In this document: piece by piece, positions 1 through 62,536 of the stretch
Position numbering within the stretch: the stretch's first letter is position 1
Layout: every line of letters starts with the position of its first letter
DNA from: a virus
Lineage: Duplodnaviria; Caudoviricetes
DNA length: 62,536 nt
Reading direction: 5' to 3' (one strand)
Virus record (IMG/VR): IMGVR_UViG_3300017991_000116
Span: 1 to 62,536 of that record
Translations under genes and position numbers: made by a program
The notes under the pieces: generated by a model
Database searches by the model: none
What the model was told of the DNA's origin: nothing
The model's input: the letters and a program-made list of their open reading frames with translations, nothing else

Positions 1-126
1 CGTCTGGTTGCAGTTCAGATCGAACTTGCAGGCCGGCTTCACGATCGGGCACACATCGAGGCGAAGGGGTTCGACCTTGCATGCGCATGTGCCGCACTTC
101 ACCTTCGCCATGTCGTCTCCTATAAC

Positions 127-873
127 CTACCCAGTCGTAAACTTCATCGGGTAGCCGGTCAGCATGATCTCTTCGTTGAGCTTCTCGAGCATGGCGTTGG
201 CCTCGCTGAGGAGCACGTCCCCGTTGAGGGACTGGTCGCCTTGCGCAGTCGGGAACGACGCGAACTTGCCCCGGATGAGCGCAAGGTCACGCATCGCCAC
301 GGCGAGCGCGTAGTTCTTGATCAGGTAGTGGTCCCGGTAGGGGAGCTGCTGAATGTTGAACACACACGACTTGTATTCGTAGATGCACTTGCCCACCTGC
401 TTGGGCACTGGGGTGATCCACACCTGACGCCCGCGCTGCTCCCAGTCCATCTCCGCGCTGAGCACGCGCTTGGCGGTCTCGATGTACTGAAGGGTGTGCG
501 TGTAGCTCGAGTACAGACCGACGCTCTGAGGGGCAGCGAAGACGTCGTACGGCACCTTCTCGTCGAGAAGCAGGTAGGGCGAGAAGATGAGCGAGATGTC
601 GCTCTCGGGGGCCGGGAAGAACAAGTCGAGGATGATCTCAACCTCGTCGGGGAGGCAGTACATGGGCTGCCCCGAAACGAGGGTGAAGTGTCCCAGCTTG
701 AACGCCCCCTTCTTCGCGGTGAACCAGTCGACGGCTGACTTGATGGCGTCGTTGATGTGGTCCTGGGTGAGCTCCACACACCACACGGGCGCTCCGAGCC
801 GGCGCAAGATCCATTGACCGAGCGCCGCCTCGTCCATGAGCTTCGTGTTGTGGACAGCACAACTGTTCGCCAT
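127..873 (-). CDS. Neck/head-completion protein (T4 gp13-like)
   Basis: N-terminal ILRRLGAPVWCVELTQDHINDAI and C-terminal IKNYALA...RGKF...LNG match the gp13 pattern; lies downstream of the capsid gene. Confidence 0.85.
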   Translation of the reverse strand: MANSCAVHNTKLMDEAALGQWILRRLGAPVWCVELTQDHINDAIKSAVDWFTAKKGAFKLGHFTLVSGQPMYCLPDEVEIILDLFFPAPESDISLIFSPYLLLDEKVPYDVFAAPQSVGLYSSYTHTLQYIETAKRVLSAEMDWEQRGRQVWITPVPKQVGKCIYEYKSCVFNIQQLPYRDHYLIKNYALAVAMRDLALIRGKFASFPTAQGDQSLNGDVLLSEANAMLEKLNEEIMLTGYPMKFTTG

Positions 874-882
874 CTGTCAACC

Positions 883-1053
883 TCAACCGATGAGAGGGTT
901 GGTACGCGCGGGAAGCACCTCCTGCAAGAGCTGGCGCCCCTGCTGATCCTTCACCTCGTTGTACCCGCACTTCTGGCAAGTCTCGCGCTTCGTCTTGCCA
1001 TCCGGGCTCTGCTCGACGAGCAGACCGGGCTCGTTGCACTTCGGACAGTTCAT
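883..1053 (-). CDS. Small zinc-ribbon protein (56 aa, absent from the ORF track)
   Basis: Translated by hand: MNCPKCNEPGLLVEQSPDGKTKRETCQKCGYNEV...; two CxxC motifs; fills the gap between neighbours. Confidence 0.7.
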   Translation of the reverse strand: MNCPKCNEPGLLVEQSPDGKTKRETCQKCGYNEVKDQQGRQLLQEVLPARTNPLIG

Positions 1054-1056
1054 TGA

Positions 1057-1596
1057 TCAACCTTTCGTCTTGTTGCGGCGTACTGCCGCCCTCTTGCTCA
1101 TCTTAGCTGAAGACGCCTTGGAGGACGACTTGGTCGTCTTCTTCGTGGCCTTCTTGGGAGGAGCCTTCTTGGGCGCAGGCTTGGGAGGCTCCGGTTCCGG
1201 CTCGAGCTCCGGTTCGGGGGTAGGGGTAGGAGCAGGAGCGGGGATGTAGAAGTCCTCGTCCTTGAGAGGGGAAGAGGGAGGCGGGGGCGTCTCCGGGGTC
1301 TTGTCCACTTCAGACTCGGGGGGAGGAAGCTCCACTCGAGGCATCTCGGGGAGCTCGAACGCCTCGGGCTCCGGGGGCTTGGCCTTCTTCTGGAAGGGGC
1401 GCCCCGCCGGCATCCTCTTGCTCTCGCGCTTCGTCGGCGGCTCCGGGGAAAACTCCGGTTCCTCTTCGATGACTTCCTCGAGCAGCGCCGGGCAGTACTT
1501 CGCCCACTGCTCGCCCTCGAGGATCTGGTTCGCCCGCAGAGCTCCTGCCCCTGGGATGAAGACGACGTGCTTGTCAGCCCGCTTCCGGAACTTCAT
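1057..1596 (-). CDS. Hypothetical protein, Pro/Glu-rich linker with Lys/Ala-rich tail
   Basis: In operon orientation, RBS-like GAAGGAGAGG upstream, low-complexity composition. Confidence 0.6.
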   Translation of the reverse strand: MKFRKRADKHVVFIPGAGALRANQILEGEQWAKYCPALLEEVIEEEPEFSPEPPTKRESKRMPAGRPFQKKAKPPEPEAFELPEMPRVELPPPESEVDKTPETPPPPSSPLKDEDFYIPAPAPTPTPEPELEPEPEPPKPAPKKAPPKKATKKTTKSSSKASSAKMSKRAAVRRNKTKG

Positions 1597-1882
1597 CGCC
1601 CTCTCCTTCCTCGGGAACCACCTCGACCTCGGGGTCGAGCTCTGTCTCGAGCGGCGCTTCGTCCGTCGCGGGCACGACGTTGATCATCGCTTGGAGACGA
1701 TGGGCCAGTTCGAGCGTCTTCTGCTTCGCCACCTCGAGCTCCTCGATCGAAGCGATCAGGAGACTGACGGTCCCCTGGAGCTGGGTTCCGTCCAGGTGAG
1801 CGGTAGGGGGCGGCGGCGGGTGCGAGGAAAGGCCCTCGTCCAGCCGTTTCAGGTCGTTGATGACGTCTTGGGTTTTACTCAT
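1574..1882 (-). CDS. Hypothetical coiled-coil protein
   Basis: ATG at 1882 (MSKTQD) preceded by GGAGG. Confidence 0.6.
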   Translation of the reverse strand: MSKTQDVINDLKRLDEGLSSHPPPPPTAHLDGTQLQGTVSLLIASIEELEVAKQKTLELAHRLQAMINVVPATDEAPLETELDPEVEVVPEEGEGDEVPEAG

Positions 1883-1926
1883 AGTACCTCCGTCCGAGAA
1901 CGCTAACATCGTCGCACACGCTGTAC

Positions 1927-1966
1927 AAAAACACAAAGCCCCCCGGCTCCTGCCGGAAGGCTCTGC
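1927..1966 (-). terminator. Rho-independent terminator after major capsid gene
   Basis: GCAGAGCCTTCCGGC-AGGA-GCCGGGGGGCTTTGT stem (with G-U pairs) followed by GTTTTT. Confidence 0.7.
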
Positions 1967-1991
1967 GTAAACCCAGGGGCGCGACGGTGTT

Positions 1992-3491
1992 CTACAGGTT
2001 GAGGATCCGGATCGACCCGTAGAACTCCGAGCGAAGCATCTTCTTCGCGTAGCGGGTCCGAAGGCCCTTGCGGAAGGAGAAGTCGTTCGGGTCGAGGAAC
2101 GTGGGGGTCACCTGAAGCGGGATGTACGGAGCCCATACGAAGCCGCTGTCGAGGTACGACGCACCCTTGAGGCCGATGAGCATCTGGTCGCTCGTGAAGA
2201 ACGGGTCTTCATAGACGAGCCACTTGTTCATCAGGGTTCCCGTCTTGTAGATCGAGAACTGGCCGTGCTGGGTGAGGGGGCGAGGCATGTCCACGGGGCC
2301 GTAGGGGCTTTCGCCTCCGGAGACCCAGAGCGGACGGAAGTCGCCGTGCGTGGTGAGCTGCGTGATGAGCGCGCTGATCTCGGGGCTCGTGACGATCCAG
2401 TTCGCAGGCGCACGGAGCGTCTTCTTGTGGATCTGACCGGACACCGAGGAGATGGTGGTGACCATCGCTCGGAGGTGGTCGAGCTCGTTGATGCCAGCGG
2501 GCGGCACGCGGTCGAAGGTGCTCGTGGTGCCGGTGGACGCCTGGAAGAGGTCGGAGATGATCTCACGATCGATCTCGAGCGCGATCTCCTGGGCGATGGC
2601 GGAGACCATCTCGGTCTCGGCATCGATTCCGTGGAACGCGCGGAGGTCTTCCGCAGCCTCGGCCGACCACAGGGCCTTGAGCCGACGAGGAACCGCCTCA
2701 ACGGGCGCCTTCTTGACGTCCAGGTTGATCTGCGGAACCTTGGTGTTGAGCTCGCCGTCGTAGTAGTAGAACGCCCGGATGGGGTTCCCCAAGGCGGGAG
2801 CTGCCGTGAACAGGAAGCCAGTGATGGCGCCGTTCGAGTAGTTGATCGTGCCGGCAGAGACCGCACCAGTGAAGCCAGCGGCTCCGTCGTCGGTCGCTTC
2901 CTGCACGGTCGCGCCCGTCGTGGCGTTGATCTCGCGAACGACCACGGAGTAGCCGCGCGCCGCGTCGAGGGGGCGAACCGGGTTGAACGCCAACGTTGCG
3001 GTCAGGGCCGTGCCCACGCCGCCGAAGTTGGTGCCGTCGCCAGTTGCCAGTGCTTCGCCGTTGACGAACTCGGACGAGTAGTCCTTGTCGAAGTCGCGGG
3101 GGAAGACGTCGCCCTGCGTGGTCGGGCCCTTGGTGGTGCCGTACACGTAGTCGAGGAAGAAGACCGCGCCGACCGGTGCCGTCATCGGCTGGACGGAAAC
3201 GATCTCATTCGCGATCAGGTTCGGGAAGACTCGCCGCAGCACGGGGAAAATGAACTTGGTGAACGAGCCGACGTTCACCGTTCGGGTCTCTTCGTTGAGC
3301 CCCTTCAGGTACGACGCCTGGTTCTCCATGAGCACGGCCGTCACCCCAAGGATGTACCGATCGTGTTCCGTCCTGTCGGGCATGCCCTCGAGGAATTCTT
3401 TCCACTTGCGGACGAGAGCTCCTACGTAGCCCTTGTCTGCACACGTGTGCTTGCGATCTTCTGCAAGGATCTGTCGAGCCTCGGTGCCCAT
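1992..3491 (-). CDS. Major capsid protein (T4 gp23-like)
   Basis: LMENQ, RRVFPNLIANEIVSVQPMTAPVG, RRLKALWS.EAAEDLRAFHGIDAE, EIDREII, APYIPL, RTRY motifs. Confidence 0.97.
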   Translation of the reverse strand: MGTEARQILAEDRKHTCADKGYVGALVRKWKEFLEGMPDRTEHDRYILGVTAVLMENQASYLKGLNEETRTVNVGSFTKFIFPVLRRVFPNLIANEIVSVQPMTAPVGAVFFLDYVYGTTKGPTTQGDVFPRDFDKDYSSEFVNGEALATGDGTNFGGVGTALTATLAFNPVRPLDAARGYSVVVREINATTGATVQEATDDGAAGFTGAVSAGTINYSNGAITGFLFTAAPALGNPIRAFYYYDGELNTKVPQINLDVKKAPVEAVPRRLKALWSAEAAEDLRAFHGIDAETEMVSAIAQEIALEIDREIISDLFQASTGTTSTFDRVPPAGINELDHLRAMVTTISSVSGQIHKKTLRAPANWIVTSPEISALITQLTTHGDFRPLWVSGGESPYGPVDMPRPLTQHGQFSIYKTGTLMNKWLVYEDPFFTSDQMLIGLKGASYLDSGFVWAPYIPLQVTPTFLDPNDFSFRKGLRTRYAKKMLRSEFYGSIRILNL

Positions 3492-3548
3492 GTTAGTCTC
3501 CTTCTACCTCGCGCTCCCTGGGTTTTTCTCTCGTGCTAGAGGGGAGTT

Positions 3549-5144
3549 TTACCTTCCCGCTTGGTGGCCTGGGAGACCTGACAGTTCCCTGAGCGTACCC
3601 AGATCCACTCCAACTCCGTTGTAGTCTGTCACACGTTGAGGTGACGGGGAAGGGGCTTCCTCCGACAGGGGTGTCGGGGAAACGCCACCGCCCGTCAAGC
3701 GACGGACTCGCGAACGAACGTCCTCAAGATCCTCCGTCTCGGGGGTCGATGCCACCAAGTGCTCTTGGATGATCTTGTCAACTGCTTGCTTCGAACGAGG
3801 ATTCGATGCCTCGAGGATCTTGCGTACCTCGGCCTTGCGAGGATGGGCCGAAAGGCGTTGCTCGATGTACACCTCGAGTCCGAACTCCTTGTTTGCTTCG
3901 ATGCTCTTCTCGAGCGCTTCGGCGAGCTTGTCGAGCTCACCGCGAAGGGCCTGGCTCTCGGTCCGTGCGGCCTCGAGCTCCTTCTTGTGCGCCTCTTCGC
4001 GCGCCTCGATGTTCTTGCGCGCCTCTTCCTGCTCGGCGGCTTCCTCGGCCCGGCGAGCGTGGAGCTCGTCACGAACCTCCTGCACTCGAGCCTTGAACGC
4101 GTCAGCGTTCTCGAACTGGGCGAAGTCTCCGAGCATGGAGCGGACGAGACCACCGTCGGGGTCACCAGCCAAGGTGCGCTCGAGGTAGTACTTGTAGCCC
4201 GCTTCGCGCGCCATGGATGCCAGCGATTCGATCTGCTCCCCCGACTCCTTGAGCTTCAGGTCCGCTTCGGCGAGCTTGCGGTTGAGCTCCTTGATCTCCT
4301 CGTCCTTCTTCGCGACGAGCGTGTCGGTGTCCTCGGGGAGGATGAAGGGGCGCATGATGGCGGCGATCTGCTCGATCGTCGTGCGTGCTCCGCCGATGGC
4401 CGGGTCGGCCATGAGCTGCGAGCGGATTTCCTCACGCGCCTCTGCGGACAGCTTGCCCAGATTCGCGATGATGTCCTGTTCGATCTGAGCGCGGTCTGCT
4501 GTACCGTTGGCCTCCGCCTCGGCCTCGGCTTGAACCTTGTCCGCGAAAGCCTTTGCTTGCTCTTGTTCCTTCGCCTGCGCCTCGGTGCCCATGGTGCGCT
4601 CCTTGTCCTCGCTGAAAACTTCGGGGTATGCCGTAGTGTCGGCTGGCTCCGCGACGAAGTCAAAGGTGACGAGGTTGTAGTCGTCTTGGACGACTTCCTC
4701 GCCCTTCTCATTGGTTCGCGTTGATCCGTAGCCTCGGGAAGAGACGCCGACCTTGCAGCCGGCCCGAAGCATTGCTTGAAGGTCTTTCCCTCTTGCAGTG
4801 TCCAAAGCCTCGGCCTCGCCAAGTACGATGCCGTTCTGCTGAATCTCCAACCCAGTCACGAGGTGAGAGACGCGTGAGAGCTGCGTACGCCCGTCGTTAG
4901 GATGGTCGAGCTCGCCGTAGAGCTTCCGCTCGGCCATCGCAGGATCAACTTTGCCGATCTCCCGCTCCCACAACGCGGTCGGGTAGATGCGCTTGTTCTC
5001 GGTCGCCCTTCCGGAGCGAGCGAACTCACCTCGCACAATGATCTTCCCTCCGTTGGTGCCGTCCTCGACCAACTGCAACGCGATCGGGAGAGCATCCACC
5101 AAGAGGTGGCCTTTGTGCGTGGTGTTTTCTTCGAGCTTACCCAT
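3549..5144 (-). CDS. Prohead protease (gp21-like) fused to coiled-coil scaffold
   Basis: NKRIYP, GELDHP, VSH, GVSSRGYGS, TFDFVAEP protease motifs, then a long acidic coiled coil. Confidence 0.93.
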   Translation of the reverse strand: MGKLEENTTHKGHLLVDALPIALQLVEDGTNGGKIIVRGEFARSGRATENKRIYPTALWEREIGKVDPAMAERKLYGELDHPNDGRTQLSRVSHLVTGLEIQQNGIVLGEAEALDTARGKDLQAMLRAGCKVGVSSRGYGSTRTNEKGEEVVQDDYNLVTFDFVAEPADTTAYPEVFSEDKERTMGTEAQAKEQEQAKAFADKVQAEAEAEANGTADRAQIEQDIIANLGKLSAEAREEIRSQLMADPAIGGARTTIEQIAAIMRPFILPEDTDTLVAKKDEEIKELNRKLAEADLKLKESGEQIESLASMAREAGYKYYLERTLAGDPDGGLVRSMLGDFAQFENADAFKARVQEVRDELHARRAEEAAEQEEARKNIEAREEAHKKELEAARTESQALRGELDKLAEALEKSIEANKEFGLEVYIEQRLSAHPRKAEVRKILEASNPRSKQAVDKIIQEHLVASTPETEDLEDVRSRVRRLTGGGVSPTPLSEEAPSPSPQRVTDYNGVGVDLGTLRELSGLPGHQAGR

Positions 5145-5316
5145 CAGTACCTTCGCCAGCGGAACTTCCCCCGGAAGGGAGTGTGATCTAGAGCGGAGTT
5201 CGACTTGTTCTTGGTCCTGCGTGTCTTCCTAGCAAACGGGTTCTTGGTGTCGCCTTCGAAGCCTATCACCTCTTTGCGGCCGGAAGGGTATGCCTCCCGG
5301 CGTCGGCGCCAGGCTT

Positions 5317-6339
5317 CTACTTCTTGCCCTTCTTGCCCTTCCTCTTCCTCGCCATCGTCAAAGGGGACTTCTTGCCTTTTCCCTTTCGACGCCGAGCTTC
5401 TTGGACTCCGACTTCGTCGTCCTCGTCGTCGTCCTCTTCCTCGTCGTCGTCCTCGCCGTTTCCCTCGGGGGGTTCCTCGGTGCCGGGAGGTCCGTCCGTC
5501 TCCCCCATCGGAGGCTCGTCAGTCGGCGGCTCCTCGGCCGGCGGCTCCTCGGTGGGCTCTTCCTCGCCCTCGGGCGGCATCTCGTCTTCCTTGCCGGTGA
5601 CGTCGTTGTAGAGCTGGAGTGCGTCAAGCAGCTTCGCCATGAGCTTCTTGAACATCACGTCCACCTGAGCATCGTCGCCGTCCGCAGAAGCGAGAGGGGC
5701 TTCGTCGCCGTCAGGCTCTTCGCCCTCGGGCGGCGGCATCGGGGGCTCTTCGCCCTGGTCGAGCGCGAGCGCCGTGTCGGCGGCCTGCTCGGAGAGCTTC
5801 TTCATCTGCTGCCCGACTTCGTACATGCCACGTTCGCTGATCTCCATGCCCCATGCCGTGAAGCGCTTGCCCAGCGTCTCGGCGATGACGGCGATGTTCG
5901 CGAAGCCCTTGATCTGCTCCTCGCGGCGCGAGCGCTTGATGCCCGTCACGATCTCGTTGACTTCCTCGAGCAGGGACTGCGCGCGGTTGCTGTGCGAGGT
6001 CGGGGCGCCAGTCGGGGCGTCTTCGTAGAGACGACCATCGGCCAGACGCTGGAGACGCGACTCGGAAGTCTGCGCGGGGGCGGGGGCGTCAGGCTTCGCA
6101 GCCTTGGGGCCGTGAGACGCCAGGAACTCCTGAGCGCGCGAGGCGATGAAGTCGAATGCCTCAGCAGCGTCCTTCGGCTCGTCAGGCTCGTCGACCGGCG
6201 TCTCCTCGCCTTCGTCAGAAACTTCGCCACCCTCCGGGTCGGGCTTGGGGGCGTCCTGTTCCTGATCGTCCGTCTCGTTGAACAGGCCGATGTCCTTCAG
6301 ATCTTCAGTGAGGGACGTGAGGTGCGCGCGGCTTGCCAT
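5317..6339 (-). CDS. Acidic prohead core/scaffold-like protein, possible -1 frameshift extension
   Basis: Between portal and protease; Glu/Pro-rich; N-terminal LTE motif; basic C-terminus. Confidence 0.65.
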   Translation of the reverse strand: MASRAHLTSLTEDLKDIGLFNETDDQEQDAPKPDPEGGEVSDEGEETPVDEPDEPKDAAEAFDFIASRAQEFLASHGPKAAKPDAPAPAQTSESRLQRLADGRLYEDAPTGAPTSHSNRAQSLLEEVNEIVTGIKRSRREEQIKGFANIAVIAETLGKRFTAWGMEISERGMYEVGQQMKKLSEQAADTALALDQGEEPPMPPPEGEEPDGDEAPLASADGDDAQVDVMFKKLMAKLLDALQLYNDVTGKEDEMPPEGEEEPTEEPPAEEPPTDEPPMGETDGPPGTEEPPEGNGEDDDEEEDDDEDDEVGVQEARRRKGKGKKSPLTMARKRKGKKGKK

Positions 6340-6354
6340 GGTGCTTTCTCCTGC

Positions 6355-7281
6355 TTACTGAGCTTCACGAAGCCGTGTGGACATGGTCGTGACAAATCGG
6401 CCTGCGACCTGGTAGTCGTTCAGTTCTTCCACCACCGCGTCATGCAACTTCCCTAGACAGTCGGGCTTCGACAACTGGGAGGGGGCTGCCACGAGGACGT
6501 CGTGGAGACGTCGAAGATCGGAAATCAGGTCTTCTGACAAGGTGGAGAGCATGCGAATGGATTCGTCCTGCAAGTCCTCAGACCTTACCACAGAACAAAG
6601 GTTGTCGTAAGCGGCCTCGACTTGCTCGAGGAGCCCACCGACCCTGGTAGCCACAGAAGCCAGATCAGTTACGACCAAGTCCTTGTACCGATCGAGCTCC
6701 TTCGCCTCCACGATCGAACCGTTGTAGAGCAGTCGGAACTTGGGGGCGTCCGCTGCCTCGACGAGCTGGCCGGGGCGAAGCCCCGCCGACTCACGGATAC
6801 GCTGCTTGCGCTCACCGTAGATCGACTTCCACGGCCGCAGAGCCTTGAGCGAAACGATGAAGGACTCGACCATCTTGGAGTCGTCCATCGTGTTGCCGTC
6901 CACGAGATGCGAGATGGCGGCGATGCGCTTCTGCGCCTGCTCGACTCGACCTTCCATCCACTCGGCAACTGCCGTCTTCACTTCACCCGAAACGAACTCC
7001 TTCAGGTTGGCCTGCGAGTAGGACTTGATGTCGACCGACGAGAAGCCTTCGATCTGAAGAGAGCCTTCGTCGTTGCGGCCGTACCGGATGCGAATGACGT
7101 CGCCGTCCTCGGACAACGCAACAGCGTAGGTCGAGAACGTGCCCAGCACACGCGACTCCGTCTTCTTTCCGAACAGCTTGACCGAGTGCTGCTGCACCAG
7201 TCCCTCGATCTGAGAGATCAGGTGCTCGTAGCTGCCCTCGGTCAGCTTCTTCACTTCTTCGATCGGAATGAATCGGCTCAT
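6355..7281 (-). CDS. Hypothetical head-associated protein
   Basis: Immediately downstream of portal; start MSRFIPIEE with GAGG RBS. Confidence 0.6.
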   Translation of the reverse strand: MSRFIPIEEVKKLTEGSYEHLISQIEGLVQQHSVKLFGKKTESRVLGTFSTYAVALSEDGDVIRIRYGRNDEGSLQIEGFSSVDIKSYSQANLKEFVSGEVKTAVAEWMEGRVEQAQKRIAAISHLVDGNTMDDSKMVESFIVSLKALRPWKSIYGERKQRIRESAGLRPGQLVEAADAPKFRLLYNGSIVEAKELDRYKDLVVTDLASVATRVGGLLEQVEAAYDNLCSVVRSEDLQDESIRMLSTLSEDLISDLRRLHDVLVAAPSQLSKPDCLGKLHDAVVEELNDYQVAGRFVTTMSTRLREAQ

Positions 7282-7340
7282 GTTGCCTCGACGTCTGAAA
7301 CAGTACCCACACCCGGTTGGGTCTGTCAACACGATGCCCT

Positions 7341-9131
7341 CTACCTAGAGGACTTCGACAGATCCAAAAGAAATTGCCTCGTCTCCATCATGCTGCTCTG
7401 AAGGCTTCCGTTCTGTCGGAGGATGCGATCCAACTTCTCTTCGGCCCTCTTCTCTGATCCCTTGTTGCCCGACATGAGCTCACGCTCTGAGATACCCCTA
7501 GCTCCGGTGTGGAGCAAGGAACTTCGTGCGTGCGGGTCGGTCCATCGCCGTTCCTTGCTGCCCATCATGCCGGGAGGGGCGCCACCCGGAGCGCCGCCCG
7601 GAGCGCCACCGCCGCCATCATCTCCACCGATCTTCTGCGCGGCCGCGTCTGCTCGAGCCTGCTGCTCGGCCTCCCTGATCTTCTCTTCGCCACGCTGCCT
7701 GATCAAGACTTCGATTTCCTTGTCGCTCATCCCGTACACGCGACGGTAGATCCAATAGAGCGACACGTCCTCCTTCATGCGACTCGCGAGGTCGGCTCGA
7801 GCATTCTTCACCTCGAGCTGCGCGAGCTCGAAGATGGAGCTCGGGACGGTCATGTGCACGTCAAACTTCGCTTCGTGCGGGTCCACTCCCAGTGCGGCGA
7901 GATGCACACGACACACCTTGCGCAACCCACTGATGACCTCCCGCTGCAAGCGCAGGACCGACCGTGCGAAGCGTACGTCCTCGGACGAGAGAACGGCTCG
8001 AGCCGTGTTGTCGTCTTGCGCAAGGTACGCCTTCGGAATCATCAGGGCCGTGAACAGCTTGTTGAGGAAGAACTCGATGTCCTCCATGTGCTGCCACACC
8101 GGGCCGGCAAGCACGTCCACCCGAGTCGAGTCTTGCCCCTGCCTGGTCGGCAGGAAGATGTCCTCGTCCTGGGAGAGCGGGTTGAACTTCTGATCGATCT
8201 GCTGCGTCGTCGGGTTGACGAACTTGCGCTTCTTGTACTGCTGCCGCACCCGGTTGACATACGCGAGCGCCTCGGGCGGGGGCATGTCGCCCGTGTCGAT
8301 GTAGAACGCGAAGCGCTCGGGGGCGCGCTGCAAGCGATAGATGAGCGCCGAGTCCTCGAGCAACAGCAGGCGCTTCCAAATCCACCGAGCTGCCTCGACG
8401 ACCGAGTAGCCGTAGACGCTTCGGCGGTACTTGCTCCGGTGACGGAAGTGGACGACCTCCCAGTCCTCGAGAGCAGTGACCGAAGTGGGATCGAACGCCG
8501 ACGCTCCGGATGAGTTGGCTAGTCCTTCCGCGCCCGCCATGCGGGCTGCAAGGATCTGACGGAACTCCTCGGGCGTGTAGCCGAAGCGACCTTGAAAGTC
8601 CTGCACGAACCCAAACAATTCGCCGCGCGGGCCCTCTATGCGTCGCACTGTCGGAGGCGGCAGGAAGTTGAAGCCTACGACGCCGTCCTTCGTGACCAGA
8701 AGCTCCTCGTAGTCGTTACCGTACTTGCCCAGCGTCCGCGTGATCTCCCAGACTTCCTCGTCGATGCGGAGACGCTTCTGCATCAGGTTGTAGTCGAGCT
8801 CGTCTTGGATGTCGCGGTTCGGGCTCGTGACCCAGACCGACCGGTTGAGCGACGTGTCGGGCTGCGTGGCATCGTCCGCGTAGATCGTCATCGACGCGGA
8901 CACCTCCGGGTAGTCGTCCATCTCCTCGTAGTCCACGTAGCGGGACAAGAGGTCTTGCTCGAGGCGCAGGTAGTCCGAGAGGACGTCGTACCCGTACGCT
9001 TGGAGAAGATCGTACCCTGACCCAGACCAACCGGCCTGCGTCGCACCCTTCGCCAACTGGAGAGGGAGAGCTTCCTTGTCCCTCACCCAGTAGGAGCGAA
9101 CCCTGTTTGCAACGTCCGAGAAAAAACCCAT
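7341..9131 (-). CDS. Portal protein (T4 gp20-like)
   Basis: YEEMDDYPEV, LLEDSALIYRLQRAPERFAFYIDTG, EDIFLP, DIEFFLNKLFTALMIPK, EDVRFAR. Confidence 0.95.
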   Translation of the reverse strand: MGFFSDVANRVRSYWVRDKEALPLQLAKGATQAGWSGSGYDLLQAYGYDVLSDYLRLEQDLLSRYVDYEEMDDYPEVSASMTIYADDATQPDTSLNRSVWVTSPNRDIQDELDYNLMQKRLRIDEEVWEITRTLGKYGNDYEELLVTKDGVVGFNFLPPPTVRRIEGPRGELFGFVQDFQGRFGYTPEEFRQILAARMAGAEGLANSSGASAFDPTSVTALEDWEVVHFRHRSKYRRSVYGYSVVEAARWIWKRLLLLEDSALIYRLQRAPERFAFYIDTGDMPPPEALAYVNRVRQQYKKRKFVNPTTQQIDQKFNPLSQDEDIFLPTRQGQDSTRVDVLAGPVWQHMEDIEFFLNKLFTALMIPKAYLAQDDNTARAVLSSEDVRFARSVLRLQREVISGLRKVCRVHLAALGVDPHEAKFDVHMTVPSSIFELAQLEVKNARADLASRMKEDVSLYWIYRRVYGMSDKEIEVLIRQRGEEKIREAEQQARADAAAQKIGGDDGGGGAPGGAPGGAPPGMMGSKERRWTDPHARSSLLHTGARGISERELMSGNKGSEKRAEEKLDRILRQNGSLQSSMMETRQFLLDLSKSSR

Positions 9132-9138
9132 CGTCCAC

Positions 9139-9489
9139 CTATCCCCTCAGCGCCAAGAATTCGGCCATTGCCTTGTTGAAGGCGTCCGCGCCGGGGCCGT
9201 CTAGCAAGTCACGTATGATGCGGTCACGTACGATGTCGATTACCTCCTGAAACTGCACGCAGTCCGAAGGACGGAGAGAAGCAGCTTCCAATTCGTTCGC
9301 CATGTCCCGAGCTGCGAGAGCTCCGAGGTCGCGCATGAGGTGCAAGGGGCACTTGCGGGCCGTGTGGATGGCCTGCTCTTTCGTCACTGACGAGGGAGTC
9401 GTCAGGACGGTGGCCGTGTCCGTGAAGCTCTCGGACACTCCGAAGACGTTGCGCAGTTCGTCGCGCACGCGGCGCTGCCTGCTGTTCAT
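9139..9489 (-). CDS. Hypothetical protein
   Basis: Likely start MNSRQRR overlapping upstream stop (ATGA). Confidence 0.55.
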   Translation of the reverse strand: MNSRQRRVRDELRNVFGVSESFTDTATVLTTPSSVTKEQAIHTARKCPLHLMRDLGALAARDMANELEAASLRPSDCVQFQEVIDIVRDRIIRDLLDGPGADAFNKAMAEFLALRG

Positions 9490-9833
9490 CCCATCATCCT
9501 CGGGGTGACCTGGTCGGAGGGAAACTCCACGAGAGACGCCATGCACTGAACCGCGTCCGGACCGATGGGGAGTTTTCGGATGGCCTGGTCGACCGTGCCC
9601 ATCCAGTGCGCCGCCACGTGCTTGATCATCGTCTCGGGTTCCATGGAGGAGCCTTGGTGCAACGTGATGAGGAAGCCCTTGAAGGCGCGCAGTTCGTCGT
9701 TGGTCAGACGCTCGAGCTCGGGGGTGTCGTCCATGGCCTGCACCATGGTCGTGAGCCGGTAGAGGTGCGACCACGGCGGCGTGAGCATCAGGACGCGTAG
9801 GTCTTCGATCAGGTGGGTCAGTTTCTTCGCCAT
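9486..9833 (-). CDS. Hypothetical protein
   Basis: Likely start MAKKLTH with GAGG RBS. Confidence 0.55.
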   Translation of the reverse strand: MAKKLTHLIEDLRVLMLTPPWSHLYRLTTMVQAMDDTPELERLTNDELRAFKGFLITLHQGSSMEPETMIKHVAAHWMGTVDQAIRKLPIGPDAVQCMASLVEFPSDQVTPRMMG

Positions 9834-9845
9834 GACGCCTCGTTT

Positions 9846-9861
9846 GCGACCACGTGGTCGC
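9846..9861. promoter_or_regulatory. Perfect 16-bp palindrome GCGACCACGTGGTCGC (operator/parS-like), copy 1
   Basis: Intergenic between TerL stop and next RBS; near-identical copy at 37793. Confidence 0.55.
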
Positions 9862-9864
9862 GTT

Positions 9865-11931
9865 TCACAGAGAGCTGGGGTTCCAGCCGCCTCCCCAATC
9901 ACCGTCGTCTCCCCCCATGTTTCCCGTGAGGAAGGGCATCGGGGCTCTTCCACCCATAGCAGACACCGAGGGAAAGTACCTCTGATCTGGGGCACCGCCG
10001 CCTTGGTTTGCCATCGATGCTTGCACGTGTTCCTCCATCCAGACGTCTGGATGGTACGACAACCCCGGCATCATGGGTAGGGGCATCGACGACTGGCGCT
10101 GCGTTAGAGTGAAGGTGACGCCGGCAAGAGCGTCGGCGACGTCCTTGCTGCCCTTCGGGGGGTGATCGATCTTCTTCTTGACTGCGTCATGCTCGAGCTG
10201 TCGAAGCTCTTTGAAGACGGGAGGGTAGTCGTAGAGGATGACGCGGTCCTCGTAGAAGGCGCTCTTGAGCCCTTCGTACGGGTCCGTCTTCGTGTCCACA
10301 GAGAGATGCTCCGCTCGGTAGCCCTTGCGCTTGAGGTGCTGAAGCGAGTCGACGGACTGCCAGGTGTCCATCGTCACATACGTGACCATGTACCCGTGCT
10401 TGCTCAGTTCGTACACGAGCCGGCGCAGGTCACCGAGAACGATTTCGTCACCGATCGGCGGGACGACTTGAAGGATGAAGTCCACGAAGAACACGGGGGC
10501 GCGCTCCTGGTAAACCTCACCGTCATCCGTACGCCGCACGACGTCGCGCCAGTCGAAGATGTGCGCCATGCACACGCCCACGGCGTCCTTGCGGTAGGCG
10601 GGGTCGATGTGGACGTGACGAGGAGCCTGGGGGTTGATGATGGGGCGTAGGGTCTCGTGCACGCTGCCCGAGAAGTCCTTCTCCATGGTCGGCTGGACCA
10701 TCCGGTCCCAGAGGAAGACGCCAGGCTTGGAGGGGTCGTAGACCTCGACGCTGAAGGGGTGCTTGTGCTTGGGGGTCCAGATGAGCTTCTCACGTCGCTG
10801 GATGAACGGGCTGATCGCCACGGTGGCAACACCCGCGATGTCGCGGATGGAGCCCTCGAGGTCGTTCTCGAAATCGACCCGGAAGTCCTCGGGCACGTCG
10901 ATGAGCGTGACGCCATCCGGAAGACTGGACTTGATCTTGTGAGCTTCGCCAGCATCGAGGATGCGGCTCGGGATCTGGTCGTTGCCGCACACCACTTCGA
11001 AGGTCTTGTCGCTGTAGAGCGATCCAGGCTTCACGTCCCAGAGCGCGTAGTCCCGAACGAAGACGGTAGGGTCGTTCCGGGACTCTCGGATGCGTCGGGC
11101 CGTGAAGTCGTCGCTGGTCTTCTTCGACGAGACGAGAAACAGCTTGCCGGGCAGACGTCCCTTGCGTTCGAAACGTGACTTCATCCGGCGCTTCATGCCG
11201 GCGTAGAGGGTCTCGGCATGGTCGAGCGCGCCGAACCGAGCGTCCTGCTTGCCCTTCTGCATGAAGTTCGTCTCGTCAAGCAGTCCCGAGATGACGTTCA
11301 AGCCGAGCACGGAGGTGTCGGTCGTCGCTCGAGCGGCGAGCCAGACGTTGTGAGGAAAGCGAAACTCCTTCTTCGTCTCCTTGAACGGGAAGTGCTCTTG
11401 GAAGTAGGGACTCGCCTTGAGCTTCGTCGCGATGTTCTCGAACGCGACCTTCATGGCGAGCGTCTCGTTGACCGAGAGACAGACGACGGAGATGTTCGAG
11501 TCAGAAGCCAAGCCGAAGGACCGGTGAGGGTCCTTCAGGCACGAGATCTCGTACAGGATGCGTGCCACCGCAACGGAAGCTACGAAGGTCTTGCCGTAGC
11601 CGATGCTGCCCGTCCAGATGGCTTCCTGGTAGTCCCCCGATTCGAAGAGCTCGATCAGGTCTGCGAGGTGTTGGTCGTACAAGGCGTCGCATGTGTTGCC
11701 CAGGAAGTACTCGTCCTTCACGAAGGTGTGGATGTCCACGGGCGGCGTCTCGTACTCAGCCTCTCGAATCATGTCGATGAGGGAGTGATCGCCCGAACCC
11801 ATGTCCGCGAGCATCATCTCGAGCACCTTCCGCTCCTCGGGAGTCAGGTTCTCGAGCTCCTTCTGAAGAAACTCCTCGTCCTCCTCGGCCGTGCGCGTGC
11901 TTGCCGCCCTGCCGTTCTGGTCAACAATCAT
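9865..11931 (-). CDS. terL: Terminase large subunit
   Basis: Walker A GSIGYGKT, Walker B GLLDE, nuclease HIDPA and KIDHPPKGSKDVADA. Confidence 0.92.
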   Translation of the reverse strand: MIVDQNGRAASTRTAEEDEEFLQKELENLTPEERKVLEMMLADMGSGDHSLIDMIREAEYETPPVDIHTFVKDEYFLGNTCDALYDQHLADLIELFESGDYQEAIWTGSIGYGKTFVASVAVARILYEISCLKDPHRSFGLASDSNISVVCLSVNETLAMKVAFENIATKLKASPYFQEHFPFKETKKEFRFPHNVWLAARATTDTSVLGLNVISGLLDETNFMQKGKQDARFGALDHAETLYAGMKRRMKSRFERKGRLPGKLFLVSSKKTSDDFTARRIRESRNDPTVFVRDYALWDVKPGSLYSDKTFEVVCGNDQIPSRILDAGEAHKIKSSLPDGVTLIDVPEDFRVDFENDLEGSIRDIAGVATVAISPFIQRREKLIWTPKHKHPFSVEVYDPSKPGVFLWDRMVQPTMEKDFSGSVHETLRPIINPQAPRHVHIDPAYRKDAVGVCMAHIFDWRDVVRRTDDGEVYQERAPVFFVDFILQVVPPIGDEIVLGDLRRLVYELSKHGYMVTYVTMDTWQSVDSLQHLKRKGYRAEHLSVDTKTDPYEGLKSAFYEDRVILYDYPPVFKELRQLEHDAVKKKIDHPPKGSKDVADALAGVTFTLTQRQSSMPLPMMPGLSYHPDVWMEEHVQASMANQGGGAPDQRYFPSVSAMGGRAPMPFLTGNMGGDDGDWGGGWNPSSL

Positions 11932-12680
11932 CCAGTCTTCTCCAGCGGGGGTTCCTCGGCCTCGGAGTCAGGCTTGACTTCTACCCCCTCGGTGTCGATC
12001 GGAAGTTCCTTGGCGCCTTGCTTGAGCAGCTTGTTGGCCGCACTGAGGAGACGTTGCCGAGACTCGGGGTTGGCAAGGACGACAGCAACCTGCGGAGCCG
12101 CGCCCTGGCTCTCGACCTTGGCGACGAGCTCGGCGTTCACGTCGAGCCGACCGATCTTCCTGCTGTTGACTCCCAGGTCCATCTTGAGCTCGGCGATGGT
12201 GCTCAAGATCTCTCGAGCCGTCCGGATTTCCTGCGTCATCGAGGGGAAGAGTTTTCCGATCGCCCTCTCGGTCTTCATCTCGAGGCCGATCCGATCCATC
12301 TGAAGCATGTACAGTCGCTCGAGCTCCGACAGTTCGTCGAGAGACTCGTCCACCTGCTCGGCCGCGTGGATGAACTTCCTCGGAATCTGATCTCGGATGA
12401 GCTGCGCAGGTGGGATGGAGTCACGGTACTTCCGGAGCATCGACGTGAGCCCCTCCCGCGACGCCTCGGTGTACTCCTTGCGCTCCTCTTGGACCCACTC
12501 CGCGACCTTCGAGACAGGCCAGCCCTCGAGGATGTGCTGGTGCACCTCGTCGAAACACTTCAGGGAGCGGAGCTTGACGAAGCGGTGCTCGCGATCGGAA
12601 GGCTTGATCACGTGCGCCGGCTTGCGCTGCTTCTTTTTCTTCTTCTTGGGGGTCTGCACGACCGTGCTCACGTCCGACAT
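11928..12680 (-). CDS. Putative terminase small subunit
   Basis: Directly upstream of TerL with ATGA overlap; HTH-like N-terminus plus helical oligomerisation region. Confidence 0.6.
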   Translation of the reverse strand: MSDVSTVVQTPKKKKKKQRKPAHVIKPSDREHRFVKLRSLKCFDEVHQHILEGWPVSKVAEWVQEERKEYTEASREGLTSMLRKYRDSIPPAQLIRDQIPRKFIHAAEQVDESLDELSELERLYMLQMDRIGLEMKTERAIGKLFPSMTQEIRTAREILSTIAELKMDLGVNSRKIGRLDVNAELVAKVESQGAAPQVAVVLANPESRQRLLSAANKLLKQGAKELPIDTEGVEVKPDSEAEEPPLEKTG

Positions 12681-12686
12681 GCTTTC

Positions 12687-12715
12687 AGTCTAACGCGATC
12701 GGTCGCGATTGTCAG
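12687..12715 (-). promoter_or_regulatory. Sigma70-like promoter, leaderless start of terS
   Basis: CTGACA-17-TAGACT, ATG 6 nt after the -10. Confidence 0.6.
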
Positions 12716-14460
12716 TGCGCTGCCCAGGACGTGCCGATGTCGGGCTCGGCCAGAATGGGCACGGACTTGATCAGAGGTTGGATGCCGTTGACCATCGCGC
12801 CCTTCACGTCCTCGGCGACGGCTGCCACGAGCTCGGGGTCGTCTTCCGTGTCCGTGACGATCTCGTCGTGAACCATGTGGACCATCTTCGCGGCGCCGTT
12901 GTACTTCTTGAGAGCGTAGTACGTGTTGCGCAAAGCCGCCTTCAGGCCGTCCGCTCCGGTGCCTTGGACTGGCGTGTTGAAGATCTCACCATGAGCCTTC
13001 TCGGGGTCGAGGTAGCGAAGCCGTCCGGAGAGCGTGCGCACGCAGGGGTTGCGACGGAAGTCACGGAGAGCTCGGTCGTGCCAAGCCTTCACGCCCGCGT
13101 ACCCTTCGAAGTAGCGCTTGATGAACTTCTTGGCTTGCCCGAGCGTGATGCTCACGCCGTAGTTCGACTGCGAGTAGATGACGAGTCGCTCGGCGCCGAG
13201 CCCGTAGATGAGCCCGAAGTTGACCGGCTTCGCCGCCTGCCGCTGCTGCTTCGTGACCTCCTCGATCGGAACACCCGACACGATGGAGGCTGTGCGTCGA
13301 TGCGCGTCCTCCCCGTTCAGGTAGATGGACCTGAAGAGGGAGTCGCCCGAAATCTCGGCCGTGATGCGGAGCTCGACCTGGGAGAAGTCGACCACCACGA
13401 TCTTGCGGCCTGGACCAGCCCAGAAGCAATCGCGGTAGTCGTTACCCCTTGGGATCTGTTGGAGGTTCGGCTTGCTGCTCGAGTACCTTCCTGCGCCCGT
13501 GAGGGGCCAGAAATCGGTGTGCACCCGCCCGGTGCTCTTGTCGATGTGCTCGAGGAACTGCTCGCCGAAGGCACTCAGCTTCTTGGACACCTTGCGGTAT
13601 GCCATGAAGGTCGGGATGGCCGGGTGCTTGTGCGCGATCATGGCGAAGGTATCTTCGCGCGTGTCCTCGAGCTCGATGCCCAGTCGCGCGAACGCTGCCT
13701 TCACCTGAACCGGCGAGTTGTAGTTGAAGCCTGCCGAGATGCCCGGCAGCGACAGCATCCCCTTGGGGTGGGGCAGTTCGTAGTCGAGCTTCTTCCGCAG
13801 TTCGATGTGCTTCTCTCGGTTCTGCTCAACGAGTCGCATCCACCGGGTCTTGTCGAGCCGGAAGCCGTTGAGCTCGATGCTCGCCTCTCCGATGATGGCA
13901 CCGAACTCGATGAGCGCGGCCCTCAAGAGCCCCGCCTTCGCGAGCTTCTCCTTGAGCCTGTCGCGCAACACGAGGAGGTGCATGACGTCCTCGGCCGCGT
14001 ACCGGAGCTGCTCCTCGGTCAGGGGCCCCTTCCAGTTCGACTCGCCCGCGTCGGGGACCTCCGGACTGATCTTCAGTTCGCGGCGGTAGAGGTCGTACAG
14101 GTTGTGCCCGAGGTTCTTGCCGTTGTGGTACATCGCCGACGCACGGAAGGTGTCGAACAGGGGCCACAGTTCCAGACCGAACTTGTGCAGGAACCACTTC
14201 TGTTCGAACTTCGCGTTCTGGATGACCTTGACGACGCCTTCGTTCGATAGGGCGTCGCAAACCGGTCCCAACGTCCCCGTCTGGAACAGGTCGATGACGT
14301 AGATACCCTTGCCCGTGTTTAGCTGGACGAGTCGGATCTGACCGTGGTGGGGGGAGAGGGAGGTCGTCTCGATGTCGAGAGCGACGGCTGGTGCCTGAAC
14401 GAGCTCGTTGGCGATGTGCCCGAGTCGTTCAGGGTTGGTGACCAGTTCGTACTCGATCAT
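12712..14460 (-). CDS. polA: DNA polymerase family A with 3'-5' exonuclease
   Basis: ExoI DIET, ExoIII YAAED, motif A DFSQVELR, motif B RQAAKPVNFGLIYG, motif C VHDE; no 5'-3' exonuclease domain. Confidence 0.96.
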   Translation of the reverse strand: MIEYELVTNPERLGHIANELVQAPAVALDIETTSLSPHHGQIRLVQLNTGKGIYVIDLFQTGTLGPVCDALSNEGVVKVIQNAKFEQKWFLHKFGLELWPLFDTFRASAMYHNGKNLGHNLYDLYRRELKISPEVPDAGESNWKGPLTEEQLRYAAEDVMHLLVLRDRLKEKLAKAGLLRAALIEFGAIIGEASIELNGFRLDKTRWMRLVEQNREKHIELRKKLDYELPHPKGMLSLPGISAGFNYNSPVQVKAAFARLGIELEDTREDTFAMIAHKHPAIPTFMAYRKVSKKLSAFGEQFLEHIDKSTGRVHTDFWPLTGAGRYSSSKPNLQQIPRGNDYRDCFWAGPGRKIVVVDFSQVELRITAEISGDSLFRSIYLNGEDAHRRTASIVSGVPIEEVTKQQRQAAKPVNFGLIYGLGAERLVIYSQSNYGVSITLGQAKKFIKRYFEGYAGVKAWHDRALRDFRRNPCVRTLSGRLRYLDPEKAHGEIFNTPVQGTGADGLKAALRNTYYALKKYNGAAKMVHMVHDEIVTDTEDDPELVAAVAEDVKGAMVNGIQPLIKSVPILAEPDIGTSWAAH

Positions 14461-15323
14461 GAAGCCGCAAGCACCTTCTGACCGGCCTTGCTCAGCTTGT
14501 AGGAGCCTCGCTCGAGCTTCAGGACCAAGTCCCCTCGGGTCAGGCGCCGGAAGGCGTTACGGACCCAACTGTTGGCCTGCGCGGCAGGCTTGTTCGGGAA
14601 GGCGTCCCCTGCCACCTCCGCGATGGTCCGAGCACCCTTGCCGTGGTTGAGTGCCCCGAGCACCTTCATCTCCTTGGCGTTCGGAGCCTTCTTGCTGAAG
14701 TCTACCGGGGGACCGTTCTGACCCATCTTCGACTTGGGGGCGTCGACAGGCTTCGGCGCAGCAGTCTTCTTCGCAGGCTTCGGCGCGGCCTTGACCGGCT
14801 TCGCGGCAGCCTTCTTGACGGCCTTCTTCGGAGCCTTCTTGACTGCCTTCGGCGCGGCCTTCTTCGGCGCTTTCGCAACAGCCTTCTTCGCCGTCGCCTT
14901 CTTGGTGGCCTTCTTCGCCGCCTTCTTCTTCGGCTTCGCCATGCCCTCTCCCTCGTCTTGGGGCACCGAATCCTTCGCCAGAACGAGATCCTCAGAACCC
15001 TCAACCTCCGTGTCCTTCACCGGGGGCTTGGGGCCCTTCACGGAGTAGTCCGTTTTGCCGTCGTCGTTCGGCACCTCGATGAGAGCGAGGACTTCGAACG
15101 TCTTGGCGTCCATGAGCTGCACGGTGGGCGGTTGCCCTGGCAGCGCCTTGCGGAAAGAACGACCGTAGGTCTTCGCGCCTTCCTCGGTCTTGATCAGCTT
15201 GTGCGTCTTGTCGTGGTAGTGCTGGACCAGTTCGATGGATACTTCGCGGTACAACCCACGATCGATGGCCTCGGCCACCTTCTTGGCAGTCTTTCGAATC
15301 ACTGGGGCCTCCAACCTAGCCAC
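14457..15323 (-). CDS. Histone H1-like (Lys/Ala/Pro) protein with C-terminal winged helix
   Basis: KKAAKKATKKA... repeats followed by a wHTH-like segment (RTIAEVAGDAF...SWVRNAFRRL...RGSYKL). Confidence 0.7.
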   Translation of the reverse strand: MARLEAPVIRKTAKKVAEAIDRGLYREVSIELVQHYHDKTHKLIKTEEGAKTYGRSFRKALPGQPPTVQLMDAKTFEVLALIEVPNDDGKTDYSVKGPKPPVKDTEVEGSEDLVLAKDSVPQDEGEGMAKPKKKAAKKATKKATAKKAVAKAPKKAAPKAVKKAPKKAVKKAAAKPVKAAPKPAKKTAAPKPVDAPKSKMGQNGPPVDFSKKAPNAKEMKVLGALNHGKGARTIAEVAGDAFPNKPAAQANSWVRNAFRRLTRGDLVLKLERGSYKLSKAGQKVLAAS

Positions 15324-15366
15324 CCCGACCAGGCGTTCGGGTGTCGTTCCTTCTTACCTCACAACT

Positions 15367-15395
15367 AAGGTAACTCTCCGAAGATCAGTCGTCAA
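15367..15395 (-). promoter_or_regulatory. Sigma70-like promoter
   Basis: TTGACG-17-TACCTT in intergenic gap. Confidence 0.55.
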
Positions 15396-15410
15396 CCTAA
15401 ATCGACCTGA

Positions 15411-15818
15411 TCAGGTTTCGGGGTCTTCGACCCAGCCGTCTGGCATGAATTCGTTGATGTAGAAGTTGACAAGGTCGGCTTCTGTCTTGAGTTGCTTGCT
15501 CAGATCTCCGTACCCCAAGACGTGCCCGCGCACCCCGAGCTGCTGCCAGTATTCGAAAGTCACCTTCCGGAAACGAGCAGTCGCGGGGGCTTCGGGGTCC
15601 GTGAACTTGACCGTTATCAGGCCGTCCTTCTCGGACTCGATTTTGCCTTGCTGGCTACCTCCGCCGAAGCCGAGACCGGTGGTGAAAATCCACTCTATGA
15701 AGTTCCGCGTTCCGTCCGGCGTCTTCCGGGCGACCTCGCGCACGCCGAGTACGAGCTGCACGTCACCCTTGTTCCCCATGTCGAACGCGTAGAGCTGTCG
15801 GAATACGAAGGGCATCAA
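15411..15818 (-). CDS. Hypothetical protein
   Basis: Coupled to upstream giant ORF, GAGGTGG RBS. Confidence 0.6.
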   Translation of the reverse strand: MMPFVFRQLYAFDMGNKGDVQLVLGVREVARKTPDGTRNFIEWIFTTGLGFGGGSQQGKIESEKDGLITVKFTDPEAPATARFRKVTFEYWQQLGVRGHVLGYGDLSKQLKTEADLVNFYINEFMPDGWVEDPET

Positions 15819-18800
15819 TCCACCTCTGTCGGCTGCACATACTTCTCGTAGACTTCCCCAGCGTTGTTCGCAACGACGACGAAGTCCTCGACAGGAACGC
15901 CGTTGACCTCGTGCATCCCTGCTTCCTTCAGCTTCTTGATCATCGCGGCCCGCTTGTGTTCCGACTGGGTAGTCACGCGAAGAATCTGCTGCTGCCTGAT
16001 TCCTCGACGGAAACCGATCTCGTGACTCGAGTGGTAGGAACTGGCCTGCCGCTCGGCCGCTCGATCGATCGTGTCACGAGCCTGGTAGACAGGGCCATGG
16101 GAACTGGAACCTGGGTTGGTGCAACCGTAGTGGTCACCGAAGTGCAGGTAGGAGTCGAGCCGGTCGAGCTCGTCGGTGGAAACGATGAGCTGGCACTCCT
16201 TGGCAAACGAGTGACTGTTCAAAGAGTGCCCGAGCCCGGATTCCGTCATCATGTACCCGAGCACGTTGTCGCCTGAACCGGTGCCCACATCGGCCGTTTC
16301 CGACACGCCGATCCCTCGAGGAATTCCTCGAGCATCGCGCTCGCCGATTCCCATCGGACCATTTTGGAGCATCGACACAATAAGGTTGGGGTCGGCACCG
16401 TGGAACACGAACCGGACACCCTTCTCCCGCAGTCGCTTGCCTCGACCCTTCTCGACGCCCGTCGTGTGCCCAGGGAAAGCCTCGACTTCTTCGACGTTCT
16501 CTCCCGACGCCTGTTCGGGAGTCATGCCGGTCGACTCGAGAAGCTTCTGAAGCATCTTTGGGTTCTTCGAATGCTTCGCCATGAGCTTCTTGACCTTGGT
16601 CGGGGTCGTCGCCTTGTCGAGAACGTCGTCTGTCACCCCCATCCGCCTCAGCGCGACCTTCATCCACCCGATCGCAGGCGTGTCCGCAGTCGCAATCGCG
16701 GCCTTCTCTGCCGCCGTGGGCTTCAGTTGCTGCTTCAGTCGCGAGAGAACACCCGACTTGTTCGGGTCCACCTTGCCGTCCACGAGGTCGGCCACCTGTG
16801 GAGCGGACGCCCACAAGAGGCGACGCTGCTTGAGCGCCTGCTTCTCGGCCGGCTTCGGGTTGCGTAGCAGTTCGTCAGCAAGACCCGGCTGGGCTGTGTC
16901 CAAGAGCTCGCGGAGCGCGTCGTCTTCCGTCTGCCCAGGCCGGGGGCGGAGTTTGATGATGACGTGATCCTTGTAGGCGAAGTGGGTGCTCGAGGTGCAC
17001 ATGTGAATCTCGCCCACTTCGGTCTGCAACGAACGGGTCGGGATTCGGCCCATGTTGTAGGAGGAAGAGTGACCGGACTCGTCGGCCCACGAGTCGTCGC
17101 TCGAGTCGAACGACGCTTTCGGGAACACGAACTCGCTCGTGTCCGGAAGAACCAGCTTCTTCGGGAGCGCCTGCGGGCGGATCCGGAAAGAGATCTGCTG
17201 ATAGGTACCCTGCGCGTCCTTGCGGCGCGTCACGCGCATGCCTGAACCGGTCAGACCCGCGCCGTCCGAAGCGTAGCGGCGACCGCCAGCTCCCAGCGTG
17301 GTGCTTCCGACCGTCGCCAAGTCCTGGTTGTTGTCCGTCGCTGGAATGTTCTCGGTGTCGTCGGGGAAGTACCTCGGACGGTCGGGAGTGCTCTTGGCGT
17401 CTCCAGTGGGAGACGGAGGACTGACGACCTCGTCGACCGTGACGGAAGCAGCTTCCCAAGCGTTCTTGTCCACGACGAAGTTCGTGTAGTAGCTACCCAC
17501 GATGGGGTCGTCGAGGTTGTCGGGGTTGATGCCGAGTTGCTCGAACATCTTCTTGACCTTCTCGATCGCAGCGGGGCCTCCACCGTTCTGGACCTTGATC
17601 GTGATCTTGCCTGCTTCGGGTTGCGGGGTACCGGTGGCGGGGTCCTGGTAGGGCGCGGTCTTGATTGTCGTCCCCGCAGCCGCCGCAACCTTCGCCATCA
17701 AAGCCGTAGACTTGTACGTCTTCTTGACGGTCTTCGGAGCCTTCTTGCTGACCTTGCCGGTATCTTCACTCCAACCCGTGTCGAACGTGAAAGTGCCGTC
17801 CTTGCTCCCGGTCTTCTGCCGGTAGAGCTTCGTGAAGAACGCTTCGAAGTCCTTGCGCAGGTCGAGCTTGCGCTTGCGTGCTGCCTTCAGGAACTTAGCC
17901 TGCTCCTCGGGCTTGCCTGGGTAGAGCGCCTCCGCGTAGGGCCGCAGCTTCGCGATGTAGTCCTTCGTCGACATGTTCTCGATGGCCTGGAGACCCTCGA
18001 GCATGTCCATGGGGTCCATGTCGTACTTGCCTTCGACCCAACCCTTCCAGAGCGAGTTGTAGATCGGAGGCTGGCCGACGTGGTTCGGATCGTAGTCGAG
18101 GGAGAGCGTGTCTCCGGGGAAGAACCGGAAGCCCTGTTCCTTGTCCACACCGATGATCTGCCCGTTCGCAGCTCGGATGAACTGACCCCCGTGACTGTCG
18201 TGCTGGGAACCGAGCCAGTCGAGAAGATGCTCTCGAGCGAGCGTCTGCCGGTCCTCGTCCGAAAGACTCTCGACGGAAGCGTGACCCAAGTCGGGTTGCT
18301 TGGGATCCCGGTCGACCATGGGCTGCAACGTGCCCAGCTTCCCGCCGAGCGTCATGACTCCCACGGGAACAGGGTACTCACCGCCGTGCACGATCTGGGC
18401 AATCTCCGCGTACGCCTGCTGAACGGCAGCCGCGAAGGGCTTGGACTGGGAGCCGCCCTTGGTCTGCGCGACCTTGAAGAGCCACTTGTTGCCGTCCTTG
18501 TCCACGTAGATGCGCTTGTCACCTGCACCGCCGAGGAAGTTGCCGCTGCCCACGAGGGAGAGCTCCTCGGGCTTCGGGATGCCGGCCGGTGGCTTGATCT
18601 TCTCGACCGCCTTCTTGGAAGGAGTCGCCACGGGCTCTTCGGGAACTCCCGGCGCAGCCGGTGGCAAGTCCTCGACCGCAGCCGCACTCGGGGTGACGGC
18701 CACGTCCTTCTCCGCTTGAGCCTGCTTGACGAACTTCTTCAGTTCCTTGATCTTCTTCGGAGACGTGGTGGTCGGCGACTCCTCGTGCGCCTTGATCAGA

Positions 18801-20989
18801 ACGTTGGCGAGCTCGATGGCCTCGTCCCAGTTCTGGGTGCCGTGCAGTTCGTCAACAGCCTTCTGGATGATGACCTTCTGCTTGCCTGTCAGTTCGGCCG
18901 CGTTCTCGGTGAGCCACTTGATGTCCTTCTTCTTGATCGCGGACTTGACCTGCTTCGCGGTCGGCTTGTTGGCCTTCTTCTGCGCTTCGGTCTCCTTCGC
19001 GGCCTGCACCTTCGAAGTCAGGATCTTCACGAGGTTGCTAGCCTTCTGCGCGTAGGAGGCAGCAGCAGCGGGGTCGCCGCTCGTCGCCATCGCCTGACCC
19101 AGCAACGAGGCTGCTTTGACGGCGTCCTTCAACTGGTCCGTCGTCAGGGCATGTGCTTCGCCCGTGTCCACGACCATGCCCGCGAGCGTCGTCTGCTGCT
19201 CGGGGCTGAGCTCCGCGACGTTGGCCTTCAGCGCTGCCCAGTCGCCCTTCGCCAGAGCCTCGTCGAAACCTTCGTAGCCGGGGGCGACCTTCGGAGCCTC
19301 TTCGATCGGGTCGGAGAGCTCGGCCTGCTTCTGGAGGAAGTTTTCGGTCATCGCCTCGTCGAGCACGCTCACCCACTCAGGGGCGCTCGTCGCGGCACTG
19401 TCCGAGAGAATCTCGAGCAGCTTGAGGCACTGGTTCACCTCCTCCGCGTTCATGTTGTCGATGGGCAGATTCAACGGAGCGGTGTTGACGAGGCTCTTGA
19501 TCTGCGCCTTGCTGAGCGTCCCGAGCTTCGCGAGCTCCTCTGGGTCTCCGTTCGCGGCAGCTACCTCTTCGTCGGAGGGGTGCGGAACCTCGGGCTCCTT
19601 GCCGAGCTTTATCTCGAGCGCTGTGGCCTGCGAGGTATAGTACGCGGCAGCACCAGTCTGCCCCGCAGCCGTCGCCCTCTCGGCCAAGATCTTCGCTAGC
19701 TCGAGCGCTTTGCCGACGTACTCGGCAGACATCTCGTCATTGAACGCTGCCGAAACAATGTCGATAGCCTGACTCTCTTGACTCTCGGTCATGGAGGGAG
19801 CGAGCTCCTTGAGCTTCTCCCAGTCTCCGTTCTGGAACGCCCCGAACACTTCCTCGTCGGACGGAGGCGTTGGAGGAGGCGGTACGCCAATCTCCTCGAG
19901 GGACTTGTCGGACGGCACGAGCTCGTCCTCGCTGATACCCGTGGGGGTCGCCTGCGTCGCGACCTTCACCGGCTTGCCGTTCTTCATCTCGTAGACCGCG
20001 CCCGTGGTGGGATCGATCCATTGGCCTTCCTTCAGGTCGACCTCGTAGACCTCCTTGGTCTTCGGGTGCACGAACTGGTTCGGCTGGAGACCGGCTTCGT
20101 CCTGAAGCTGAAGAGCTTCGTCCTGCGTGAAGTACGAAGGCTTCACTGCCGGGTTCCAGTAGACAGGCTTGGCCTTCAGCGGCTCGGGTGTCTCCGGTTC
20201 GGCTGCCGGTTCCTCGCCGGGCTCGAGCGGAGCGTCTGGGTCACCGTCTGGACTCAGTCCCCATGGGTCGTCGGCCGGCTTCTCAGGCTCCGCCGGTTCC
20301 TCGGGCGGAGGTTCCTCGGGAGAGGGCTCCTCGCCGGGCTCCGCCGGGGGCTCTGCGGGCTCTTCAGGCTCCGCAGGCTCATCCGGTGCCGGTTCGTCGG
20401 CGGGAGGCTCCTCGGGCGGTTTCTCGTCCTCTGGCGGAGGCTCCTCGTCAGGCTTCGGCTCGGCCTTCGGCAGGTTGTCCGCACCGACAGGCTCGGGCAT
20501 CTCGGTCGGGACCGGCTCTCCAGCGGCGACTGCCTTCTGGAAGGTGTCCTGCGGCTCGACGCCCATCTCCTTGAGCTTCTTCGCCAGCATCTTGAGCTTG
20601 TTCGAAGGAATCCAAGCAGCGCCACCTTCGACGCCCATCTCCGGAACCTTGTCCTGACCAGGCATCGGCTCGAGCTGAGGGTCGGCCGAGGACGGGTCGT
20701 CGATGTCACCGATGGGCGGGTACTCGTCTGTCGTACCCTCGGGCGGGTCCATCAGAGAAGCGGCGTGCTTCTGCATGTTGTCGAGGTTGATCCAAGTCGG
20801 CTTCGCACCACCTGCCTGCTTCTTCCAGACGAGCACCTTCTTGTATTGGGTGCCGTCCTTCTTCGTGGCCGTCTTCATCCCGATGATCTTGACTTCGATC
20901 AACGGGTCGTGGACGAGCTCGTAGGCATCCAGAAGGGGAACCGACCCCTCCCAAAGAAGCAGCCCTAGCGGGCGGTACGGGAAGCCCAT
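15815..20989 (-). CDS. Giant multidomain protein: acidic Pro-rich region, helical repeats, HipA/PI3-4K-like kinase, C-terminal putative ADP-ribosyltransferase fold
   Basis: Kinase-like GGAGDK..YVD..GNKWLFK, DWLGSQHDSHGGQF, IGVDKEQGF; ART-like FVFHG...S..D..TG...HEIGFRRGI; start MGFPY after GAGGA. Confidence 0.7.
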   Translation of the reverse strand: MGFPYRPLGLLLWEGSVPLLDAYELVHDPLIEVKIIGMKTATKKDGTQYKKVLVWKKQAGGAKPTWINLDNMQKHAASLMDPPEGTTDEYPPIGDIDDPSSADPQLEPMPGQDKVPEMGVEGGAAWIPSNKLKMLAKKLKEMGVEPQDTFQKAVAAGEPVPTEMPEPVGADNLPKAEPKPDEEPPPEDEKPPEEPPADEPAPDEPAEPEEPAEPPAEPGEEPSPEEPPPEEPAEPEKPADDPWGLSPDGDPDAPLEPGEEPAAEPETPEPLKAKPVYWNPAVKPSYFTQDEALQLQDEAGLQPNQFVHPKTKEVYEVDLKEGQWIDPTTGAVYEMKNGKPVKVATQATPTGISEDELVPSDKSLEEIGVPPPPTPPSDEEVFGAFQNGDWEKLKELAPSMTESQESQAIDIVSAAFNDEMSAEYVGKALELAKILAERATAAGQTGAAAYYTSQATALEIKLGKEPEVPHPSDEEVAAANGDPEELAKLGTLSKAQIKSLVNTAPLNLPIDNMNAEEVNQCLKLLEILSDSAATSAPEWVSVLDEAMTENFLQKQAELSDPIEEAPKVAPGYEGFDEALAKGDWAALKANVAELSPEQQTTLAGMVVDTGEAHALTTDQLKDAVKAASLLGQAMATSGDPAAAASYAQKASNLVKILTSKVQAAKETEAQKKANKPTAKQVKSAIKKKDIKWLTENAAELTGKQKVIIQKAVDELHGTQNWDEAIELANVLIKAHEESPTTTSPKKIKELKKFVKQAQAEKDVAVTPSAAAVEDLPPAAPGVPEEPVATPSKKAVEKIKPPAGIPKPEELSLVGSGNFLGGAGDKRIYVDKDGNKWLFKVAQTKGGSQSKPFAAAVQQAYAEIAQIVHGGEYPVPVGVMTLGGKLGTLQPMVDRDPKQPDLGHASVESLSDEDRQTLAREHLLDWLGSQHDSHGGQFIRAANGQIIGVDKEQGFRFFPGDTLSLDYDPNHVGQPPIYNSLWKGWVEGKYDMDPMDMLEGLQAIENMSTKDYIAKLRPYAEALYPGKPEEQAKFLKAARKRKLDLRKDFEAFFTKLYRQKTGSKDGTFTFDTGWSEDTGKVSKKAPKTVKKTYKSTALMAKVAAAAGTTIKTAPYQDPATGTPQPEAGKITIKVQNGGGPAAIEKVKKMFEQLGINPDNLDDPIVGSYYTNFVVDKNAWEAASVTVDEVVSPPSPTGDAKSTPDRPRYFPDDTENIPATDNNQDLATVGSTTLGAGGRRYASDGAGLTGSGMRVTRRKDAQGTYQQISFRIRPQALPKKLVLPDTSEFVFPKASFDSSDDSWADESGHSSSYNMGRIPTRSLQTEVGEIHMCTSSTHFAYKDHVIIKLRPRPGQTEDDALRELLDTAQPGLADELLRNPKPAEKQALKQRRLLWASAPQVADLVDGKVDPNKSGVLSRLKQQLKPTAAEKAAIATADTPAIGWMKVALRRMGVTDDVLDKATTPTKVKKLMAKHSKNPKMLQKLLESTGMTPEQASGENVEEVEAFPGHTTGVEKGRGKRLREKGVRFVFHGADPNLIVSMLQNGPMGIGERDARGIPRGIGVSETADVGTGSGDNVLGYMMTESGLGHSLNSHSFAKECQLIVSTDELDRLDSYLHFGDHYGCTNPGSSSHGPVYQARDTIDRAAERQASSYHSSHEIGFRRGIRQQQILRVTTQSEHKRAAMIKKLKEAGMHEVNGVPVEDFVVVANNAGEVYEKYVQPTEVD

Positions 20990-20993
20990 CGGT

Positions 20994-21722
20994 TCAGTCC
21001 TCGTTGTCGCCGATTTCAGGATCCTGCGCCCACGGTGGGGACCACACGATGCTGTCACCTTCAAGCATCATCAGTTCCCAGGACCGCTTGGACAGTTCGG
21101 CCGCACGACGCATGACGCCGTTGGTGCGAGCGAAAACGTTCACGCTCACGGTGTCGCGGAAGTCGAGTCCCGTGTTGACCGTGACGGTGATGAACTCCTT
21201 GTGGGGGTCGCTCTGTTGCGCGGCTGCCATGCGGAATTCCTTCTGCGCGATGGAACCCACGTCGAGCATCCCCCGCACGCCGGTCTGGAGACCCTTCGCA
21301 GACTTGAGCATCGCCGCGAGAACCTGCTTCTCGCTCTGCATCGTGAGCGGCGTGGGCTTCTTGCCGAACTTGGGGGAGCTGCGCTTGGTACTGATCGAGT
21401 AGCGCTTCGCCACCTCGTACATGCTCGTACGCCCCGTGGCGAAGAACCCGTAGGCTTTGCCAGTGACCGCCACGACACCCCGGATGGCTCCGTTCACGTC
21501 GGCGTTCGCTCGCCGGGAAGTGAGGGGGTCTTCCGCTGCGGCCACACTCTCGGCCGCCCTGACGACTTTCTGGATCGCCTCGAGGTAGAGATCGCCCATC
21601 CGGACGAAGCTCCGCCAAGAGTTTGCGGTGTCGAGCAAAGGCTTGCGCATGGCGTTGCCCTCGACGAGAAGATCGGTTTCGAGCAGCTCGCGGGCTTCGA
21701 TGATGCGGCGCTGTAGACTCAT
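20994..21722 (-). CDS. Putative internal virion protein
   Basis: N-terminal IIE/LLE/LVE motifs like gp21-cleaved propeptides; upstream of the giant ORF. Confidence 0.5.
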   Translation of the reverse strand: MSLQRRIIEARELLETDLLVEGNAMRKPLLDTANSWRSFVRMGDLYLEAIQKVVRAAESVAAAEDPLTSRRANADVNGAIRGVVAVTGKAYGFFATGRTSMYEVAKRYSISTKRSSPKFGKKPTPLTMQSEKQVLAAMLKSAKGLQTGVRGMLDVGSIAQKEFRMAAAQQSDPHKEFITVTVNTGLDFRDTVSVNVFARTNGVMRRAAELSKRSWELMMLEGDSIVWSPPWAQDPEIGDNED

Positions 21723-21744
21723 GAGGTACCTCCGACTCCTTACC

Positions 21745-21773
21745 GTTCTACCAGAAGCCGGGGGTTGTGTCAG
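21745..21773 (-). promoter_or_regulatory. Sigma70-like promoter
   Basis: CTGACA-17-TAGAAC with extended -10 TG. Confidence 0.45.
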
Positions 21774-22582
21774 CCAACCGCCTCGGAGTCACCCTCGAGC
21801 TCTTCCTTCTCGCGGGCTTCGGCTTCCTTCACCCAACGCTCCGTCACCTTGCCAATCACTTCGTTGACGTCGTGCCCCCATTCTCGGGCAAACTTGAGGA
21901 CGCGATCAACCGCCTTCTTGGTCTTCTTGCTCAAGGCGACGTAGACGTGCTCCTTGCCGCCGTAGGAGAAGACCATGAACGAGTACTCCATCGTGTCGCC
22001 GTGCTCGTTGAACATCTTGTTCAGGATCGTCCCTAGATCGTCCAGGGTCTTGGCCTCGCCCACGGCATCACTGATCTTGTCCTGCGTCTGCTTCGGGAGC
22101 CCAGTGGCCTTGATACCCTTCTGGACCTGGTGCACGAGCTTCTTCCAACCGTCCAGGTCGGTGAAGGCGAACATGCGACGCAGCGGCTTCTCGCCGTACT
22201 TGGTCGCCATCTCGCGGTACAGCGCCGCCAACTTGTCAGGGTTGGGCTTGCCGTGCAGGGAGTTGAGACGGACCGTGACGAACTTCTGAAGGTCTTCGTC
22301 TTGCCACCGAGCGTCCGACAGGATGACGCAAGGAAGCGACTCGTAGCCGAGCGTCTTGGCGGCTTCGTAGCGGTGGGCCCCGCCGAGGATGCGGTAGGAC
22401 CCGTCCACCATGGGAACGATGTGAAGGGGCTCTATGAAGCCGTTCTCCTTGATCTCGGAGACGAGCCACGCGAACTCCTCACTCGTCATCTCGTTCGCGT
22501 TCCACGCGTTCTTCTCGATGAGGTCGAGGTCGACGCTCATCACGGTGGGGGTTTCCGGCACGCCCTGTGGAGAGTCGGTCAT
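21770..22582 (-). CDS. ParB/Sulfiredoxin N-terminal domain protein
   Basis: NAWNANEM, IKENGFIEP, YRILGGAHRYEAA. Confidence 0.85.
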   Translation of the reverse strand: MTDSPQGVPETPTVMSVDLDLIEKNAWNANEMTSEEFAWLVSEIKENGFIEPLHIVPMVDGSYRILGGAHRYEAAKTLGYESLPCVILSDARWQDEDLQKFVTVRLNSLHGKPNPDKLAALYREMATKYGEKPLRRMFAFTDLDGWKKLVHQVQKGIKATGLPKQTQDKISDAVGEAKTLDDLGTILNKMFNEHGDTMEYSFMVFSYGGKEHVYVALSKKTKKAVDRVLKFAREWGHDVNEVIGKVTERWVKEAEAREKEELEGDSEAVG

Positions 22583-22800
22583 TGCGATGTCAGGGCCTCC
22601 ACCAACGTGTCGCACTTGCCCGAAACGATTTGGAGCTCACCAACGAATTCACGGAGGAAGCTCTCGAGCGCCTCGGGGTCCTGCGCCGGGATCGACACAC
22701 CGGGGATGCCGACCTCCACTCGCTCCTGCCACTTCTTGAGGATGGCGATGCCCGTCTCGAGCTCGTTGTGCATCACTTCGGGGGACACAGGAAGGTTCAT
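22579..22800 (-). CDS. Hypothetical protein
   Basis: ATGA-coupled on both sides. Confidence 0.55.
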   Translation of the reverse strand: MNLPVSPEVMHNELETGIAILKKWQERVEVGIPGVSIPAQDPEALESFLREFVGELQIVSGKCDTLVEALTSQ

Positions 22801-23711
22801 TCGTCGTCTCCTGCCATGTCTTGGAGGGTGTTCAGTCCGAACACGCATTCGCCCTTCTTGAAGGCCACGAGACGGATGCCCAGGAGCTGCTCGAACTTGC
22901 CGAGGTAGCGCTGGATCATCTTGGGGTCGGCCTTCTTGCCGAAGTCGTTCGTCGCGAGGAAGTCCAAAGCGATGAGGCTAAGGTTGTTGCTCTTGACGTC
23001 CGACTCCGACAGTTCCTCGGCGCGCTCGAGCGCCGCATCGACGTTGGCGATCTGCTCGCCGAAGCAGTAGAAGTGGAACGCCTTGGCCTCCTCGACTTCG
23101 GGAAGCATGTCCACGTTGGCGAGCTCGTCTTCCTCGTCTTCGTCGAGCTCGTCTTCCTCGTCGTCCACTTCCAAGTCGTTGCCTTCCTCGTCAGTCACGG
23201 GGTGCAGCTTCTTAGGCTTCACCGCCGCTTCCTTCTTGTCGAGTGCTTTCCCGATGGCGTGCAGGAGCTGCGGGTAGCTCGACTTCTCGGCAAGGTCCAA
23301 CCACTTGTTGACCGTCTTCTTGTCGGCCTTCTGGAACCAGATGCGGGTGAGCTCGCGGAGCTTCGACCAGCCGAGCGAGACGATGCGCTGCTTCGTCTCG
23401 GGGTCAATGCCTGCCAGGTGCACGCTGAGCATCTGACCGATGTTGCGGAGCCGCTCGGCCTTGCGCCGATGCATGCCGAGCTCCTTCTCGACGTAGTCGC
23501 CGAAGCTATCGTAGCCCCACGACTGGTAGATGGCGCACTTGCGGGGGTCGCCGTTCACCGGGGTGTTGTAGGCGTCCCACAGAATCTGCCCCATCTCGAC
23601 GTAGCCGGTGTCCAGGGTCTTCGCCAGTTCGGAAGCGCGCTTGCGCATCTTGCTCGCCCACTTCGCCGAACCTGGTGAAATGCTCGTAACCGTCGCTGTG
23701 CTGCCCATCAC
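22797..23711 (-). CDS. Hypothetical DNA-binding protein
   Basis: YQSWGYDSFGDYVEKELGMHRRKAERL HTH-like segment; acidic linker. Confidence 0.55.
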   Translation of the reverse strand: MMGSTATVTSISPGSAKWASKMRKRASELAKTLDTGYVEMGQILWDAYNTPVNGDPRKCAIYQSWGYDSFGDYVEKELGMHRRKAERLRNIGQMLSVHLAGIDPETKQRIVSLGWSKLRELTRIWFQKADKKTVNKWLDLAEKSSYPQLLHAIGKALDKKEAAVKPKKLHPVTDEEGNDLEVDDEEDELDEDEEDELANVDMLPEVEEAKAFHFYCFGEQIANVDAALERAEELSESDVKSNNLSLIALDFLATNDFGKKADPKMIQRYLGKFEQLLGIRLVAFKKGECVFGLNTLQDMAGDDE

Positions 23712-23722
23712 TGCTCCTTCAG

Positions 23723-24022
23723 TCAGCGGAAGATCAACTCCCTCGCTCGAATCTCTGTCAGCTCACCAGCCGCCCCCTCGCGGTTCATGAGCTCGCCCTC
23801 GATGAACACGTACGCTCCTTTGCGCAAGTACGCACGACACGTGTCCACCAACCCTTCTCCGTACGCGTTCACCTTCACCCAGGTGGTCACGACACCATCA
23901 CGGATGTGCTTGTCAGACGCGAGAATGAACGTACACACCGGGACCTGCTTGGTCGTCTTGGCGTATTCGATCTTGGCTGTCACGTCTCCTGAAATGACCA
24001 CCCGATTGATGGCTCGCGTCAT
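23723..24022 (-). CDS. ssb: Single-stranded DNA-binding protein (bacterial-type OB fold, no acidic tail)
   Basis: INRVVISGDV...TTWVKVNAYG...YLRKGAYVFIEGEL. Confidence 0.85.
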   Translation of the reverse strand: MTRAINRVVISGDVTAKIEYAKTTKQVPVCTFILASDKHIRDGVVTTWVKVNAYGEGLVDTCRAYLRKGAYVFIEGELMNREGAAGELTEIRARELIFR

Positions 24023-24579
24023 CCTGCTCTCCGTATGGCCCGCAACACGTCCGAATTCAGACATGCTAGCACGGAGGCGACCGCGTCGTACGCGTGTTCG
24101 TGCATCCCTTTCGGCAACCCCTGCGCCAGAAGCTCCTCAGAGAATTGGCGTCCGCACTTGGCGCAGACAGCAGCGGCGACGTCCTCCTTCGTAGCGGTAC
24201 CCACACCGGCCACCGCGATCTTGATCTCCTTCGGCGTGGCCTGCACGATGGGCAGGTCGTTCATCTCGGCGAGGGTCGCGACGATGCCCCAGCACATCGC
24301 CATCTTCGCAGCGGCGGCGGAGTTCCTGGGAAAACTCATGGACTCGGCGACGATGGCCTGGGCATTCGAAGCCAACGGGTAGAGCGCGCGGATGAGCTCC
24401 TGCGCTCGGCGTAGGTTGTCGTCGGCCGCCAACACCTTGCGCTTCTTGTCGGCCTTCGCAGTCCGCAGGGTGCCCAACGACCGCACGTCCACGAAGGGAG
24501 CGCCATCCTTGCGAGTAAGGTCCACGAGGGCGTAGCCGCACGTGGCGAATCCGGGGTCCAGTCCGAGAACACGGGCCAT
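24019..24579 (-). CDS. ruvC: RuvC-like Holliday junction resolvase
   Basis: VLGLDPGFATCGY, AES, PKEIKIAVAG...ATKEDV, HAYDAVA. Confidence 0.9.
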   Translation of the reverse strand: MARVLGLDPGFATCGYALVDLTRKDGAPFVDVRSLGTLRTAKADKKRKVLAADDNLRRAQELIRALYPLASNAQAIVAESMSFPRNSAAAAKMAMCWGIVATLAEMNDLPIVQATPKEIKIAVAGVGTATKEDVAAAVCAKCGRQFSEELLAQGLPKGMHEHAYDAVASVLACLNSDVLRAIRRAG

Positions 24580-24580
24580 G

Positions 24581-24988
24581 TCAGTCCTTCTTTCGCTTGT
24601 CCAAGTTCAAACGTCGGATGCCCAAGCCTTTCGGGAGCGGCGGCTCGCCCACCTTCTCCTGCATCTTGAACATCCTCGAGGTGAGCGCGATGGAAGCCAT
24701 GATGCGGTTGGCATCCTGGGGGTTCGTCAGGCGCCCCTCGTCGTCTTTGGAAAACTCCTCCCCAGCCTCAGCCTCGACCGCAGTCACGAGCTCGAGGAGC
24801 TGGGCAGTTCGGTTGCGCCCCCAGTTGGACTCGTACATGAAGCACAACGAGCAGATGGCGTGCCGATCCTCGTGCAGTCCTCCGAGCTCCCACACCGCCT
24901 GGCGCTTGTCGCACTTGGCGCACGCCGTGTTGAGCATCGGCTTGGGCAGCGGACGGAGGAACCGGGGGTCAATCAGAATCGGCTTCAT
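24581..24988 (-). CDS. Hypothetical zinc-binding protein
   Basis: CAKC...CSLC. Confidence 0.55.
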   Translation of the reverse strand: MKPILIDPRFLRPLPKPMLNTACAKCDKRQAVWELGGLHEDRHAICSLCFMYESNWGRNRTAQLLELVTAVEAEAGEEFSKDDEGRLTNPQDANRIMASIALTSRMFKMQEKVGEPPLPKGLGIRRLNLDKRKKD

Positions 24989-25424
24989 GCTCGTGCTCCA
25001 AGTGCTTGACGATCTCGACTCCGCCCATCTCGAGCATCTCGAAAACGACAGCCGCGTCCGTGTTGTCCCGAGCGTACGTCTCCTCGTACACGATGCGGGT
25101 GATTCCTGCCGTGATGATGGCCTTCACGCAGTCCTTGCAGGGGGTGAACCGGCAGTAGAGCGTCGCGCCTCTCAGGTCCCTGTTGAGGGCCGACACGATG
25201 GCATTGATCTCACTGTGCACGATGTACGGATACTTGCCCGGCCGGGTCCGTGGGAGTTTCCCATCGGGGAAGCCGGGCGGGAACCCGTTGTACCCCGTGC
25301 TCAGGATGCGCTTGTCGGGGGAGACGATGACGCACCCGACCTGCGTGTCCTCGTCGTGACTTCGCTGCGCCACCACCTTCGCGATGCGCATGAAGTAGGT
25401 GTCCCAGTCAGGTCGAACTCTCAT
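24969..25424 (-). CDS. dCMP deaminase
   Basis: RPDWDTYFM, TGYNG, HSEINAI, PCKDC. Confidence 0.93.
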   Translation of the reverse strand: MRVRPDWDTYFMRIAKVVAQRSHDEDTQVGCVIVSPDKRILSTGYNGFPPGFPDGKLPRTRPGKYPYIVHSEINAIVSALNRDLRGATLYCRFTPCKDCVKAIITAGITRIVYEETYARDNTDAAVVFEMLEMGGVEIVKHLEHEHEADSD

Positions 25425-26283
25425 CGTCTTGCTCCTCGAAACACTCGTTGACGAGAGGGCACTCTTCGGCGCGCTTGCAGTCGGGGGACGTGCAGATGCG
25501 CTCGGGCAGTTCGCCCGTCTCGATGCCCTCCCAGATGCTCATCGTCATGGTCTTGAGGGACTCCACGGTGTCCTCGTCGTAGGACATGTAGTGCTCGACG
25601 AGCGCGTTGATGCCGTAGACCCCCTTGACCCAGTACAGGATGATGCCCCACTGGCAACCCGTGAGCCACATGTACGTCTGGCACTGCACCGCGTGGGCGA
25701 AGTCGGGCACGTCTTTGATCTCGGGCGCGCGGCGAGGGGAGATGCTCTTGACCTCGAGCACACCAAGCCCCTTGTCCTCGGGTAGACCGAGAGCCAGCGG
25801 ATCCAAGAACCCGTCGTTGTGTCCGGTCAGACGGTACGCCTCGTTGATCCAGAACTGCTCCTCGTACTGGTACTCTTCCCCCTTGCAGACCTCGCACGGA
25901 CTCTCTGGCCGAAGAACCTGAAACTCTTCCTCGACGACGCCGAAGTTGCCGGCAGTGTTGCCGCCGTACCGCTTGCCGCACTTGGTGCAGAACCACTTCC
26001 CACGGAGCGCCCCGACCTTCGGCAGGATGATGTTCTGCAACGCGTAGTGTAGACCGCTGCCATGATCGAAAGTCAGAAGAAGGTTCGTGTCGATGACGTC
26101 AGGGAGCTCGATGTCGTGCTTCGACGCCAACACCATCGCTCGAGCACACGTGTACGGGAGAGAGCTCGCCCGCATCGTGTCCTTGAGGGTCAGGGGCTTG
26201 GCGACGCCGACGCGCCTGTACTCCCCCTGTATGAGCTTACGAAGAGACGGAACAAATGCGCGAGTAACTGCCCTGCGAGCCAT
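25408..26283 (-). CDS. Cas4-like PD-(D/E)XK exonuclease
   Basis: SSLPYTCAR, GHNDG, LEVKS, QCQTY, C-terminal Cys cluster. Confidence 0.8.
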   Translation of the reverse strand: MARRAVTRAFVPSLRKLIQGEYRRVGVAKPLTLKDTMRASSLPYTCARAMVLASKHDIELPDVIDTNLLLTFDHGSGLHYALQNIILPKVGALRGKWFCTKCGKRYGGNTAGNFGVVEEEFQVLRPESPCEVCKGEEYQYEEQFWINEAYRLTGHNDGFLDPLALGLPEDKGLGVLEVKSISPRRAPEIKDVPDFAHAVQCQTYMWLTGCQWGIILYWVKGVYGINALVEHYMSYDEDTVESLKTMTMSIWEGIETGELPERICTSPDCKRAEECPLVNECFEEQDDESST

Positions 26284-26546
26284 CGTCCTTTACCTTGCCT
26301 TTTCCGCACGTCCAAAGAAATCGCAATCAGTCGTCGCTCGACCTCCCCGAGCATCGTTTCCGCCTCTGCCGAGGTGACTTCGACGCCGCACCGGGGACAC
26401 TCCATCCATTTACCGTGAGCGGCCCACTCAAGCAAGACGTCGCATGCTCTGCACTCCAAACCCCAGTAGGACCGCTCGGACACGAAGCGCACGTGACTGT
26501 CCGCGTCCATCTTCAGGAAGGGTCGTAGTCGTTGCAGATCCGACAT
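26190..26546 (-). CDS. Zinc-finger hypothetical protein
   Basis: CRAC...CPRC; start MSDLQR. Confidence 0.5.
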   Translation of the reverse strand: MSDLQRLRPFLKMDADSHVRFVSERSYWGLECRACDVLLEWAAHGKWMECPRCGVEVTSAEAETMLGEVERRLIAISLDVRKRQGKGRWLAGQLLAHLFRLFVSSYRGSTGASASPSP

Positions 26547-26719
26547 CAGTGCACCTCGCCCTTCGGGGGGACCTTTCGCCCTTCCCGCTTCGCGCGCCAC
26601 TCCGGGTCGCCGTTCGTGTAGCCCTCCCAATACGCGTCCTCGAGCGCCTTGCGCAGAAGCGGGTCGGTGGTGAAGTCCGCGAGCTGCCAGTACAGGAAGC
26701 GCAGACCTTTCCTGATCAT
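26546..26719 (-). CDS. Hypothetical protein
   Basis: Short coupled ORF. Confidence 0.45.
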   Translation of the reverse strand: MIRKGLRFLYWQLADFTTDPLLRKALEDAYWEGYTNGDPEWRAKREGRKVPPKGEVH

Positions 26720-27123
26720 TTCTCGAGCCCGCATGCCTTCAGCAGCCTTTCGAAAACCTCCATCGGTACCACGGCGTAGTCTTCGCTGGTGCGGCCCGCG
26801 TTGCTGTCGAACGTGACGATGAGCATGGGGTCCTTGGCTACACGCTGCGCGCCGTCACGCACCCTGTCAAGCCACTCCTTCTTCAGTCCGATGGACTTCT
26901 TGTCCGTGAACTTGTGCTCGATGTGGAATTCGGGAGTCGAGATGTCTCCCTGGTCCGTCGTCTTGTCGTGCTTCGACCAACGGGCGGCGCCCGACCGCTT
27001 GATGCGCTTGCCGCTCGTGCCGGCCAGACGTTGCTCGTGCCGGCGCGAACGCTTCGTGCGCTCCGACCGATCCCGGTCCGAGTCAAGAAGCGGAGGGACA
27101 GGCTTCTTGACCTCGTCCGACAT
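26716..27123 (-). CDS. Hjc-like PD-(D/E)XK resolvase/nuclease
   Basis: HEQRLA...SGA...GDI...IEHKFT. Confidence 0.7.
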   Translation of the reverse strand: MSDEVKKPVPPLLDSDRDRSERTKRSRRHEQRLAGTSGKRIKRSGAARWSKHDKTTDQGDISTPEFHIEHKFTDKKSIGLKKEWLDRVRDGAQRVAKDPMLIVTFDSNAGRTSEDYAVVPMEVFERLLKACGLEK

Positions 27124-27125
27124 CG

Positions 27126-28220
27126 CTACCCCAAGAGCGTGGACATCGTCGCGTGCCACATCTTGTCGAGGAACTCAGGGTTGGTGAGCATCTCCTGCTC
27201 GATGCGGGACCTGCCTCGGAACTTCTCTCCGAGAGCCATCCAGCTACTGCCGGAACCTTCGACGAGCCCCACCTTCTCGGCCATGCGCACGATGTCGTGC
27301 TCGTTGGAGATGTCACCCATGTTGCGGTGCTCGGTAGGGGACAAGATCATCTTGAAGGCTGCCGCGATCTTCGCCGCCGAAACCTTGTTCTTCTCGACGC
27401 GGAAGTTGAATTCGGCCGTGAGGGGCTTGCCCGTGATCTCGTCCATCTCGTACTTGCTGGCCGACAGCTTGACCTCGGTCGAGCTCGCGAACCCCGGCGC
27501 CATGCCCCCAGGTTGCGTCTCAGGCGAGCCGAACATCACGCCCACCTTCATGCGTACCTGGTTGGTGAAAAAGAGCGTAGGACGGCGTCCTGTCTCGTTG
27601 CCGACCGCATTCAAAGCCGACACGAACTTGCGGACACCCTTGCCGACAGCTCGGGCTTGAATGCCCACCGTCTCCTTCGCCGTGGACTCCGCGATCTCCT
27701 TCGCAGGGGTGAGGAAGGCGATGGAGTCGATGACCAGGATGTCGCAACCGACACGCACGACCGACTCGGCCATGTCGAGGGTCTGCTCCGCGTACTCAGG
27801 GATGGACAGAAGCACGCGACTCGTGTCCACGCCCATCTTCTCGGCCCACGGAAGGTCAAGACCGCCCTCCACGTCGAGGAACACGACAGCAGGGTCGCGG
27901 GGTTTGCCGCACGCGCACAGACTTTGAAGTGCCCAACAGTTGGAGCACCGTTGCTGCGCCTGCGCGATCGTCTTGAGGAAGGTCGTTGTCTTCGCCGCCG
28001 ACTTGTGGCCCCAAACCACGTTGACCCGCCCCACCGGGAAGCCGCCGCCGAGCGCGTAGTCCAACATGAAGATGCCCGTGGGGATGCGCGGGACCTTCTG
28101 CACGCCGAACTCGGAAGCTCGTGTGAAGATGGCCTCTCCGTGCTGCTTCCGGATCTTCTTGACCAGGTCACTCGACAGCAGCGCCTCGAGGGGGCGTTCG
28201 ATCTTCGGCGCCTTCGGCAT
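27126..28220 (-). CDS. recA: RecA recombinase
   Basis: IPTG..LDYALGGGFPVGR, GHKSAAKTT, VIDSIA, TNQVRMKVGVMFGSPETQPGG. Confidence 0.95.
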   Translation of the reverse strand: MPKAPKIERPLEALLSSDLVKKIRKQHGEAIFTRASEFGVQKVPRIPTGIFMLDYALGGGFPVGRVNVVWGHKSAAKTTTFLKTIAQAQQRCSNCWALQSLCACGKPRDPAVVFLDVEGGLDLPWAEKMGVDTSRVLLSIPEYAEQTLDMAESVVRVGCDILVIDSIAFLTPAKEIAESTAKETVGIQARAVGKGVRKFVSALNAVGNETGRRPTLFFTNQVRMKVGVMFGSPETQPGGMAPGFASSTEVKLSASKYEMDEITGKPLTAEFNFRVEKNKVSAAKIAAAFKMILSPTEHRNMGDISNEHDIVRMAEKVGLVEGSGSSWMALGEKFRGRSRIEQEMLTNPEFLDKMWHATMSTLLG

Positions 28221-28558
28221 CAGAACAAGTCCTTCTTCTTGCCCATGATCTTCTTCTTCTCGCCCACGAGGCGGTCCTCGACGAACTGGCGAGCGAAGGT
28301 GTAGGCGCCTTCGACCTCTTCCTGGTAGCAGGGGACGTTGATGCTCACGTCGAGCCGGGCGCTCTCGTAGTTGCCCATGTTGATGGTGAGCCCGAGGCTC
28401 ACGCCGACCTGGGCGGGAGGCGTCACGAACTGACGCACTTCGAGGAATTCAGTCTCCTCGTCGATCGGGCCTTCGGCCTTGTTCATGCCCGTCTTGTTGA
28501 ACTGCCTGCGGACCGTCACCGTGGGGTGGCCTACCGTCTGCTTCTTGTCGTCACTCAT
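28220..28558 (-). CDS. Hypothetical phage protein
   Basis: Start MSDDKKQ; GLTINMGNYESARLDV motif. Confidence 0.6.
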   Translation of the reverse strand: MSDDKKQTVGHPTVTVRRQFNKTGMNKAEGPIDEETEFLEVRQFVTPPAQVGVSLGLTINMGNYESARLDVSINVPCYQEEVEGAYTFARQFVEDRLVGEKKKIMGKKKDLF

Positions 28559-29370
28559 GTCTTGTCCTCCAACCTCTTCACAAGCTCGGCCCCGATCACA
28601 CCGAGAGCCTTCCAGCGCTTGTGAACGTCTTTGAAAAATGCCTGCCAGTCGTCGCCGCGCATGTCGTCTCCGTGCTTGTCGAGAGCAGTCTTGACCGCTT
28701 CGATCATCGGGAGCGAATAAAGGCGGTACCTCGTCTTCGTCGCGCGGAAAGGTGTCGGGGGAAGGGCGCCTCGGCTCTCCATCTGTTCGACCGTCATCAC
28801 GGTGCGGTCGATGGCGGTAGCGAGCACGCCGATGCGGAACAGCTTCATCTTGACGACCTTGCCGTCCGCACGCTTCACCTCCCACGTGTAGTCCCGAGGG
28901 GTGTACTTGCGCCGAGACCGCTGAGGCTGAAGCCGCCCCTGCTTGATCATCAGTTCGCGAATCTGTTCGACCTGGTCTGCCGTGTACAGACGATCGCCCT
29001 TGGTGTTGCGCAGGGGCGTCTCGGGCAGCACGCCGCGTCGTTCCCACAAGCGGACGGCTTGAACGGAGCAACCGAGGACTCGGGCCAGCGCACCGATCGT
29101 GAACAGGGTTTCCTTGACGGTTCCCTTCTTCGTCTTGATCGTCGCCTCGACCACGCGATAGGGCTGCTCGGCGATGCGGACCTTCTTCGCTTCCCGCTCC
29201 TTCGCCTGCTCCTGCGACTTCTCCTCCCTCGCCTTGCGACGACGCTCTCGGTTGCCCTTGAGCACCCGTGCCTTGTACTCGGGATCGGAATGGTAGCGGT
29301 CACGGCGGCTCTTGTTGAGCTCCTCGCCGTTCTCGTCGTACCAAGCCTTGAAATCGAACTCTCCGCCCAT
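28555..29370 (-). CDS. Tandem MerR-like HTH regulator
   Basis: FTIGALARVLG...VRLWERRG...RLYT and a second FRIGVLA...RLYS. Confidence 0.75.
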   Translation of the reverse strand: MGGEFDFKAWYDENGEELNKSRRDRYHSDPEYKARVLKGNRERRRKAREEKSQEQAKEREAKKVRIAEQPYRVVEATIKTKKGTVKETLFTIGALARVLGCSVQAVRLWERRGVLPETPLRNTKGDRLYTADQVEQIRELMIKQGRLQPQRSRRKYTPRDYTWEVKRADGKVVKMKLFRIGVLATAIDRTVMTVEQMESRGALPPTPFRATKTRYRLYSLPMIEAVKTALDKHGDDMRGDDWQAFFKDVHKRWKALGVIGAELVKRLEDKT

Positions 29371-29376
29371 GTTGAA

Positions 29377-29404
29377 AAGATAACAGTTGTTTGGTGATTG
29401 TCAA
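29377..29404 (-). promoter_or_regulatory. Sigma70-like promoter, leaderless
   Basis: TTGACA-16-TATCTT, ATG 6 nt downstream. Confidence 0.7.
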
Positions 29405-30741
29405 GTGACTCGTCGGTAGAGCCTGTCACGGTTGTCGGCAGAGGACCGGAAGATCTTGATGTTGTCGTCGCGGAAGTCCACCACGATCGGGTCCTTTTTG
29501 CCTGGATGTGGTCGCTGGATGCGCCCCACGGCTTGCTCCACATCGCTGAGCGGCGTGGTCAACAATAACGTGTCCAGAGCCGGGATGTCGAGCCCTTCCG
29601 AAGCGAACTGGGAGGTGGCAAAGATGACCTGCGCCTCCGCAGCTTCCTTGCGTTGCTCCTCCTTCTGACCGCCCACGTAGAAGCCGGTCGTCTTCGGGTC
29701 GTCGGGGAATTTCTTCAACCACTCCTTCGTGAACATCTCCTCGAGCATGTGAAGGTGCTGGAGACGCTCGCTCAAGACGAGAGGCTTGCGGCCCGCTTCG
29801 ACGGCACGAACGAGTTGGTCGACGATGGAAGCGTTGCGTTGCCGGCTGTTGACCAGGAACCGGATGACCAGGGTGCGCGGTGCGAGGGTGGGGTTGAACT
29901 TGTCGGTCTTGACGAGCTTGAAGGTGGTCCAGACCCGCTTCACCTTGACCTTCAGGCGCTGCTCAGTGGCTCCGAAGACGACGTTGCCGATGTGGTAGAG
30001 GAAGACGTTGTCGGCGCCGTCCTTGCGCCTTGGGGTCGCGCTAACGCCCAGTCTCCACCGGGCCGAGAACTTCGCAGGCACCGGGCTCCACGTCTCGGCG
30101 CCGATGCGGTGGACCTCGTCGGTCACGAAAAGCTGAGGGTACAGGTAGAGCCCCGGTGGGTAGACACGCTGCGAGAGACTCTGCACCATCGCCAAGACGA
30201 TGTGCCGGTCCACGTAGTCGCACGTGTCGCCTTGCACGAGCCCGATGGATGCCTCGGGGAGGAACTGCTGAATGCGCTCCTTCCACTGGTTCATCAGGAA
30301 CTCCTTGTGCACCACGACGATCGTCGGACACGAGAGCCTCGCGATGATGGCGCACACGGCGACCGTCTTGCCCCACCCTGGTGCAGCTCGGACGATACCG
30401 CCGAGCTCCCCACCTTCGAAGTCGCCCACCACCTTCGCGACGCCCGCAGCCTGCTCGGTCCGAAGCTGCCCCGCGAACTCGAGCGGTTCGTCGAACGTCT
30501 CTCGCTCCGAGTAGTTGTAGATGATCTCGTGCTTCTGCTTGGCGTTGTTCAGGAAGAACTGGCGCGGGACGCCTAGGTGCTGGTCTGTCTCCCGCCACAG
30601 TTCGATGGGCTCCGGGTCGTCTCCGGGGAAGTCCCCCAGCTTGCGAGGCTGGATGGTCAGGGCCTCCTTGATCGACAGAGTTTGGGTGGGGGTGAGCTCT
30701 TCCTTCAGAAGCCACGCGTACCTGTCGATCACGACCTTCAT
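29401..30741 (-). CDS. SF2 DExH helicase (UvsW/XPB-like)
   Basis: AAPGWGKT, DEVH, SAT, EGLDIP, QAVGRIQR. Confidence 0.93.
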   Translation of the reverse strand: MKVVIDRYAWLLKEELTPTQTLSIKEALTIQPRKLGDFPGDDPEPIELWRETDQHLGVPRQFFLNNAKQKHEIIYNYSERETFDEPLEFAGQLRTEQAAGVAKVVGDFEGGELGGIVRAAPGWGKTVAVCAIIARLSCPTIVVVHKEFLMNQWKERIQQFLPEASIGLVQGDTCDYVDRHIVLAMVQSLSQRVYPPGLYLYPQLFVTDEVHRIGAETWSPVPAKFSARWRLGVSATPRRKDGADNVFLYHIGNVVFGATEQRLKVKVKRVWTTFKLVKTDKFNPTLAPRTLVIRFLVNSRQRNASIVDQLVRAVEAGRKPLVLSERLQHLHMLEEMFTKEWLKKFPDDPKTTGFYVGGQKEEQRKEAAEAQVIFATSQFASEGLDIPALDTLLLTTPLSDVEQAVGRIQRPHPGKKDPIVVDFRDDNIKIFRSSADNRDRLYRRVT

Positions 30742-31478
30742 CTACGAATCCTGACTGCTTCGGGGAACAAGCGGAGCATCGCGACACCCGCTTGCTCGAG
30801 GAGGTGGTCCAAGTCCTTGGTGTTGCGGATGACGAAGTCGAACTCGTCGGGGTCCAGGTCTCGCTCGGAGTCGTGTTTGAGCCCCTCGCTCTCGAGGGAG
30901 GTGTCACGGCCCAAGATGATGGCGACCTTGCCGCCCTTCTCTTTGATGCCGTCAATCTCGTTGCCGAACCGCACGTCAGGGAAGACGACTCCGGGACACC
31001 GGATGATGGGGTACTCGTCCTGCACGAACAAGCCCTTCTTCGGGTCGTAGCCCATACACGGTGCCTCGGGATAGGGCTTCACGAGCAGTTGCTCCGCGAC
31101 GTCGAGAGCGTACTGCACCCACGTGTTGTAGAAGCACCCGCGCCCCCACTCGGAACCGAGCTGTTGCAGTGCGTGCCTGGGAGTCAGGTAGACATCCTCG
31201 ACCGGGCTAGGTGCGTCGATGCGCTTGCCGTCGTCGGTCCAACCGACGAGGTGGGAACCGAGGGAGCCCTGCCGCTGCCGGACGTACCGCTTGTCCGGAG
31301 CGTTGCGGCTCTCGCTGGGGCCCCACAACTGATCGTCAGTGAACCGGTAGACGTCCTTGCAAATGCGCTTGAGCGGGTCGCCGAAAGCCACGGGGGTCCA
31401 GAGGAAGGCATCTTGGATGGCCTTCGCCACGGTGCTCTTGCCGCTGCCGGCCTTACCGGCGATGCCGAGAAGGTTCAT
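30738..31478 (-). CDS. Deoxynucleoside monophosphate kinase
   Basis: GKAGSGKS, FGDPLK, LQQLGSEWGR, DVRFGNE, HDSE. Confidence 0.88.
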   Translation of the reverse strand: MNLLGIAGKAGSGKSTVAKAIQDAFLWTPVAFGDPLKRICKDVYRFTDDQLWGPSESRNAPDKRYVRQRQGSLGSHLVGWTDDGKRIDAPSPVEDVYLTPRHALQQLGSEWGRGCFYNTWVQYALDVAEQLLVKPYPEAPCMGYDPKKGLFVQDEYPIIRCPGVVFPDVRFGNEIDGIKEKGGKVAIILGRDTSLESEGLKHDSERDLDPDEFDFVIRNTKDLDHLLEQAGVAMLRLFPEAVRIRR

Positions 31479-31678
31479 CCGATACCCTTGGTCCTGTCGC
31501 TGTCTTGGAAGTCGAGCTCCGCTTGAGCCTGCGCCGGCCAGTCCTTGGGGGGCAGGTCATCACGGTTCTTCGCGAACCACTGGAGAGCGACCTTCCTTCG
31601 ACGTGAGGTGCGATCCTCGAGGATCGCTTCCATCTGCCCCTTGCCGATGTGCACTACCGCGAAAACTGGCTTGCTCAT
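31475..31678 (-). CDS. Hypothetical protein
   Basis: Start MSKPVF with GGGAG RBS. Confidence 0.5.
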   Translation of the reverse strand: MSKPVFAVVHIGKGQMEAILEDRTSRRRKVALQWFAKNRDDLPPKDWPAQAQAELDFQDSDRTKGIG

Positions 31679-31689
31679 GGGAGTCTCCC

Positions 31690-31754
31690 AAAAAACAACC
31701 CGCCCCGGCTGCTTCGGGGAAAGGGGGGGGGTCCTCCGCAACCGGGACGGGCCG
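31690..31754 (-). terminator. Terminator-like hairpin with C-rich loop after the SSB gene
   Basis: 17-bp stem CGGCCCGTCCCGGTTGC/GCAGCCGGGGCGGGTTG, loop containing C9, then T6. Confidence 0.6.
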
Positions 31755-31770
31755 AGTCTGTTGTCGTCGG

Positions 31771-32565
31771 TCAGAAGGGGACGTCCTCTTCCTTCCCCCC
31801 GGCGCCCCCGGAACCTCCACCGCTGTTGTCGTCGGTGTTGCCGAGCGCTTCGTCGCGGCTCACGCCGCCGAGCAACTCGCGAACGTAGGCGTTGCCTCGC
31901 GGCTGCAAGACCTCCATGTAGTTGAAGGGGACGACACGCCGAATCAGCTTGCCCTCGGTGTCGAACTCGAGCTGGAACACCTTCTTCAGAAGGGCCATGG
32001 CGTTCTCGTCCTGCTCGGCCTTGTCCCACAAGTCGCTCAGCTTCTTGCCCTTGTAGTTGGCGAGCTCGAACAGCTTGTCCTCGTCCGTGACCGGTCCGTC
32101 GAATTCCCACTCGTCACCGACAGCGGGCTTCTTGTCGTCCTCACGATGGACCTTCCACTTGGTCATGATGAGGGAGCCCTTGTCTTCCTTCTTGCGCTTC
32201 CACTTCTTGAGCGTGCCGACCTTCCCACCTACGAGCTTCACCTCGTACTGGTACTTGTTGCCCTTCTTGTCGACGTTGAGCGTGCAGTCCACCATCGTCA
32301 GGTAGCCCGTGTAGGCTCGGGACTTCTCGCCGAGTCGCGTGCAGCTCTCGCACGTGTCCTCGAATCCCTGGTTGCACGTGTGGTGGTTGCGCCACGAGCC
32401 GTTGAGCTTGGCGTTGTGCTCCTTGATGCAGAAGGCTTCGTCGTCGATCATCACAAGCGCGCGGCTGTTACCGGCGGGAATCCACAACCGGTTCGGCCCC
32501 TGCATCGCCTGGATGCGTTGCTCTTCTTGCGCCACCCCATCATACCCAGTGTTGTACCAATTCAT
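31771..32565 (-). CDS. Phage SSB (gp32-like)
   Basis: Zn ligands H...C...CxxC, Gly-rich acidic tail ending EEDVPF; own promoter. Confidence 0.75.
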   Translation of the reverse strand: MNWYNTGYDGVAQEEQRIQAMQGPNRLWIPAGNSRALVMIDDEAFCIKEHNAKLNGSWRNHHTCNQGFEDTCESCTRLGEKSRAYTGYLTMVDCTLNVDKKGNKYQYEVKLVGGKVGTLKKWKRKKEDKGSLIMTKWKVHREDDKKPAVGDEWEFDGPVTDEDKLFELANYKGKKLSDLWDKAEQDENAMALLKKVFQLEFDTEGKLIRRVVPFNYMEVLQPRGNAYVRELLGGVSRDEALGNTDDNSGGGSGGAGGKEEDVPF

Positions 32566-32625
32566 GGCATCTCCTCGGATCAGCGATCCTCTGTTGGTTC
32601 CTAGTGACCCACGATGGGCGTCACT

Positions 32626-33696
32626 TCAGCCAGGATAACAATCAGCCTCGTGGTTGTCAACCGAAAGAATCTCTTCCAGTTCCTCATCGTCGTACTCGTC
32701 AGGGTCGCGCCCCTCATACACGGAAGCGACGTGGACGGGTAGCCTTCCCTTGAGCCTGGCTTCCCATTTCGCGGCGGCCTCGCCACCGGCCGTGTCGCCG
32801 TCCGGAACGATGATGACCTCGCTCAGGAGCTCGACGATCTTGTCGGCCTGGATGGCACTCAGGTGACTGCCCATCACCGCGACCGCGTTCGGGTAGCCTG
32901 CCTGCCTCAAGTAGATGGCGTCGAAGTGCCCTTCAACCAGGTAGCCGAGCTGGCCCTTCTGCACGAGGTGCTCGCCGAACAGGAAGTTGTCTCGCTTGAA
33001 ACCCGAACCGTGCATGAACTTCGGGAGCTGCTCCGGTATCCACTCCTGCGCCACCTTGTCGAAGTAGTCCAGAGCTCGCCCCGACAGTCCGACCAGCTTG
33101 CCGTTCATGTCGCGTACGGGGACCACCACGCGCCTCGCGTGCGGTTGCCATCCGAGTTCCCATAACTGGACCGAAAGGGGCGTCAGACCCCGCCTGGGGC
33201 CGAAGAGGTACGCCTCCGCTGCCGGTGCCATCTCGCGGAACCCGAGCAGGACTTCCTCGGGGATGATGTCGTACTCGAGTTGGTCGATCGGACGGCGGAG
33301 CGGCTCGGGGTTGCTCGAGGCCCAGTACGAGCTCCGGGCGAGTCTCGAGCGCTGCGCCTCCGTGTCTTTGGAAAACTCCTCTTTCGCCTCGAGCTCGGCG
33401 AGACTGGGGCCGTCCTTGCCCACGAGGTCTCCCGCAGCTCGGAACCAGTTGCCTTTGCCCCGGTACCGGGCGAGCCGCCACACGAGCTGGCGCATGTCTC
33501 CCGTGATGCCGCAGGAGTGACAGAAAAACCGGCTCTCGCCATCCGACACGCGGATGCCGAAGGACGGACGACGGTCGCGACCCTTCTGGTGCCTGACCGA
33601 TGCGAAGGGACACGAGATGTTCAACCACTCCCGACTCGGTTTGATCTCGCTTGCCCCCAGGATGTACAGCAGCCTCTCGATGTCCCCTTCCCTCAT
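32626..33696 (-). CDS. dnaG: DNA primase (Zn-binding + TOPRIM)
   Basis: CPF..H...PSF...FCHSC; VEGHFD; DGDTAG; DPD. Confidence 0.9.
   Translation of the reverse strand: MREGDIERLLYILGASEIKPSREWLNISCPFASVRHQKGRDRRPSFGIRVSDGESRFFCHSCGITGDMRQLVWRLARYRGKGNWFRAAGDLVGKDGPSLAELEAKEEFSKDTEAQRSRLARSSYWASSNPEPLRRPIDQLEYDIIPEEVLLGFREMAPAAEAYLFGPRRGLTPLSVQLWELGWQPHARRVVVPVRDMNGKLVGLSGRALDYFDKVAQEWIPEQLPKFMHGSGFKRDNFLFGEHLVQKGQLGYLVEGHFDAIYLRQAGYPNAVAVMGSHLSAIQADKIVELLSEVIIVPDGDTAGGEAAAKWEARLKGRLPVHVASVYEGRDPDEYDDEELEEILSVDNHEADCYPG
32632..32660 (-). promoter_or_regulatory. Sigma70-like promoter for SSB
   Basis: TTGACA-17-TATCCT, extended -10 TG. Confidence 0.7.
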
Positions 33697-34001
33697 GTGC
33701 CTTTGTCTCCCACTATCGTCTTGCCGGCCGGCTCGGGCTGTTGAACCGACTCGAACAACTTGTCGAACGTCATTGATTTACGGAGACCGCCGCTCTCGCG
33801 GAGGTGGGTCTGGTTCTTCTTGACTCCCTTCGACGTGAGCCGGATGGAGTTTGCGTCTCCCTGGTCGGCGCCACGGTGCAGGTAGCCCCACTCCATCAGG
33901 CGTGCTCGAGCAATCTCGAGGGCCACGTCGAAGCTGTAGCCCTTCTTCATGATCGCAACCGTCATGTGCTTGACGATGACGGGTACGGTGTTGCGGGCCA
34001 T
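33693..34001 (-). CDS. Hypothetical protein
   Basis: Coupled between helicase and primase. Confidence 0.55.
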   Translation of the reverse strand: MARNTVPVIVKHMTVAIMKKGYSFDVALEIARARLMEWGYLHRGADQGDANSIRLTSKGVKKNQTHLRESGGLRKSMTFDKLFESVQQPEPAGKTIVGDKGT

Positions 34002-35290
34002 CAGAACGGGACCTCGGCGCTCTTGTTGGAGTCGATGCCCGTGCCGAAGTCGTCGTCCGCGTCAGAGCCCGACTGGGGGCCTGCCTTCGGGAGCTCGGTG
34101 AAGTCGGAGTGGTCGATGTCCCAGTTGATCTCGAACTCCTCGCCCTCGCCCTCCCGAACCTTCAGCGGCTTGAGAATCATCCTGCGGTCGCGCTTCATGT
34201 CTTCCGTCTGGATGAGCCCGTAAATCAAGTCGGCGTTCCATGACGCGACGTCGGTCAGTGCGATCTTCTCGACCTGCACGGTGCTGGCCGAGTTGGCCTT
34301 CACCTCACGGTTGAACTGCATCGTCACGACGTTGGGGCACTCGCTGCGCTTGCACACACGCTTGAGCTCGTTGAAGGCTTCGGCGGCGCGCTCGATGCGG
34401 TTGGCGCCCTGCGTCTTCAGCAGGTAGGCGCCGTCGAGAATCGACAGGGCGGGGTTGGCCTCCTTGATGGCTGCCTCGTAGCTCTCCACCCGGAAGTCGA
34501 AGTCGCCGCCGATCACGTAGAGCCCCTCGGAGTCCATGATCTCCTTGATGCCCTTGCGGAACTTGATCTCTTCGAACGCGTCGAGCCGGCCGAGACGGAT
34601 GTCGCGGTAGGGGAGTTTGAAGTGTAGCGCCGCGAACCGCATCGCAATCCGCATCTTCGACATCTCGGTCGTGCCGAACAGGACACGGTGCCCCGACTTC
34701 CAGGCGAAGTGCCCGAGCAAGCTGGCCGTCCACGTCTTGCCGATGCCCACTCGAGCAACGAATAGCGCGAGGTCTTCCGGCCAGAAGCCCAACGTCTCCT
34801 CGTTGACGGTCGGCCACGGTGTCAGCACGCCTTTCTCGCCGCTCTTCACCCGGTCGTAGTAGGACAGGACGTCGCCGAACAGACGAGGAATCGAGTCGAT
34901 GCGAGAGCTGCCCAGCGTGTGGTCCTTGCGCACGTCCTGAAGGAGTTTCTCCACGAGGTCGAGCGCTTCTCGAGGCTGCGCTTCTCCCAGCTTCGCGATG
35001 ATGCCGTCCGCGCCCTTCTTCAGGTCCAGGTGCAGAGCGCGGTTGAGCACCTCCGTGCCGAAGAAGGTTGCCGGCTCCTTGACTGGCTCGAGCGGGACTC
35101 CGAACTTGGCCTGGATCAGTTCCGTTGACGGGACCTTGCCGTGCTGGGCGACGAATTCGACGACGAAGCCGAACAGCTTCTTCCCCTCTCCCTCGAGCGA
35201 GTCGTGCTGGACTCCGAGCTCCTGTACGTTGCGCAGGGCATCCGGTCCCTCCGCGATCACAGCCGAAACTAGCGCCAAGTCGAGGTCCAC
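34001..35290 (-). CDS. dnaB: Replicative DnaB-like helicase
   Basis: ARVGIGKT, TTEMS, ILDGAYLL, MQFNR, KVREG. Confidence 0.9.
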   Translation of the reverse strand: MDLDLALVSAVIAEGPDALRNVQELGVQHDSLEGEGKKLFGFVVEFVAQHGKVPSTELIQAKFGVPLEPVKEPATFFGTEVLNRALHLDLKKGADGIIAKLGEAQPREALDLVEKLLQDVRKDHTLGSSRIDSIPRLFGDVLSYYDRVKSGEKGVLTPWPTVNEETLGFWPEDLALFVARVGIGKTWTASLLGHFAWKSGHRVLFGTTEMSKMRIAMRFAALHFKLPYRDIRLGRLDAFEEIKFRKGIKEIMDSEGLYVIGGDFDFRVESYEAAIKEANPALSILDGAYLLKTQGANRIERAAEAFNELKRVCKRSECPNVVTMQFNREVKANSASTVQVEKIALTDVASWNADLIYGLIQTEDMKRDRRMILKPLKVREGEGEEFEINWDIDHSDFTELPKAGPQSGSDADDDFGTGIDSNKSAEVPF

Positions 35291-35317
35291 TGCACTCGTA
35301 CTCCCCTCTGAGAACGG

Positions 35318-35938
35318 TCAGCCGTCGCCCAGGATCATCTTCTTCAGATCGTTGTTCTTCTCGCAACGCTGGTCGGGCCCGTTCACCGGGAGCATGACCA
35401 GGTAGTTCTGTGTTGCTTCGAAGAACCCTTTCATCGCCTTGCGAAGCCCCATCACGTCCATGCGGGTGGTCACAAGCGTCGCGTGACGATGCGAACCCCG
35501 GAACGCTACGAGCTCCTCGATGGCGCGTGAACCGAAGAACCTCTCCTTGCCGTCATCTTCGCAGAGCCCGTCGAGCACGAGCACGTCCACGGTACGGCAG
35601 CGGTCGAGGATGGAGAGCTCCTCGGAGAACATCACTCGGTTCCGGATGCATTCGCGCAGTTCCCAGACCGAGATGAAGTAGGTCGTGTAGCCTCTCGAGC
35701 GGGCCTCCTTCAGGACGAGCGATCCGATGCAGGTCTTGCCTACGCCGGTCGGTCCACTCAGGATCATGCCTGCTCCTCGAGGAAGCATGTCGTCGATGCG
35801 AATCAGGTACCGTTCGATGACGTCGCGCACGCTCTCCGGAACCGACTGAACCTTCGTAGTCCACAGTTCGCGAGGGAGGTTCATCCTTTCGAAATCCTCC
35901 CTGTCTAGAGTCCGTCGCAAGCGTCGCACCTGATTCAT
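35318..35938 (-). CDS. DnaC/IstB-like helicase loader ATPase
   Basis: ILSGPTGVGKT, VDVLVLDGL, between initiator and DnaB. Confidence 0.8.
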   Translation of the reverse strand: MNQVRRLRRTLDREDFERMNLPRELWTTKVQSVPESVRDVIERYLIRIDDMLPRGAGMILSGPTGVGKTCIGSLVLKEARSRGYTTYFISVWELRECIRNRVMFSEELSILDRCRTVDVLVLDGLCEDDGKERFFGSRAIEELVAFRGSHRHATLVTTRMDVMGLRKAMKGFFEATQNYLVMLPVNGPDQRCEKNNDLKKMILGDG

Positions 35939-35945
35939 CCTCGTC

Positions 35946-37262
35946 CTACTTGCCTCCGCCGAAGGCTTCCGCGTCCTTCTGGACCTTCTGCCAGCGGGCT
36001 TCCAATTCGGGGGGAGCGATGACGTCGTGGGGGTGATCCGCAAACCACTGCCTGTACTCGCGTTCGACCTTCTCGACGGCCGCCCAACCCTGGGATTCGA
36101 GCACGAGCACGTCGTGCATCTTCAACAGAAGACCCACGCTCGGCACGGTGCCGGTCGTTTTGAAGATTCGTTCGCGAAGGACGTCCCATCGGCTTATCAG
36201 GTAGTGTAAGGCTTGCTCAATGATTGCGCCATCGTATTTCTCGATGAGCTGCTTGCATTGCGCGCGCTCTTTCGGACCCCAGGCGGGAATCTTGATAGCC
36301 GGGAACCTGTCCCGCATGTCCGAAAGCCAGATGGCCTCACACGCCTTGAGTTGCTTCTGCATGGAGGGCTTCACGGACTTGCCGTTGAGGTTCTCCCTCC
36401 GGGCGTCCTTGGCGAGGCTCTTCTCGACGTTGGCGGCGACCTGCCGCCCGGTCCGTTCCTTGGCGGCGGCGACCACCTCCTCGAGGGTCTTCTTGGTGGT
36501 CAGAGGTGAAGTAGGAGGATGTGCCGAACTGTAGGATGCCGGCGGAACTTCTTCTGAACTTGGGGGCGGGGCAGGGTCCGAGCCCGCCCCTCGGCTGGCG
36601 CCTCGGGGGTCACTGCCGCTCGCGGCCAAGCTTTGGTCTTCTCTTTCTTTGTTCTTCTCTTCTTTAAGAGGCGAGACACTGGTGTCCTGGGGGTCGAGAC
36701 ACTGGTGTCCTGGGGGTCGAGACACTGGTGTCCTGGGGTCGGCCCCCGAACCGTCCTCCGAGAACTGCTTGACGAGCTCTACTCTGTCTGTAATGTCGAG
36801 TACATGTATGGAAAACGCCTCATTTTCTGCGAACTGGTACGCCTGCCGGGCTTTTTTCTCCATGAAAACGCGTAGTTCCCTCAACCACGCGTCAGCGTAG
36901 AAAGCCTCGTGCCGCCTCCCTTTGGAGTCCTCGGTGAGCTGTCCGAGAACGTAGACAAATTCGCCCCCCAACTCAGGTTCGTATACATCCACCCACCCCA
37001 GACTGCGGAGCTCGCTCATCTGTCGGGAGATGGTGCGCTCACTCACGTTGAGGTACATCGCCAGCTTGCCTCGGTTCAGGCGTGCCGCCAACAGCCCCTT
37101 CTTCAGGGCCTGCCTTGAGTGCTTGCCTCCATGCTCCCGCGACCTCCAGATGAACCTGCGGAGCAATTCGTAGAGGTTGAGCATGACCGGGTTGAGCGCG
37201 CCGACGACTCCATAGTCGTACAGTTCGAAGTCACGCTTGATGAAGTACTCGCCGTGATGCAT
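35946..37262 (-). CDS. Replication initiator (lambda O-like, N-terminal wHTH)
   Basis: LAMYLNVSERTISRQMSELRSLGWV HTH; internal iterons; upstream of loader and helicase. Confidence 0.8.
   Translation of the reverse strand: MHHGEYFIKRDFELYDYGVVGALNPVMLNLYELLRRFIWRSREHGGKHSRQALKKGLLAARLNRGKLAMYLNVSERTISRQMSELRSLGWVDVYEPELGGEFVYVLGQLTEDSKGRRHEAFYADAWLRELRVFMEKKARQAYQFAENEAFSIHVLDITDRVELVKQFSEDGSGADPRTPVSRPPGHQCLDPQDTSVSPLKEEKNKEREDQSLAASGSDPRGASRGAGSDPAPPPSSEEVPPASYSSAHPPTSPLTTKKTLEEVVAAAKERTGRQVAANVEKSLAKDARRENLNGKSVKPSMQKQLKACEAIWLSDMRDRFPAIKIPAWGPKERAQCKQLIEKYDGAIIEQALHYLISRWDVLRERIFKTTGTVPSVGLLLKMHDVLVLESQGWAAVEKVEREYRQWFADHPHDVIAPPELEARWQKVQKDAEAFGGGK
36672..36739. repeat. Three tandem 23-bp iterons CGAGACACTGGTGTCCTGGGGGT (probable origin)
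   Basis: Copies at 36672, 36695 and 36718 (third lacks one G); internal dyad GACAC-TG-GTGTC; adjacent T-rich tract 36632-36667. Confidence 0.85.
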
Positions 37263-37332
37263 CGAGCCCCCTTTCCTTGTGTCGGTGTCGGGTCGAACGG
37301 ACCTATCGTTCTGCCATGGTCGCGAGCCGATG

Positions 37333-37530
37333 TCAGCCCTGTTGTCCGCACCCCTTACAACGTCGGTAAATCCGCACTCGGACCTTCTCGACCCGCTCGG
37401 CAAGCTCCCAGATGTCCGTGTGATCTGGGTCGTCGGCCGTGAGCTCGCCGGCTACCCGGTACAGGTGATTGCGGGCGTGCTCGAGCAGTCCGTTGAGGAA
37501 GTCTCTCTTCTTCCGGTCGAGCACCGTCAC
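37333..37530 (-). CDS. Hypothetical protein
   Basis: GTGA-coupled short ORF ending CKGC. Confidence 0.45.
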   Translation of the reverse strand: MTVLDRKKRDFLNGLLEHARNHLYRVAGELTADDPDHTDIWELAERVEKVRVRIYRRCKGCGQQG

Positions 37531-37778
37531 GCCTTCACCCACCCCTTGCCCTTACATGTCGGGCAAAGGGTGAAGTTTGCGAGTACCCAGCGACCGCCGA
37601 CGATCTGGATCCGCTTCTGTCGGCGGAGTCGTTGGAGGGTGCGGCTGAGCGCTGGGTCGTCCTCGGAAGTTTTCAGTTCCGCCCGCAGCTCGCGGTGCGA
37701 CTTCGCTCCGTCCTTCAGACTCTTTTCGATGTTCGCCTCGAGCTTCGCGTCGTCCTCGGACAGTTCCTTGCGCTTCAT
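37527..37778 (-). CDS. Small winged-helix protein with CxxCxGxG tail
   Basis: LSRTLQRLRRQKRIQIVGGRW; CPTCKGKG. Confidence 0.6.
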   Translation of the reverse strand: MKRKELSEDDAKLEANIEKSLKDGAKSHRELRAELKTSEDDPALSRTLQRLRRQKRIQIVGGRWVLANFTLCPTCKGKGWVKA

Positions 37779-37792
37779 GCTTCCTCCGTTTT

Positions 37793-37807
37793 GCGACCAC
37801 GTGGTCG
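37793..37807. promoter_or_regulatory. Palindrome GCGACCACGTGGTCG, copy 2
   Basis: 18-bp identity with 9843-9860; between stop codon and RBS. Confidence 0.55.
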
Positions 37808-37811
37808 TATT

Positions 37812-38306
37812 TCAGAACAGACCTTCGGTCTCGGACCCCTGGGTTTCCTCGGGGTCGCTCTTCTTCTTGGCCCGAACCGCCGCGCACACCCTCGTAAGCA
37901 AGGCGTCGTTGAGCAGTACGTAGTAGACCGGCGCGTCCACCCCGATGCCGTCCTGGTGCTCGTACTCGGTCTTCTGTGCTCGAGCGCAGTATCCGCAGAA
38001 CGGGCCGGCCAGCATCTCGGGAGCCTCCCCCACCTTCTCTCCGTCGAGCGCGAGCCAAGCGAACTTGCTCGGGTTCTCGGTCCCGCACGCCGGGCACTGC
38101 GTACCCTTGCGGGTGGCCCTCTTGCGTTCGGCATCCCAGCCCGCGTGCGACGCGATGCTCTCGTAGATGCGCCACAGCAAGGCGTCGGACGGGTGCCAGG
38201 GCTCGTCCTTGACCTCGCTCACCATCGAGCCCAACCGCACGAACGTCTCCTGTCCGCAGTCGGGGCACGTACCCTTGGGGCCCGTGTAGATGCCGGGTCC
38301 GCTCAT
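37812..38306 (-). CDS. Zinc-binding hypothetical protein
   Basis: CPDC, CPAC, CGYC. Confidence 0.55.
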   Translation of the reverse strand: MSGPGIYTGPKGTCPDCGQETFVRLGSMVSEVKDEPWHPSDALLWRIYESIASHAGWDAERKRATRKGTQCPACGTENPSKFAWLALDGEKVGEAPEMLAGPFCGYCARAQKTEYEHQDGIGVDAPVYYVLLNDALLTRVCAAVRAKKKSDPEETQGSETEGLF

Positions 38307-40264
38307 CGGTTCCTCAGAAAGTCGATGAAGCTCGAGGCGACCACGCTCACCAGGTCTTGGCCGATGCGCGCGGGGTCCATCTGCTTCCAGTTGCGCTTGG
38401 GACCGAACATGAACGAGAGCTGCTTGGGGCTCATGTCGTAATGGATCGCCCCCGGCTTGTGCCAGTCCGGAGCTCCGACCATGATCCCCGTGACGTTGAC
38501 TCCCTGCGACCGGCCGCGCTGCACCTCGGTCTTGACGAAGAGCATGAGCTGCTGCGTCGAGACAGATCGTCCGCTGCGTTGGATGTGGGTCGGGAAGCCG
38601 TCGCTCAGGACGAAGAGCTGCTTGTTCTCCGTGCCTTGGAGAAGCTGTTTGATGCCGAGTCGGACACCCACGTGGATCGGGGTCAGTCCTCCGGAGCCGC
38701 CGTCGCTCCGGTCGAGGTAGACCTCCCGCTGGGCGTCGAACCTACTCAGGATCACTTCCCCTGCTTCCTTCGACGTGAACCCCCAGATGTCCAGGTGGAC
38801 GAACGGGAAGTTCAGGGCCCGGCAGATGATCCTAGCCGCACGCTCGCACTGCACGGTCTTGTTGCCGTTCATCGAACCCGAACGGTCGAGCAGGATGAGG
38901 GCCCGAAAGCCTTGGCCCCGGTCCTCGTTGCGGAAGCAGGGGGTAGGGATGCCTGATATGCGTCCCTCGAGATAGGCAGGGATGTCGATCTCGGTTCCCG
39001 TGTCGCGTAGTCCGTACTTGGTCCTGCCCATCACCCTGAAGAACATCGCGCGCAGACGGTTGATGGTCACCAAGTCCTCGTGGTCGAGCTCGGCCCTTCC
39101 CCGGTGGTCGTCCGAGGAGTCGATGAACCGGATGCGGGCCATGGCATCCTTCTGAAGCCACTGGTCGCCGGTCATCTGCTGCTTCATTGCCTGAAGCGCC
39201 TGCTTGACGATCTCGTCCATGCCGGCGCCGCTGCTCCGGAGCATGGACTCCATCCGGTCGTCGTTGCCCACGTCGGCCTGAAGCGCCTGGTTCGACAGAG
39301 CGCTGCTCTGACTGCCCCGGTACTTGCTCTCGCTCGCCATGTTGTCGGGCGTCACGGGCGGGTCACCCATCTGGTCAACCAGGTCTTTGAGCGCTTGCGC
39401 CCTCTGCTTGCCCGCCTCCGGGCCTGCCTTGTTCTGGGGCTGGGAGGCCCCTTCCTGCGGCTTGTTGCCGCCTGGGTTGTCGCAGTCGCAGTCGGGGTCC
39501 GGAGCGCCTATAGGGGACGTAGCGTCGGCGGAAGCCTCGCTCCTGTGCTCTTCGATGATGCGGTCCACGAGTCGCATGACGACCCACTTGCTCACCACGA
39601 GCGAAGCGACGGGCCCTCGCTCCCGCACCCGGTCCAAGGCTTCGGTCAGGGCGTCACGGTACTTGTCCATCGGCCCTTCCGGAACCTCGTCACCGAAGAC
39701 TTGCAGAGCCAGGGCGAAGGTCAGGATGCCGTCGTGAGCGGAGCTCCCTACCCGGAGCGACTTGTACGTGTCGCGTCTGATCCCGTTGATCAGTTCGGTG
39801 CTTCCAGGGTAGAGCCTCTCCCACAGCGAAGAGACGCGGTGCCACTCGAGGGTCCTGGCTAGGGAACCTATGCCGGTGCTCATCGCGTCCGCGCTGATCG
39901 GTGTGCCGAGCTTCTTGGCAACCGAGGCGACTTTCGCCGTGTACTCCTTCGTGAACTGCTTCTGCGCTCGGACGTCCGTGCGGAACAGGACGTGCGATAG
40001 CTGTGTTTCCAGGTGCAGGTAGAAATTCGGGTTGGCGAAGCACAACCGGATCTCGTTGCCGTCCGTGGTCTGTTGGCCGTCCGCGCACTCCTTGAGCCAG
40101 AGCCTTCGCTTCGTGATGCTCCCGAACAGGTCCGTGGTCTTGTAGGCCACCGACTTCATGTTGTGGTAGCGCCCCACCTGATCGAGCTTCGTCAGGTCGA
40201 TGTTGTCGGGGTCGATGTCCACGTCGGGTTCGGTCGGTACTTGGTTGCGGCCAATCGTTCTCAT
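38303..40264 (-). CDS. VWA-domain protein (CobT/NorD-like partner)
   Basis: MIDAS DRSGSM, GLTP, LSDG; adjacent to AAA ATPase. Confidence 0.85.
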   Translation of the reverse strand: MRTIGRNQVPTEPDVDIDPDNIDLTKLDQVGRYHNMKSVAYKTTDLFGSITKRRLWLKECADGQQTTDGNEIRLCFANPNFYLHLETQLSHVLFRTDVRAQKQFTKEYTAKVASVAKKLGTPISADAMSTGIGSLARTLEWHRVSSLWERLYPGSTELINGIRRDTYKSLRVGSSAHDGILTFALALQVFGDEVPEGPMDKYRDALTEALDRVRERGPVASLVVSKWVVMRLVDRIIEEHRSEASADATSPIGAPDPDCDCDNPGGNKPQEGASQPQNKAGPEAGKQRAQALKDLVDQMGDPPVTPDNMASESKYRGSQSSALSNQALQADVGNDDRMESMLRSSGAGMDEIVKQALQAMKQQMTGDQWLQKDAMARIRFIDSSDDHRGRAELDHEDLVTINRLRAMFFRVMGRTKYGLRDTGTEIDIPAYLEGRISGIPTPCFRNEDRGQGFRALILLDRSGSMNGNKTVQCERAARIICRALNFPFVHLDIWGFTSKEAGEVILSRFDAQREVYLDRSDGGSGGLTPIHVGVRLGIKQLLQGTENKQLFVLSDGFPTHIQRSGRSVSTQQLMLFVKTEVQRGRSQGVNVTGIMVGAPDWHKPGAIHYDMSPKQLSFMFGPKRNWKQMDPARIGQDLVSVVASSFIDFLRNR

Positions 40265-41130
40265 TTCTTCGACTTCTTCTGAGGCTTGGCAGCGAGCTGC
40301 ACACCGAAGATGCTCTGGATCCGCTGGACGATGGTGTCGCGGTCCGAGTCGTCGAACTTGCCGATGACGATGCGCAACGCCGTCTGGGTGTCGAGCGCGG
40401 CGATGTCTTCCAGAAGCTGCACCACGTCTCTCGTACTCAGGGCGTACTCGAGCGTCTTCTGGCGCGTCTCGTGCGCCAACAGAAGCACCTTGTCGATGAT
40501 ACCCGAGTCCAGCTTCGAAGCGTTGCCGTTGAGCACGGCTTGGACGACTTCCTTCTCCTTCGAAGGCTTAGGGTAGTCCAGGGCGAGCAGGCGGAACCTG
40601 CTCTTGAGGTCTTCGTTCAACTGGTAAACCCCTCCGTAGACGGAGGTGTTCATGCTGCCCACGACCCACAACCTCGCCCCCGGCTTGAGCTTGAAGACGC
40701 GTTGGCACTCGGGGACCTCGACCTTGCGTCGGTAGTCGGCCACCGAGTTGAGCCCCTTCTGCATCTGCGGGGTCAACGCGTTGACCTCTTCGAAAGCCAG
40801 GATGCACATGCCATATTCGTTCGCGATTTCGAACGCGGTCGGGATCGGCCCCAGGATGAACGGGGTCTGGTCACCGCGCAGGACGTACATGCCGATGAGG
40901 TGGCTTCTCCTCACGTCCTCGGAGCAGTCGAACGTCACGATCGGGCATTTGATCTTGGCTGCCCACGACTGGAAGGAGAGCGTCTTGCCGATACCCTTGG
41001 GCCCCACGCAGATGAGCGGGGCCTCGAACTGCAAGCCCTCGTAGATGTCGTGCAGTCCGTACATGTCGACGAACTTGACGGGGTCGGGCTGGAACTCTTT
41101 GATGGGGATGTGCTCGGTCTTCGTTGTCAT
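40261..41130 (-). CDS. MoxR-family AAA+ ATPase (CbbQ/NorQ/CobS-like)
   Basis: GPKGIGKT, AFEEVN, GSMN, LKSRF, STR. Confidence 0.88.
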   Translation of the reverse strand: MTTKTEHIPIKEFQPDPVKFVDMYGLHDIYEGLQFEAPLICVGPKGIGKTLSFQSWAAKIKCPIVTFDCSEDVRRSHLIGMYVLRGDQTPFILGPIPTAFEIANEYGMCILAFEEVNALTPQMQKGLNSVADYRRKVEVPECQRVFKLKPGARLWVVGSMNTSVYGGVYQLNEDLKSRFRLLALDYPKPSKEKEVVQAVLNGNASKLDSGIIDKVLLLAHETRQKTLEYALSTRDVVQLLEDIAALDTQTALRIVIGKFDDSDRDTIVQRIQSIFGVQLAAKPQKKSKK

Positions 41131-41136
41131 GCTGCC

Positions 41137-41164
41137 ACAATAACAACTGGTAACCGATTGTCAA
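41137..41164 (-). promoter_or_regulatory. Sigma70-like promoter, leaderless
   Basis: TTGACA-16-TATTGT, ATG 6 nt downstream. Confidence 0.7.
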
Positions 41165-41170
41165 GAGGAT

Positions 41171-41719
41171 TCAGTCGTAGAACGTGAGGTACTTGGGGAA
41201 GGCGCGGGGGTCTGCCGTGATGGGCTCGAAGGTCGTCAGGGAGGGCTTGTCGGAGTCAGGCTCCATGACCTGCGAAGTCCACATCCGCACGCCCGTCCGG
41301 AGGTGTTCGAAGTAGACGAAGACGCAGACCATCTGCGAGCCCTCTGCCAGGTCGATGAGGTCGTTGACGTTCGGGTCGGCCGTGAGCGACTCGGACTCGT
41401 CGGGCATCATGAGCATCATCTGCACCTGGAACACGCCGATCGCCTTGGCCTGCCGGATGAACCGGCGCACGTTCGCGTCGTGCCTCGGGCTGCGGATGGT
41501 GTCCTCGTCCTCCATGCCGGGCAGCAGCAGCGCGAGCTTGATGTGGTCGAGCTCCTCGCCCGTGGTGGGGTCGACGGTGTGCAGGATCATGCTGCCAGGC
41601 GTGACGTCACCTTCCTCGGCGAACGACTCGGTGACGAGCTCGAGCATCTTGGTCGCGAACTCGTCGGCGCCGTCCTTCGTCTGGATCCGGTTCAGGATCT
41701 CGACTGGGAATCCCTTCAT
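41171..41719 (-). CDS. Hypothetical protein
   Basis: Start MKGFPV overlapping upstream stop. Confidence 0.55.
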   Translation of the reverse strand: MKGFPVEILNRIQTKDGADEFATKMLELVTESFAEEGDVTPGSMILHTVDPTTGEELDHIKLALLLPGMEDEDTIRSPRHDANVRRFIRQAKAIGVFQVQMMLMMPDESESLTADPNVNDLIDLAEGSQMVCVFVYFEHLRTGVRMWTSQVMEPDSDKPSLTTFEPITADPRAFPKYLTFYD

Positions 41720-42270
41720 GACTCTAGCTTCTTGGGGTTGAGGAAGGCGAGCCCCTCCTTCAGGGTCTTGTTGGGGAACACGCGCAGCGCCCATGTGATA
41801 GCGTGCAGCGCTTCGACGTTGGCGCCGTCCAGCTTGCCCGTCTCGATGAGGTACTTCACCTTCGAAGGCGAGAGCTCGAGGACTTTGATCTCCTCGAACG
41901 CCTCGGTGACCGGAAGCTGTGCGTCGGTCAAGAGCTTCTTGATGCCCTCGGGGTCCGGAGCGGTGGAGCGGCGACGTTCGCGCACGACACGTCCGGAGCC
42001 GACGTTGCACTCCTGCCCTCCCTTCTCCGTGGCCGTCCCGTTGCTCTCGGCGAAGGCGAGCAGCAGGACCCTGAGCTGCGCCTTGCGTGCCTTGGCGAAC
42101 TTCTCGAGCGCGTCGAAAAGCGTGTACGCGGTCGCGGCTTGCTCGGCCGACAGGGTTGCGGGGGAGGCAGAGAACGCTCGGCTCTCCGCGAGGGTTTTCA
42201 GTTGCGCGAGTGTGTCAGACATGCAGTCTCCTTCGGGCGTGGCGGCGGAATGCGGCCCTTGCCCAACCAT
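41716..42270 (-). CDS. Hypothetical protein
   Basis: Leaderless ATG 42270 or RBS-led ATG 42222. Confidence 0.6.
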   Translation of the reverse strand: MVGQGPHSAATPEGDCMSDTLAQLKTLAESRAFSASPATLSAEQAATAYTLFDALEKFAKARKAQLRVLLLAFAESNGTATEKGGQECNVGSGRVVRERRRSTAPDPEGIKKLLTDAQLPVTEAFEEIKVLELSPSKVKYLIETGKLDGANVEALHAITWALRVFPNKTLKEGLAFLNPKKLES

Positions 42271-42276
42271 GCTGTC

Positions 42277-42304
42277 AACGTAACACGTGCCGTGGGATTG
42301 TCAA
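42277..42304 (-). promoter_or_regulatory. Sigma70-like promoter
   Basis: TTGACA-16-TACGTT, ATG 6 nt downstream. Confidence 0.65.
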
Positions 42305-42864
42305 GCGCTTTTGCGTTGAGCCGGGATGACTTTCGCCTTGAAGTACTCGCAGTGCTTGGCGGCTGCCGGCGCGAAGAAGCAAACGCGGCCGCGTTGGTTC
42401 GCGTGGGTGCAGAGTCCCTGGCACTGGTCCTTGGTGAAGTTCGGCGGCTTCTCTCCGGACAGGTGGAAGCAGGGGTGTCCGGTGACTTCGATCTTCTGGA
42501 GACTCATCTCGACCTCGTTCCGGGGCTTGAGCTCGTGCCTGGCCCCTCGTTCTGCTTGGTCCAACGCTCGGAAAGCCTGCCCCACGACCTGGGAGCGGGC
42601 GAGCGACTGTTTCCGGATGGCGGCCGGGATGGCGTCGCGGAGCGTCCGAGCTGCCCACGCGTCGGGAGACAACCCGTTGAGGTCGGCCCACTTCGCGAGC
42701 ATCTCGTACTTGTCCTCGCCGATGCGCAGACAGTGCGAGTGCTCGAGCTCCCGCTCTCGAGCCTCACGCTCTCGAGCTCGCCGCCACAGAGCGTTGACCC
42801 CGGCGACCCCGAGCCAGAAGCCGACGAAAACTCCCAGGCTCGCGCAGATGATAGCGGTTATCAC
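42301..42864 (-). CDS. Membrane-anchored Cys-rich hypothetical protein
   Basis: GTG start, N-terminal hydrophobic helix, C-terminal Cys cluster. Confidence 0.55.
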   Translation of the reverse strand: MITAIICASLGVFVGFWLGVAGVNALWRRAREREARERELEHSHCLRIGEDKYEMLAKWADLNGLSPDAWAARTLRDAIPAAIRKQSLARSQVVGQAFRALDQAERGARHELKPRNEVEMSLQKIEVTGHPCFHLSGEKPPNFTKDQCQGLCTHANQRGRVCFFAPAAAKHCEYFKAKVIPAQRKSA

Positions 42865-43142
42865 GGATCTTGATCTTTCGGGGGCACGGGTACGGGCACG
42901 CCGTAGCGCAGGTCCCGTAAGTGGAGTTTGATGAGCTCGCACGAGTCGAACGCCCGGCATTCCTCGCACGAGTCCACCACCTGGAACTCCTTGCACTTGT
43001 TCACCCGGAGCTGGCGGAGCTCCACGTCGAACTGCACGCTGCCGGGCTTGTGGCCCATCGACGCGACCTTGTTCGCGAGCTCGCGGAGGATTGCGGAGAC
43101 TGCCTTGTCTGCCATCTTGTCGTTGTAGTGCCGGGTGCTCAC
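42861..43142 (-). CDS. Small Cys-rich hypothetical protein
   Basis: Coupled ORF; C..SCEEC..C. Confidence 0.5.
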   Translation of the reverse strand: MSTRHYNDKMADKAVSAILRELANKVASMGHKPGSVQFDVELRQLRVNKCKEFQVVDSCEECRAFDSCELIKLHLRDLRYGVPVPVPPKDQDP

Positions 43143-43378
43143 TTCTTGTCGGCGATCCGACGGATCTCGGCGAGCGCCGCGTCCGGTGACTCCATGGCCC
43201 GGTGGAAGCAGTCCGAGTGCATGAGTCCGTACTCGACACCGTCCTCGAGCTTGAGCTTCTTCCGGCGGCTCGCGGACAAGGTCCCAGAGTTGATCTGGAA
43301 GCTCTCGTCTCCGACTTCGATGACTTTCCCGCAGCCTATGCAGCGTACGGGGTCCAGGTTTGCAGCAGCGTTCGACAT
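43139..43378 (-). CDS. Small zinc-binding protein
   Basis: CIGC...HSDC; GAGGAG RBS. Confidence 0.55.
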   Translation of the reverse strand: MSNAAANLDPVRCIGCGKVIEVGDESFQINSGTLSASRRKKLKLEDGVEYGLMHSDCFHRAMESPDAALAEIRRIADKK

Positions 43379-43385
43379 CGTCTCC

Positions 43386-44000
43386 TCATTCGGGGGGCAC
43401 GAGACCGATCTTCTCCATGACGGCTTGGAGGTCGGTCCACGCGTCTTTCTTCTTGGTGTGGTCACGCAGGAGGTAGGCAGGGTGAAAGGACGCTCTGAGG
43501 GGTGTTCCTTCCCACTGGTACCACTTTCCGCGCAGGTCACTGATGCTCTTGTTGGATCGAATCAGGGCTTGGGCTGCCGTCGCCCCCAGCGCCACGATGG
43601 CCTTCGGGTCCACCGCCCTGAGCTGGCCGCTCAGGAAAGAGCTGCACGCCGCGATTTCGTCCGGAGCGGGTTTGCGATTGTTCGGGGGCCAGCAACACAC
43701 GACGTTGCAGATGTAGACCTCGTCTCGAGCGACCCCCATGGCCTTGAGCATGCGGTCTAGGAGTTTTCCGGCGTTGCCGATGAACGGCTGGCCGAGCTCG
43801 TTCTCGTTGCGGCCGGGCCCCTCGCCGACGAACGCGATCTTCGCCTTGTCCTCGAGGCCGGTGCCGAAGACGACCTTCTTCCTCGAGCGGCACAGGTTGC
43901 ACCCGTGGCATTCCAGTGCCTTTTCGCGTAGCCTTTGTACGACTGGCGTTCCGGTGGGACCTTTCAACTGATCATTGGTGAAGAGCGATCTTTGCTCCAT
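43386..44000 (-). CDS. Uracil-DNA glycosylase family 4 (Fe-S)
   Basis: CHGCNLC, GEGPG, PFIG.AG, NVVCCWPPNNRKP, HPAYLLR. Confidence 0.93.
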   Translation of the reverse strand: MEQRSLFTNDQLKGPTGTPVVQRLREKALECHGCNLCRSRKKVVFGTGLEDKAKIAFVGEGPGRNENELGQPFIGNAGKLLDRMLKAMGVARDEVYICNVVCCWPPNNRKPAPDEIAACSSFLSGQLRAVDPKAIVALGATAAQALIRSNKSISDLRGKWYQWEGTPLRASFHPAYLLRDHTKKKDAWTDLQAVMEKIGLVPPE

Positions 44001-44010
44001 GTCTCCTACC

Positions 44011-44061
44011 ATAATATACACTACCATGTGGATTGTCTAATCCGGTCGCCTCGGGTATGCT
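44011..44061. promoter_or_regulatory. Overlapping divergent promoters
   Basis: Minus TAGACA(44039-44034)-17-TATTAT; plus TTGTCT(44033-44038)-17-TATGCT. Confidence 0.55.
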
Positions 44062-44078
44062 CAGGCCAAGGAGGATCA

Positions 44079-44411
44079 ATGGAACCGATCATGCAATTCT
44101 GGGAAGAACACGGCGTCATGGTGCTGGCTACGCTGTGGCTCGTCCTGTCGGCCGTCATCAACTCGCTCCTGCGTACGCGCACTCCCGAGGGTTGGGTCGA
44201 GCTCGGCATGAACTACCCCCGGCTCGCTGCCGTGATCAAGTTCCTCCGTGCCATCGGCGTTGACCCGGTCAAGGCCGTCAAAGCTATTGCGCAGCTCATC
44301 TCGGGCAAGGCAGAGAAGTCCAAGGAGGTACTGCCCGAGAAAGCGAAACTTGCCGTGGACGTCGCCGAGAAGCTGGCTGGCGACAAGCTCAAAGAAAAGG
44401 ACGAACCATGA
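44079..44411 (+). CDS. Holin-like membrane protein
   Basis: AAGGAGG RBS, hydrophobic helix, amphipathic helix, charged C-terminus. Confidence 0.55.
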   Translation: MEPIMQFWEEHGVMVLATLWLVLSAVINSLLRTRTPEGWVELGMNYPRLAAVIKFLRAIGVDPVKAVKAIAQLISGKAEKSKEVLPEKAKLAVDVAEKLAGDKLKEKDEP

Positions 44412-44680
44412 AAAAGCTCATCCCCCTCATCCTGCTGCTGTCCCTGTCGGGCTGCGGTGCCATCCAGAAGGAGCAGGCCAAGACCGTGCTCGACCTGGCA
44501 CGCAACGCCTGCGCCCTGTACGCCACCCAGGCGGGCCTCACGGTCAAGGACGTATGCGAGACCGAAGAGCAGCTCAGGCCCTTCATCGACTCCATCCTCG
44601 CGGGACACGCGGCCGCAGCCGCGCAGCGCGCTGGCACCTGCAACGCCGCCGCGCACGCTCCCGAGAAGAAGGGGGAGTGA
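44408..44680 (+). CDS. Small lipoprotein
   Basis: MKKLIPLILLLSLSG-C lipobox. Confidence 0.7.
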   Translation: MKKLIPLILLLSLSGCGAIQKEQAKTVLDLARNACALYATQAGLTVKDVCETEEQLRPFIDSILAGHAAAAAQRAGTCNAAAHAPEKKGE

Positions 44681-44683
44681 GCG

Positions 44684-45493
44684 ATGCCCGGTTTCGGGTA
44701 CATACCGTCTCCCGAAGACAAGCGGGACCTCAAGACGGTTGGTGACGACACCGCGCTGTTCGGCTCCAAGTTCGGAGCCTCGGTCCCCACCGAGCACTAC
44801 AACTGGCTCCGGTTCGTCGAGTGGATTCGTGATCAAGGCATCACGTCGTCGTGCGTGTGGAACGCGATGCAGCAGCAGCACTTCGTGCGGCTGGGCATCC
44901 GTGGAATCTCGAAGCGCATCCCCATGTCGAGGCTGTTCGGCTACTGGCACACACGCCACCGCAACGGCTCGCACACGCGGGACTTCGGCTGCATCCCTCG
45001 AGAAGCCTGGAAGGCCGCAGCCGGGATGGGCTTCTGCAAGGAGACGCTCTGGCCGTTCGACGAGGGACGAGTCAACGACAAGCCCGACTTCGACGCGACC
45101 TCTGGCGCCATCGACCAGAAGTGGCTCGAGGGCTACTACATGATCTGGGGTCTGACCGGCCGTGACAACGAGGTGCGTCAGTGCATCGCCAAGGGTCACC
45201 CGGTGGTCTTCGGCACCGTCGTCGACCAGGACTTCCAAGACTACCGCAACGGACGCATCACGGACGTGCTCAAGCCCCCTCGAGGGAACAAGGGCAGGCA
45301 CATGATGTGCGGCGTCGCCTACGACACCGATGGCCTCTGGGTCATCAACTCGTGGGGCAAGCACTGGGGCTCTCCGGACCCGACCGGTAAACTCCCCGGC
45401 GGCTTCTTCCGCATGTCGTGGGAATGGGTCAACTGGTCGCAAGCGACCGATTGGTGGGCGGTTGAGTTCGCCCAGAATTTCGTGGTGCCGTGA
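44684..45493 (+). CDS. Papain-like cysteine peptidase (C1 family)
   Basis: DQGITSSCV (Gln/Cys), GRHMMCGVAY (His), INSWG (Asn). Confidence 0.88.
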   Translation: MPGFGYIPSPEDKRDLKTVGDDTALFGSKFGASVPTEHYNWLRFVEWIRDQGITSSCVWNAMQQQHFVRLGIRGISKRIPMSRLFGYWHTRHRNGSHTRDFGCIPREAWKAAAGMGFCKETLWPFDEGRVNDKPDFDATSGAIDQKWLEGYYMIWGLTGRDNEVRQCIAKGHPVVFGTVVDQDFQDYRNGRITDVLKPPRGNKGRHMMCGVAYDTDGLWVINSWGKHWGSPDPTGKLPGGFFRMSWEWVNWSQATDWWAVEFAQNFVVP

Positions 45494-45831
45494 TGGTGAA
45501 GAACTACGTCCGACTGCTCGTGCTGGGAGTTTTCGCTTTGCTGCTCGTGGGCTGCCCGCCCCCGCAGCCGAAGCCTCCCGTCGAGCCTGACCAACCGTAT
45601 GAGCCCGACCCGCCTGTCGACGGCGATCCGGCCGAGGCTGCCTGCGCGAAGTTCGAGGAACTGAAGTGCGTCTCGAGGGACGGCCGCAACCTCTGGGAGG
45701 ACACGCCGGGGGGAGTTTCCTGTCCCGACGTCTTCCGGAACGCCGAGAAGAACGGGGTCGACCTGCACCCCGCGTGCATTGCCCACATAACGAAGTGTGA
45801 GCAGCGCCACGACTGCACGGCCAAGCCCTAG
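45490..45831 (+). CDS. Pro/Cys-rich lipoprotein
   Basis: LLVG-C lipobox, Pro-rich linker, six further Cys. Confidence 0.7.
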   Translation: MMVKNYVRLLVLGVFALLLVGCPPPQPKPPVEPDQPYEPDPPVDGDPAEAACAKFEELKCVSRDGRNLWEDTPGGVSCPDVFRNAEKNGVDLHPACIAHITKCEQRHDCTAKP

Positions 45832-46097
45832 TCACGCAGCTCCGCCTGGTTCACCCCGCCCTTCGAGAAGAATTCCACGTACCTCTGATGGTGCGCCGGC
45901 TCGCCCTCGAGCACGACGAGTTGGCACTGCCCGCAGTACCACTTCGTGTTCTTGGGCCACATGAAGCCCTCCCACTCCTCTTCTTCGCGGACCTCGGGGG
46001 TCATCTCGAGCATCGACGAGTTGCAACACTTGCAGACGGGGTCGTCGGTGAACCGCATGTCGATGGTGCCGTCTTCTTCAATCACTATGCTTGGCAT
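45828..46097 (-). CDS. Zinc-ribbon hypothetical protein
   Basis: CKCC...CGQC. Confidence 0.5.
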   Translation of the reverse strand: MPSIVIEEDGTIDMRFTDDPVCKCCNSSMLEMTPEVREEEEWEGFMWPKNTKWYCGQCQLVVLEGEPAHHQRYVEFFSKGGVNQAELRD

Positions 46098-46419
46098 GGT
46101 CGTCTTGATCTTTCTGGTGCTCTTCCCAGGCCACGATGCGCTCGCCCGTCTCTTCGCGCAGAGCCTCGAGCGCGCCGTGAATGTCCGGTCCCTCGAGCAA
46201 GTGCATGTGGGGTTCCAGCACGTCGAGCAGGGTCGCGGCCTTGTTCGTGATCTCGTCCTCGTCGGCGAGCGTCAGGGCCATGAGCTCCTTGACGTCGGCC
46301 AGCCACGCGACGAAGTCCTCGCGCAGCGTGCGATCGGCTTCTGCCTTGTCCATGGGCTCCGTGAGCCACTTCTGGCACTTGGCCGCGAGCTCGAGGCGTT
46401 TCAGGAGGTTCGATTCCAT
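46078..46419 (-). CDS. Hypothetical protein
   Basis: Start MESNLL right after upstream stop. Confidence 0.5.
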   Translation of the reverse strand: MESNLLKRLELAAKCQKWLTEPMDKAEADRTLREDFVAWLADVKELMALTLADEDEITNKAATLLDVLEPHMHLLEGPDIHGALEALREETGERIVAWEEHQKDQDDHAKHSD

Positions 46420-46420
46420 C

Positions 46421-46708
46421 TCAGTCGTCGTCCTCGTCATCATCCTCGTCGTCATCACCGAAGTAGCCGTCATCCTCTTCTTCTTTGACTTCGATCAAAC
46501 CCCTGAGCTGCTTGACTGCTTCTTCGAAGGAGGCACACGCCCTCGTGGTGAAGGACCCCAAGATGAGCTGGTACTGGACCTCGCCCTTCTCGGAGAAGAG
46601 GACTCCCATCTTCACCATCCTGTAGTTGTAGGTCCACCCGTGCACCTCGTGCACCATCTCGGCGAACTCTTTCGCGATCTTCTTGAACTCTTCGTGGCTA
46701 ACGGTCAT
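46421..46708 (-). CDS. Hypothetical protein with acidic tail
   Basis: AAGGAGGT RBS, first gene after a consensus promoter. Confidence 0.6.
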   Translation of the reverse strand: MTVSHEEFKKIAKEFAEMVHEVHGWTYNYRMVKMGVLFSEKGEVQYQLILGSFTTRACASFEEAVKQLRGLIEVKEEEDDGYFGDDDEDDDEDDD

Positions 46709-46727
46709 CTCTCTACCTCCTTTTACC

Positions 46728-46756
46728 ATTATAGCAAGTAGACGCCCGATTGTCAA
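46728..46756 (-). promoter_or_regulatory. Consensus sigma70 promoter
   Basis: TTGACA-17-TATAAT with extended -10 TG. Confidence 0.85.
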
Positions 46757-46782
46757 GGCTTCTGACGGCCTTCAGGAGGAAT

Positions 46783-47154
46783 TCACACCGCGCACAGGAC
46801 GGCACGGGTCGGACCCCCGCAGCGGGGGCAGGAAGGGCCATCTGAGTCGAAGCTCGGGCCCTTCACGACGACACCCTCGATCGGCTCGCCGGGACCGTCG
46901 CCCCCGTAGTTCTCGTGCCAGCCGCAGTGCAGCTTCTTGGCACGCTCGATGTGCTTGCACTCGCCACCCTTGCTCTTGAGCCGGTGCTGCCAGTGGGGGC
47001 ACGTGCACGAGAAGCCGTGGGAGGTGAGGGTCTCCGGGTCAAAGGTCGGTGCGAAGCGCACGGTGTAGACCTTCCCGCTCGAGGAGGTGACCTCCGCCTC
47101 CCAGAGCTCGTTGGAGCCGCACATCCAGAAGGACTCGATGGTGAAATCAGGCAT
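46783..47154 (-). CDS. SWIM zinc-finger protein
   Basis: YTV...FSCTCPHW...CKHI plus CPRC. Confidence 0.75.
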   Translation of the reverse strand: MPDFTIESFWMCGSNELWEAEVTSSSGKVYTVRFAPTFDPETLTSHGFSCTCPHWQHRLKSKGGECKHIERAKKLHCGWHENYGGDGPGEPIEGVVVKGPSFDSDGPSCPRCGGPTRAVLCAV

Positions 47155-47350
47155 TGCGGGCTTCCTTCTTGTCGGCCGCGCGGCGCAGCTTCTTGCTGGC
47201 GGCCTTGACCTCGTGGCGGTAGCCGTAGCCGCCCCCACCGTTCTTCGCCCCGTTGTGCTCGGTCTTGTACTTGCCTTGCGCCATCTCGCTGTCCCTCCAC
47301 GCCTCGTAGGCGGCTGCTTGCTCGTCGATGCTCGAGCGCTCGTAGCTCAT
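47147..47350 (-). CDS. Hypothetical protein
   Basis: Coupled short ORF MSYERSS. Confidence 0.5.
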   Translation of the reverse strand: MSYERSSIDEQAAAYEAWRDSEMAQGKYKTEHNGAKNGGGGYGYRHEVKAASKKLRRAADKKEARNA

Positions 47351-47508
47351 TTGTCGTCCTCGTCCTCGGGCATCGGTTCGACGGTGTCCCACAAGAGCAT
47401 CAGGGCAAGGACGGTTCCCTTGGGGATCTCACTCTCCCCGTTCATCAGGTCGAGGATGGTCTTGTCGATCTGTTCCTCGGTGATGACTGGCTTGCGGGAT
47501 GGGGGCAT
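47347..47508 (-). CDS. Small hypothetical protein (53 aa, absent from the ORF track)
   Basis: MPPSRKPVITEEQIDKTILDLMNG...; TGATG and ATGA overlaps at both ends. Confidence 0.6.
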   Translation of the reverse strand: MPPSRKPVITEEQIDKTILDLMNGESEIPKGTVLALMLLWDTVEPMPEDEDDK

Positions 47509-47747
47509 CAGACTCGCTCCTCGGTGACGACGGGGCGACCCTCGTCGTCGGTCGTGGTCGTGAAGGCTCGGTCGCCAATCACGATCCGGGTGTCGGTTGC
47601 GGGGCGCCCTTCCATGACCAGGAAGAAAGCCGCGTTGAGCTGCTCCTCCGAGAATTCGCAGCTCGCCTCGTCGGCACTGTCGCGACGGTCGGCGATCTCG
47701 AAGGCTCGGTCCAGTTCGGAGTCGGAGGCGAAACAGACGGTGTTCAT
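47508..47747 (-). CDS. Hypothetical protein
   Basis: GGAG RBS; first gene after promoter. Confidence 0.55.
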   Translation of the reverse strand: MNTVCFASDSELDRAFEIADRRDSADEASCEFSEEQLNAAFFLVMEGRPATDTRIVIGDRAFTTTTDDEGRPVVTEERV

Positions 47748-47784
47748 GGCGTTCTCCGTGGGGTTGCTGTTGCTCACATCCATC

Positions 47785-47812
47785 AACATATCACATGGGA
47801 GGGGATTGTCAA
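47785..47812 (-). promoter_or_regulatory. Early-type promoter
   Basis: TTGACA-16-TATGTT. Confidence 0.7.
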
Positions 47813-47831
47813 GAGGAAGTCGAAAGAAAGA

Positions 47832-48344
47832 TCACTTTTCTTGTCCGTGCATCGCTTCTAGCTCTTTCACCGCGTGTTTCTGCTCGTCCTCGAGCCAGTT
47901 GGGCAGCCACTCGGGGTCCTCGCAGACGTGGTAGTGCGCGTCGTAGAACCACGCGTTGATCTCGTTGAGCTCCTGCGCCTCCCTGTCGGCGACCCGCTGG
48001 CGGCGCGTGCGCTCGAGATAGCCCTCGGGGTCGGGGTGGCCTGGGGGAGCCATGTCGTGGTCCCCGTCGTTGAAGAACCACCCCTGGTCGCGGGCGTGCA
48101 TGCTCGGACCGGTGTAGCCGGGCTTGCCGGCCGCTTCCCAACACGCCTTGTGGTAGCAGGTCCCGCTGTAGGAGTTCTCGCTCTCGTAGCCGACGCGCCC
48201 GTAGCCGTCGTACTCGCCCATGGCGACCTCGCCCCGGTTGGAGACGATGACCGCGTCCTTCATCCATTCAGTCACGGCGCAGGTGGCCTCCTTGCTCAGC
48301 AAGGGGTGGCCGCAACACTCGCAAAGGTAGCTGAAGAACCCCAT
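47832..48344 (-). CDS. Hypothetical zinc-binding protein
   Basis: MGFFSYLCECC...GEYDGYGRV...HKAC. Confidence 0.6.
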   Translation of the reverse strand: MGFFSYLCECCGHPLLSKEATCAVTEWMKDAVIVSNRGEVAMGEYDGYGRVGYESENSYSGTCYHKACWEAAGKPGYTGPSMHARDQGWFFNDGDHDMAPPGHPDPEGYLERTRRQRVADREAQELNEINAWFYDAHYHVCEDPEWLPNWLEDEQKHAVKELEAMHGQEK

Positions 48345-48345
48345 C

Positions 48346-48759
48346 TCACCCTCCACAGTCCGCATCGACGTTGTAGTTGTAGTCGTCGTAGTCGTCATAG
48401 TCGGGCTCGTAGTCGGGCCCGTCGCACGCCGCCTCGTTCATGTCGTCGAAGAAGCGCTCCTCGATCCAGCGCTCCTCGGTCTCGGTCAGGTCACGCGCCG
48501 TGAAGTCGGGGTAGCCCTCGACACGCACGTTCGAGATCTCGAAGTCGTACTCCTCGGGGTAGCAGTCCTCGGGGGGACCGGAGAGTCGAGCGGGCTCGTA
48601 GTACCCGTAGCAGTCGCACTCGACCTCGAGGATGACCAGGTCCGCGTCCGCGTCCCGGTGGATGCCTTCCTCGGGAACCAGGACCAGGACCGGGAGCTCG
48701 TACTCGTCGAGCTGGATGGTGGCGTAGCGGTCGATCTCGATGGTGGTGGAAGTGGTCAT
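48346..48759 (-). CDS. Acidic hypothetical protein
   Basis: GAGGAG RBS; GPPEDCYPEE motif. Confidence 0.6.
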   Translation of the reverse strand: MTTSTTIEIDRYATIQLDEYELPVLVLVPEEGIHRDADADLVILEVECDCYGYYEPARLSGPPEDCYPEEYDFEISNVRVEGYPDFTARDLTETEERWIEERFFDDMNEAACDGPDYEPDYDDYDDYNYNVDADCGG

Positions 48760-48881
48760 GTTGTCTCCTCGGTGTCCTGTCCTTGGCCGCGAGCCTGGGA
48801 GCCGACCCCAGCCTTCTCACCACTCACCCTGAAGGGCGTCCCCTGGACCTTTTTGGTGGTGCCCGCGTTGCTCATACCTAG

Positions 48882-48909
48882 AACATATCACATAGGAAGC
48901 GATTGTCAA
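48882..48909 (-). promoter_or_regulatory. Early-type promoter
   Basis: TTGACA-16-TATGTT, ATG 6 nt downstream. Confidence 0.7.
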
Positions 48910-48961
48910 GGCAGAACTGATCTTTTATTGATCTTTTCTTGAACGCCTAGGAAACAAGGCG

Positions 48962-49024
48962 AAAAATGCCCATCGGCACGACAGGGCGAGGGGGGTGGGG
49001 GCAGTAACCCTGGAACCGATGGGC
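48962..49024 (-). terminator. Terminator-like hairpin with C-rich loop
   Basis: GCCCATCGG...CAGGG-(CCCCCACCCCCC loop)-CCCTG...CCGATGGGC then ATTTTT. Confidence 0.55.
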
Positions 49025-49062
49025 GGAGGCAAGGAACGAGCCTCGCCGATCACTGTATCACA

Positions 49063-49305
49063 TCAGGAGGCGAGAGCTGCGAAAAGATCCTGGGCGTGCT
49101 CGAGCGAAGTGCACGGGGTGTTGGTCGGCTTCTTCTGGCAGGCGCGGCACAGCTTGGCAGGCTCGAGGCCGGCGAAGGCGCGGCCGCAGCAACTCGAGAC
49201 CCAGACCGTCTCGGCTCCCGTCTCGAAGAACGGCTCGCAGAGCCGCCGTGCAAACTCCCTCGGATCGCCCTTGATCTCTAGCTTCTGTAGTTCGGAGTTT
49301 TCCAT
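49063..49305 (-). CDS. Small Cys-rich protein
   Basis: GGAGG RBS; CC...CRAC. Confidence 0.5.
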   Translation of the reverse strand: MENSELQKLEIKGDPREFARRLCEPFFETGAETVWVSSCCGRAFAGLEPAKLCRACQKKPTNTPCTSLEHAQDLFAALAS

Positions 49306-49306
49306 C

Positions 49307-50284
49307 TCATGTCCTCCACATCTGTTCGAAGTGCTCGGGCTCGAGCGCCTTGCTCATGTTCAGGATGAAGTCGGTCCTGCTCGACTCACGGAGTTTGCCG
49401 AGGAACTCCTCGACCTCCCGCTGGGTGCCGAGGATGCGCTCGAGCTCCTTGAGGCTCCACTCCTCGGCAGGGCGGTCGGTCCCGTAGACGACCGGCGAGC
49501 GGACCCCCAGCTTGGTGACCTCGAACCCCTGCCGGATGATCTCCATCTCCATCCGGCTGAAGGTGACCGCGTCGAACTGGTAGTCGAGCCACGCCTGGAA
49601 CGAGATGGGCGCGAGCCGCTTGGTCATCCCGGCGATGACATTGGCGTACTGCCGCATCTCCCACTGGGCGTGCTCCTCGCACCGGAGCCCCAGGAAGTGC
49701 AGCAGGTTGTGGAGGTCTATCTTCCAGAACCAGTGCGTGTACGTGCTCAGCGGCAGGTCGATTCTCGCGAGCTCCTTGGCGAAGTCGTTCGCGGTGGCCC
49801 ACTCATATAGGTTCTGCGTGTCCTTCCGGTTGCTCCACAGACCCTTGGTCCAGTCGTTGATCTCCTCGGTCTTGAGCCCACCGTCCCGGCCCTGCTTGTT
49901 CGTCTTGCTCTGACGGAGGATGTGCTGCGGCTCGGGGGTGTAGAACACCATCGGCATGATGGAGTACCTGCCGCTCATCTCGTTGAGCGATGCCGTGCGG
50001 TGCCGCACCCACTGACGGGCCACGAACAGCGGCATGCCGCAGTGCAACTTGATCTCGGTCATCTCGAACGGTGACGTGTGCCGGTTGCGCCGCATGTACC
50101 GGAGCAGCCCCTCGGTGTCGCTCTTCTTGCGGGGCTTGGCCCGGTAGCTCGTCCGAGCTGCCTCCTCGTTGGCACCGTCCCCGCCCATGTAGTCCTTCAG
50201 GGCGACGAACCCGTGGTCCAAGACTGGGAAGTAGCGGTCGAGCAGTTCCTCAGCCTCGGGAATCGTCGGTCGTTTGGTTTCCAT
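49307..50284 (-). CDS. thyX: Flavin-dependent thymidylate synthase
   Basis: AARTSY, RHTSPFE, RQWVRHRTASLNEMSGRY, KELAR..LP, HAQWEMR. Confidence 0.97.
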   Translation of the reverse strand: METKRPTIPEAEELLDRYFPVLDHGFVALKDYMGGDGANEEAARTSYRAKPRKKSDTEGLLRYMRRNRHTSPFEMTEIKLHCGMPLFVARQWVRHRTASLNEMSGRYSIMPMVFYTPEPQHILRQSKTNKQGRDGGLKTEEINDWTKGLWSNRKDTQNLYEWATANDFAKELARIDLPLSTYTHWFWKIDLHNLLHFLGLRCEEHAQWEMRQYANVIAGMTKRLAPISFQAWLDYQFDAVTFSRMEMEIIRQGFEVTKLGVRSPVVYGTDRPAEEWSLKELERILGTQREVEEFLGKLRESSRTDFILNMSKALEPEHFEQMWRT

Positions 50285-50534
50285 TCAAGTCCTCCAACTT
50301 CTCGAGCACGCGCTCGAGCTCACGTTTGAAGGGCGCGGCGCTCCGGTCCTCCCCGTCGCGCATTCGGCCCATGTAACAGGTCAGGTTGTACACGAACATG
50401 TCCTCGAACTTCCGGGCGTCCTCGTGGTCGCGCATCAGTTCGCAGAACCGGTTCACGAAGTCGAAAACTTCCTGCCGTAGCTGGCGTTTCAGGTTGGTGT
50501 CGAGGCTGGTGTCCATGTGGCGGATGTGGCTCAT
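50250..50534 (-). CDS. Hypothetical protein
   Basis: Start MSHIRH coupled to upstream stop. Confidence 0.5.
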   Translation of the reverse strand: MSHIRHMDTSLDTNLKRQLRQEVFDFVNRFCELMRDHEDARKFEDMFVYNLTCYMGRMRDGEDRSAAPFKRELERVLEKLEDLNGNQTTDDSRG

Positions 50535-51076
50535 AGCTTCCCCGTCCGGAGCCAGTTGTTGAGATGCCCGACCAGACGGAAGACCTGGTCGTGGGTGATG
50601 GGCAGTTCCTTGTTCCGGGGACCGAACCACAGACGCTCGGAGCCCCCGACGATGTCCTCGAACATCCGGAATGGCTCCTTGTGCGGCCCCGCCAAGAAGG
50701 TGAGCACGGCCCGGCCGAGAACGTCGCGACTGCGCTCGAGCACCTTCTTGCGCCACCTGACCTTCCATCTGATTTCGGGCGGCCAGCACTTGCAGTCGAA
50801 GGGCTTCTGTCCGCACGTCGCGCAGTCGAGCAGTCCGTTGAGCGGGACGTAGATGGGAGAAGGCGGGTTGTCTCGAGGCTCGATCCCAGGCAGGAGTTTG
50901 CCGCAGTACGGGCAGAAGCTCGGGGCCGCAGCTCCTCGCTTCGTGTCCAGCACCCACTTGGGGAACCAGTCCTCGAGCGGCTTGTTGTCGATGATGTCCT
51001 CGGCGACCGACAGCCGGATGGCCTGGTCGGTCTGCATGCGCTTGCAGCAGCCGGGATCGATGAAGAAGTTGCGCAT
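50531..51076 (-). CDS. Cys-rich hypothetical protein
   Basis: CC, FCPYCG, CATC, CKC. Confidence 0.55.
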   Translation of the reverse strand: MRNFFIDPGCCKRMQTDQAIRLSVAEDIIDNKPLEDWFPKWVLDTKRGAAAPSFCPYCGKLLPGIEPRDNPPSPIYVPLNGLLDCATCGQKPFDCKCWPPEIRWKVRWRKKVLERSRDVLGRAVLTFLAGPHKEPFRMFEDIVGGSERLWFGPRNKELPITHDQVFRLVGHLNNWLRTGKL

Positions 51077-51561
51077 CAGATCATGTGCAGCGTGTCGCCC
51101 GGTTCGGGGTCCTTCTGTGGAGGAAGCAGCGGCGCCAGACCCAGTCCGATGTTCTTGCCCCCTACCTCGATGAAGCTCAGCTTCCAGAGCTGGCCGGTGG
51201 TGCTCTTGAGGATGGCCCCTGGCGGCACGAGGTCGGTGTCAGAACGCGCTCCCACCGACACGACGAGCCCTCGGCCCTTGATGCGGTAGACGGCCTTCAC
51301 GGGGTAGTGCTGCGCCTTCAGGGCCTTCTCGGCACGGCGTACGACGATCAGGATCTTGTGGGCCTCGTCGAAGTCCGAGCTCTGTTCGTTGCCCGTGAGC
51401 TTCTCGAAGGGCCGTTCGATCTGACCCTTCCACAGGTCGACCTTGCGCTTGGGGATGGTGACCGTCCCGTCCTCGTTGAGCGTGCTCACCTTGAAGAGGT
51501 GGCGCATCCAATGAGCCCAGGCGCCGTGGGCGTACTCGGCCAGCATCCTCTTGAGCTTCAT
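51076..51561 (-). CDS. Hypothetical phage protein
   Basis: HGAWAHWMRHLF motif; coupled. Confidence 0.55.
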   Translation of the reverse strand: MKLKRMLAEYAHGAWAHWMRHLFKVSTLNEDGTVTIPKRKVDLWKGQIERPFEKLTGNEQSSDFDEAHKILIVVRRAEKALKAQHYPVKAVYRIKGRGLVVSVGARSDTDLVPPGAILKSTTGQLWKLSFIEVGGKNIGLGLAPLLPPQKDPEPGDTLHMI

Positions 51562-51851
51562 CCCTGCCTCCCGCCCGCACTGGCCTCACTTACGAGGATG
51601 AAGTCGAAGGCGAAGTCGTGCCGGGCCTTGATCCGGAAGCAGAAAGACAGGAGCGGCTCGCACCGGACCTCTTCTCCCTCGGGCAGCAACCCGGCCTCGT
51701 GGTCGTTCAGGAACTGGATAGCAGAGGCGTGCTCTTGTTCCTGGGGCAGGCGCACCTCGCACATCTTCTTGCTCCACACGACCCCGTCCTCGTCGATGCA
51801 GGACGTCCAGACTTCGAAGCGACTCAGATGTCTCATGACTTCCTCTTCCAC
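51558..51851 (-). CDS. Hypothetical protein
   Basis: Coupled ORF. Confidence 0.45.
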   Translation of the reverse strand: MEEEVMRHLSRFEVWTSCIDEDGVVWSKKMCEVRLPQEQEHASAIQFLNDHEAGLLPEGEEVRCEPLLSFCFRIKARHDFAFDFILVSEASAGGRQG

Positions 51852-52018
51852 AGGGCTTGTTCAAGCTGGGCTTGACTGGCCAGGTTCTCGTTGAGCGCGT
51901 CCTCGAGCGAGCCCTGCTCCTGCTTGAGCTTCGTGAGCTGGCGCTTGAGGGCCTGGACGGTGGGCGCCTTCTTCGCGGGCTGGCGGGGCTGGAGACAGCT
52001 CGGGCACACCTTGCTCAT
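51833..52018 (-). CDS. Small coiled-coil protein
   Basis: Coupled ORF with GAGGA RBS. Confidence 0.5.
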   Translation of the reverse strand: MSKVCPSCLQPRQPAKKAPTVQALKRQLTKLKQEQGSLEDALNENLASQAQLEQALWKRKS

Positions 52019-52212
52019 CGGGCGTCCTCATGATCGGCTGCCTTGGAGTAGTTGGAGTCGATCCAGAGCACGTCGATGGCTTCCTTCCACCGCTCCTTGC
52101 CCATGATGTCGGTGATCAACCCACGTAGGTTGGAGTAGAAGCAGGCGCCGATGATGACGCCGGTCAGGAGCATCCGGCCGCGCAGGTATTCGGGCCTCGG
52201 TTTGTTTGACAT
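52015..52212 (-). CDS. Small hypothetical protein
   Basis: First gene after promoter, AGGGGA RBS. Confidence 0.5.
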   Translation of the reverse strand: MSNKPRPEYLRGRMLLTGVIIGACFYSNLRGLITDIMGKERWKEAIDVLWIDSNYSKAADHEDAR

Positions 52213-52232
52213 GTACTGTCCCCTATGCGCCT

Positions 52233-52260
52233 AACATATCGCACGGGACGTGATTGTCAA
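52233..52260 (-). promoter_or_regulatory. Early-type promoter
   Basis: TTGACA-16-TATGTT. Confidence 0.7.
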
Positions 52261-52982
52261 GGCTTGCTACGCTTCTTGCCGCCCTTGCTTCCGTACTTGT
52301 CGAAGATGTCGTCGAGCTTCCCCGAGTAGACGTCGAAGCCGTCGTCCGGATCCGGTTCGACGATGTCGTCGGTCCCTTCGGGGAGCTCCTCGCGCTCGCG
52401 CCGCTCGAGTTGCGCGGCGACGAACTGGTCGTGCTCGTCCCACCACTGTGAGTCGTCCTCGAATTCGACGTCGGGGAACAACCGGCTCGGGGGTGCCTCG
52501 CGGCCGAATTCGAAGCTCGTCTGATGGTTCGGGTAGGTGGGGCCCGAGACGATGCGCGAGACGTTCGCACGGTTCGCGGTCGCCTGGTCGAAGCTCCGCT
52601 CGTAGGAACCGTCCAGCTTGCCGTTCGACTGCGCGCGGCGCATGTCGCTCCACACGTCCATGTACGCGTCGTGCCGCCAGTGTCCCGACTCACGCGTGAC
52701 CTCGTTCTTGAAGTTCGTGTAGTCGATGTCTCCGACGACCCTGCGCATGGCGTTCGCCAGTGCCTTCTTGCCGCACTCGCTTCGCCACGGGTAGTCGGCC
52801 TTGCCGTTGAACCAGATCTTGCCCAGTCGACGGCAGTACTTCTTCTTGAAGTCCACGAGGTCTTGCTTGGCGCGGGCTCGGACCAGACAGACGTTCGGCT
52901 TGTCTCGGTGCGCCACGACGCTCAAGAATGCCCACGGGGTGAAAATCCACATGTTGAAACCTTTCTGCTCGACTTGCGCCAC
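52257..52982 (-). CDS. Conserved-looking phage hypothetical protein
   Basis: MWIFTPWAFLSVV...LVRAR...DYPWR...IDYTNFK; true start possibly 52952. Confidence 0.65.
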   Translation of the reverse strand: MAQVEQKGFNMWIFTPWAFLSVVAHRDKPNVCLVRARAKQDLVDFKKKYCRRLGKIWFNGKADYPWRSECGKKALANAMRRVVGDIDYTNFKNEVTRESGHWRHDAYMDVWSDMRRAQSNGKLDGSYERSFDQATANRANVSRIVSGPTYPNHQTSFEFGREAPPSRLFPDVEFEDDSQWWDEHDQFVAAQLERREREELPEGTDDIVEPDPDDGFDVYSGKLDDIFDKYGSKGGKKRSKP

Positions 52983-53017
52983 CGTGGCGCGGGCTATGAG
53001 CTGGCCCTGTTACCTAT

Positions 53018-53045
53018 AACATATCACATGGGCTGTGATTGTCAA
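53018..53045 (-). promoter_or_regulatory. Early-type promoter
   Basis: TTGACA-16-TATGTT. Confidence 0.7.
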
Positions 53046-53054
53046 GAAGAATCG

Positions 53055-53333
53055 TCACTGGGACGGCCGGATGCTCTCGAGCACTTCGCGGCGGAAGCGG
53101 CGGAAGGTGCGGGTCGCCTTCTTGTTGAGGAGCTCGTTCGCTCGAGGGAAGACGTACCACTCGTGCAAGGCAGTGACCGCGTCCCCGAAGCGTTCGGTGA
53201 GCTCGGGGCCTTGCGAGTCGATGCCCCACCGGATGACGAAGTCCTTGCCGTCCAGACAGAGTTGATCTTTGGTGATGCCGGGGGAGCCGTCAGGGGTGAC
53301 AGCGCGGTGCTCGAGAAGGACGCGCAGGGGCAT
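53055..53333 (-). CDS. Hypothetical protein
   Basis: Start MPLRVL, TGATG overlap. Confidence 0.5.
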   Translation of the reverse strand: MPLRVLLEHRAVTPDGSPGITKDQLCLDGKDFVIRWGIDSQGPELTERFGDAVTALHEWYVFPRANELLNKKATRTFRRFRREVLESIRPSQ

Positions 53334-53683
53334 CAGTTCTCTTTCACGATGATGGCGTGGTCGGGCTCGCCGTCCCACACCGCGTAGACGCCGCACTTGA
53401 GCAACGTCTCGACGATGATCTTGCCGCACTGCTCGTAGGGCAAGCCGATGACCCCGTTCGGGGTGGGGACCGGGCCGAAGCAGATGGGGTAGCCACCGTC
53501 AGGCGTCCGGTTCTTGACCGCGTCCTCCGTGAAGAACACGCACCCTCGGACCTGGTAGCCCTTCTGGGTGATTTCGACGGCACGCTCACTGATGGCAGCG
53601 GTCGCGTCGTTGTGTCCGACCTTGAGGCCGGGACGGGCGATGAAGCCGTGGTTGCGTAGTCGGTCGAATGCTGCCTTGATCAT
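53333..53683 (-). CDS. Hypothetical protein
   Basis: AAFDRLRNHGFIAR...WDGEPDHAI; purine-rich RBS. Confidence 0.6.
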   Translation of the reverse strand: MIKAAFDRLRNHGFIARPGLKVGHNDATAAISERAVEITQKGYQVRGCVFFTEDAVKNRTPDGGYPICFGPVPTPNGVIGLPYEQCGKIIVETLLKCGVYAVWDGEPDHAIIVKEN

Positions 53684-53703
53684 GTCTCTTTCCTCTCTTG
53701 GTC

Positions 53704-53842
53704 TCGCAGCTTCAGGGAGGCGCCTCAGCAGCTACCGCGTGGGCGTCCCCTACGGTTCTCCCCTGGATCCTTAGACCCTCTAGGTTGAGATTCCCGAGGG
53801 TCGGAGAGCAAGGCTACTCGAGGCGTCTCCCTCAAGCTGCGA
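53704..53842 (-). ncRNA. Candidate structured ncRNA closed by a ~30-bp imperfect stem
   Basis: Arms 53813-53842 and 53704-53732 are complementary; inner hairpins; no convincing CDS. Confidence 0.55.
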
Positions 53843-53845
53843 CTG

Positions 53846-53941
53846 TGGTGGCCCGAGCAGGAATCGAACCTGCTTGTGGTCGTCCGTCCAGCAAATTCAG
53901 TGGGCACCGAGGCTCGACTTCCAACCGACCGACTCCGGACC
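53846..53941 (-). tRNA. tRNA-like element (96 nt) with encoded CCA and aberrant anticodon arm
   Basis: Acceptor GGTCCGG/TCGGGCC-A-CCA, T arm GCAGG-TTCGATT-CCTGC, D arm TCGG/TCGA; anticodon arm non-canonical. Confidence 0.6.
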
Positions 53942-53964
53942 GTCGTGGGTGGTGGGATCTTGGT

Positions 53965-54125
53965 TTCGCCGGCCTTATGGAGCGTAGCTCCGTGTGGCCT
54001 CCACCGGGGTTCCCTGACGCTGCCACCCAGGCAACGACCTCTCCGAGGTCCGGGGCTTTTTTCGCGGGTGCTACCCCGCTTCTTCATGAGGATCTCGCCA
54101 CCCTCACTAGCCGGCAGCAACCGGC
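53965..54125 (-). ncRNA. Candidate multi-hairpin ncRNA upstream of the tRNA-like element
   Basis: At least six consecutive hairpins within about 160 nt. Confidence 0.45.
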
Positions 54126-54134
54126 GCGTCCTTG

Positions 54135-54395
54135 TCAGTGACACTCGCACGAGCCTCCCGAGGCGACCATCCTGCCCGCCTTGCGCATGTGCTTGCAAGG
54201 CTTGCGGGCGATGGGGCTCTTCTTCTGGAACCGCCAGTTGGGGCACGTGCAGTAGAAGACCCCGTCCGCGCCGCGTCGGACTTGGTAGACCTTGTTGGGG
54301 TTGGTGAAGGAGGGGATCTCTGCGATGAGTGCTTTTTCCATGGTGGACTCCTTGCCTGACATCGGGGATTCGATCTCTTCAGGCATCGTCTTCAT
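54135..54395 (-). CDS. SWIM zinc-finger protein
   Basis: YQV...FYCTCPNW...CKHM. Confidence 0.75.
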   Translation of the reverse strand: MKTMPEEIESPMSGKESTMEKALIAEIPSFTNPNKVYQVRRGADGVFYCTCPNWRFQKKSPIARKPCKHMRKAGRMVASGGSCECH

Positions 54396-54401
54396 GTTTA
54401 G

Positions 54402-54429
54402 AAGATAACACACTGCCAGGGATTGTCAA
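54402..54429 (-). promoter_or_regulatory. Early-type promoter driving SWIM gene and RNA block
   Basis: TTGACA-16-TATCTT, ATG 6 nt downstream. Confidence 0.7.
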
Positions 54430-55013
54430 GCAGAGGATGATCTTTTTTGATCTTTTTCTGAAACCTCTTTGAATAAAGGGTATCCGCGCTCCATGTCGTC
54501 AAGGTGGGAGCCGGCATACCCCAACTCAAGGAGCCGCTCGAGCACCTCTTGGTTGGAGAACTCGCGCCCGAAGTAGCAGCGGTCCGGACGGTACTCGCCG
54601 AGCACCCGGTCCCGCAGGCGGTTGTTGTGAACGCAGCTCTTTCGCTTGAGCTTCTCCTGTCTCATCGTCAGGTCGATGACGGCACCTTGGAATTGGATCC
54701 ACCCGTGCAGGATGGGGAGCCCCTGCGAGGCTGCGCAGGTGACGTAGCCCTCGACGTACCGAAGCGCGCTGCCCGTGTAGAACCTCTTGGCATGCAGGAC
54801 CAGGATCTGCGCGTTGAAGTAGCACTGCTGCCGCTGGAACCGGTGTCCGTACGAGTCGATGACCTCGAAGAGCCAGGCGAGCTCGTCGTCGTACATCGGG
54901 CGGGAGGGCCAGTCTCTACCGTGGTCGAGGAGGTACTGGCCGATGTTGGCGTACTTGTATCCGGGCGGCGTGGGAGCTGCGAGCGAGGCGAGCACCTCGA
55001 GGGATTCGATCAT
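54426..55013 (-). CDS. Hypothetical protein, possible transglutaminase-like Cys/His/Asp triad
   Basis: QCYFNA...YVEGY...HGWI...IDLT. Confidence 0.55.
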   Translation of the reverse strand: MIESLEVLASLAAPTPPGYKYANIGQYLLDHGRDWPSRPMYDDELAWLFEVIDSYGHRFQRQQCYFNAQILVLHAKRFYTGSALRYVEGYVTCAASQGLPILHGWIQFQGAVIDLTMRQEKLKRKSCVHNNRLRDRVLGEYRPDRCYFGREFSNQEVLERLLELGYAGSHLDDMERGYPLFKEVSEKDQKRSSSA

Positions 55014-55019
55014 GCTCCC

Positions 55020-55047
55020 AAGATGTAGCTGCCGGGCTGATTGTCAA
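55020..55047 (-). promoter_or_regulatory. Promoter, leaderless
   Basis: TTGACA-16-CATCTT, ATG 6 nt downstream. Confidence 0.6.
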
Positions 55048-55070
55048 GAACGCGGCCGCGCTCGAGGAGG

Positions 55071-55092
55071 AAACTCCCGAAGCAGGGAGTTT
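55071..55092 (-). terminator. Hairpin terminator after lysozyme-like gene
   Basis: AAACTCCC-6 nt-GGGAGTTT directly after stop. Confidence 0.5.
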
Positions 55093-55979
55093 TACCTGTG
55101 CGCGGTCTTTTCGGGCTTGCGCTCGGGGACGGTCTCGGAGGGCGGGTTCTGAGCTGCCGGCCGGTAGCCCACCATGCGGTAGTAGGTGCCTTGGCGCTTG
55201 GCCGCGAAGTCGTCGTGGATGCCGTAGCTCGAGCACTTCGACCCGGTGCCGTACATCGACCACATCTTGTAGGGCCAGCTCCCGCCCTTGCGGCTGGCGC
55301 ACGACCAGCGAGCTCGGGACAGCGCGCGCATGCCCACGTCGAAGCAGGCGTCGAGAGCCGCGTCGGAGTCCCCGAGCATCCGCTTGGCCCACTTCTCGTC
55401 CCACTCGGAGCGCTCCCGGCCGAAGGGCAGCTTGTCGTAGACCTTGAGCTCCTCGGCGGGAATCCACTTGGCGAACTGCCGGATCTGGTTCGGCATGATC
55501 TGCATCATGCACGTCTCGCCCATCGCTCCTCGGCCCATGGGAGCGTGGCCGAACATGATGTCCTCCCGCAGACCGGACTCCCAGAGAGCCGTCGTCGCTG
55601 CCACCATGGCGAGCGAGCGCGGTCCCTCGGGCCAGCCACTCGGGGTGCAGTCCTCGAGCACGGTGCCGTACGAGTCTCGACAGCGGGCGTGCAGGAAGCT
55701 GACTCTCGCGATGGAGTTTGCGATCTTGCGGTAGCGTGCTCGAGCCGAAGCCTTGCTCTCGGCGATGACCCAGCCTCCTCGAGCGTTCGACCAGCGAGGT
55801 GGAGCGCAGCGCCACGCCTTGATGTTGCACTGGGGCGTGAGCTCGCAGGCGGGAGCGGTCTTGTCCGTCCCGCACGCCGGCACCAGTTCGAAGGAGTAGG
55901 GGCTGTTGCCCGCGTACTTCTCGCCACCGAAGGCCAGCAAGAGAGTAAAGATCATTTCGGCGAACTTGTTCAAGAACAT
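55092..55979 (-). CDS. Lysozyme/lytic-transglycosylase-like protein with N-terminal hydrophobic segment
   Basis: TALWESG (catalytic Glu) ... GETCMMQIMP ... MYGTG; many Cys. Confidence 0.55.
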   Translation of the reverse strand: MFLNKFAEMIFTLLLAFGGEKYAGNSPYSFELVPACGTDKTAPACELTPQCNIKAWRCAPPRWSNARGGWVIAESKASARARYRKIANSIARVSFLHARCRDSYGTVLEDCTPSGWPEGPRSLAMVAATTALWESGLREDIMFGHAPMGRGAMGETCMMQIMPNQIRQFAKWIPAEELKVYDKLPFGRERSEWDEKWAKRMLGDSDAALDACFDVGMRALSRARWSCASRKGGSWPYKMWSMYGTGSKCSSYGIHDDFAAKRQGTYYRMVGYRPAAQNPPSETVPERKPEKTAHR

Positions 55980-55994
55980 GGTTCCTCCTGACGC

Positions 55995-56017
55995 AAAAAG
56001 CCTCCCGTGGAAGGCTT
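55995..56017 (-). terminator. Terminator immediately upstream of lysozyme-like gene RBS
   Basis: AAGCCTTC-CACG-GGAGGCTT then TTT. Confidence 0.6.
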
Positions 56018-56049
56018 CTCGCTTATCAGACTGGGCGAAGGCTACGATC

Positions 56050-56631
56050 TCAGGGGGTTGCAGTCAACTTACCCCAGATCCAGTCTGCCCACATCTTCCT
56101 ACCTTTGAACGACGGATGGATCTTGTCCTCCCACATCGGCATCACGCACTGGCGCGAGTCGAGCAGCAGGATGTCCCTCTCCGTCACCATCTTCCGGACC
56201 TCGTCGGCGCCGCGCTCGGGGCGACGTGGGAGTTTGGGAGGTCCGACCCAGACCAGCCGAGCTCCGCTCTTGCCCAGCTTGGGAAGGAGCTGATCCAGGT
56301 GCCTCGAGAACGTCTTGCGGACGTGGCTCCCGAAGTGGGCGTCGTTGGTCCCCAGCACGATGAGCAGGACGTCGGGCTTGAAGGCGACGACCTGGTTGAT
56401 GTGCCGCTGGTGCGCCCGCTGGTTCCACCACATGATGCTGGTGCCCCCGACAGGATTGCCCCGTAGGACGACTCCGTCACGCCTTGCGAGCTTCGGGAGC
56501 TCGTGCATGAGCAACCAGCCGTTCGAGTCCCCGATGACCCATACACGAGTCCCCTGCGAGACGAGAGGGGGTGTCTTGGCGTGGGCGGGGGTGACGAGCA
56601 GCAGCAACAGAAGAAGGACGCGTCCGATCAT
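56050..56631 (-). CDS. Secreted SGNH/GDSL hydrolase
   Basis: Signal peptide (AHA), GDSN, GTND, DKIHP. Confidence 0.85.
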   Translation of the reverse strand: MIGRVLLLLLLLVTPAHAKTPPLVSQGTRVWVIGDSNGWLLMHELPKLARRDGVVLRGNPVGGTSIMWWNQRAHQRHINQVVAFKPDVLLIVLGTNDAHFGSHVRKTFSRHLDQLLPKLGKSGARLVWVGPPKLPRRPERGADEVRKMVTERDILLLDSRQCVMPMWEDKIHPSFKGRKMWADWIWGKLTATP

Positions 56632-57551
56632 TCTCCGTCCCAGGCTAGCAGGCTTTGGATGAAGACGACAGACGGGTGCCTGTCCTTCTCCTTGACGGTG
56701 AACCCGGCCGAAGCCGAATGACCGCCGCCCCCGTAGGAGCGCGCCAGCTCGCCCACGTCGAAGCCGGTGTGGCTCCGCAGGGAGAAGGTGATCTGGGGTT
56801 CACCGTGCTCGGTGTGGATGAAGTAGCCGCAGACGATGTCCACCTCGTCGTCCAGCATCTCGGCCGCGTCGCTGGCCGACACCACGTTGTTGAACATGAT
56901 GACCCGGTGGGGGCCGACCATGAAGCGCTGGCCCTTCTCGATGCTCGTGCGGGCGAAGGCGACCTTGCGCTTGTACAGGGTCCTGCCGACCTCGCGGATG
57001 TCTGCCCACTCCTTGTCGGAAGCGTTGCGCAGCGTGTCCAGGGGGTAGACCCGGAGGGCCTCGCTCAGCGAGCAGGCTTCGAACCAGTCGGGGTGCTTGC
57101 TCTGCCAGGTGTCGCGGATGCCGACGAGCCGGGCGAGCTCTTCCATGCGAGGCGCGGCCTTGAACATCTCGGTGGTGGTGGGGGCTGCCGAGAAGACCGA
57201 CCGGAACGCCAGCACGGCGCCGCTCACTCCAGGCTCCTTCTTCTCGTCGCCGAACACCCCGAGCTCGCCGAAGATGCCGACAGCGTCCCGGCGCGTCTTG
57301 TGGTGCTCGAGCACGATGGCGCCTGCCTTGGCGAACTCGCCGATGCGCCTGTCGTGCGGAGAGAAGTCGACGAAGCACATGCCGCCCTTGGGCTCCAGGT
57401 CGATGTGCTCGCTCGTGTTGTACTGCATGAACAGCACCTCGGCCTCGGGCCAGACGTGCAGCAGGATGAGGGCGCCCGCGATGCCGTCAGGGCAGTTGTG
57501 GGCTACGATCTTGTTGACCGCGTCGTGTCGCAATTTAGCGTTGGGGATCAT
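56628..57551 (-). CDS. DHH/DHHA1 phosphoesterase
   Basis: HNCPDG, FVDFS, EHH, FSLRS, GGGGHSASAGF. Confidence 0.85.
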   Translation of the reverse strand: MIPNAKLRHDAVNKIVAHNCPDGIAGALILLHVWPEAEVLFMQYNTSEHIDLEPKGGMCFVDFSPHDRRIGEFAKAGAIVLEHHKTRRDAVGIFGELGVFGDEKKEPGVSGAVLAFRSVFSAAPTTTEMFKAAPRMEELARLVGIRDTWQSKHPDWFEACSLSEALRVYPLDTLRNASDKEWADIREVGRTLYKRKVAFARTSIEKGQRFMVGPHRVIMFNNVVSASDAAEMLDDEVDIVCGYFIHTEHGEPQITFSLRSHTGFDVGELARSYGGGGHSASAGFTVKEKDRHPSVVFIQSLLAWDGE

Positions 57552-57865
57552 CAGGACTCCAGCATGTAGGGAACCCGCTTGAGCGCGGTCTTGGGGAAGT
57601 CGTCGCTTTTCACGTAGAAGTGGTGCTTGGGGCCTCGGTAGACCCAGAGCATCAAACCGCTCTTGAACTTGAAAGGGCCCGAGCCGTACTTCTCCACGAC
57701 GCTCTCGGCGACCAGGTGCGAGAGCATGGGCAAGCCTTCACTTGCGGTCGTCACGTAGAGCTCGAGACGCTCGCGGATGTCAGCCGCGTCGAAGGGCAAC
57801 GCCTTGCGACCGAGCTTCTGCTTCAGCCAAGGGGGAGTGACAGGTGGGGCGACTTTCTTAGGCAC
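57551..57865 (-). CDS. Hypothetical protein
   Basis: GTG start 6 nt after the -10. Confidence 0.55.
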   Translation of the reverse strand: MPKKVAPPVTPPWLKQKLGRKALPFDAADIRERLELYVTTASEGLPMLSHLVAESVVEKYGSGPFKFKSGLMLWVYRGPKHHFYVKSDDFPKTALKRVPYMLES

Positions 57866-57871
57866 GCCCTC

Positions 57872-57900
57872 AATGTATTACGTGTGGTCGGGATTGTCAA
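57872..57900 (-). promoter_or_regulatory. Promoter, leaderless
   Basis: TTGACA-17-TACATT. Confidence 0.65.
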
Positions 57901-57904
57901 GAGG

Positions 57905-58354
57905 TCAACGCTTCATGCGCCGACGTTCTTTGGCTTCCTTCGCCGCCGCCTTGCGAGCTGCCTCGATGTCGTCGAGAGCTTCCTTGCAGGCACGGAGCGA
58001 ATCCATCCCGTTGGCGAGCTCCTGGTCGAGACGGTACATGTCAGCTCGGCTCTTCTCGTTCATGCCGCCGGCCCGCTCGCGGTCGTGCTGGACCGTGGCG
58101 TTGACGCGCGCCATGAGCTTGTGGGCCCGCTCGAGCGCCAGCTTCATCTCCTTGACGCCCTTGAACATCGTCAGTGACCTGCGCTCCTCGAGCGGCTCGG
58201 TCCGAGCTGGGGGCGCCGGATCAGGCACGTGCGTGGGGTTGTCGGAAAACTCCACGATCGGCTGGGCGGGTTGGAACATGGCATTCAGCCCCCCGAATTC
58301 GCGAGGCTTGATCCCCATCAGTTGCTTCATCTCTTCGGTGAGGTGATTGCTCAT
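57905..58354 (-). CDS. Putative virion/internal protein
   Basis: MSNHLTEEMKQLMGI N-terminus; ATG 6 nt after TTGAGG-17-TACAGT. Confidence 0.5.
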   Translation of the reverse strand: MSNHLTEEMKQLMGIKPREFGGLNAMFQPAQPIVEFSDNPTHVPDPAPPARTEPLEERRSLTMFKGVKEMKLALERAHKLMARVNATVQHDRERAGGMNEKSRADMYRLDQELANGMDSLRACKEALDDIEAARKAAAKEAKERRRMKR

Positions 58355-58392
58355 AAGGCAACTGTACGCGAAGCCCTGGGCAACCTCAAGGG

Positions 58393-58782
58393 CTAGTCGG
58401 CAGCAGAGTGACCTTGATCGCAGGTCCAGCCCCCAGGCCCGCGCCACATCTTGCCCCCGCACTCGGGGCACTTGCGCAGCTTGGGTCGGACCCGGAAGGT
58501 GACGTCCGGATCAGGCTCGGAGGCTTCTGAAGGGGGAGGGGCGGGAGTCGTGGCAGGGACCTCGACCTCCGTGGCGGCCGGATCCGGATGGAGCTCCTCG
58601 AGCACGTCGCGGACTTCCTGCACCTGGTTGAGCACGTCCTGCCGAAGGAGGACGGCGTGCAGCGCGTCGGCCGCGTCGTGCAGGCGGAGCGCCGCACGCT
58701 GGACTCCCACCGAGTCGGTCGCGTTCGCCAAGGCGAGCGCCCGCTCGGTCAGGGACTCCAGTTCGTTGACGGGGATGCTCAC
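58393..58782 (-). CDS. Hypothetical protein with C-terminal zinc ribbon
   Basis: CPECGG...WTCDQGH. Confidence 0.55.
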   Translation of the reverse strand: MSIPVNELESLTERALALANATDSVGVQRAALRLHDAADALHAVLLRQDVLNQVQEVRDVLEELHPDPAATEVEVPATTPAPPPSEASEPDPDVTFRVRPKLRKCPECGGKMWRGPGGWTCDQGHSAAD

Positions 58783-59825
58783 TTCTTGAAGGTACCAGTG
58801 ATGGGGTCACGGCCCATCTGCGTCGGGATGGGGCCACCTCGGTGGAACTTGTCGGGCGGCAGCTTCGCGTCCATCTCGCGGCACGCCGCCAAGACCTTGT
58901 CCATGCCCTCGGGCACCGGACTCATGACCGAGTCACTCGTCACCATGGGCAGGTTCGGCCAACGGATCTTGAGGGTGGCCGAGTCGGTGAGCCACGGTTC
59001 GACGGCGCGGGACCAGGCGTAGACTTCCTCGCTCGTGCCGACCACGGGCTTGGGCTGGATGAGCAAGTGCTTGGCACCGTGCTGGCGAGCGAAGGGCTCG
59101 AGCCCGGTGGCCTTGAGCGCGGCACGCACCACGAACTTCACCTGCTCCTTGGAGCCGATCCATGGCGGGACCGGACCGAACGAGCGGACCTTCCCAGCGT
59201 TCAGGACCGCGTCACGGACAACGGCGATGGCGAAGCTGCGGAGCATCTGCTCGGCGTTCAGGTGACCGTTCATCATCTGCACGAACATGCGCGCCGCGTC
59301 GGCTTCCTTCTCGGAAGGCTGCCACTCGGGGCCGACCTCCAAGGGAGCCATGGCGGTTTCCTCTGCCTTGGCGTACGCGGTGAGCTCGGGAGTCGGGGGG
59401 TTCTGCGCCTTCGTGTAGAACAGGTCGCAGTCGTCCTCGGGATCTTCCTCGTCGTCATCCTCGTCTTCGTCATCGTCGCGAGGGTTCGCGCAACCTTCGA
59501 GGATGGACAGGTCGGGGACGGACTTGCGGGCGAACTGAAGGGCGAAGACCTCGCTCGTGTTGTTCGACCTGAGCACGATGTCTTGCTGGTCGGCGTCGCT
59601 GTGCGGGAAGGCCAAGACCTCGGTCACGTTGATGATCTTGCCGTAGTCCTCGACCAACGCTTCGATGTCCGTCTCGATGCGCACGATGCAGTCGCTCTTG
59701 TCGCCGACACCGAAGAAGAACTCGACGTGTCCGATGAAGCGCTTGTCGCCTCGCCAGCCACCCTCCTCTTGTCCGCGAAGACGGGCGATGTACTGCTTGT
59801 TGGGAATGGGAGTCAGTTGGGGCAT
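58779..59825 (-). CDS. Hypothetical protein
   Basis: AGGAG RBS after promoter. Confidence 0.6.
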   Translation of the reverse strand: MPQLTPIPNKQYIARLRGQEEGGWRGDKRFIGHVEFFFGVGDKSDCIVRIETDIEALVEDYGKIINVTEVLAFPHSDADQQDIVLRSNNTSEVFALQFARKSVPDLSILEGCANPRDDDEDEDDDEEDPEDDCDLFYTKAQNPPTPELTAYAKAEETAMAPLEVGPEWQPSEKEADAARMFVQMMNGHLNAEQMLRSFAIAVVRDAVLNAGKVRSFGPVPPWIGSKEQVKFVVRAALKATGLEPFARQHGAKHLLIQPKPVVGTSEEVYAWSRAVEPWLTDSATLKIRWPNLPMVTSDSVMSPVPEGMDKVLAACREMDAKLPPDKFHRGGPIPTQMGRDPITGTFKK

Positions 59826-59854
59826 GGGATTCTCCTATCGTCCGATCTTCAACC

Positions 59855-59882
59855 AAGATAATACATGACAAGCTATTGTCAA
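59855..59882 (-). promoter_or_regulatory. Early-type promoter
   Basis: TTGACA-16-TATCTT. Confidence 0.7.
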
Positions 59883-59883
59883 G

Positions 59884-60606
59884 TCACTTCTTTTTCTTCT
59901 TCGCTCCCGCTTCACAGCCTCGCACGAACGCGTCGTCGATCAAGGCTTGAATCTGCTTGCGGGTCGCCTCGCCGCGCAGCGGCTTGCGGGGTGGCGGCTT
60001 GGGCAGCGTCTCTGCGGTGAGCACGCCCCCGAGATGCCGGTCCTCATGCTCCTTGGGGCTGAGCTCCTCGAGGTTGTCCCAGCGGTTGTTCCACGGGTTG
60101 CCGTCACGGTGGTGTGTGTGCATGCCCTTGGCGGCTTGCACGATGAGTCGGTGCAGCGGCACGTAGTCCTTGTCGATGAGCACCACGATCCGGTAGTCGG
60201 GGTCGAGCTTCATCGCGGGACGCTTGTCGCCGCCGTGAGCTGCGCAGGCGCCGGGCGACATCAACAGCTCGGGGCAGCCGTTGTGCGAGCACTTGTAAAG
60301 CTGGAACTTGGGCCACCGGTTCTTCCACCACTTCTTCTGCGCGGCCGGGAGCAAACCGACCGCTTCCTCCTCGAGCGGCTTGCTCTTGCGGGCGAGGCCC
60401 CGATTGACGTAGGCCGCGACGCTCGCAAGGTCGGAGGGGTCCAGCCTCTTGTCCGTGATGGCCTTTCGCACCGTCTGGTTGCCCACTCCTGCCGCTTTCG
60501 CGATGTCAGCGAGGGTGAAGCCGTGCGGTACGGGTCCGCGCTCTTTATGGCCTGGTAGCATCTGTCTGGGGTTCTCCCCCGGCTTGAGCACCATGCTCCG
60601 CAGCAT
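59884..60606 (-). CDS. HTH + HNH endonuclease
   Basis: TLADIAKAAGV HTH; LHRLI...HHRDGNPWNNRWDNLEEL...H. Confidence 0.8.
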   Translation of the reverse strand: MLRSMVLKPGENPRQMLPGHKERGPVPHGFTLADIAKAAGVGNQTVRKAITDKRLDPSDLASVAAYVNRGLARKSKPLEEEAVGLLPAAQKKWWKNRWPKFQLYKCSHNGCPELLMSPGACAAHGGDKRPAMKLDPDYRIVVLIDKDYVPLHRLIVQAAKGMHTHHRDGNPWNNRWDNLEELSPKEHEDRHLGGVLTAETLPKPPPRKPLRGEATRKQIQALIDDAFVRGCEAGAKKKKK

Positions 60607-60786
60607 GGCACGACTGCCGGCTCACGTCAACATTTGTAGTCTGTCTCCCCCGCTTGAGAGGAGCAGCCAGCGTGCGGGCGAGCGCACGGTAGGCGAGGCG
60701 TTCGGAGAGCTCTTCGGAGAGCTCGACACAGAGCCCCACTCCTACCCAGAAGCAGGACTCCAGAATCTCTTTGGCGGTCTTGTCGC

Positions 60787-61005
60787 TCATGATGCCAGCT
60801 TAGCTTCCAGGCGCCTGTAGACCACCTGGACGAAGTCCCGCACCTCGGCTTCGGACATAGATTTCTCGGCCATGTCCTTGACAGCTTCGGCGAGCACGGC
60901 AGCCACGGCGTCGGCCAGTCGGTCGTGGTCGACGTGGGGGTACTTCTTCTGCGCCTCCACGAAGACGGCGATGGCGTGTTGCTTCAGTTCGGGGGACAGG
61001 TTCAT
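60787..61005 (-). CDS. Small helical hypothetical protein
   Basis: AGGAG RBS, coupled. Confidence 0.5.
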   Translation of the reverse strand: MNLSPELKQHAIAVFVEAQKKYPHVDHDRLADAVAAVLAEAVKDMAEKSMSEAEVRDFVQVVYRRLEAKLAS

Positions 61006-62057
61006 TCCGCGTCTCCTACGACGTGCTCCCGCTTGACGATGGGAGCGTCCTTGGGGCCTCGCCAGAAGGGCTCACGGAAGATCAACTTGCGCAGGCTGTT
61101 GCGGGGCCCGTGTGGCTGCATCTTCCAATGCCCTCGGACAAGCGAGCGAACCGTCAGGACGTGCCCCTTGCGAGGCTTCTGGATGGCTTCCTTGATGGCC
61201 TTGCGGCAGTCCACGTTCACCGGGGCGCCCACGACGAAGTTGCGGGTCGTGCCCTTGCCCTTGTTCTTCTTGCTCACCATGCGAAAGGAACCTCGAGCAC
61301 GCTCCTTGCGCTTGACCTCCCGCACCTTGCTGGGATCGCTCAGCGTCAGGCAGAGCCCGATGACGAGACGGCCGACCAGCGTCAGGATGAGAAGGTCGCG
61401 TTGGTCGAGCTCCGGACCGAAGACCGGGTTCAGCAGACCGTTGCCGACTTCGACCAGTTGCTCGGTGGTCAGACCGTGCCGCCAGATCTCCATCCCGTCC
61501 GCTTCCAGCAAGATGTTCCAGACGAGCCCCTTGCTACTGGGGATGGCGTGCACGAGCGCCCACTTGATCGGAGACTCGTCACCGTCCACTTCCATGACGA
61601 GCCCTTCGGGCAAGTCAACCAGGAACGCTTCCCACGGCGGCTTGACCATCCCGGCGACGTTCGGGTCACACTTGGAAGCCATGAGCATCGCGGGGTACTT
61701 GGGGTTGTCCCACACGACACGGGGCATGCCCTGCTCGTACCAACGCGCCGTCCAGTTCATCATGATCTGAACGCTCGGCAGGATGTAGGCCACGCCGAAG
61801 TCGGGGTTGTCGAGGGAGTACTGCCTGAAGTTCTCGTGGACCTGTTGTGCGTCGAGGTCGGGGTCGCCTTGGAAGCCGATGCGGTAGGAGCCCTCGGCGA
61901 GCTTCTCCATGTTCTTGATGGAGCCCAGGCTCGAGGGGCCCGCCATCCGTGCGGCGCGAAGGCGGTCGACGTGCGGACCAATGAGCTCGACAGCAGCCTT
62001 CTGTGCTTCGTGCCAGGTCGTGATCGGGGGGTAGCCGTCTTGCTCTCGTCGCGTCAT
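61002..62057 (-). CDS. Hypothetical phage protein
   Basis: C-terminal VRGHWKMQPHGP...LIFREPFWRGP motif; GAGGAGG RBS. Confidence 0.65.
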   Translation of the reverse strand: MTRREQDGYPPITTWHEAQKAAVELIGPHVDRLRAARMAGPSSLGSIKNMEKLAEGSYRIGFQGDPDLDAQQVHENFRQYSLDNPDFGVAYILPSVQIMMNWTARWYEQGMPRVVWDNPKYPAMLMASKCDPNVAGMVKPPWEAFLVDLPEGLVMEVDGDESPIKWALVHAIPSSKGLVWNILLEADGMEIWRHGLTTEQLVEVGNGLLNPVFGPELDQRDLLILTLVGRLVIGLCLTLSDPSKVREVKRKERARGSFRMVSKKNKGKGTTRNFVVGAPVNVDCRKAIKEAIQKPRKGHVLTVRSLVRGHWKMQPHGPRNSLRKLIFREPFWRGPKDAPIVKREHVVGDAE

Positions 62058-62073
62058 TCCTGCCTCCTCTGTG

Positions 62074-62101
62074 AACATACTACATAGACGCGGATTGTCA
62101 A
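62074..62101 (-). promoter_or_regulatory. Early-type promoter
   Basis: TTGACA-16-TATGTT. Confidence 0.7.
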
Positions 62102-62126
62102 GGAGGTCTGACGCTCTTCGATCACT

Positions 62127-62536
62127 TTATTCAGGAAGTGCCTCCGGACCGTTGGACGGGGACGGGGGTGGGGGCCGGCTGATGTACTGCTGCTCCTCTT
62201 CCTCTTCCTCGTAGGCCACCACGAACTGAGGTTTGCAAACCCACGAGCTCTGGCAGTCGAAGCACATCCACTTGGCTTCGGGCACGTTGTCGGTCGCTCC
62301 CCGGATGACCCGGATGCTCTGCACTTCGTAGACACTGCCGTCCTCGCGTGTCTTCGCCATCTCGTGGCTCTCTGCCAAGCAGTAGGGGCACACTTCCCCT
62401 GGGCACCACACGGCGCGTTTAGCGGGCAGTTCCGGGGGCGTGCCGGCCGATTCCCTGTAGGGGCTCGAGGCGAGGAGCTGAGGCTTGTCCTTCACGAGCT
62501 TCTCGATGCGACGGAGCCCTTCGAAGATGTGACCGA
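62127..62536 (-). CDS. Zinc-ribbon protein, 5' end outside window
   Basis: CPYC...CFDC; frame appears open to the window edge. Confidence 0.5.
   Translation of the reverse strand, partial: GHIFEGLRRIEKLVKDKPQLLASSPYRESAGTPPELPAKRAVWCPGEVCPYCLAESHEMAKTREDGSVYEVQSIRVIRGATDNVPEAKWMCFDCQSSWVCKPQFVVAYEEEEEEQQYISRPPPPSPSNGPEALPE

What the first reader, a model, noticed from the sequence alone, without database searches (positions are those of the whole stretch)
53684..54134. 450-nt non-coding RNA cassette punctuated by a tRNA-like element, downstream of a SWIM zinc-finger gene
Seen: this is the largest gap without a credible CDS in a tightly packed genome. On the minus strand it reads promoter (54402-54429), SWIM gene, multi-hairpin RNA, CCA-ended tRNA-like element, then a 140-nt RNA starting 3 nt after the CCA. 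Established: RNase P and 3'-end nucleases cut at tRNA-like folds, and this is used to punctuate transcripts. Inference: the tRNA mimic may be a processing signal that releases two novel ncRNAs, possibly acting with the SWIM protein. This is the best candidate for an undescribed system here.
Basis: partly seen in the sequence, partly recalled or inferred. Interest (0 to 1): 0.8.

Follow-up and report, generated by a model that had tools for sequence, protein, structure and literature searches.

The report
Anticodon-less tRNA-like element inside phage operon
An uncultured phage carries, between two small genes, a non-coding stretch holding a tRNA-derived element without an anticodon arm and then a very long RNA hairpin; it most likely marks where the transcript is cut, but it occurs in this phage alone and no RNA data exist.

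Summary
Window 53684-54134 is the largest non-coding gap in this 62.5-kb fragment of a high-GC phage with a T4-type capsid. It lies inside a three-gene unit bounded by two promoters of one phage-wide family.

The gap holds a 96-nt CCA-ended tRNA-like element (53941-53846, minus strand). It has a 7-bp acceptor stem and a perfect T arm, and its last 28 nt are identical to a real tRNA-Arg(TCT). It has no anticodon arm, and ARAGORN (default) and the Rfam tRNA model do not recognise it.

Three nucleotides after the CCA starts the best inverted repeat of the whole window. It is a ~27-bp stem capped by two hairpins (z = -6.2) and ends about 12 nt before the ribosome-binding site of the next gene. The 193-nt 5' part folds no better than shuffled sequence.

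The cassette was absent from 29 related phage records and from 18 loci with homologues of the zinc-finger gene. No variants and no RNA data exist.

Best reading: a tRNA-derived processing mark plus a processing or stabilising leader hairpin, not two trans-acting RNAs working with the SWIM protein. The closest known analogue is T4's RNAC/RNAD, with no homology. Interest is modest.

The parts
54402..54429 (-). Sigma-70-type promoter (TTGACA-16-TATCTT, TG extension) that starts the transcription unit
   Evidence: It is a member of the CTTGACAAT family: 13 exact copies, all on the minus strand, against 0.15 expected.
54135..54341 (-). Small SWIM-type zinc-finger gene (68 aa from the ATG at 54341, SD AAGGAG; the longer GTG ORF runs to 54413)
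   Evidence: P0001, 68 aa. CxCxnCxH is invariant in a 31-sequence alignment. There are 493 representatives at E<=0.001. Pfam SWIM gives E=0.0095 and 15.9 bits, below its cut-off.
53942..54134 (-). 5' part of the spacer: several GC-rich hairpins, no terminator on this strand, folding not clearly beyond chance
   Evidence: z = -1.9. No minus-strand terminator. Flat codon-position GC.
53846..53941 (-). tRNA-derived, CCA-ended tRNA-like element: acceptor GGTCCGG/TCGGGCC (two G-U pairs), T arm GCAGG-TTCGATT-CCTGC, discriminator A plus CCA. The middle 61 nt have no anticodon arm and are predicted to form one long central arm.
   Evidence: 28-nt identity to a tRNA-Arg(TCT). The three-helix fold is -38.3 kcal/mol, against -25.7 with a forced D arm. 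Not recognised by ARAGORN default or Rfam.
53700..53842 (-). Hairpin domain starting 3 nt after the CCA: a ~27-bp stem (arms 53842-53820 and 53726-53704 plus a 6-bp extension, two 1x1 mismatches, one bulge) closing a three-way junction with two hairpins
   Evidence: z = -6.2.. (top inverted repeat of 45). (2nd of 532 windows). 4 G-U pairs, and a better fold on the minus strand (-83.1 against -78.4).
53333..53699 (-). Ribosome-binding site (GAGAGGAAAG) and DUF6891 gene (116 aa, ATG at 53683) directly behind the hairpin
   Evidence: Pfam PF21831, E = 1.1e-14.
53055..53333 (-). Probable third gene of the unit (about 92 aa). Its ATG overlaps the DUF6891 stop codon (TGATG).
   Evidence: Read from the ORF 53055-53429. 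Not analysed further.
53018..53045 (-). Next promoter of the same family (TTGACA-16-TATGTT, TG), which bounds the unit

Best explanation
The gap is a transcribed, non-coding spacer inside a three-gene early-type operon: promoter 54429, then the SWIM gene, the spacer, the DUF6891 gene and a 92-aa gene.

Its core is a tRNA-derived element that has lost the anticodon arm but keeps what tRNA-end-processing enzymes read: a 12-bp acceptor/T-stem stack, a canonical T loop and an encoded ACCA. Host RNase P would cut at its 5' end (53942|53941). An endonuclease plus 3' exonucleases would trim just after the CCA (53846). The element therefore splits the transcript.

The ~27-bp-stem hairpin that starts 3 nt after the CCA is then the 5' end of the downstream DUF6891 mRNA. 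It acts as an RNase III-type processing stem and/or a 5'-terminal stabilising hairpin, and it leaves the ribosome-binding site free.

Shown: the sequence anatomy, its non-coding nature, its tRNA descent, the promoter layout and its uniqueness. Inferred: transcription, every cleavage, and any benefit to the phage.
For: - Non-coding.
- One transcription unit: the gap holds none of the 13 CTTGACAAT boxes and no minus-strand terminator.
- The tRNA-like features are beyond chance (0 of 300 shuffles). The 3' 28 nt are identical, in register and including the CCA, to a tRNA-Arg(TCT) of a Latescibacterota MAG. That was the only exact 24-mer hit in 185,579 species genomes.
- The two acceptor positions that differ from that tRNA are C-to-U and A-to-G, which keep pairing as G-U.
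- The hairpin is the best inverted repeat of the window, z = -6.2. It begins 3 nt after the CCA and ends about 12 nt before the SD. The RBS is unpaired in the 451-nt MFE.
- G-U pairs and fold energies favour the minus strand.
- Established knowledge, seen as an abstract in a search listing: in E. coli, RNase E cuts 1-3 nt after an encoded CCA and RNase P makes the 5' end (PMC2190699).
- Recalled, not from a call: RNase P accepts acceptor/T-stem minihelices with RCCA, and 5'-terminal hairpins stabilise bacterial mRNAs.
- Parallel arrangement in a capsid relative (G026, capsid protein 67% identical). A 186-nt spacer starts directly on the CCA of tRNA-Leu (z = -5.45). It contains a stem of about 19 bp, extended by 3 more pairs, that closes two hairpins and ends just before tRNA-Arg(CCT).
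Against: - No homologue exists, so there is no covariation or conservation test.
  - DNA search of 29 related records gave only 14-23-nt chance-level matches, in 4 of 29.
  - The covariance model of the hairpin hit only its own record, 1 of 30.
  - Exact-pattern scans of viral and metagenome contigs found nothing.
- The neighbouring proteins have no relatives by word-indexed search.
- The true relatives (G011, G015) have ordinary small genes upstream of the one shared neighbour.
- The element sits in a hypervariable accessory region where junk from recent recombination is plausible.
- The 5' 193 nt have no clear role.
- The hairpin's rank is high but not unique: a coding window at 52637-52786 scored z = -4.9 in the coarse scan.
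- The stretch just after the CCA (CAG) is not the AU-rich kind of site that RNase E prefers (recalled).
- The host and its RNases are unknown.
Confidence: 0.45

Rival explanations
1. Neutral relic. A former phage tRNA-Arg gene had its D/anticodon region scrambled by a recent rearrangement. The surrounding spacer and hairpin are leftovers of a lost tRNA cluster or of recombination, with no selected role. It may still be cut by RNase P by default.
For: - There is no anticodon arm in any register (my reading; ARAGORN needs -ps80 and gives a poor fold).
- The Rfam tRNA model is silent.
- The locus lies in a hypervariable region not shared with 10 fully compared records.
- tRNA content varies widely among the records searched: 0 to 5 tRNAs, and 6 of 20 records have any.
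- Another phage (G001) has a sub-threshold, 106-nt tRNA-like element inside its tRNA cluster.
- The 5' part is not significantly structured.
Against: - Decay should hit the T arm and acceptor too, yet the 3' 28 nt are identical to a working tRNA and all 7 acceptor pairs hold.
- 451 nt of junk is unusual in a genome where the next largest gap is 334 nt.
- The hairpin is placed exactly between the CCA and the RBS.
- None of these points excludes a very recent event.
Confidence: 0.3
2. The cassette yields stable trans-acting small RNAs, comparable to T4's RNAC/RNAD. One example would be the CCA-ended tRNA-like RNA acting as a decoy or sponge for host tRNA-binding enzymes or tRNA-targeting defence nucleases, possibly together with the SWIM protein.
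For: - T4 places two stable RNAs of 119 and 139 nt directly after tRNA-Arg.
- T4 RNAC is itself a tRNA-like RNA with a T arm and an acceptor-like stem, supported by covariation (19 of 46 pairs).
- The roles of RNAC and RNAD are still unknown (passages in PMC3014915 and PMC9697503).
- The window's element is compact, CCA-ended and predicted to be very stable.
Against: - The RNAC covariance model matches only the T arm locally (8 bits, E = 0.25).
- There is no 3'-end signal for the 3' RNA.
- No SWIM synteny: 0 of 18 loci.
- No recognisable aminoacylation identity set: U3-G70 instead of G3-U70, and no anticodon (my reading plus recalled identity rules).
- No conservation.
Confidence: 0.12
3. attP-type or recombination scar. 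Only the 3' 28 nt come from a host tRNA-Arg gene, as in integrating elements that carry the tRNA 3' end. The upstream 'acceptor strand' is coincidence.
For: - Exact identity is confined to the T arm, the acceptor 3' strand and the CCA.
- The 5' half resembles that tRNA only generically.
Against: - No integrase among the 82 ORFs scanned, though the record is only 42% complete.
- The phage has a T4-type capsid and portal and a replication module typical of lytic phages.
- By my own estimate (no call), a 7-of-7 pairing upstream strand at tRNA distance would arise by chance about 3-5% of the time.
- A GG-containing D-like segment is also present.
Confidence: 0.05
4. The gap encodes a protein, for example the 121/173-codon arginine-rich minus-strand ORF 53725-54246.
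For: An open frame spans most of the gap.
Against: - Its GC3 is 0.64, against 0.82-0.88 in real genes.
- No Pfam or PHROG hit at E<=1.
- Its arginine-rich composition is typical of out-of-frame GC-rich DNA.
Confidence: 0.02

Closest known systems
Phage T4 stable RNAs RNAC (species 1, 139 nt) and RNAD (species 2, 119 nt) behind tRNA-Arg
   Same: - Small structured non-coding RNAs placed within 1-6 nt of a tRNA-Arg-type 3' end, in a phage with a gp23-type capsid.
- RNAC is itself a tRNA-like RNA with a T arm and an acceptor-like stem but a non-canonical middle.
- Its function is unknown (PMC3014915 and PMC9697503 passages).
- It is not represented in Rfam 15: only tRNA-Arg was matched in that stretch.
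   Different: - No homology: the RNAC model hits only the T arm.
- T4's RNAs sit in a tRNA cluster and follow a working tRNA-Arg. Here the tRNA-like element is solitary, stands between protein genes, and is followed by an mRNA leader.
- RNAC is conserved across Tevenvirinae (748 records). This cassette is a singleton.
tRNA-like processing signals in mRNAs: plant mitochondrial t-elements, tRNAs inside bacterial operons, mascRNA-type elements
   Same: A tRNA-shaped fold inside a longer transcript, predicted to be cut by tRNA-processing enzymes and so to define mRNA ends. Sources: title and abstract of PMC1920247 and abstract of PMC2190699, both seen in the listing. mascRNA is recalled.
   Different: Those cases have mapped RNA ends. 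Here nothing is mapped, and a phage operon context is not among the cases I saw.
RNase III processing stems (T7/T3 early transcripts, rRNA operon stalks) and 5'-terminal stabiliser hairpins
   Same: A stem of more than 20 bp with small internal mismatches lies between cistrons, directly upstream of an RBS.
   Different: The cleavage is untested. The top of the stem is a three-way junction, not a simple loop. The comparison rests on recalled knowledge.
tmRNA tRNA-like domain
   Same: The predicted topology is an acceptor/T-arm stack with one long helix in place of the D and anticodon arms, ending in ACCA. A bona fide phage tmRNA exists in G001, a phage that shares one neighbouring gene.
   Different: There is no tag reading frame and no pseudoknots. 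The third acceptor pair is U3-G70, not G3-U70. ARAGORN default and the Rfam tmRNA models are silent.
CCA-ended tRNA mimics and CCA-anchored hairpins in phage tRNA arrays
   Same: Anticodon-less CCA-ended elements, and ~20-bp stems that start on a CCA with variable tops.
   Different: Those sit in large tRNA arrays and several are conserved families. This one is solitary, lies inside an mRNA operon, and shares no sequence with them.

Membership tests
Canonical tRNA (Rfam RF00005 / ARAGORN) | 7-bp acceptor stem, discriminator base and CCA, plus a T arm with a TPsiC-type loop | tested here: met
   GGTCCGG/TCGGGCC, A, CCA; GCAGG-TTCGATT-CCTGC.
Canonical tRNA (Rfam RF00005 / ARAGORN) | Anticodon arm (5-bp stem, 7-nt loop) and overall cloverleaf recognised by tRNA models | tested here: not met
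   ARAGORN default finds none. Only at -ps80 does it give a poor 'tRNA-Ala' fold. No tRNA match at E<=10. RF00005 has 0 matches in the record. No 5-7-5 register pairs (my reading).
Canonical tRNA (Rfam RF00005 / ARAGORN) | D arm | tested here: inconclusive
   A 4-bp stem (UCGG/UCGA) with a GG-containing 11-nt loop can be drawn. However, that fold is 12.6 kcal/mol worse than a three-helix fold.
tmRNA (one-piece or permuted) | tRNA-like domain plus a tag reading frame and pseudoknots | tested here: not met
   ARAGORN default finds none. Only implausible calls appear at -ps50. No Rfam tmRNA hit at E<=10.
T4 RNAC (species 1 RNA) | Match to a covariance model built from 5 Tevenvirinae RNAC sequences (46 pairs, 19 with compensatory changes) | tested here: not met
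   Only an 18-nt local match to the T arm: 8 bits, E = 0.25. The model is shallow and AT-rich, so its power is limited.
tRNA-like processing signal (t-element / mascRNA type) | RNA ends made by RNase P at the 5' side and by 3' processing at the tRNA-like fold | not testable with these tools
   No RNA holder was listed, and the laid runs are DNA contigs.
RNase III processing stem | About two turns or more of double-stranded RNA | tested here: met
   9+6+6+6 bp, interrupted by two 1x1 mismatches and one bulge. Best inverted repeat of the window.
RNase III processing stem | Staggered cleavage in the stem | not testable with these tools
   No RNA data.
SWIM zinc finger (PF04434), for the upstream gene | CxCxnCxH motif | tested here: met
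   C31, C33, C49 and H51 are invariant in 31 sequences.
SWIM zinc finger (PF04434), for the upstream gene | Pfam gathering score | tested here: not met
   15.9 bits against a cut-off of 19.6, E = 0.0095.
attP carrying a tRNA 3' end | Integrase gene in the element | tested here: not met
   No integrase among the 82 ORFs scanned against Pfam. The record is 42% complete, so this is not final.
Bacterial Y RNA (YrlA) | Ro60/TROVE gene nearby and a closed tRNA-like module | tested here: not met
   No TROVE domain among the 82 ORFs. No Rfam hit. The element has a free ACCA end.

The most novel reading that the evidence does not exclude
The phage makes a stable, CCA-ended, anticodon-less tRNA-like RNA from inside an mRNA operon. 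It would be a functional counterpart of T4's still unexplained RNAC/RNAD, acting in trans. For example, it could be a decoy for tRNA-targeting defence nucleases or for host tRNA-binding enzymes. Its excision would at the same time create a hairpin-capped, stabilised mRNA for the downstream gene.
Probability: 0.12. Interest if true: 0.6.

Novelty: new variant of a known kind. Interest (0 to 1): 0.3.

Why it matters
If the element is really cut out, it would be a phage example of tRNA-style 'punctuation' of a protein-coding operon. That principle is known from organelles and a few bacterial operons. It would also add a solitary case to the CCA-ended tRNA mimics seen in phage tRNA arrays, whose function is an open question, as is that of T4's RNAC/RNAD after 50 years. 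As it stands it is a single, unconserved locus in an uncultured phage with an unknown host, so it cannot yet carry much weight.

Tried and rejected
Known RNA families:
- Rfam at gathering threshold gave 0 hits on the whole window. At E<=10 on 1.2 kb it gave only three chance-level hits.

Searches for relatives of the cassette:
- INPHARED phages, blastn: no match.
- Exact-pattern scans: viral contigs 0; metagenome contigs 0 twice; genome contigs 1, a tRNA-Arg.
- Related loci through the neighbouring genes: DUF6891 gave 0 distinct loci; the 195-aa gene matched no pattern; the 241-aa gene gave 0 confirmed loci.
- The 295-aa gene gave 2 loci whose downstream synteny breaks at once. G001 later proved to share only 2 genes with the window.
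- Word-indexed protein searches for the SWIM and DUF6891 proteins returned only the window's own proteins.

Sequencing runs:
- No RNA holder was listed.
There were no variants, so microdiversity gave no covariation.
- Parts without cover say nothing.

Models and scans that found nothing:
- The hairpin covariance model R1 found nothing in 29 other records or in 18 SWIM loci.
- The T4 RNAC model R2 found only the T arm.
- A minihelix scan of 10 fetched records found ordinary tRNAs, one 106-nt tRNA-like element in G001 and one likely chance hit in G009. It found nothing like the window's element.

Readings considered and dropped:
- An intron-containing tRNA: ARAGORN -i gave only an implausible 222-nt 'intron' model.
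- tRNA-Sec or a class II tRNA: no anticodon arm in any register.
- A permuted tmRNA: no complementary 5' strand after the CCA.
- Plus-strand terminator-like sites at 54041-54079: 3 found against 1.8 expected, not significant.

Earlier notes of this scan: nothing for this place or this sequence.

Full report
**What the window is.** The window is a whole IMG/VR virus record of 62,536 bases. It is classed as linear, with CheckV completeness 42% and 62% G+C. Pfam finds a gp23-type major capsid protein, a T4-type portal, a prohead protease, family-A DNA polymerase, RecA, DnaB, primase, ThyX, dCMP deaminase and other replication genes. It finds no integrase among the 82 ORFs I selected by GC3. Nearly all genes lie on the minus strand. 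The nearest cultured phages share less than 35% capsid identity.

**Is the gap non-coding?**
- Between the stop of the zinc-finger gene (54135) and the start of the DUF6891 gene (53683) lie 451 nt without a GC3-supported ORF. This is the largest such gap; the next is 334 nt.
- All six frames of the gap have flat codon-position G+C (0.59-0.67). The four flanking genes have GC3 of 0.82-0.88.
- The four long ORFs that cross the gap hit nothing in Pfam or PHROGs at E<=1.

**Transcription layout.**
- It belongs to a family. CTTGACAAT occurs 13 times exactly, always on the minus strand, against 0.15 expected. The neighbouring copies are at 55048 and 53046.
- The gap contains no copy of this box and no minus-strand terminator.
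- The unit is therefore: promoter, SWIM gene, gap, DUF6891 gene, and a probable 92-aa gene whose ATG overlaps the DUF6891 stop. The next promoter follows at 53045-53018.
- Transcription of the gap is inferred from this layout. No RNA holder was listed, so expression could not be examined.

**The upstream gene.**
- The SD AAGGAG and the 68-aa protein on record (P0001) point to the ATG at 54341 as the start.
- An exhaustive HMMER search finds 493 representatives at E<=0.001, many of them 56-110 aa.
- In an alignment of 31 of these, C31, C33, W36, C49 and H51 are invariant. That is the CxCxnCxH signature of SWIM fingers.
- Pfam SWIM itself scores below its cut-off (15.9 against 19.6 bits).

**The tRNA-like element (53941-53846, minus strand).**
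- Reading, it has a 7-bp acceptor stem GGUCCGG/UCGGGCC (two G-U pairs), a T arm GCAGG-UUCGAUU-CCUGC, discriminator A and CCA.
- A scan for this combination finds it once in the window and in 0 of 300 dinucleotide shuffles. Without the CCA it appears in 4 of 300.
- Its last 24 nt have one exact match among one genome for each of 185,579 species. That match is the T arm, acceptor strand and CCA of a tRNA-Arg(TCT) in a six-tRNA array of a Latescibacterota MAG, in register. BLAST extends the identity to 28 nt.
- tRNA-Arg genes of two phages examined here have the same T arm with one loop difference: G001, found through a shared neighbouring gene, and G026, a capsid relative. So the element descends from a tRNA, probably a tRNA-Arg.
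- It is not a tRNA, however. ARAGORN at default finds nothing. At 80% stringency it draws a poor 'tRNA-Ala' from a different 5' strand. Rfam lists no tRNA or tmRNA match at E<=10, and RF00005 has no match in the record.
- I checked every register of the 61 nt between the acceptor and the T arm, and none gives a 5-7-5 anticodon arm.
- The thermodynamic model prefers a three-helix form: acceptor, one 16-bp central arm and T arm, at -38.3 kcal/mol. With a forced D arm the fold is -25.7 kcal/mol.
- By recalled identity rules it lacks the marks for charging: no anticodon, and U3-G70 rather than G3-U70.

**The 3' domain.**
- Three nucleotides after the CCA begins a stem of 9+6+6+6 bp, with two 1x1 mismatches and one bulge. 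It closes a three-way junction with two hairpins.
- Its z-score is -6.2, and none of 200 shuffles is as stable.
- Its arms are the top-ranked of 45 inverted repeats in the window.
- In a coarse sliding scan (150-nt windows, 20 shuffles each, 532 windows from 62536 down to about 22,700) it ranked second.
- Four G-U pairs and the fold energies favour the minus strand (-83.1 against -78.4).
- The stem ends about 12 nt before GAGAGGAAAG-N5-ATG of the DUF6891 gene, and that stretch is unpaired in the 451-nt MFE.
- No terminator or other 3'-end signal follows it. It therefore reads as the leader of the DUF6891 message rather than as a free 140-nt RNA.

**The 5' domain (54134-53942).** It has GC-rich hairpins, but its fold is only marginally better than shuffles (z = -1.9; 8 of 200 as stable). 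I assign it no function.

**Is it conserved?** No relative of the cassette was found.
- Capsid-based search gave 35 related viral loci at 51-88% identity.
- I searched the whole records behind 27 of these, leaving out 8 contigs of at most 8.1 kb. I added the 2 records found through the 295-aa neighbour, for 29 records in all.
- DNA search gave short 14-23-nt matches in 4 of the 29 (best E = 0.005), none at the element or hairpin scale.
- A covariance model of the hairpin matched only its own record, 1 of 30.
- Gene-by-gene comparison with 10 fetched records shows that window 46-57 kb is a hypervariable accessory region. The only shared nearby gene (52257-52982) has ordinary small genes upstream in G011, and a 340-nt gap without a tRNA-like element in G015.
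- Runs that hold the sequence (sediment and seawater, 4 studies) carry identical fragments.
- So neither covariation nor population variation can be used.

**Is it linked to the SWIM gene?** No. A profile-based scan found 18 viral loci with SWIM homologues. None of the 18 has a tRNA, a match to the hairpin model or a minihelix-type element within 1.5 kb. By a crude ORF count none has a large downstream gap.

**What it resembles.**
- In T4, tRNA-Arg is followed after 1 nt by RNAD (119 nt) and after 6 more nt by RNAC (139 nt).
- RNAC folds as a tRNA-like RNA with a T arm and an acceptor-like stem. The fold is conserved with compensatory changes in 19 of 46 pairs across five Tevenvirinae.
- Its role is unknown (passages read in PMC3014915 and PMC9697503).
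- Rfam 15 does not cover it, so a blank in Rfam does not mean the kind is unknown.
- A model built from the five RNAC sequences matches only the T arm of the window's element (8 bits, E = 0.25). This is therefore an analogy, not membership.
- In G026, a capsid relative, a 186-nt spacer starts directly on the CCA of tRNA-Leu (z = -5.45). It holds a stem of about 19 bp, extended by 3 more pairs, that closes two hairpins just before tRNA-Arg(CCT). This is the same architecture without sequence similarity.
- Earlier AI notes of this scan describe CCA-ended tRNA mimics and CCA-anchored ~20-bp hairpins in phage tRNA arrays. I treat them as leads only, and none shares sequence with this locus.

**Mechanism I commit to (0.45).** The operon transcript is cut by RNase P at the 5' side of the tRNA-like element and just after its CCA. 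In E. coli, RNase E cuts 1-3 nt after an encoded CCA (PMC2190699, abstract seen in the listing). The downstream message then begins with the long hairpin, which serves as an RNase III-type processing stem and/or a 5' stabiliser. The anatomy is shown; every cleavage is inferred.

**Rivals.**
- A recently disabled tRNA gene with no selected role (0.30).
- An attP-like tRNA fragment (0.05).
- Coding sequence (0.02).

**Verdict.** It is a singleton with no expression or conservation data, and the proposed SWIM-RNA system has no support. Novelty: a new variant of a known kind (tRNA-like processing element or phage tRNA mimic). Interest: 0.3.

Noticed in passing
window, 13 sites on the minus strand: 29405, 41165, 42305, 46757, 47813, 48910, 52261, 53046, 54430, 55048, 57901, 59883, 62102 (5' ends): An extended -35 box, CTTGACAAT, occurs 13 times exactly, always on the minus strand and mostly in front of small genes, against 0.15 expected. 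It is a phage-wide promoter family for the host sigma-70-type polymerase and divides the accessory region into units of about 1 kb.
   Followed up: partly
L059:1421-1577 (= G008 96031-96187, minus strand): A capsid relative (72% identity, 49.5% GC) carries two adjacent tRNA genes with anticodon CTA (amber-suppressor type; ARAGORN labels them tRNA-Pyl) next to a tRNA-Leu(TAA). This may point to TAG recoding or suppression in that phage.
   Followed up: no
G001 4052-4411 and 5406-5511 (L098): The phage record that shares the 295-aa neighbour gene encodes a complete tmRNA (tag ANDNNALAAVA) next to a tRNA cluster (Arg-TCT, Met, Met). Inside that cluster lies a 106-nt non-canonical tRNA-like element with a 7-bp acceptor and a T arm (RF00005 26.7 bits, below the cut-off).
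   Followed up: partly
L056:1315-1500 (= G026 56285-56470): A strongly structured 186-nt spacer (z = -5.45) starts directly on the CCA of tRNA-Leu(CAG). It contains a stem of about 19 bp plus 3 more pairs that closes two hairpins and ends just before tRNA-Arg(CCT).
   Followed up: partly
window 48760-49062 and 52637-52786: Two other windows fold far better than shuffles in the coarse scan: 48887-49036, in a 303-nt intergenic gap that also holds a CTTGACAAT box (z = -4.2), and 52637-52786, inside the 241-aa gene (z = -4.9). Only 20 shuffles were run per window, so these values are rough.
   Followed up: no
L075:1909-2172 (T4 70908-71171) and L094-L097: T4 RNAC homologues occur in 748 phage records. 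Five diverse copies support a tRNA-like four-helix fold with 19 covarying pairs. Rfam 15 matched only the neighbouring tRNA-Arg, so RNAC and RNAD appear to have no curated family.
   Followed up: partly
L002 (Latescibacterota MAG, 2871842-2872665): A tight array of at least six tRNA genes (Gln, Lys, Arg-TCT, Glu, Ile-TAT, Cys). At least Lys, Arg, Glu and Ile have an encoded CCA, and some spacers are only 0-2 nt. Whether it lies in a prophage was not checked.
   Followed up: no
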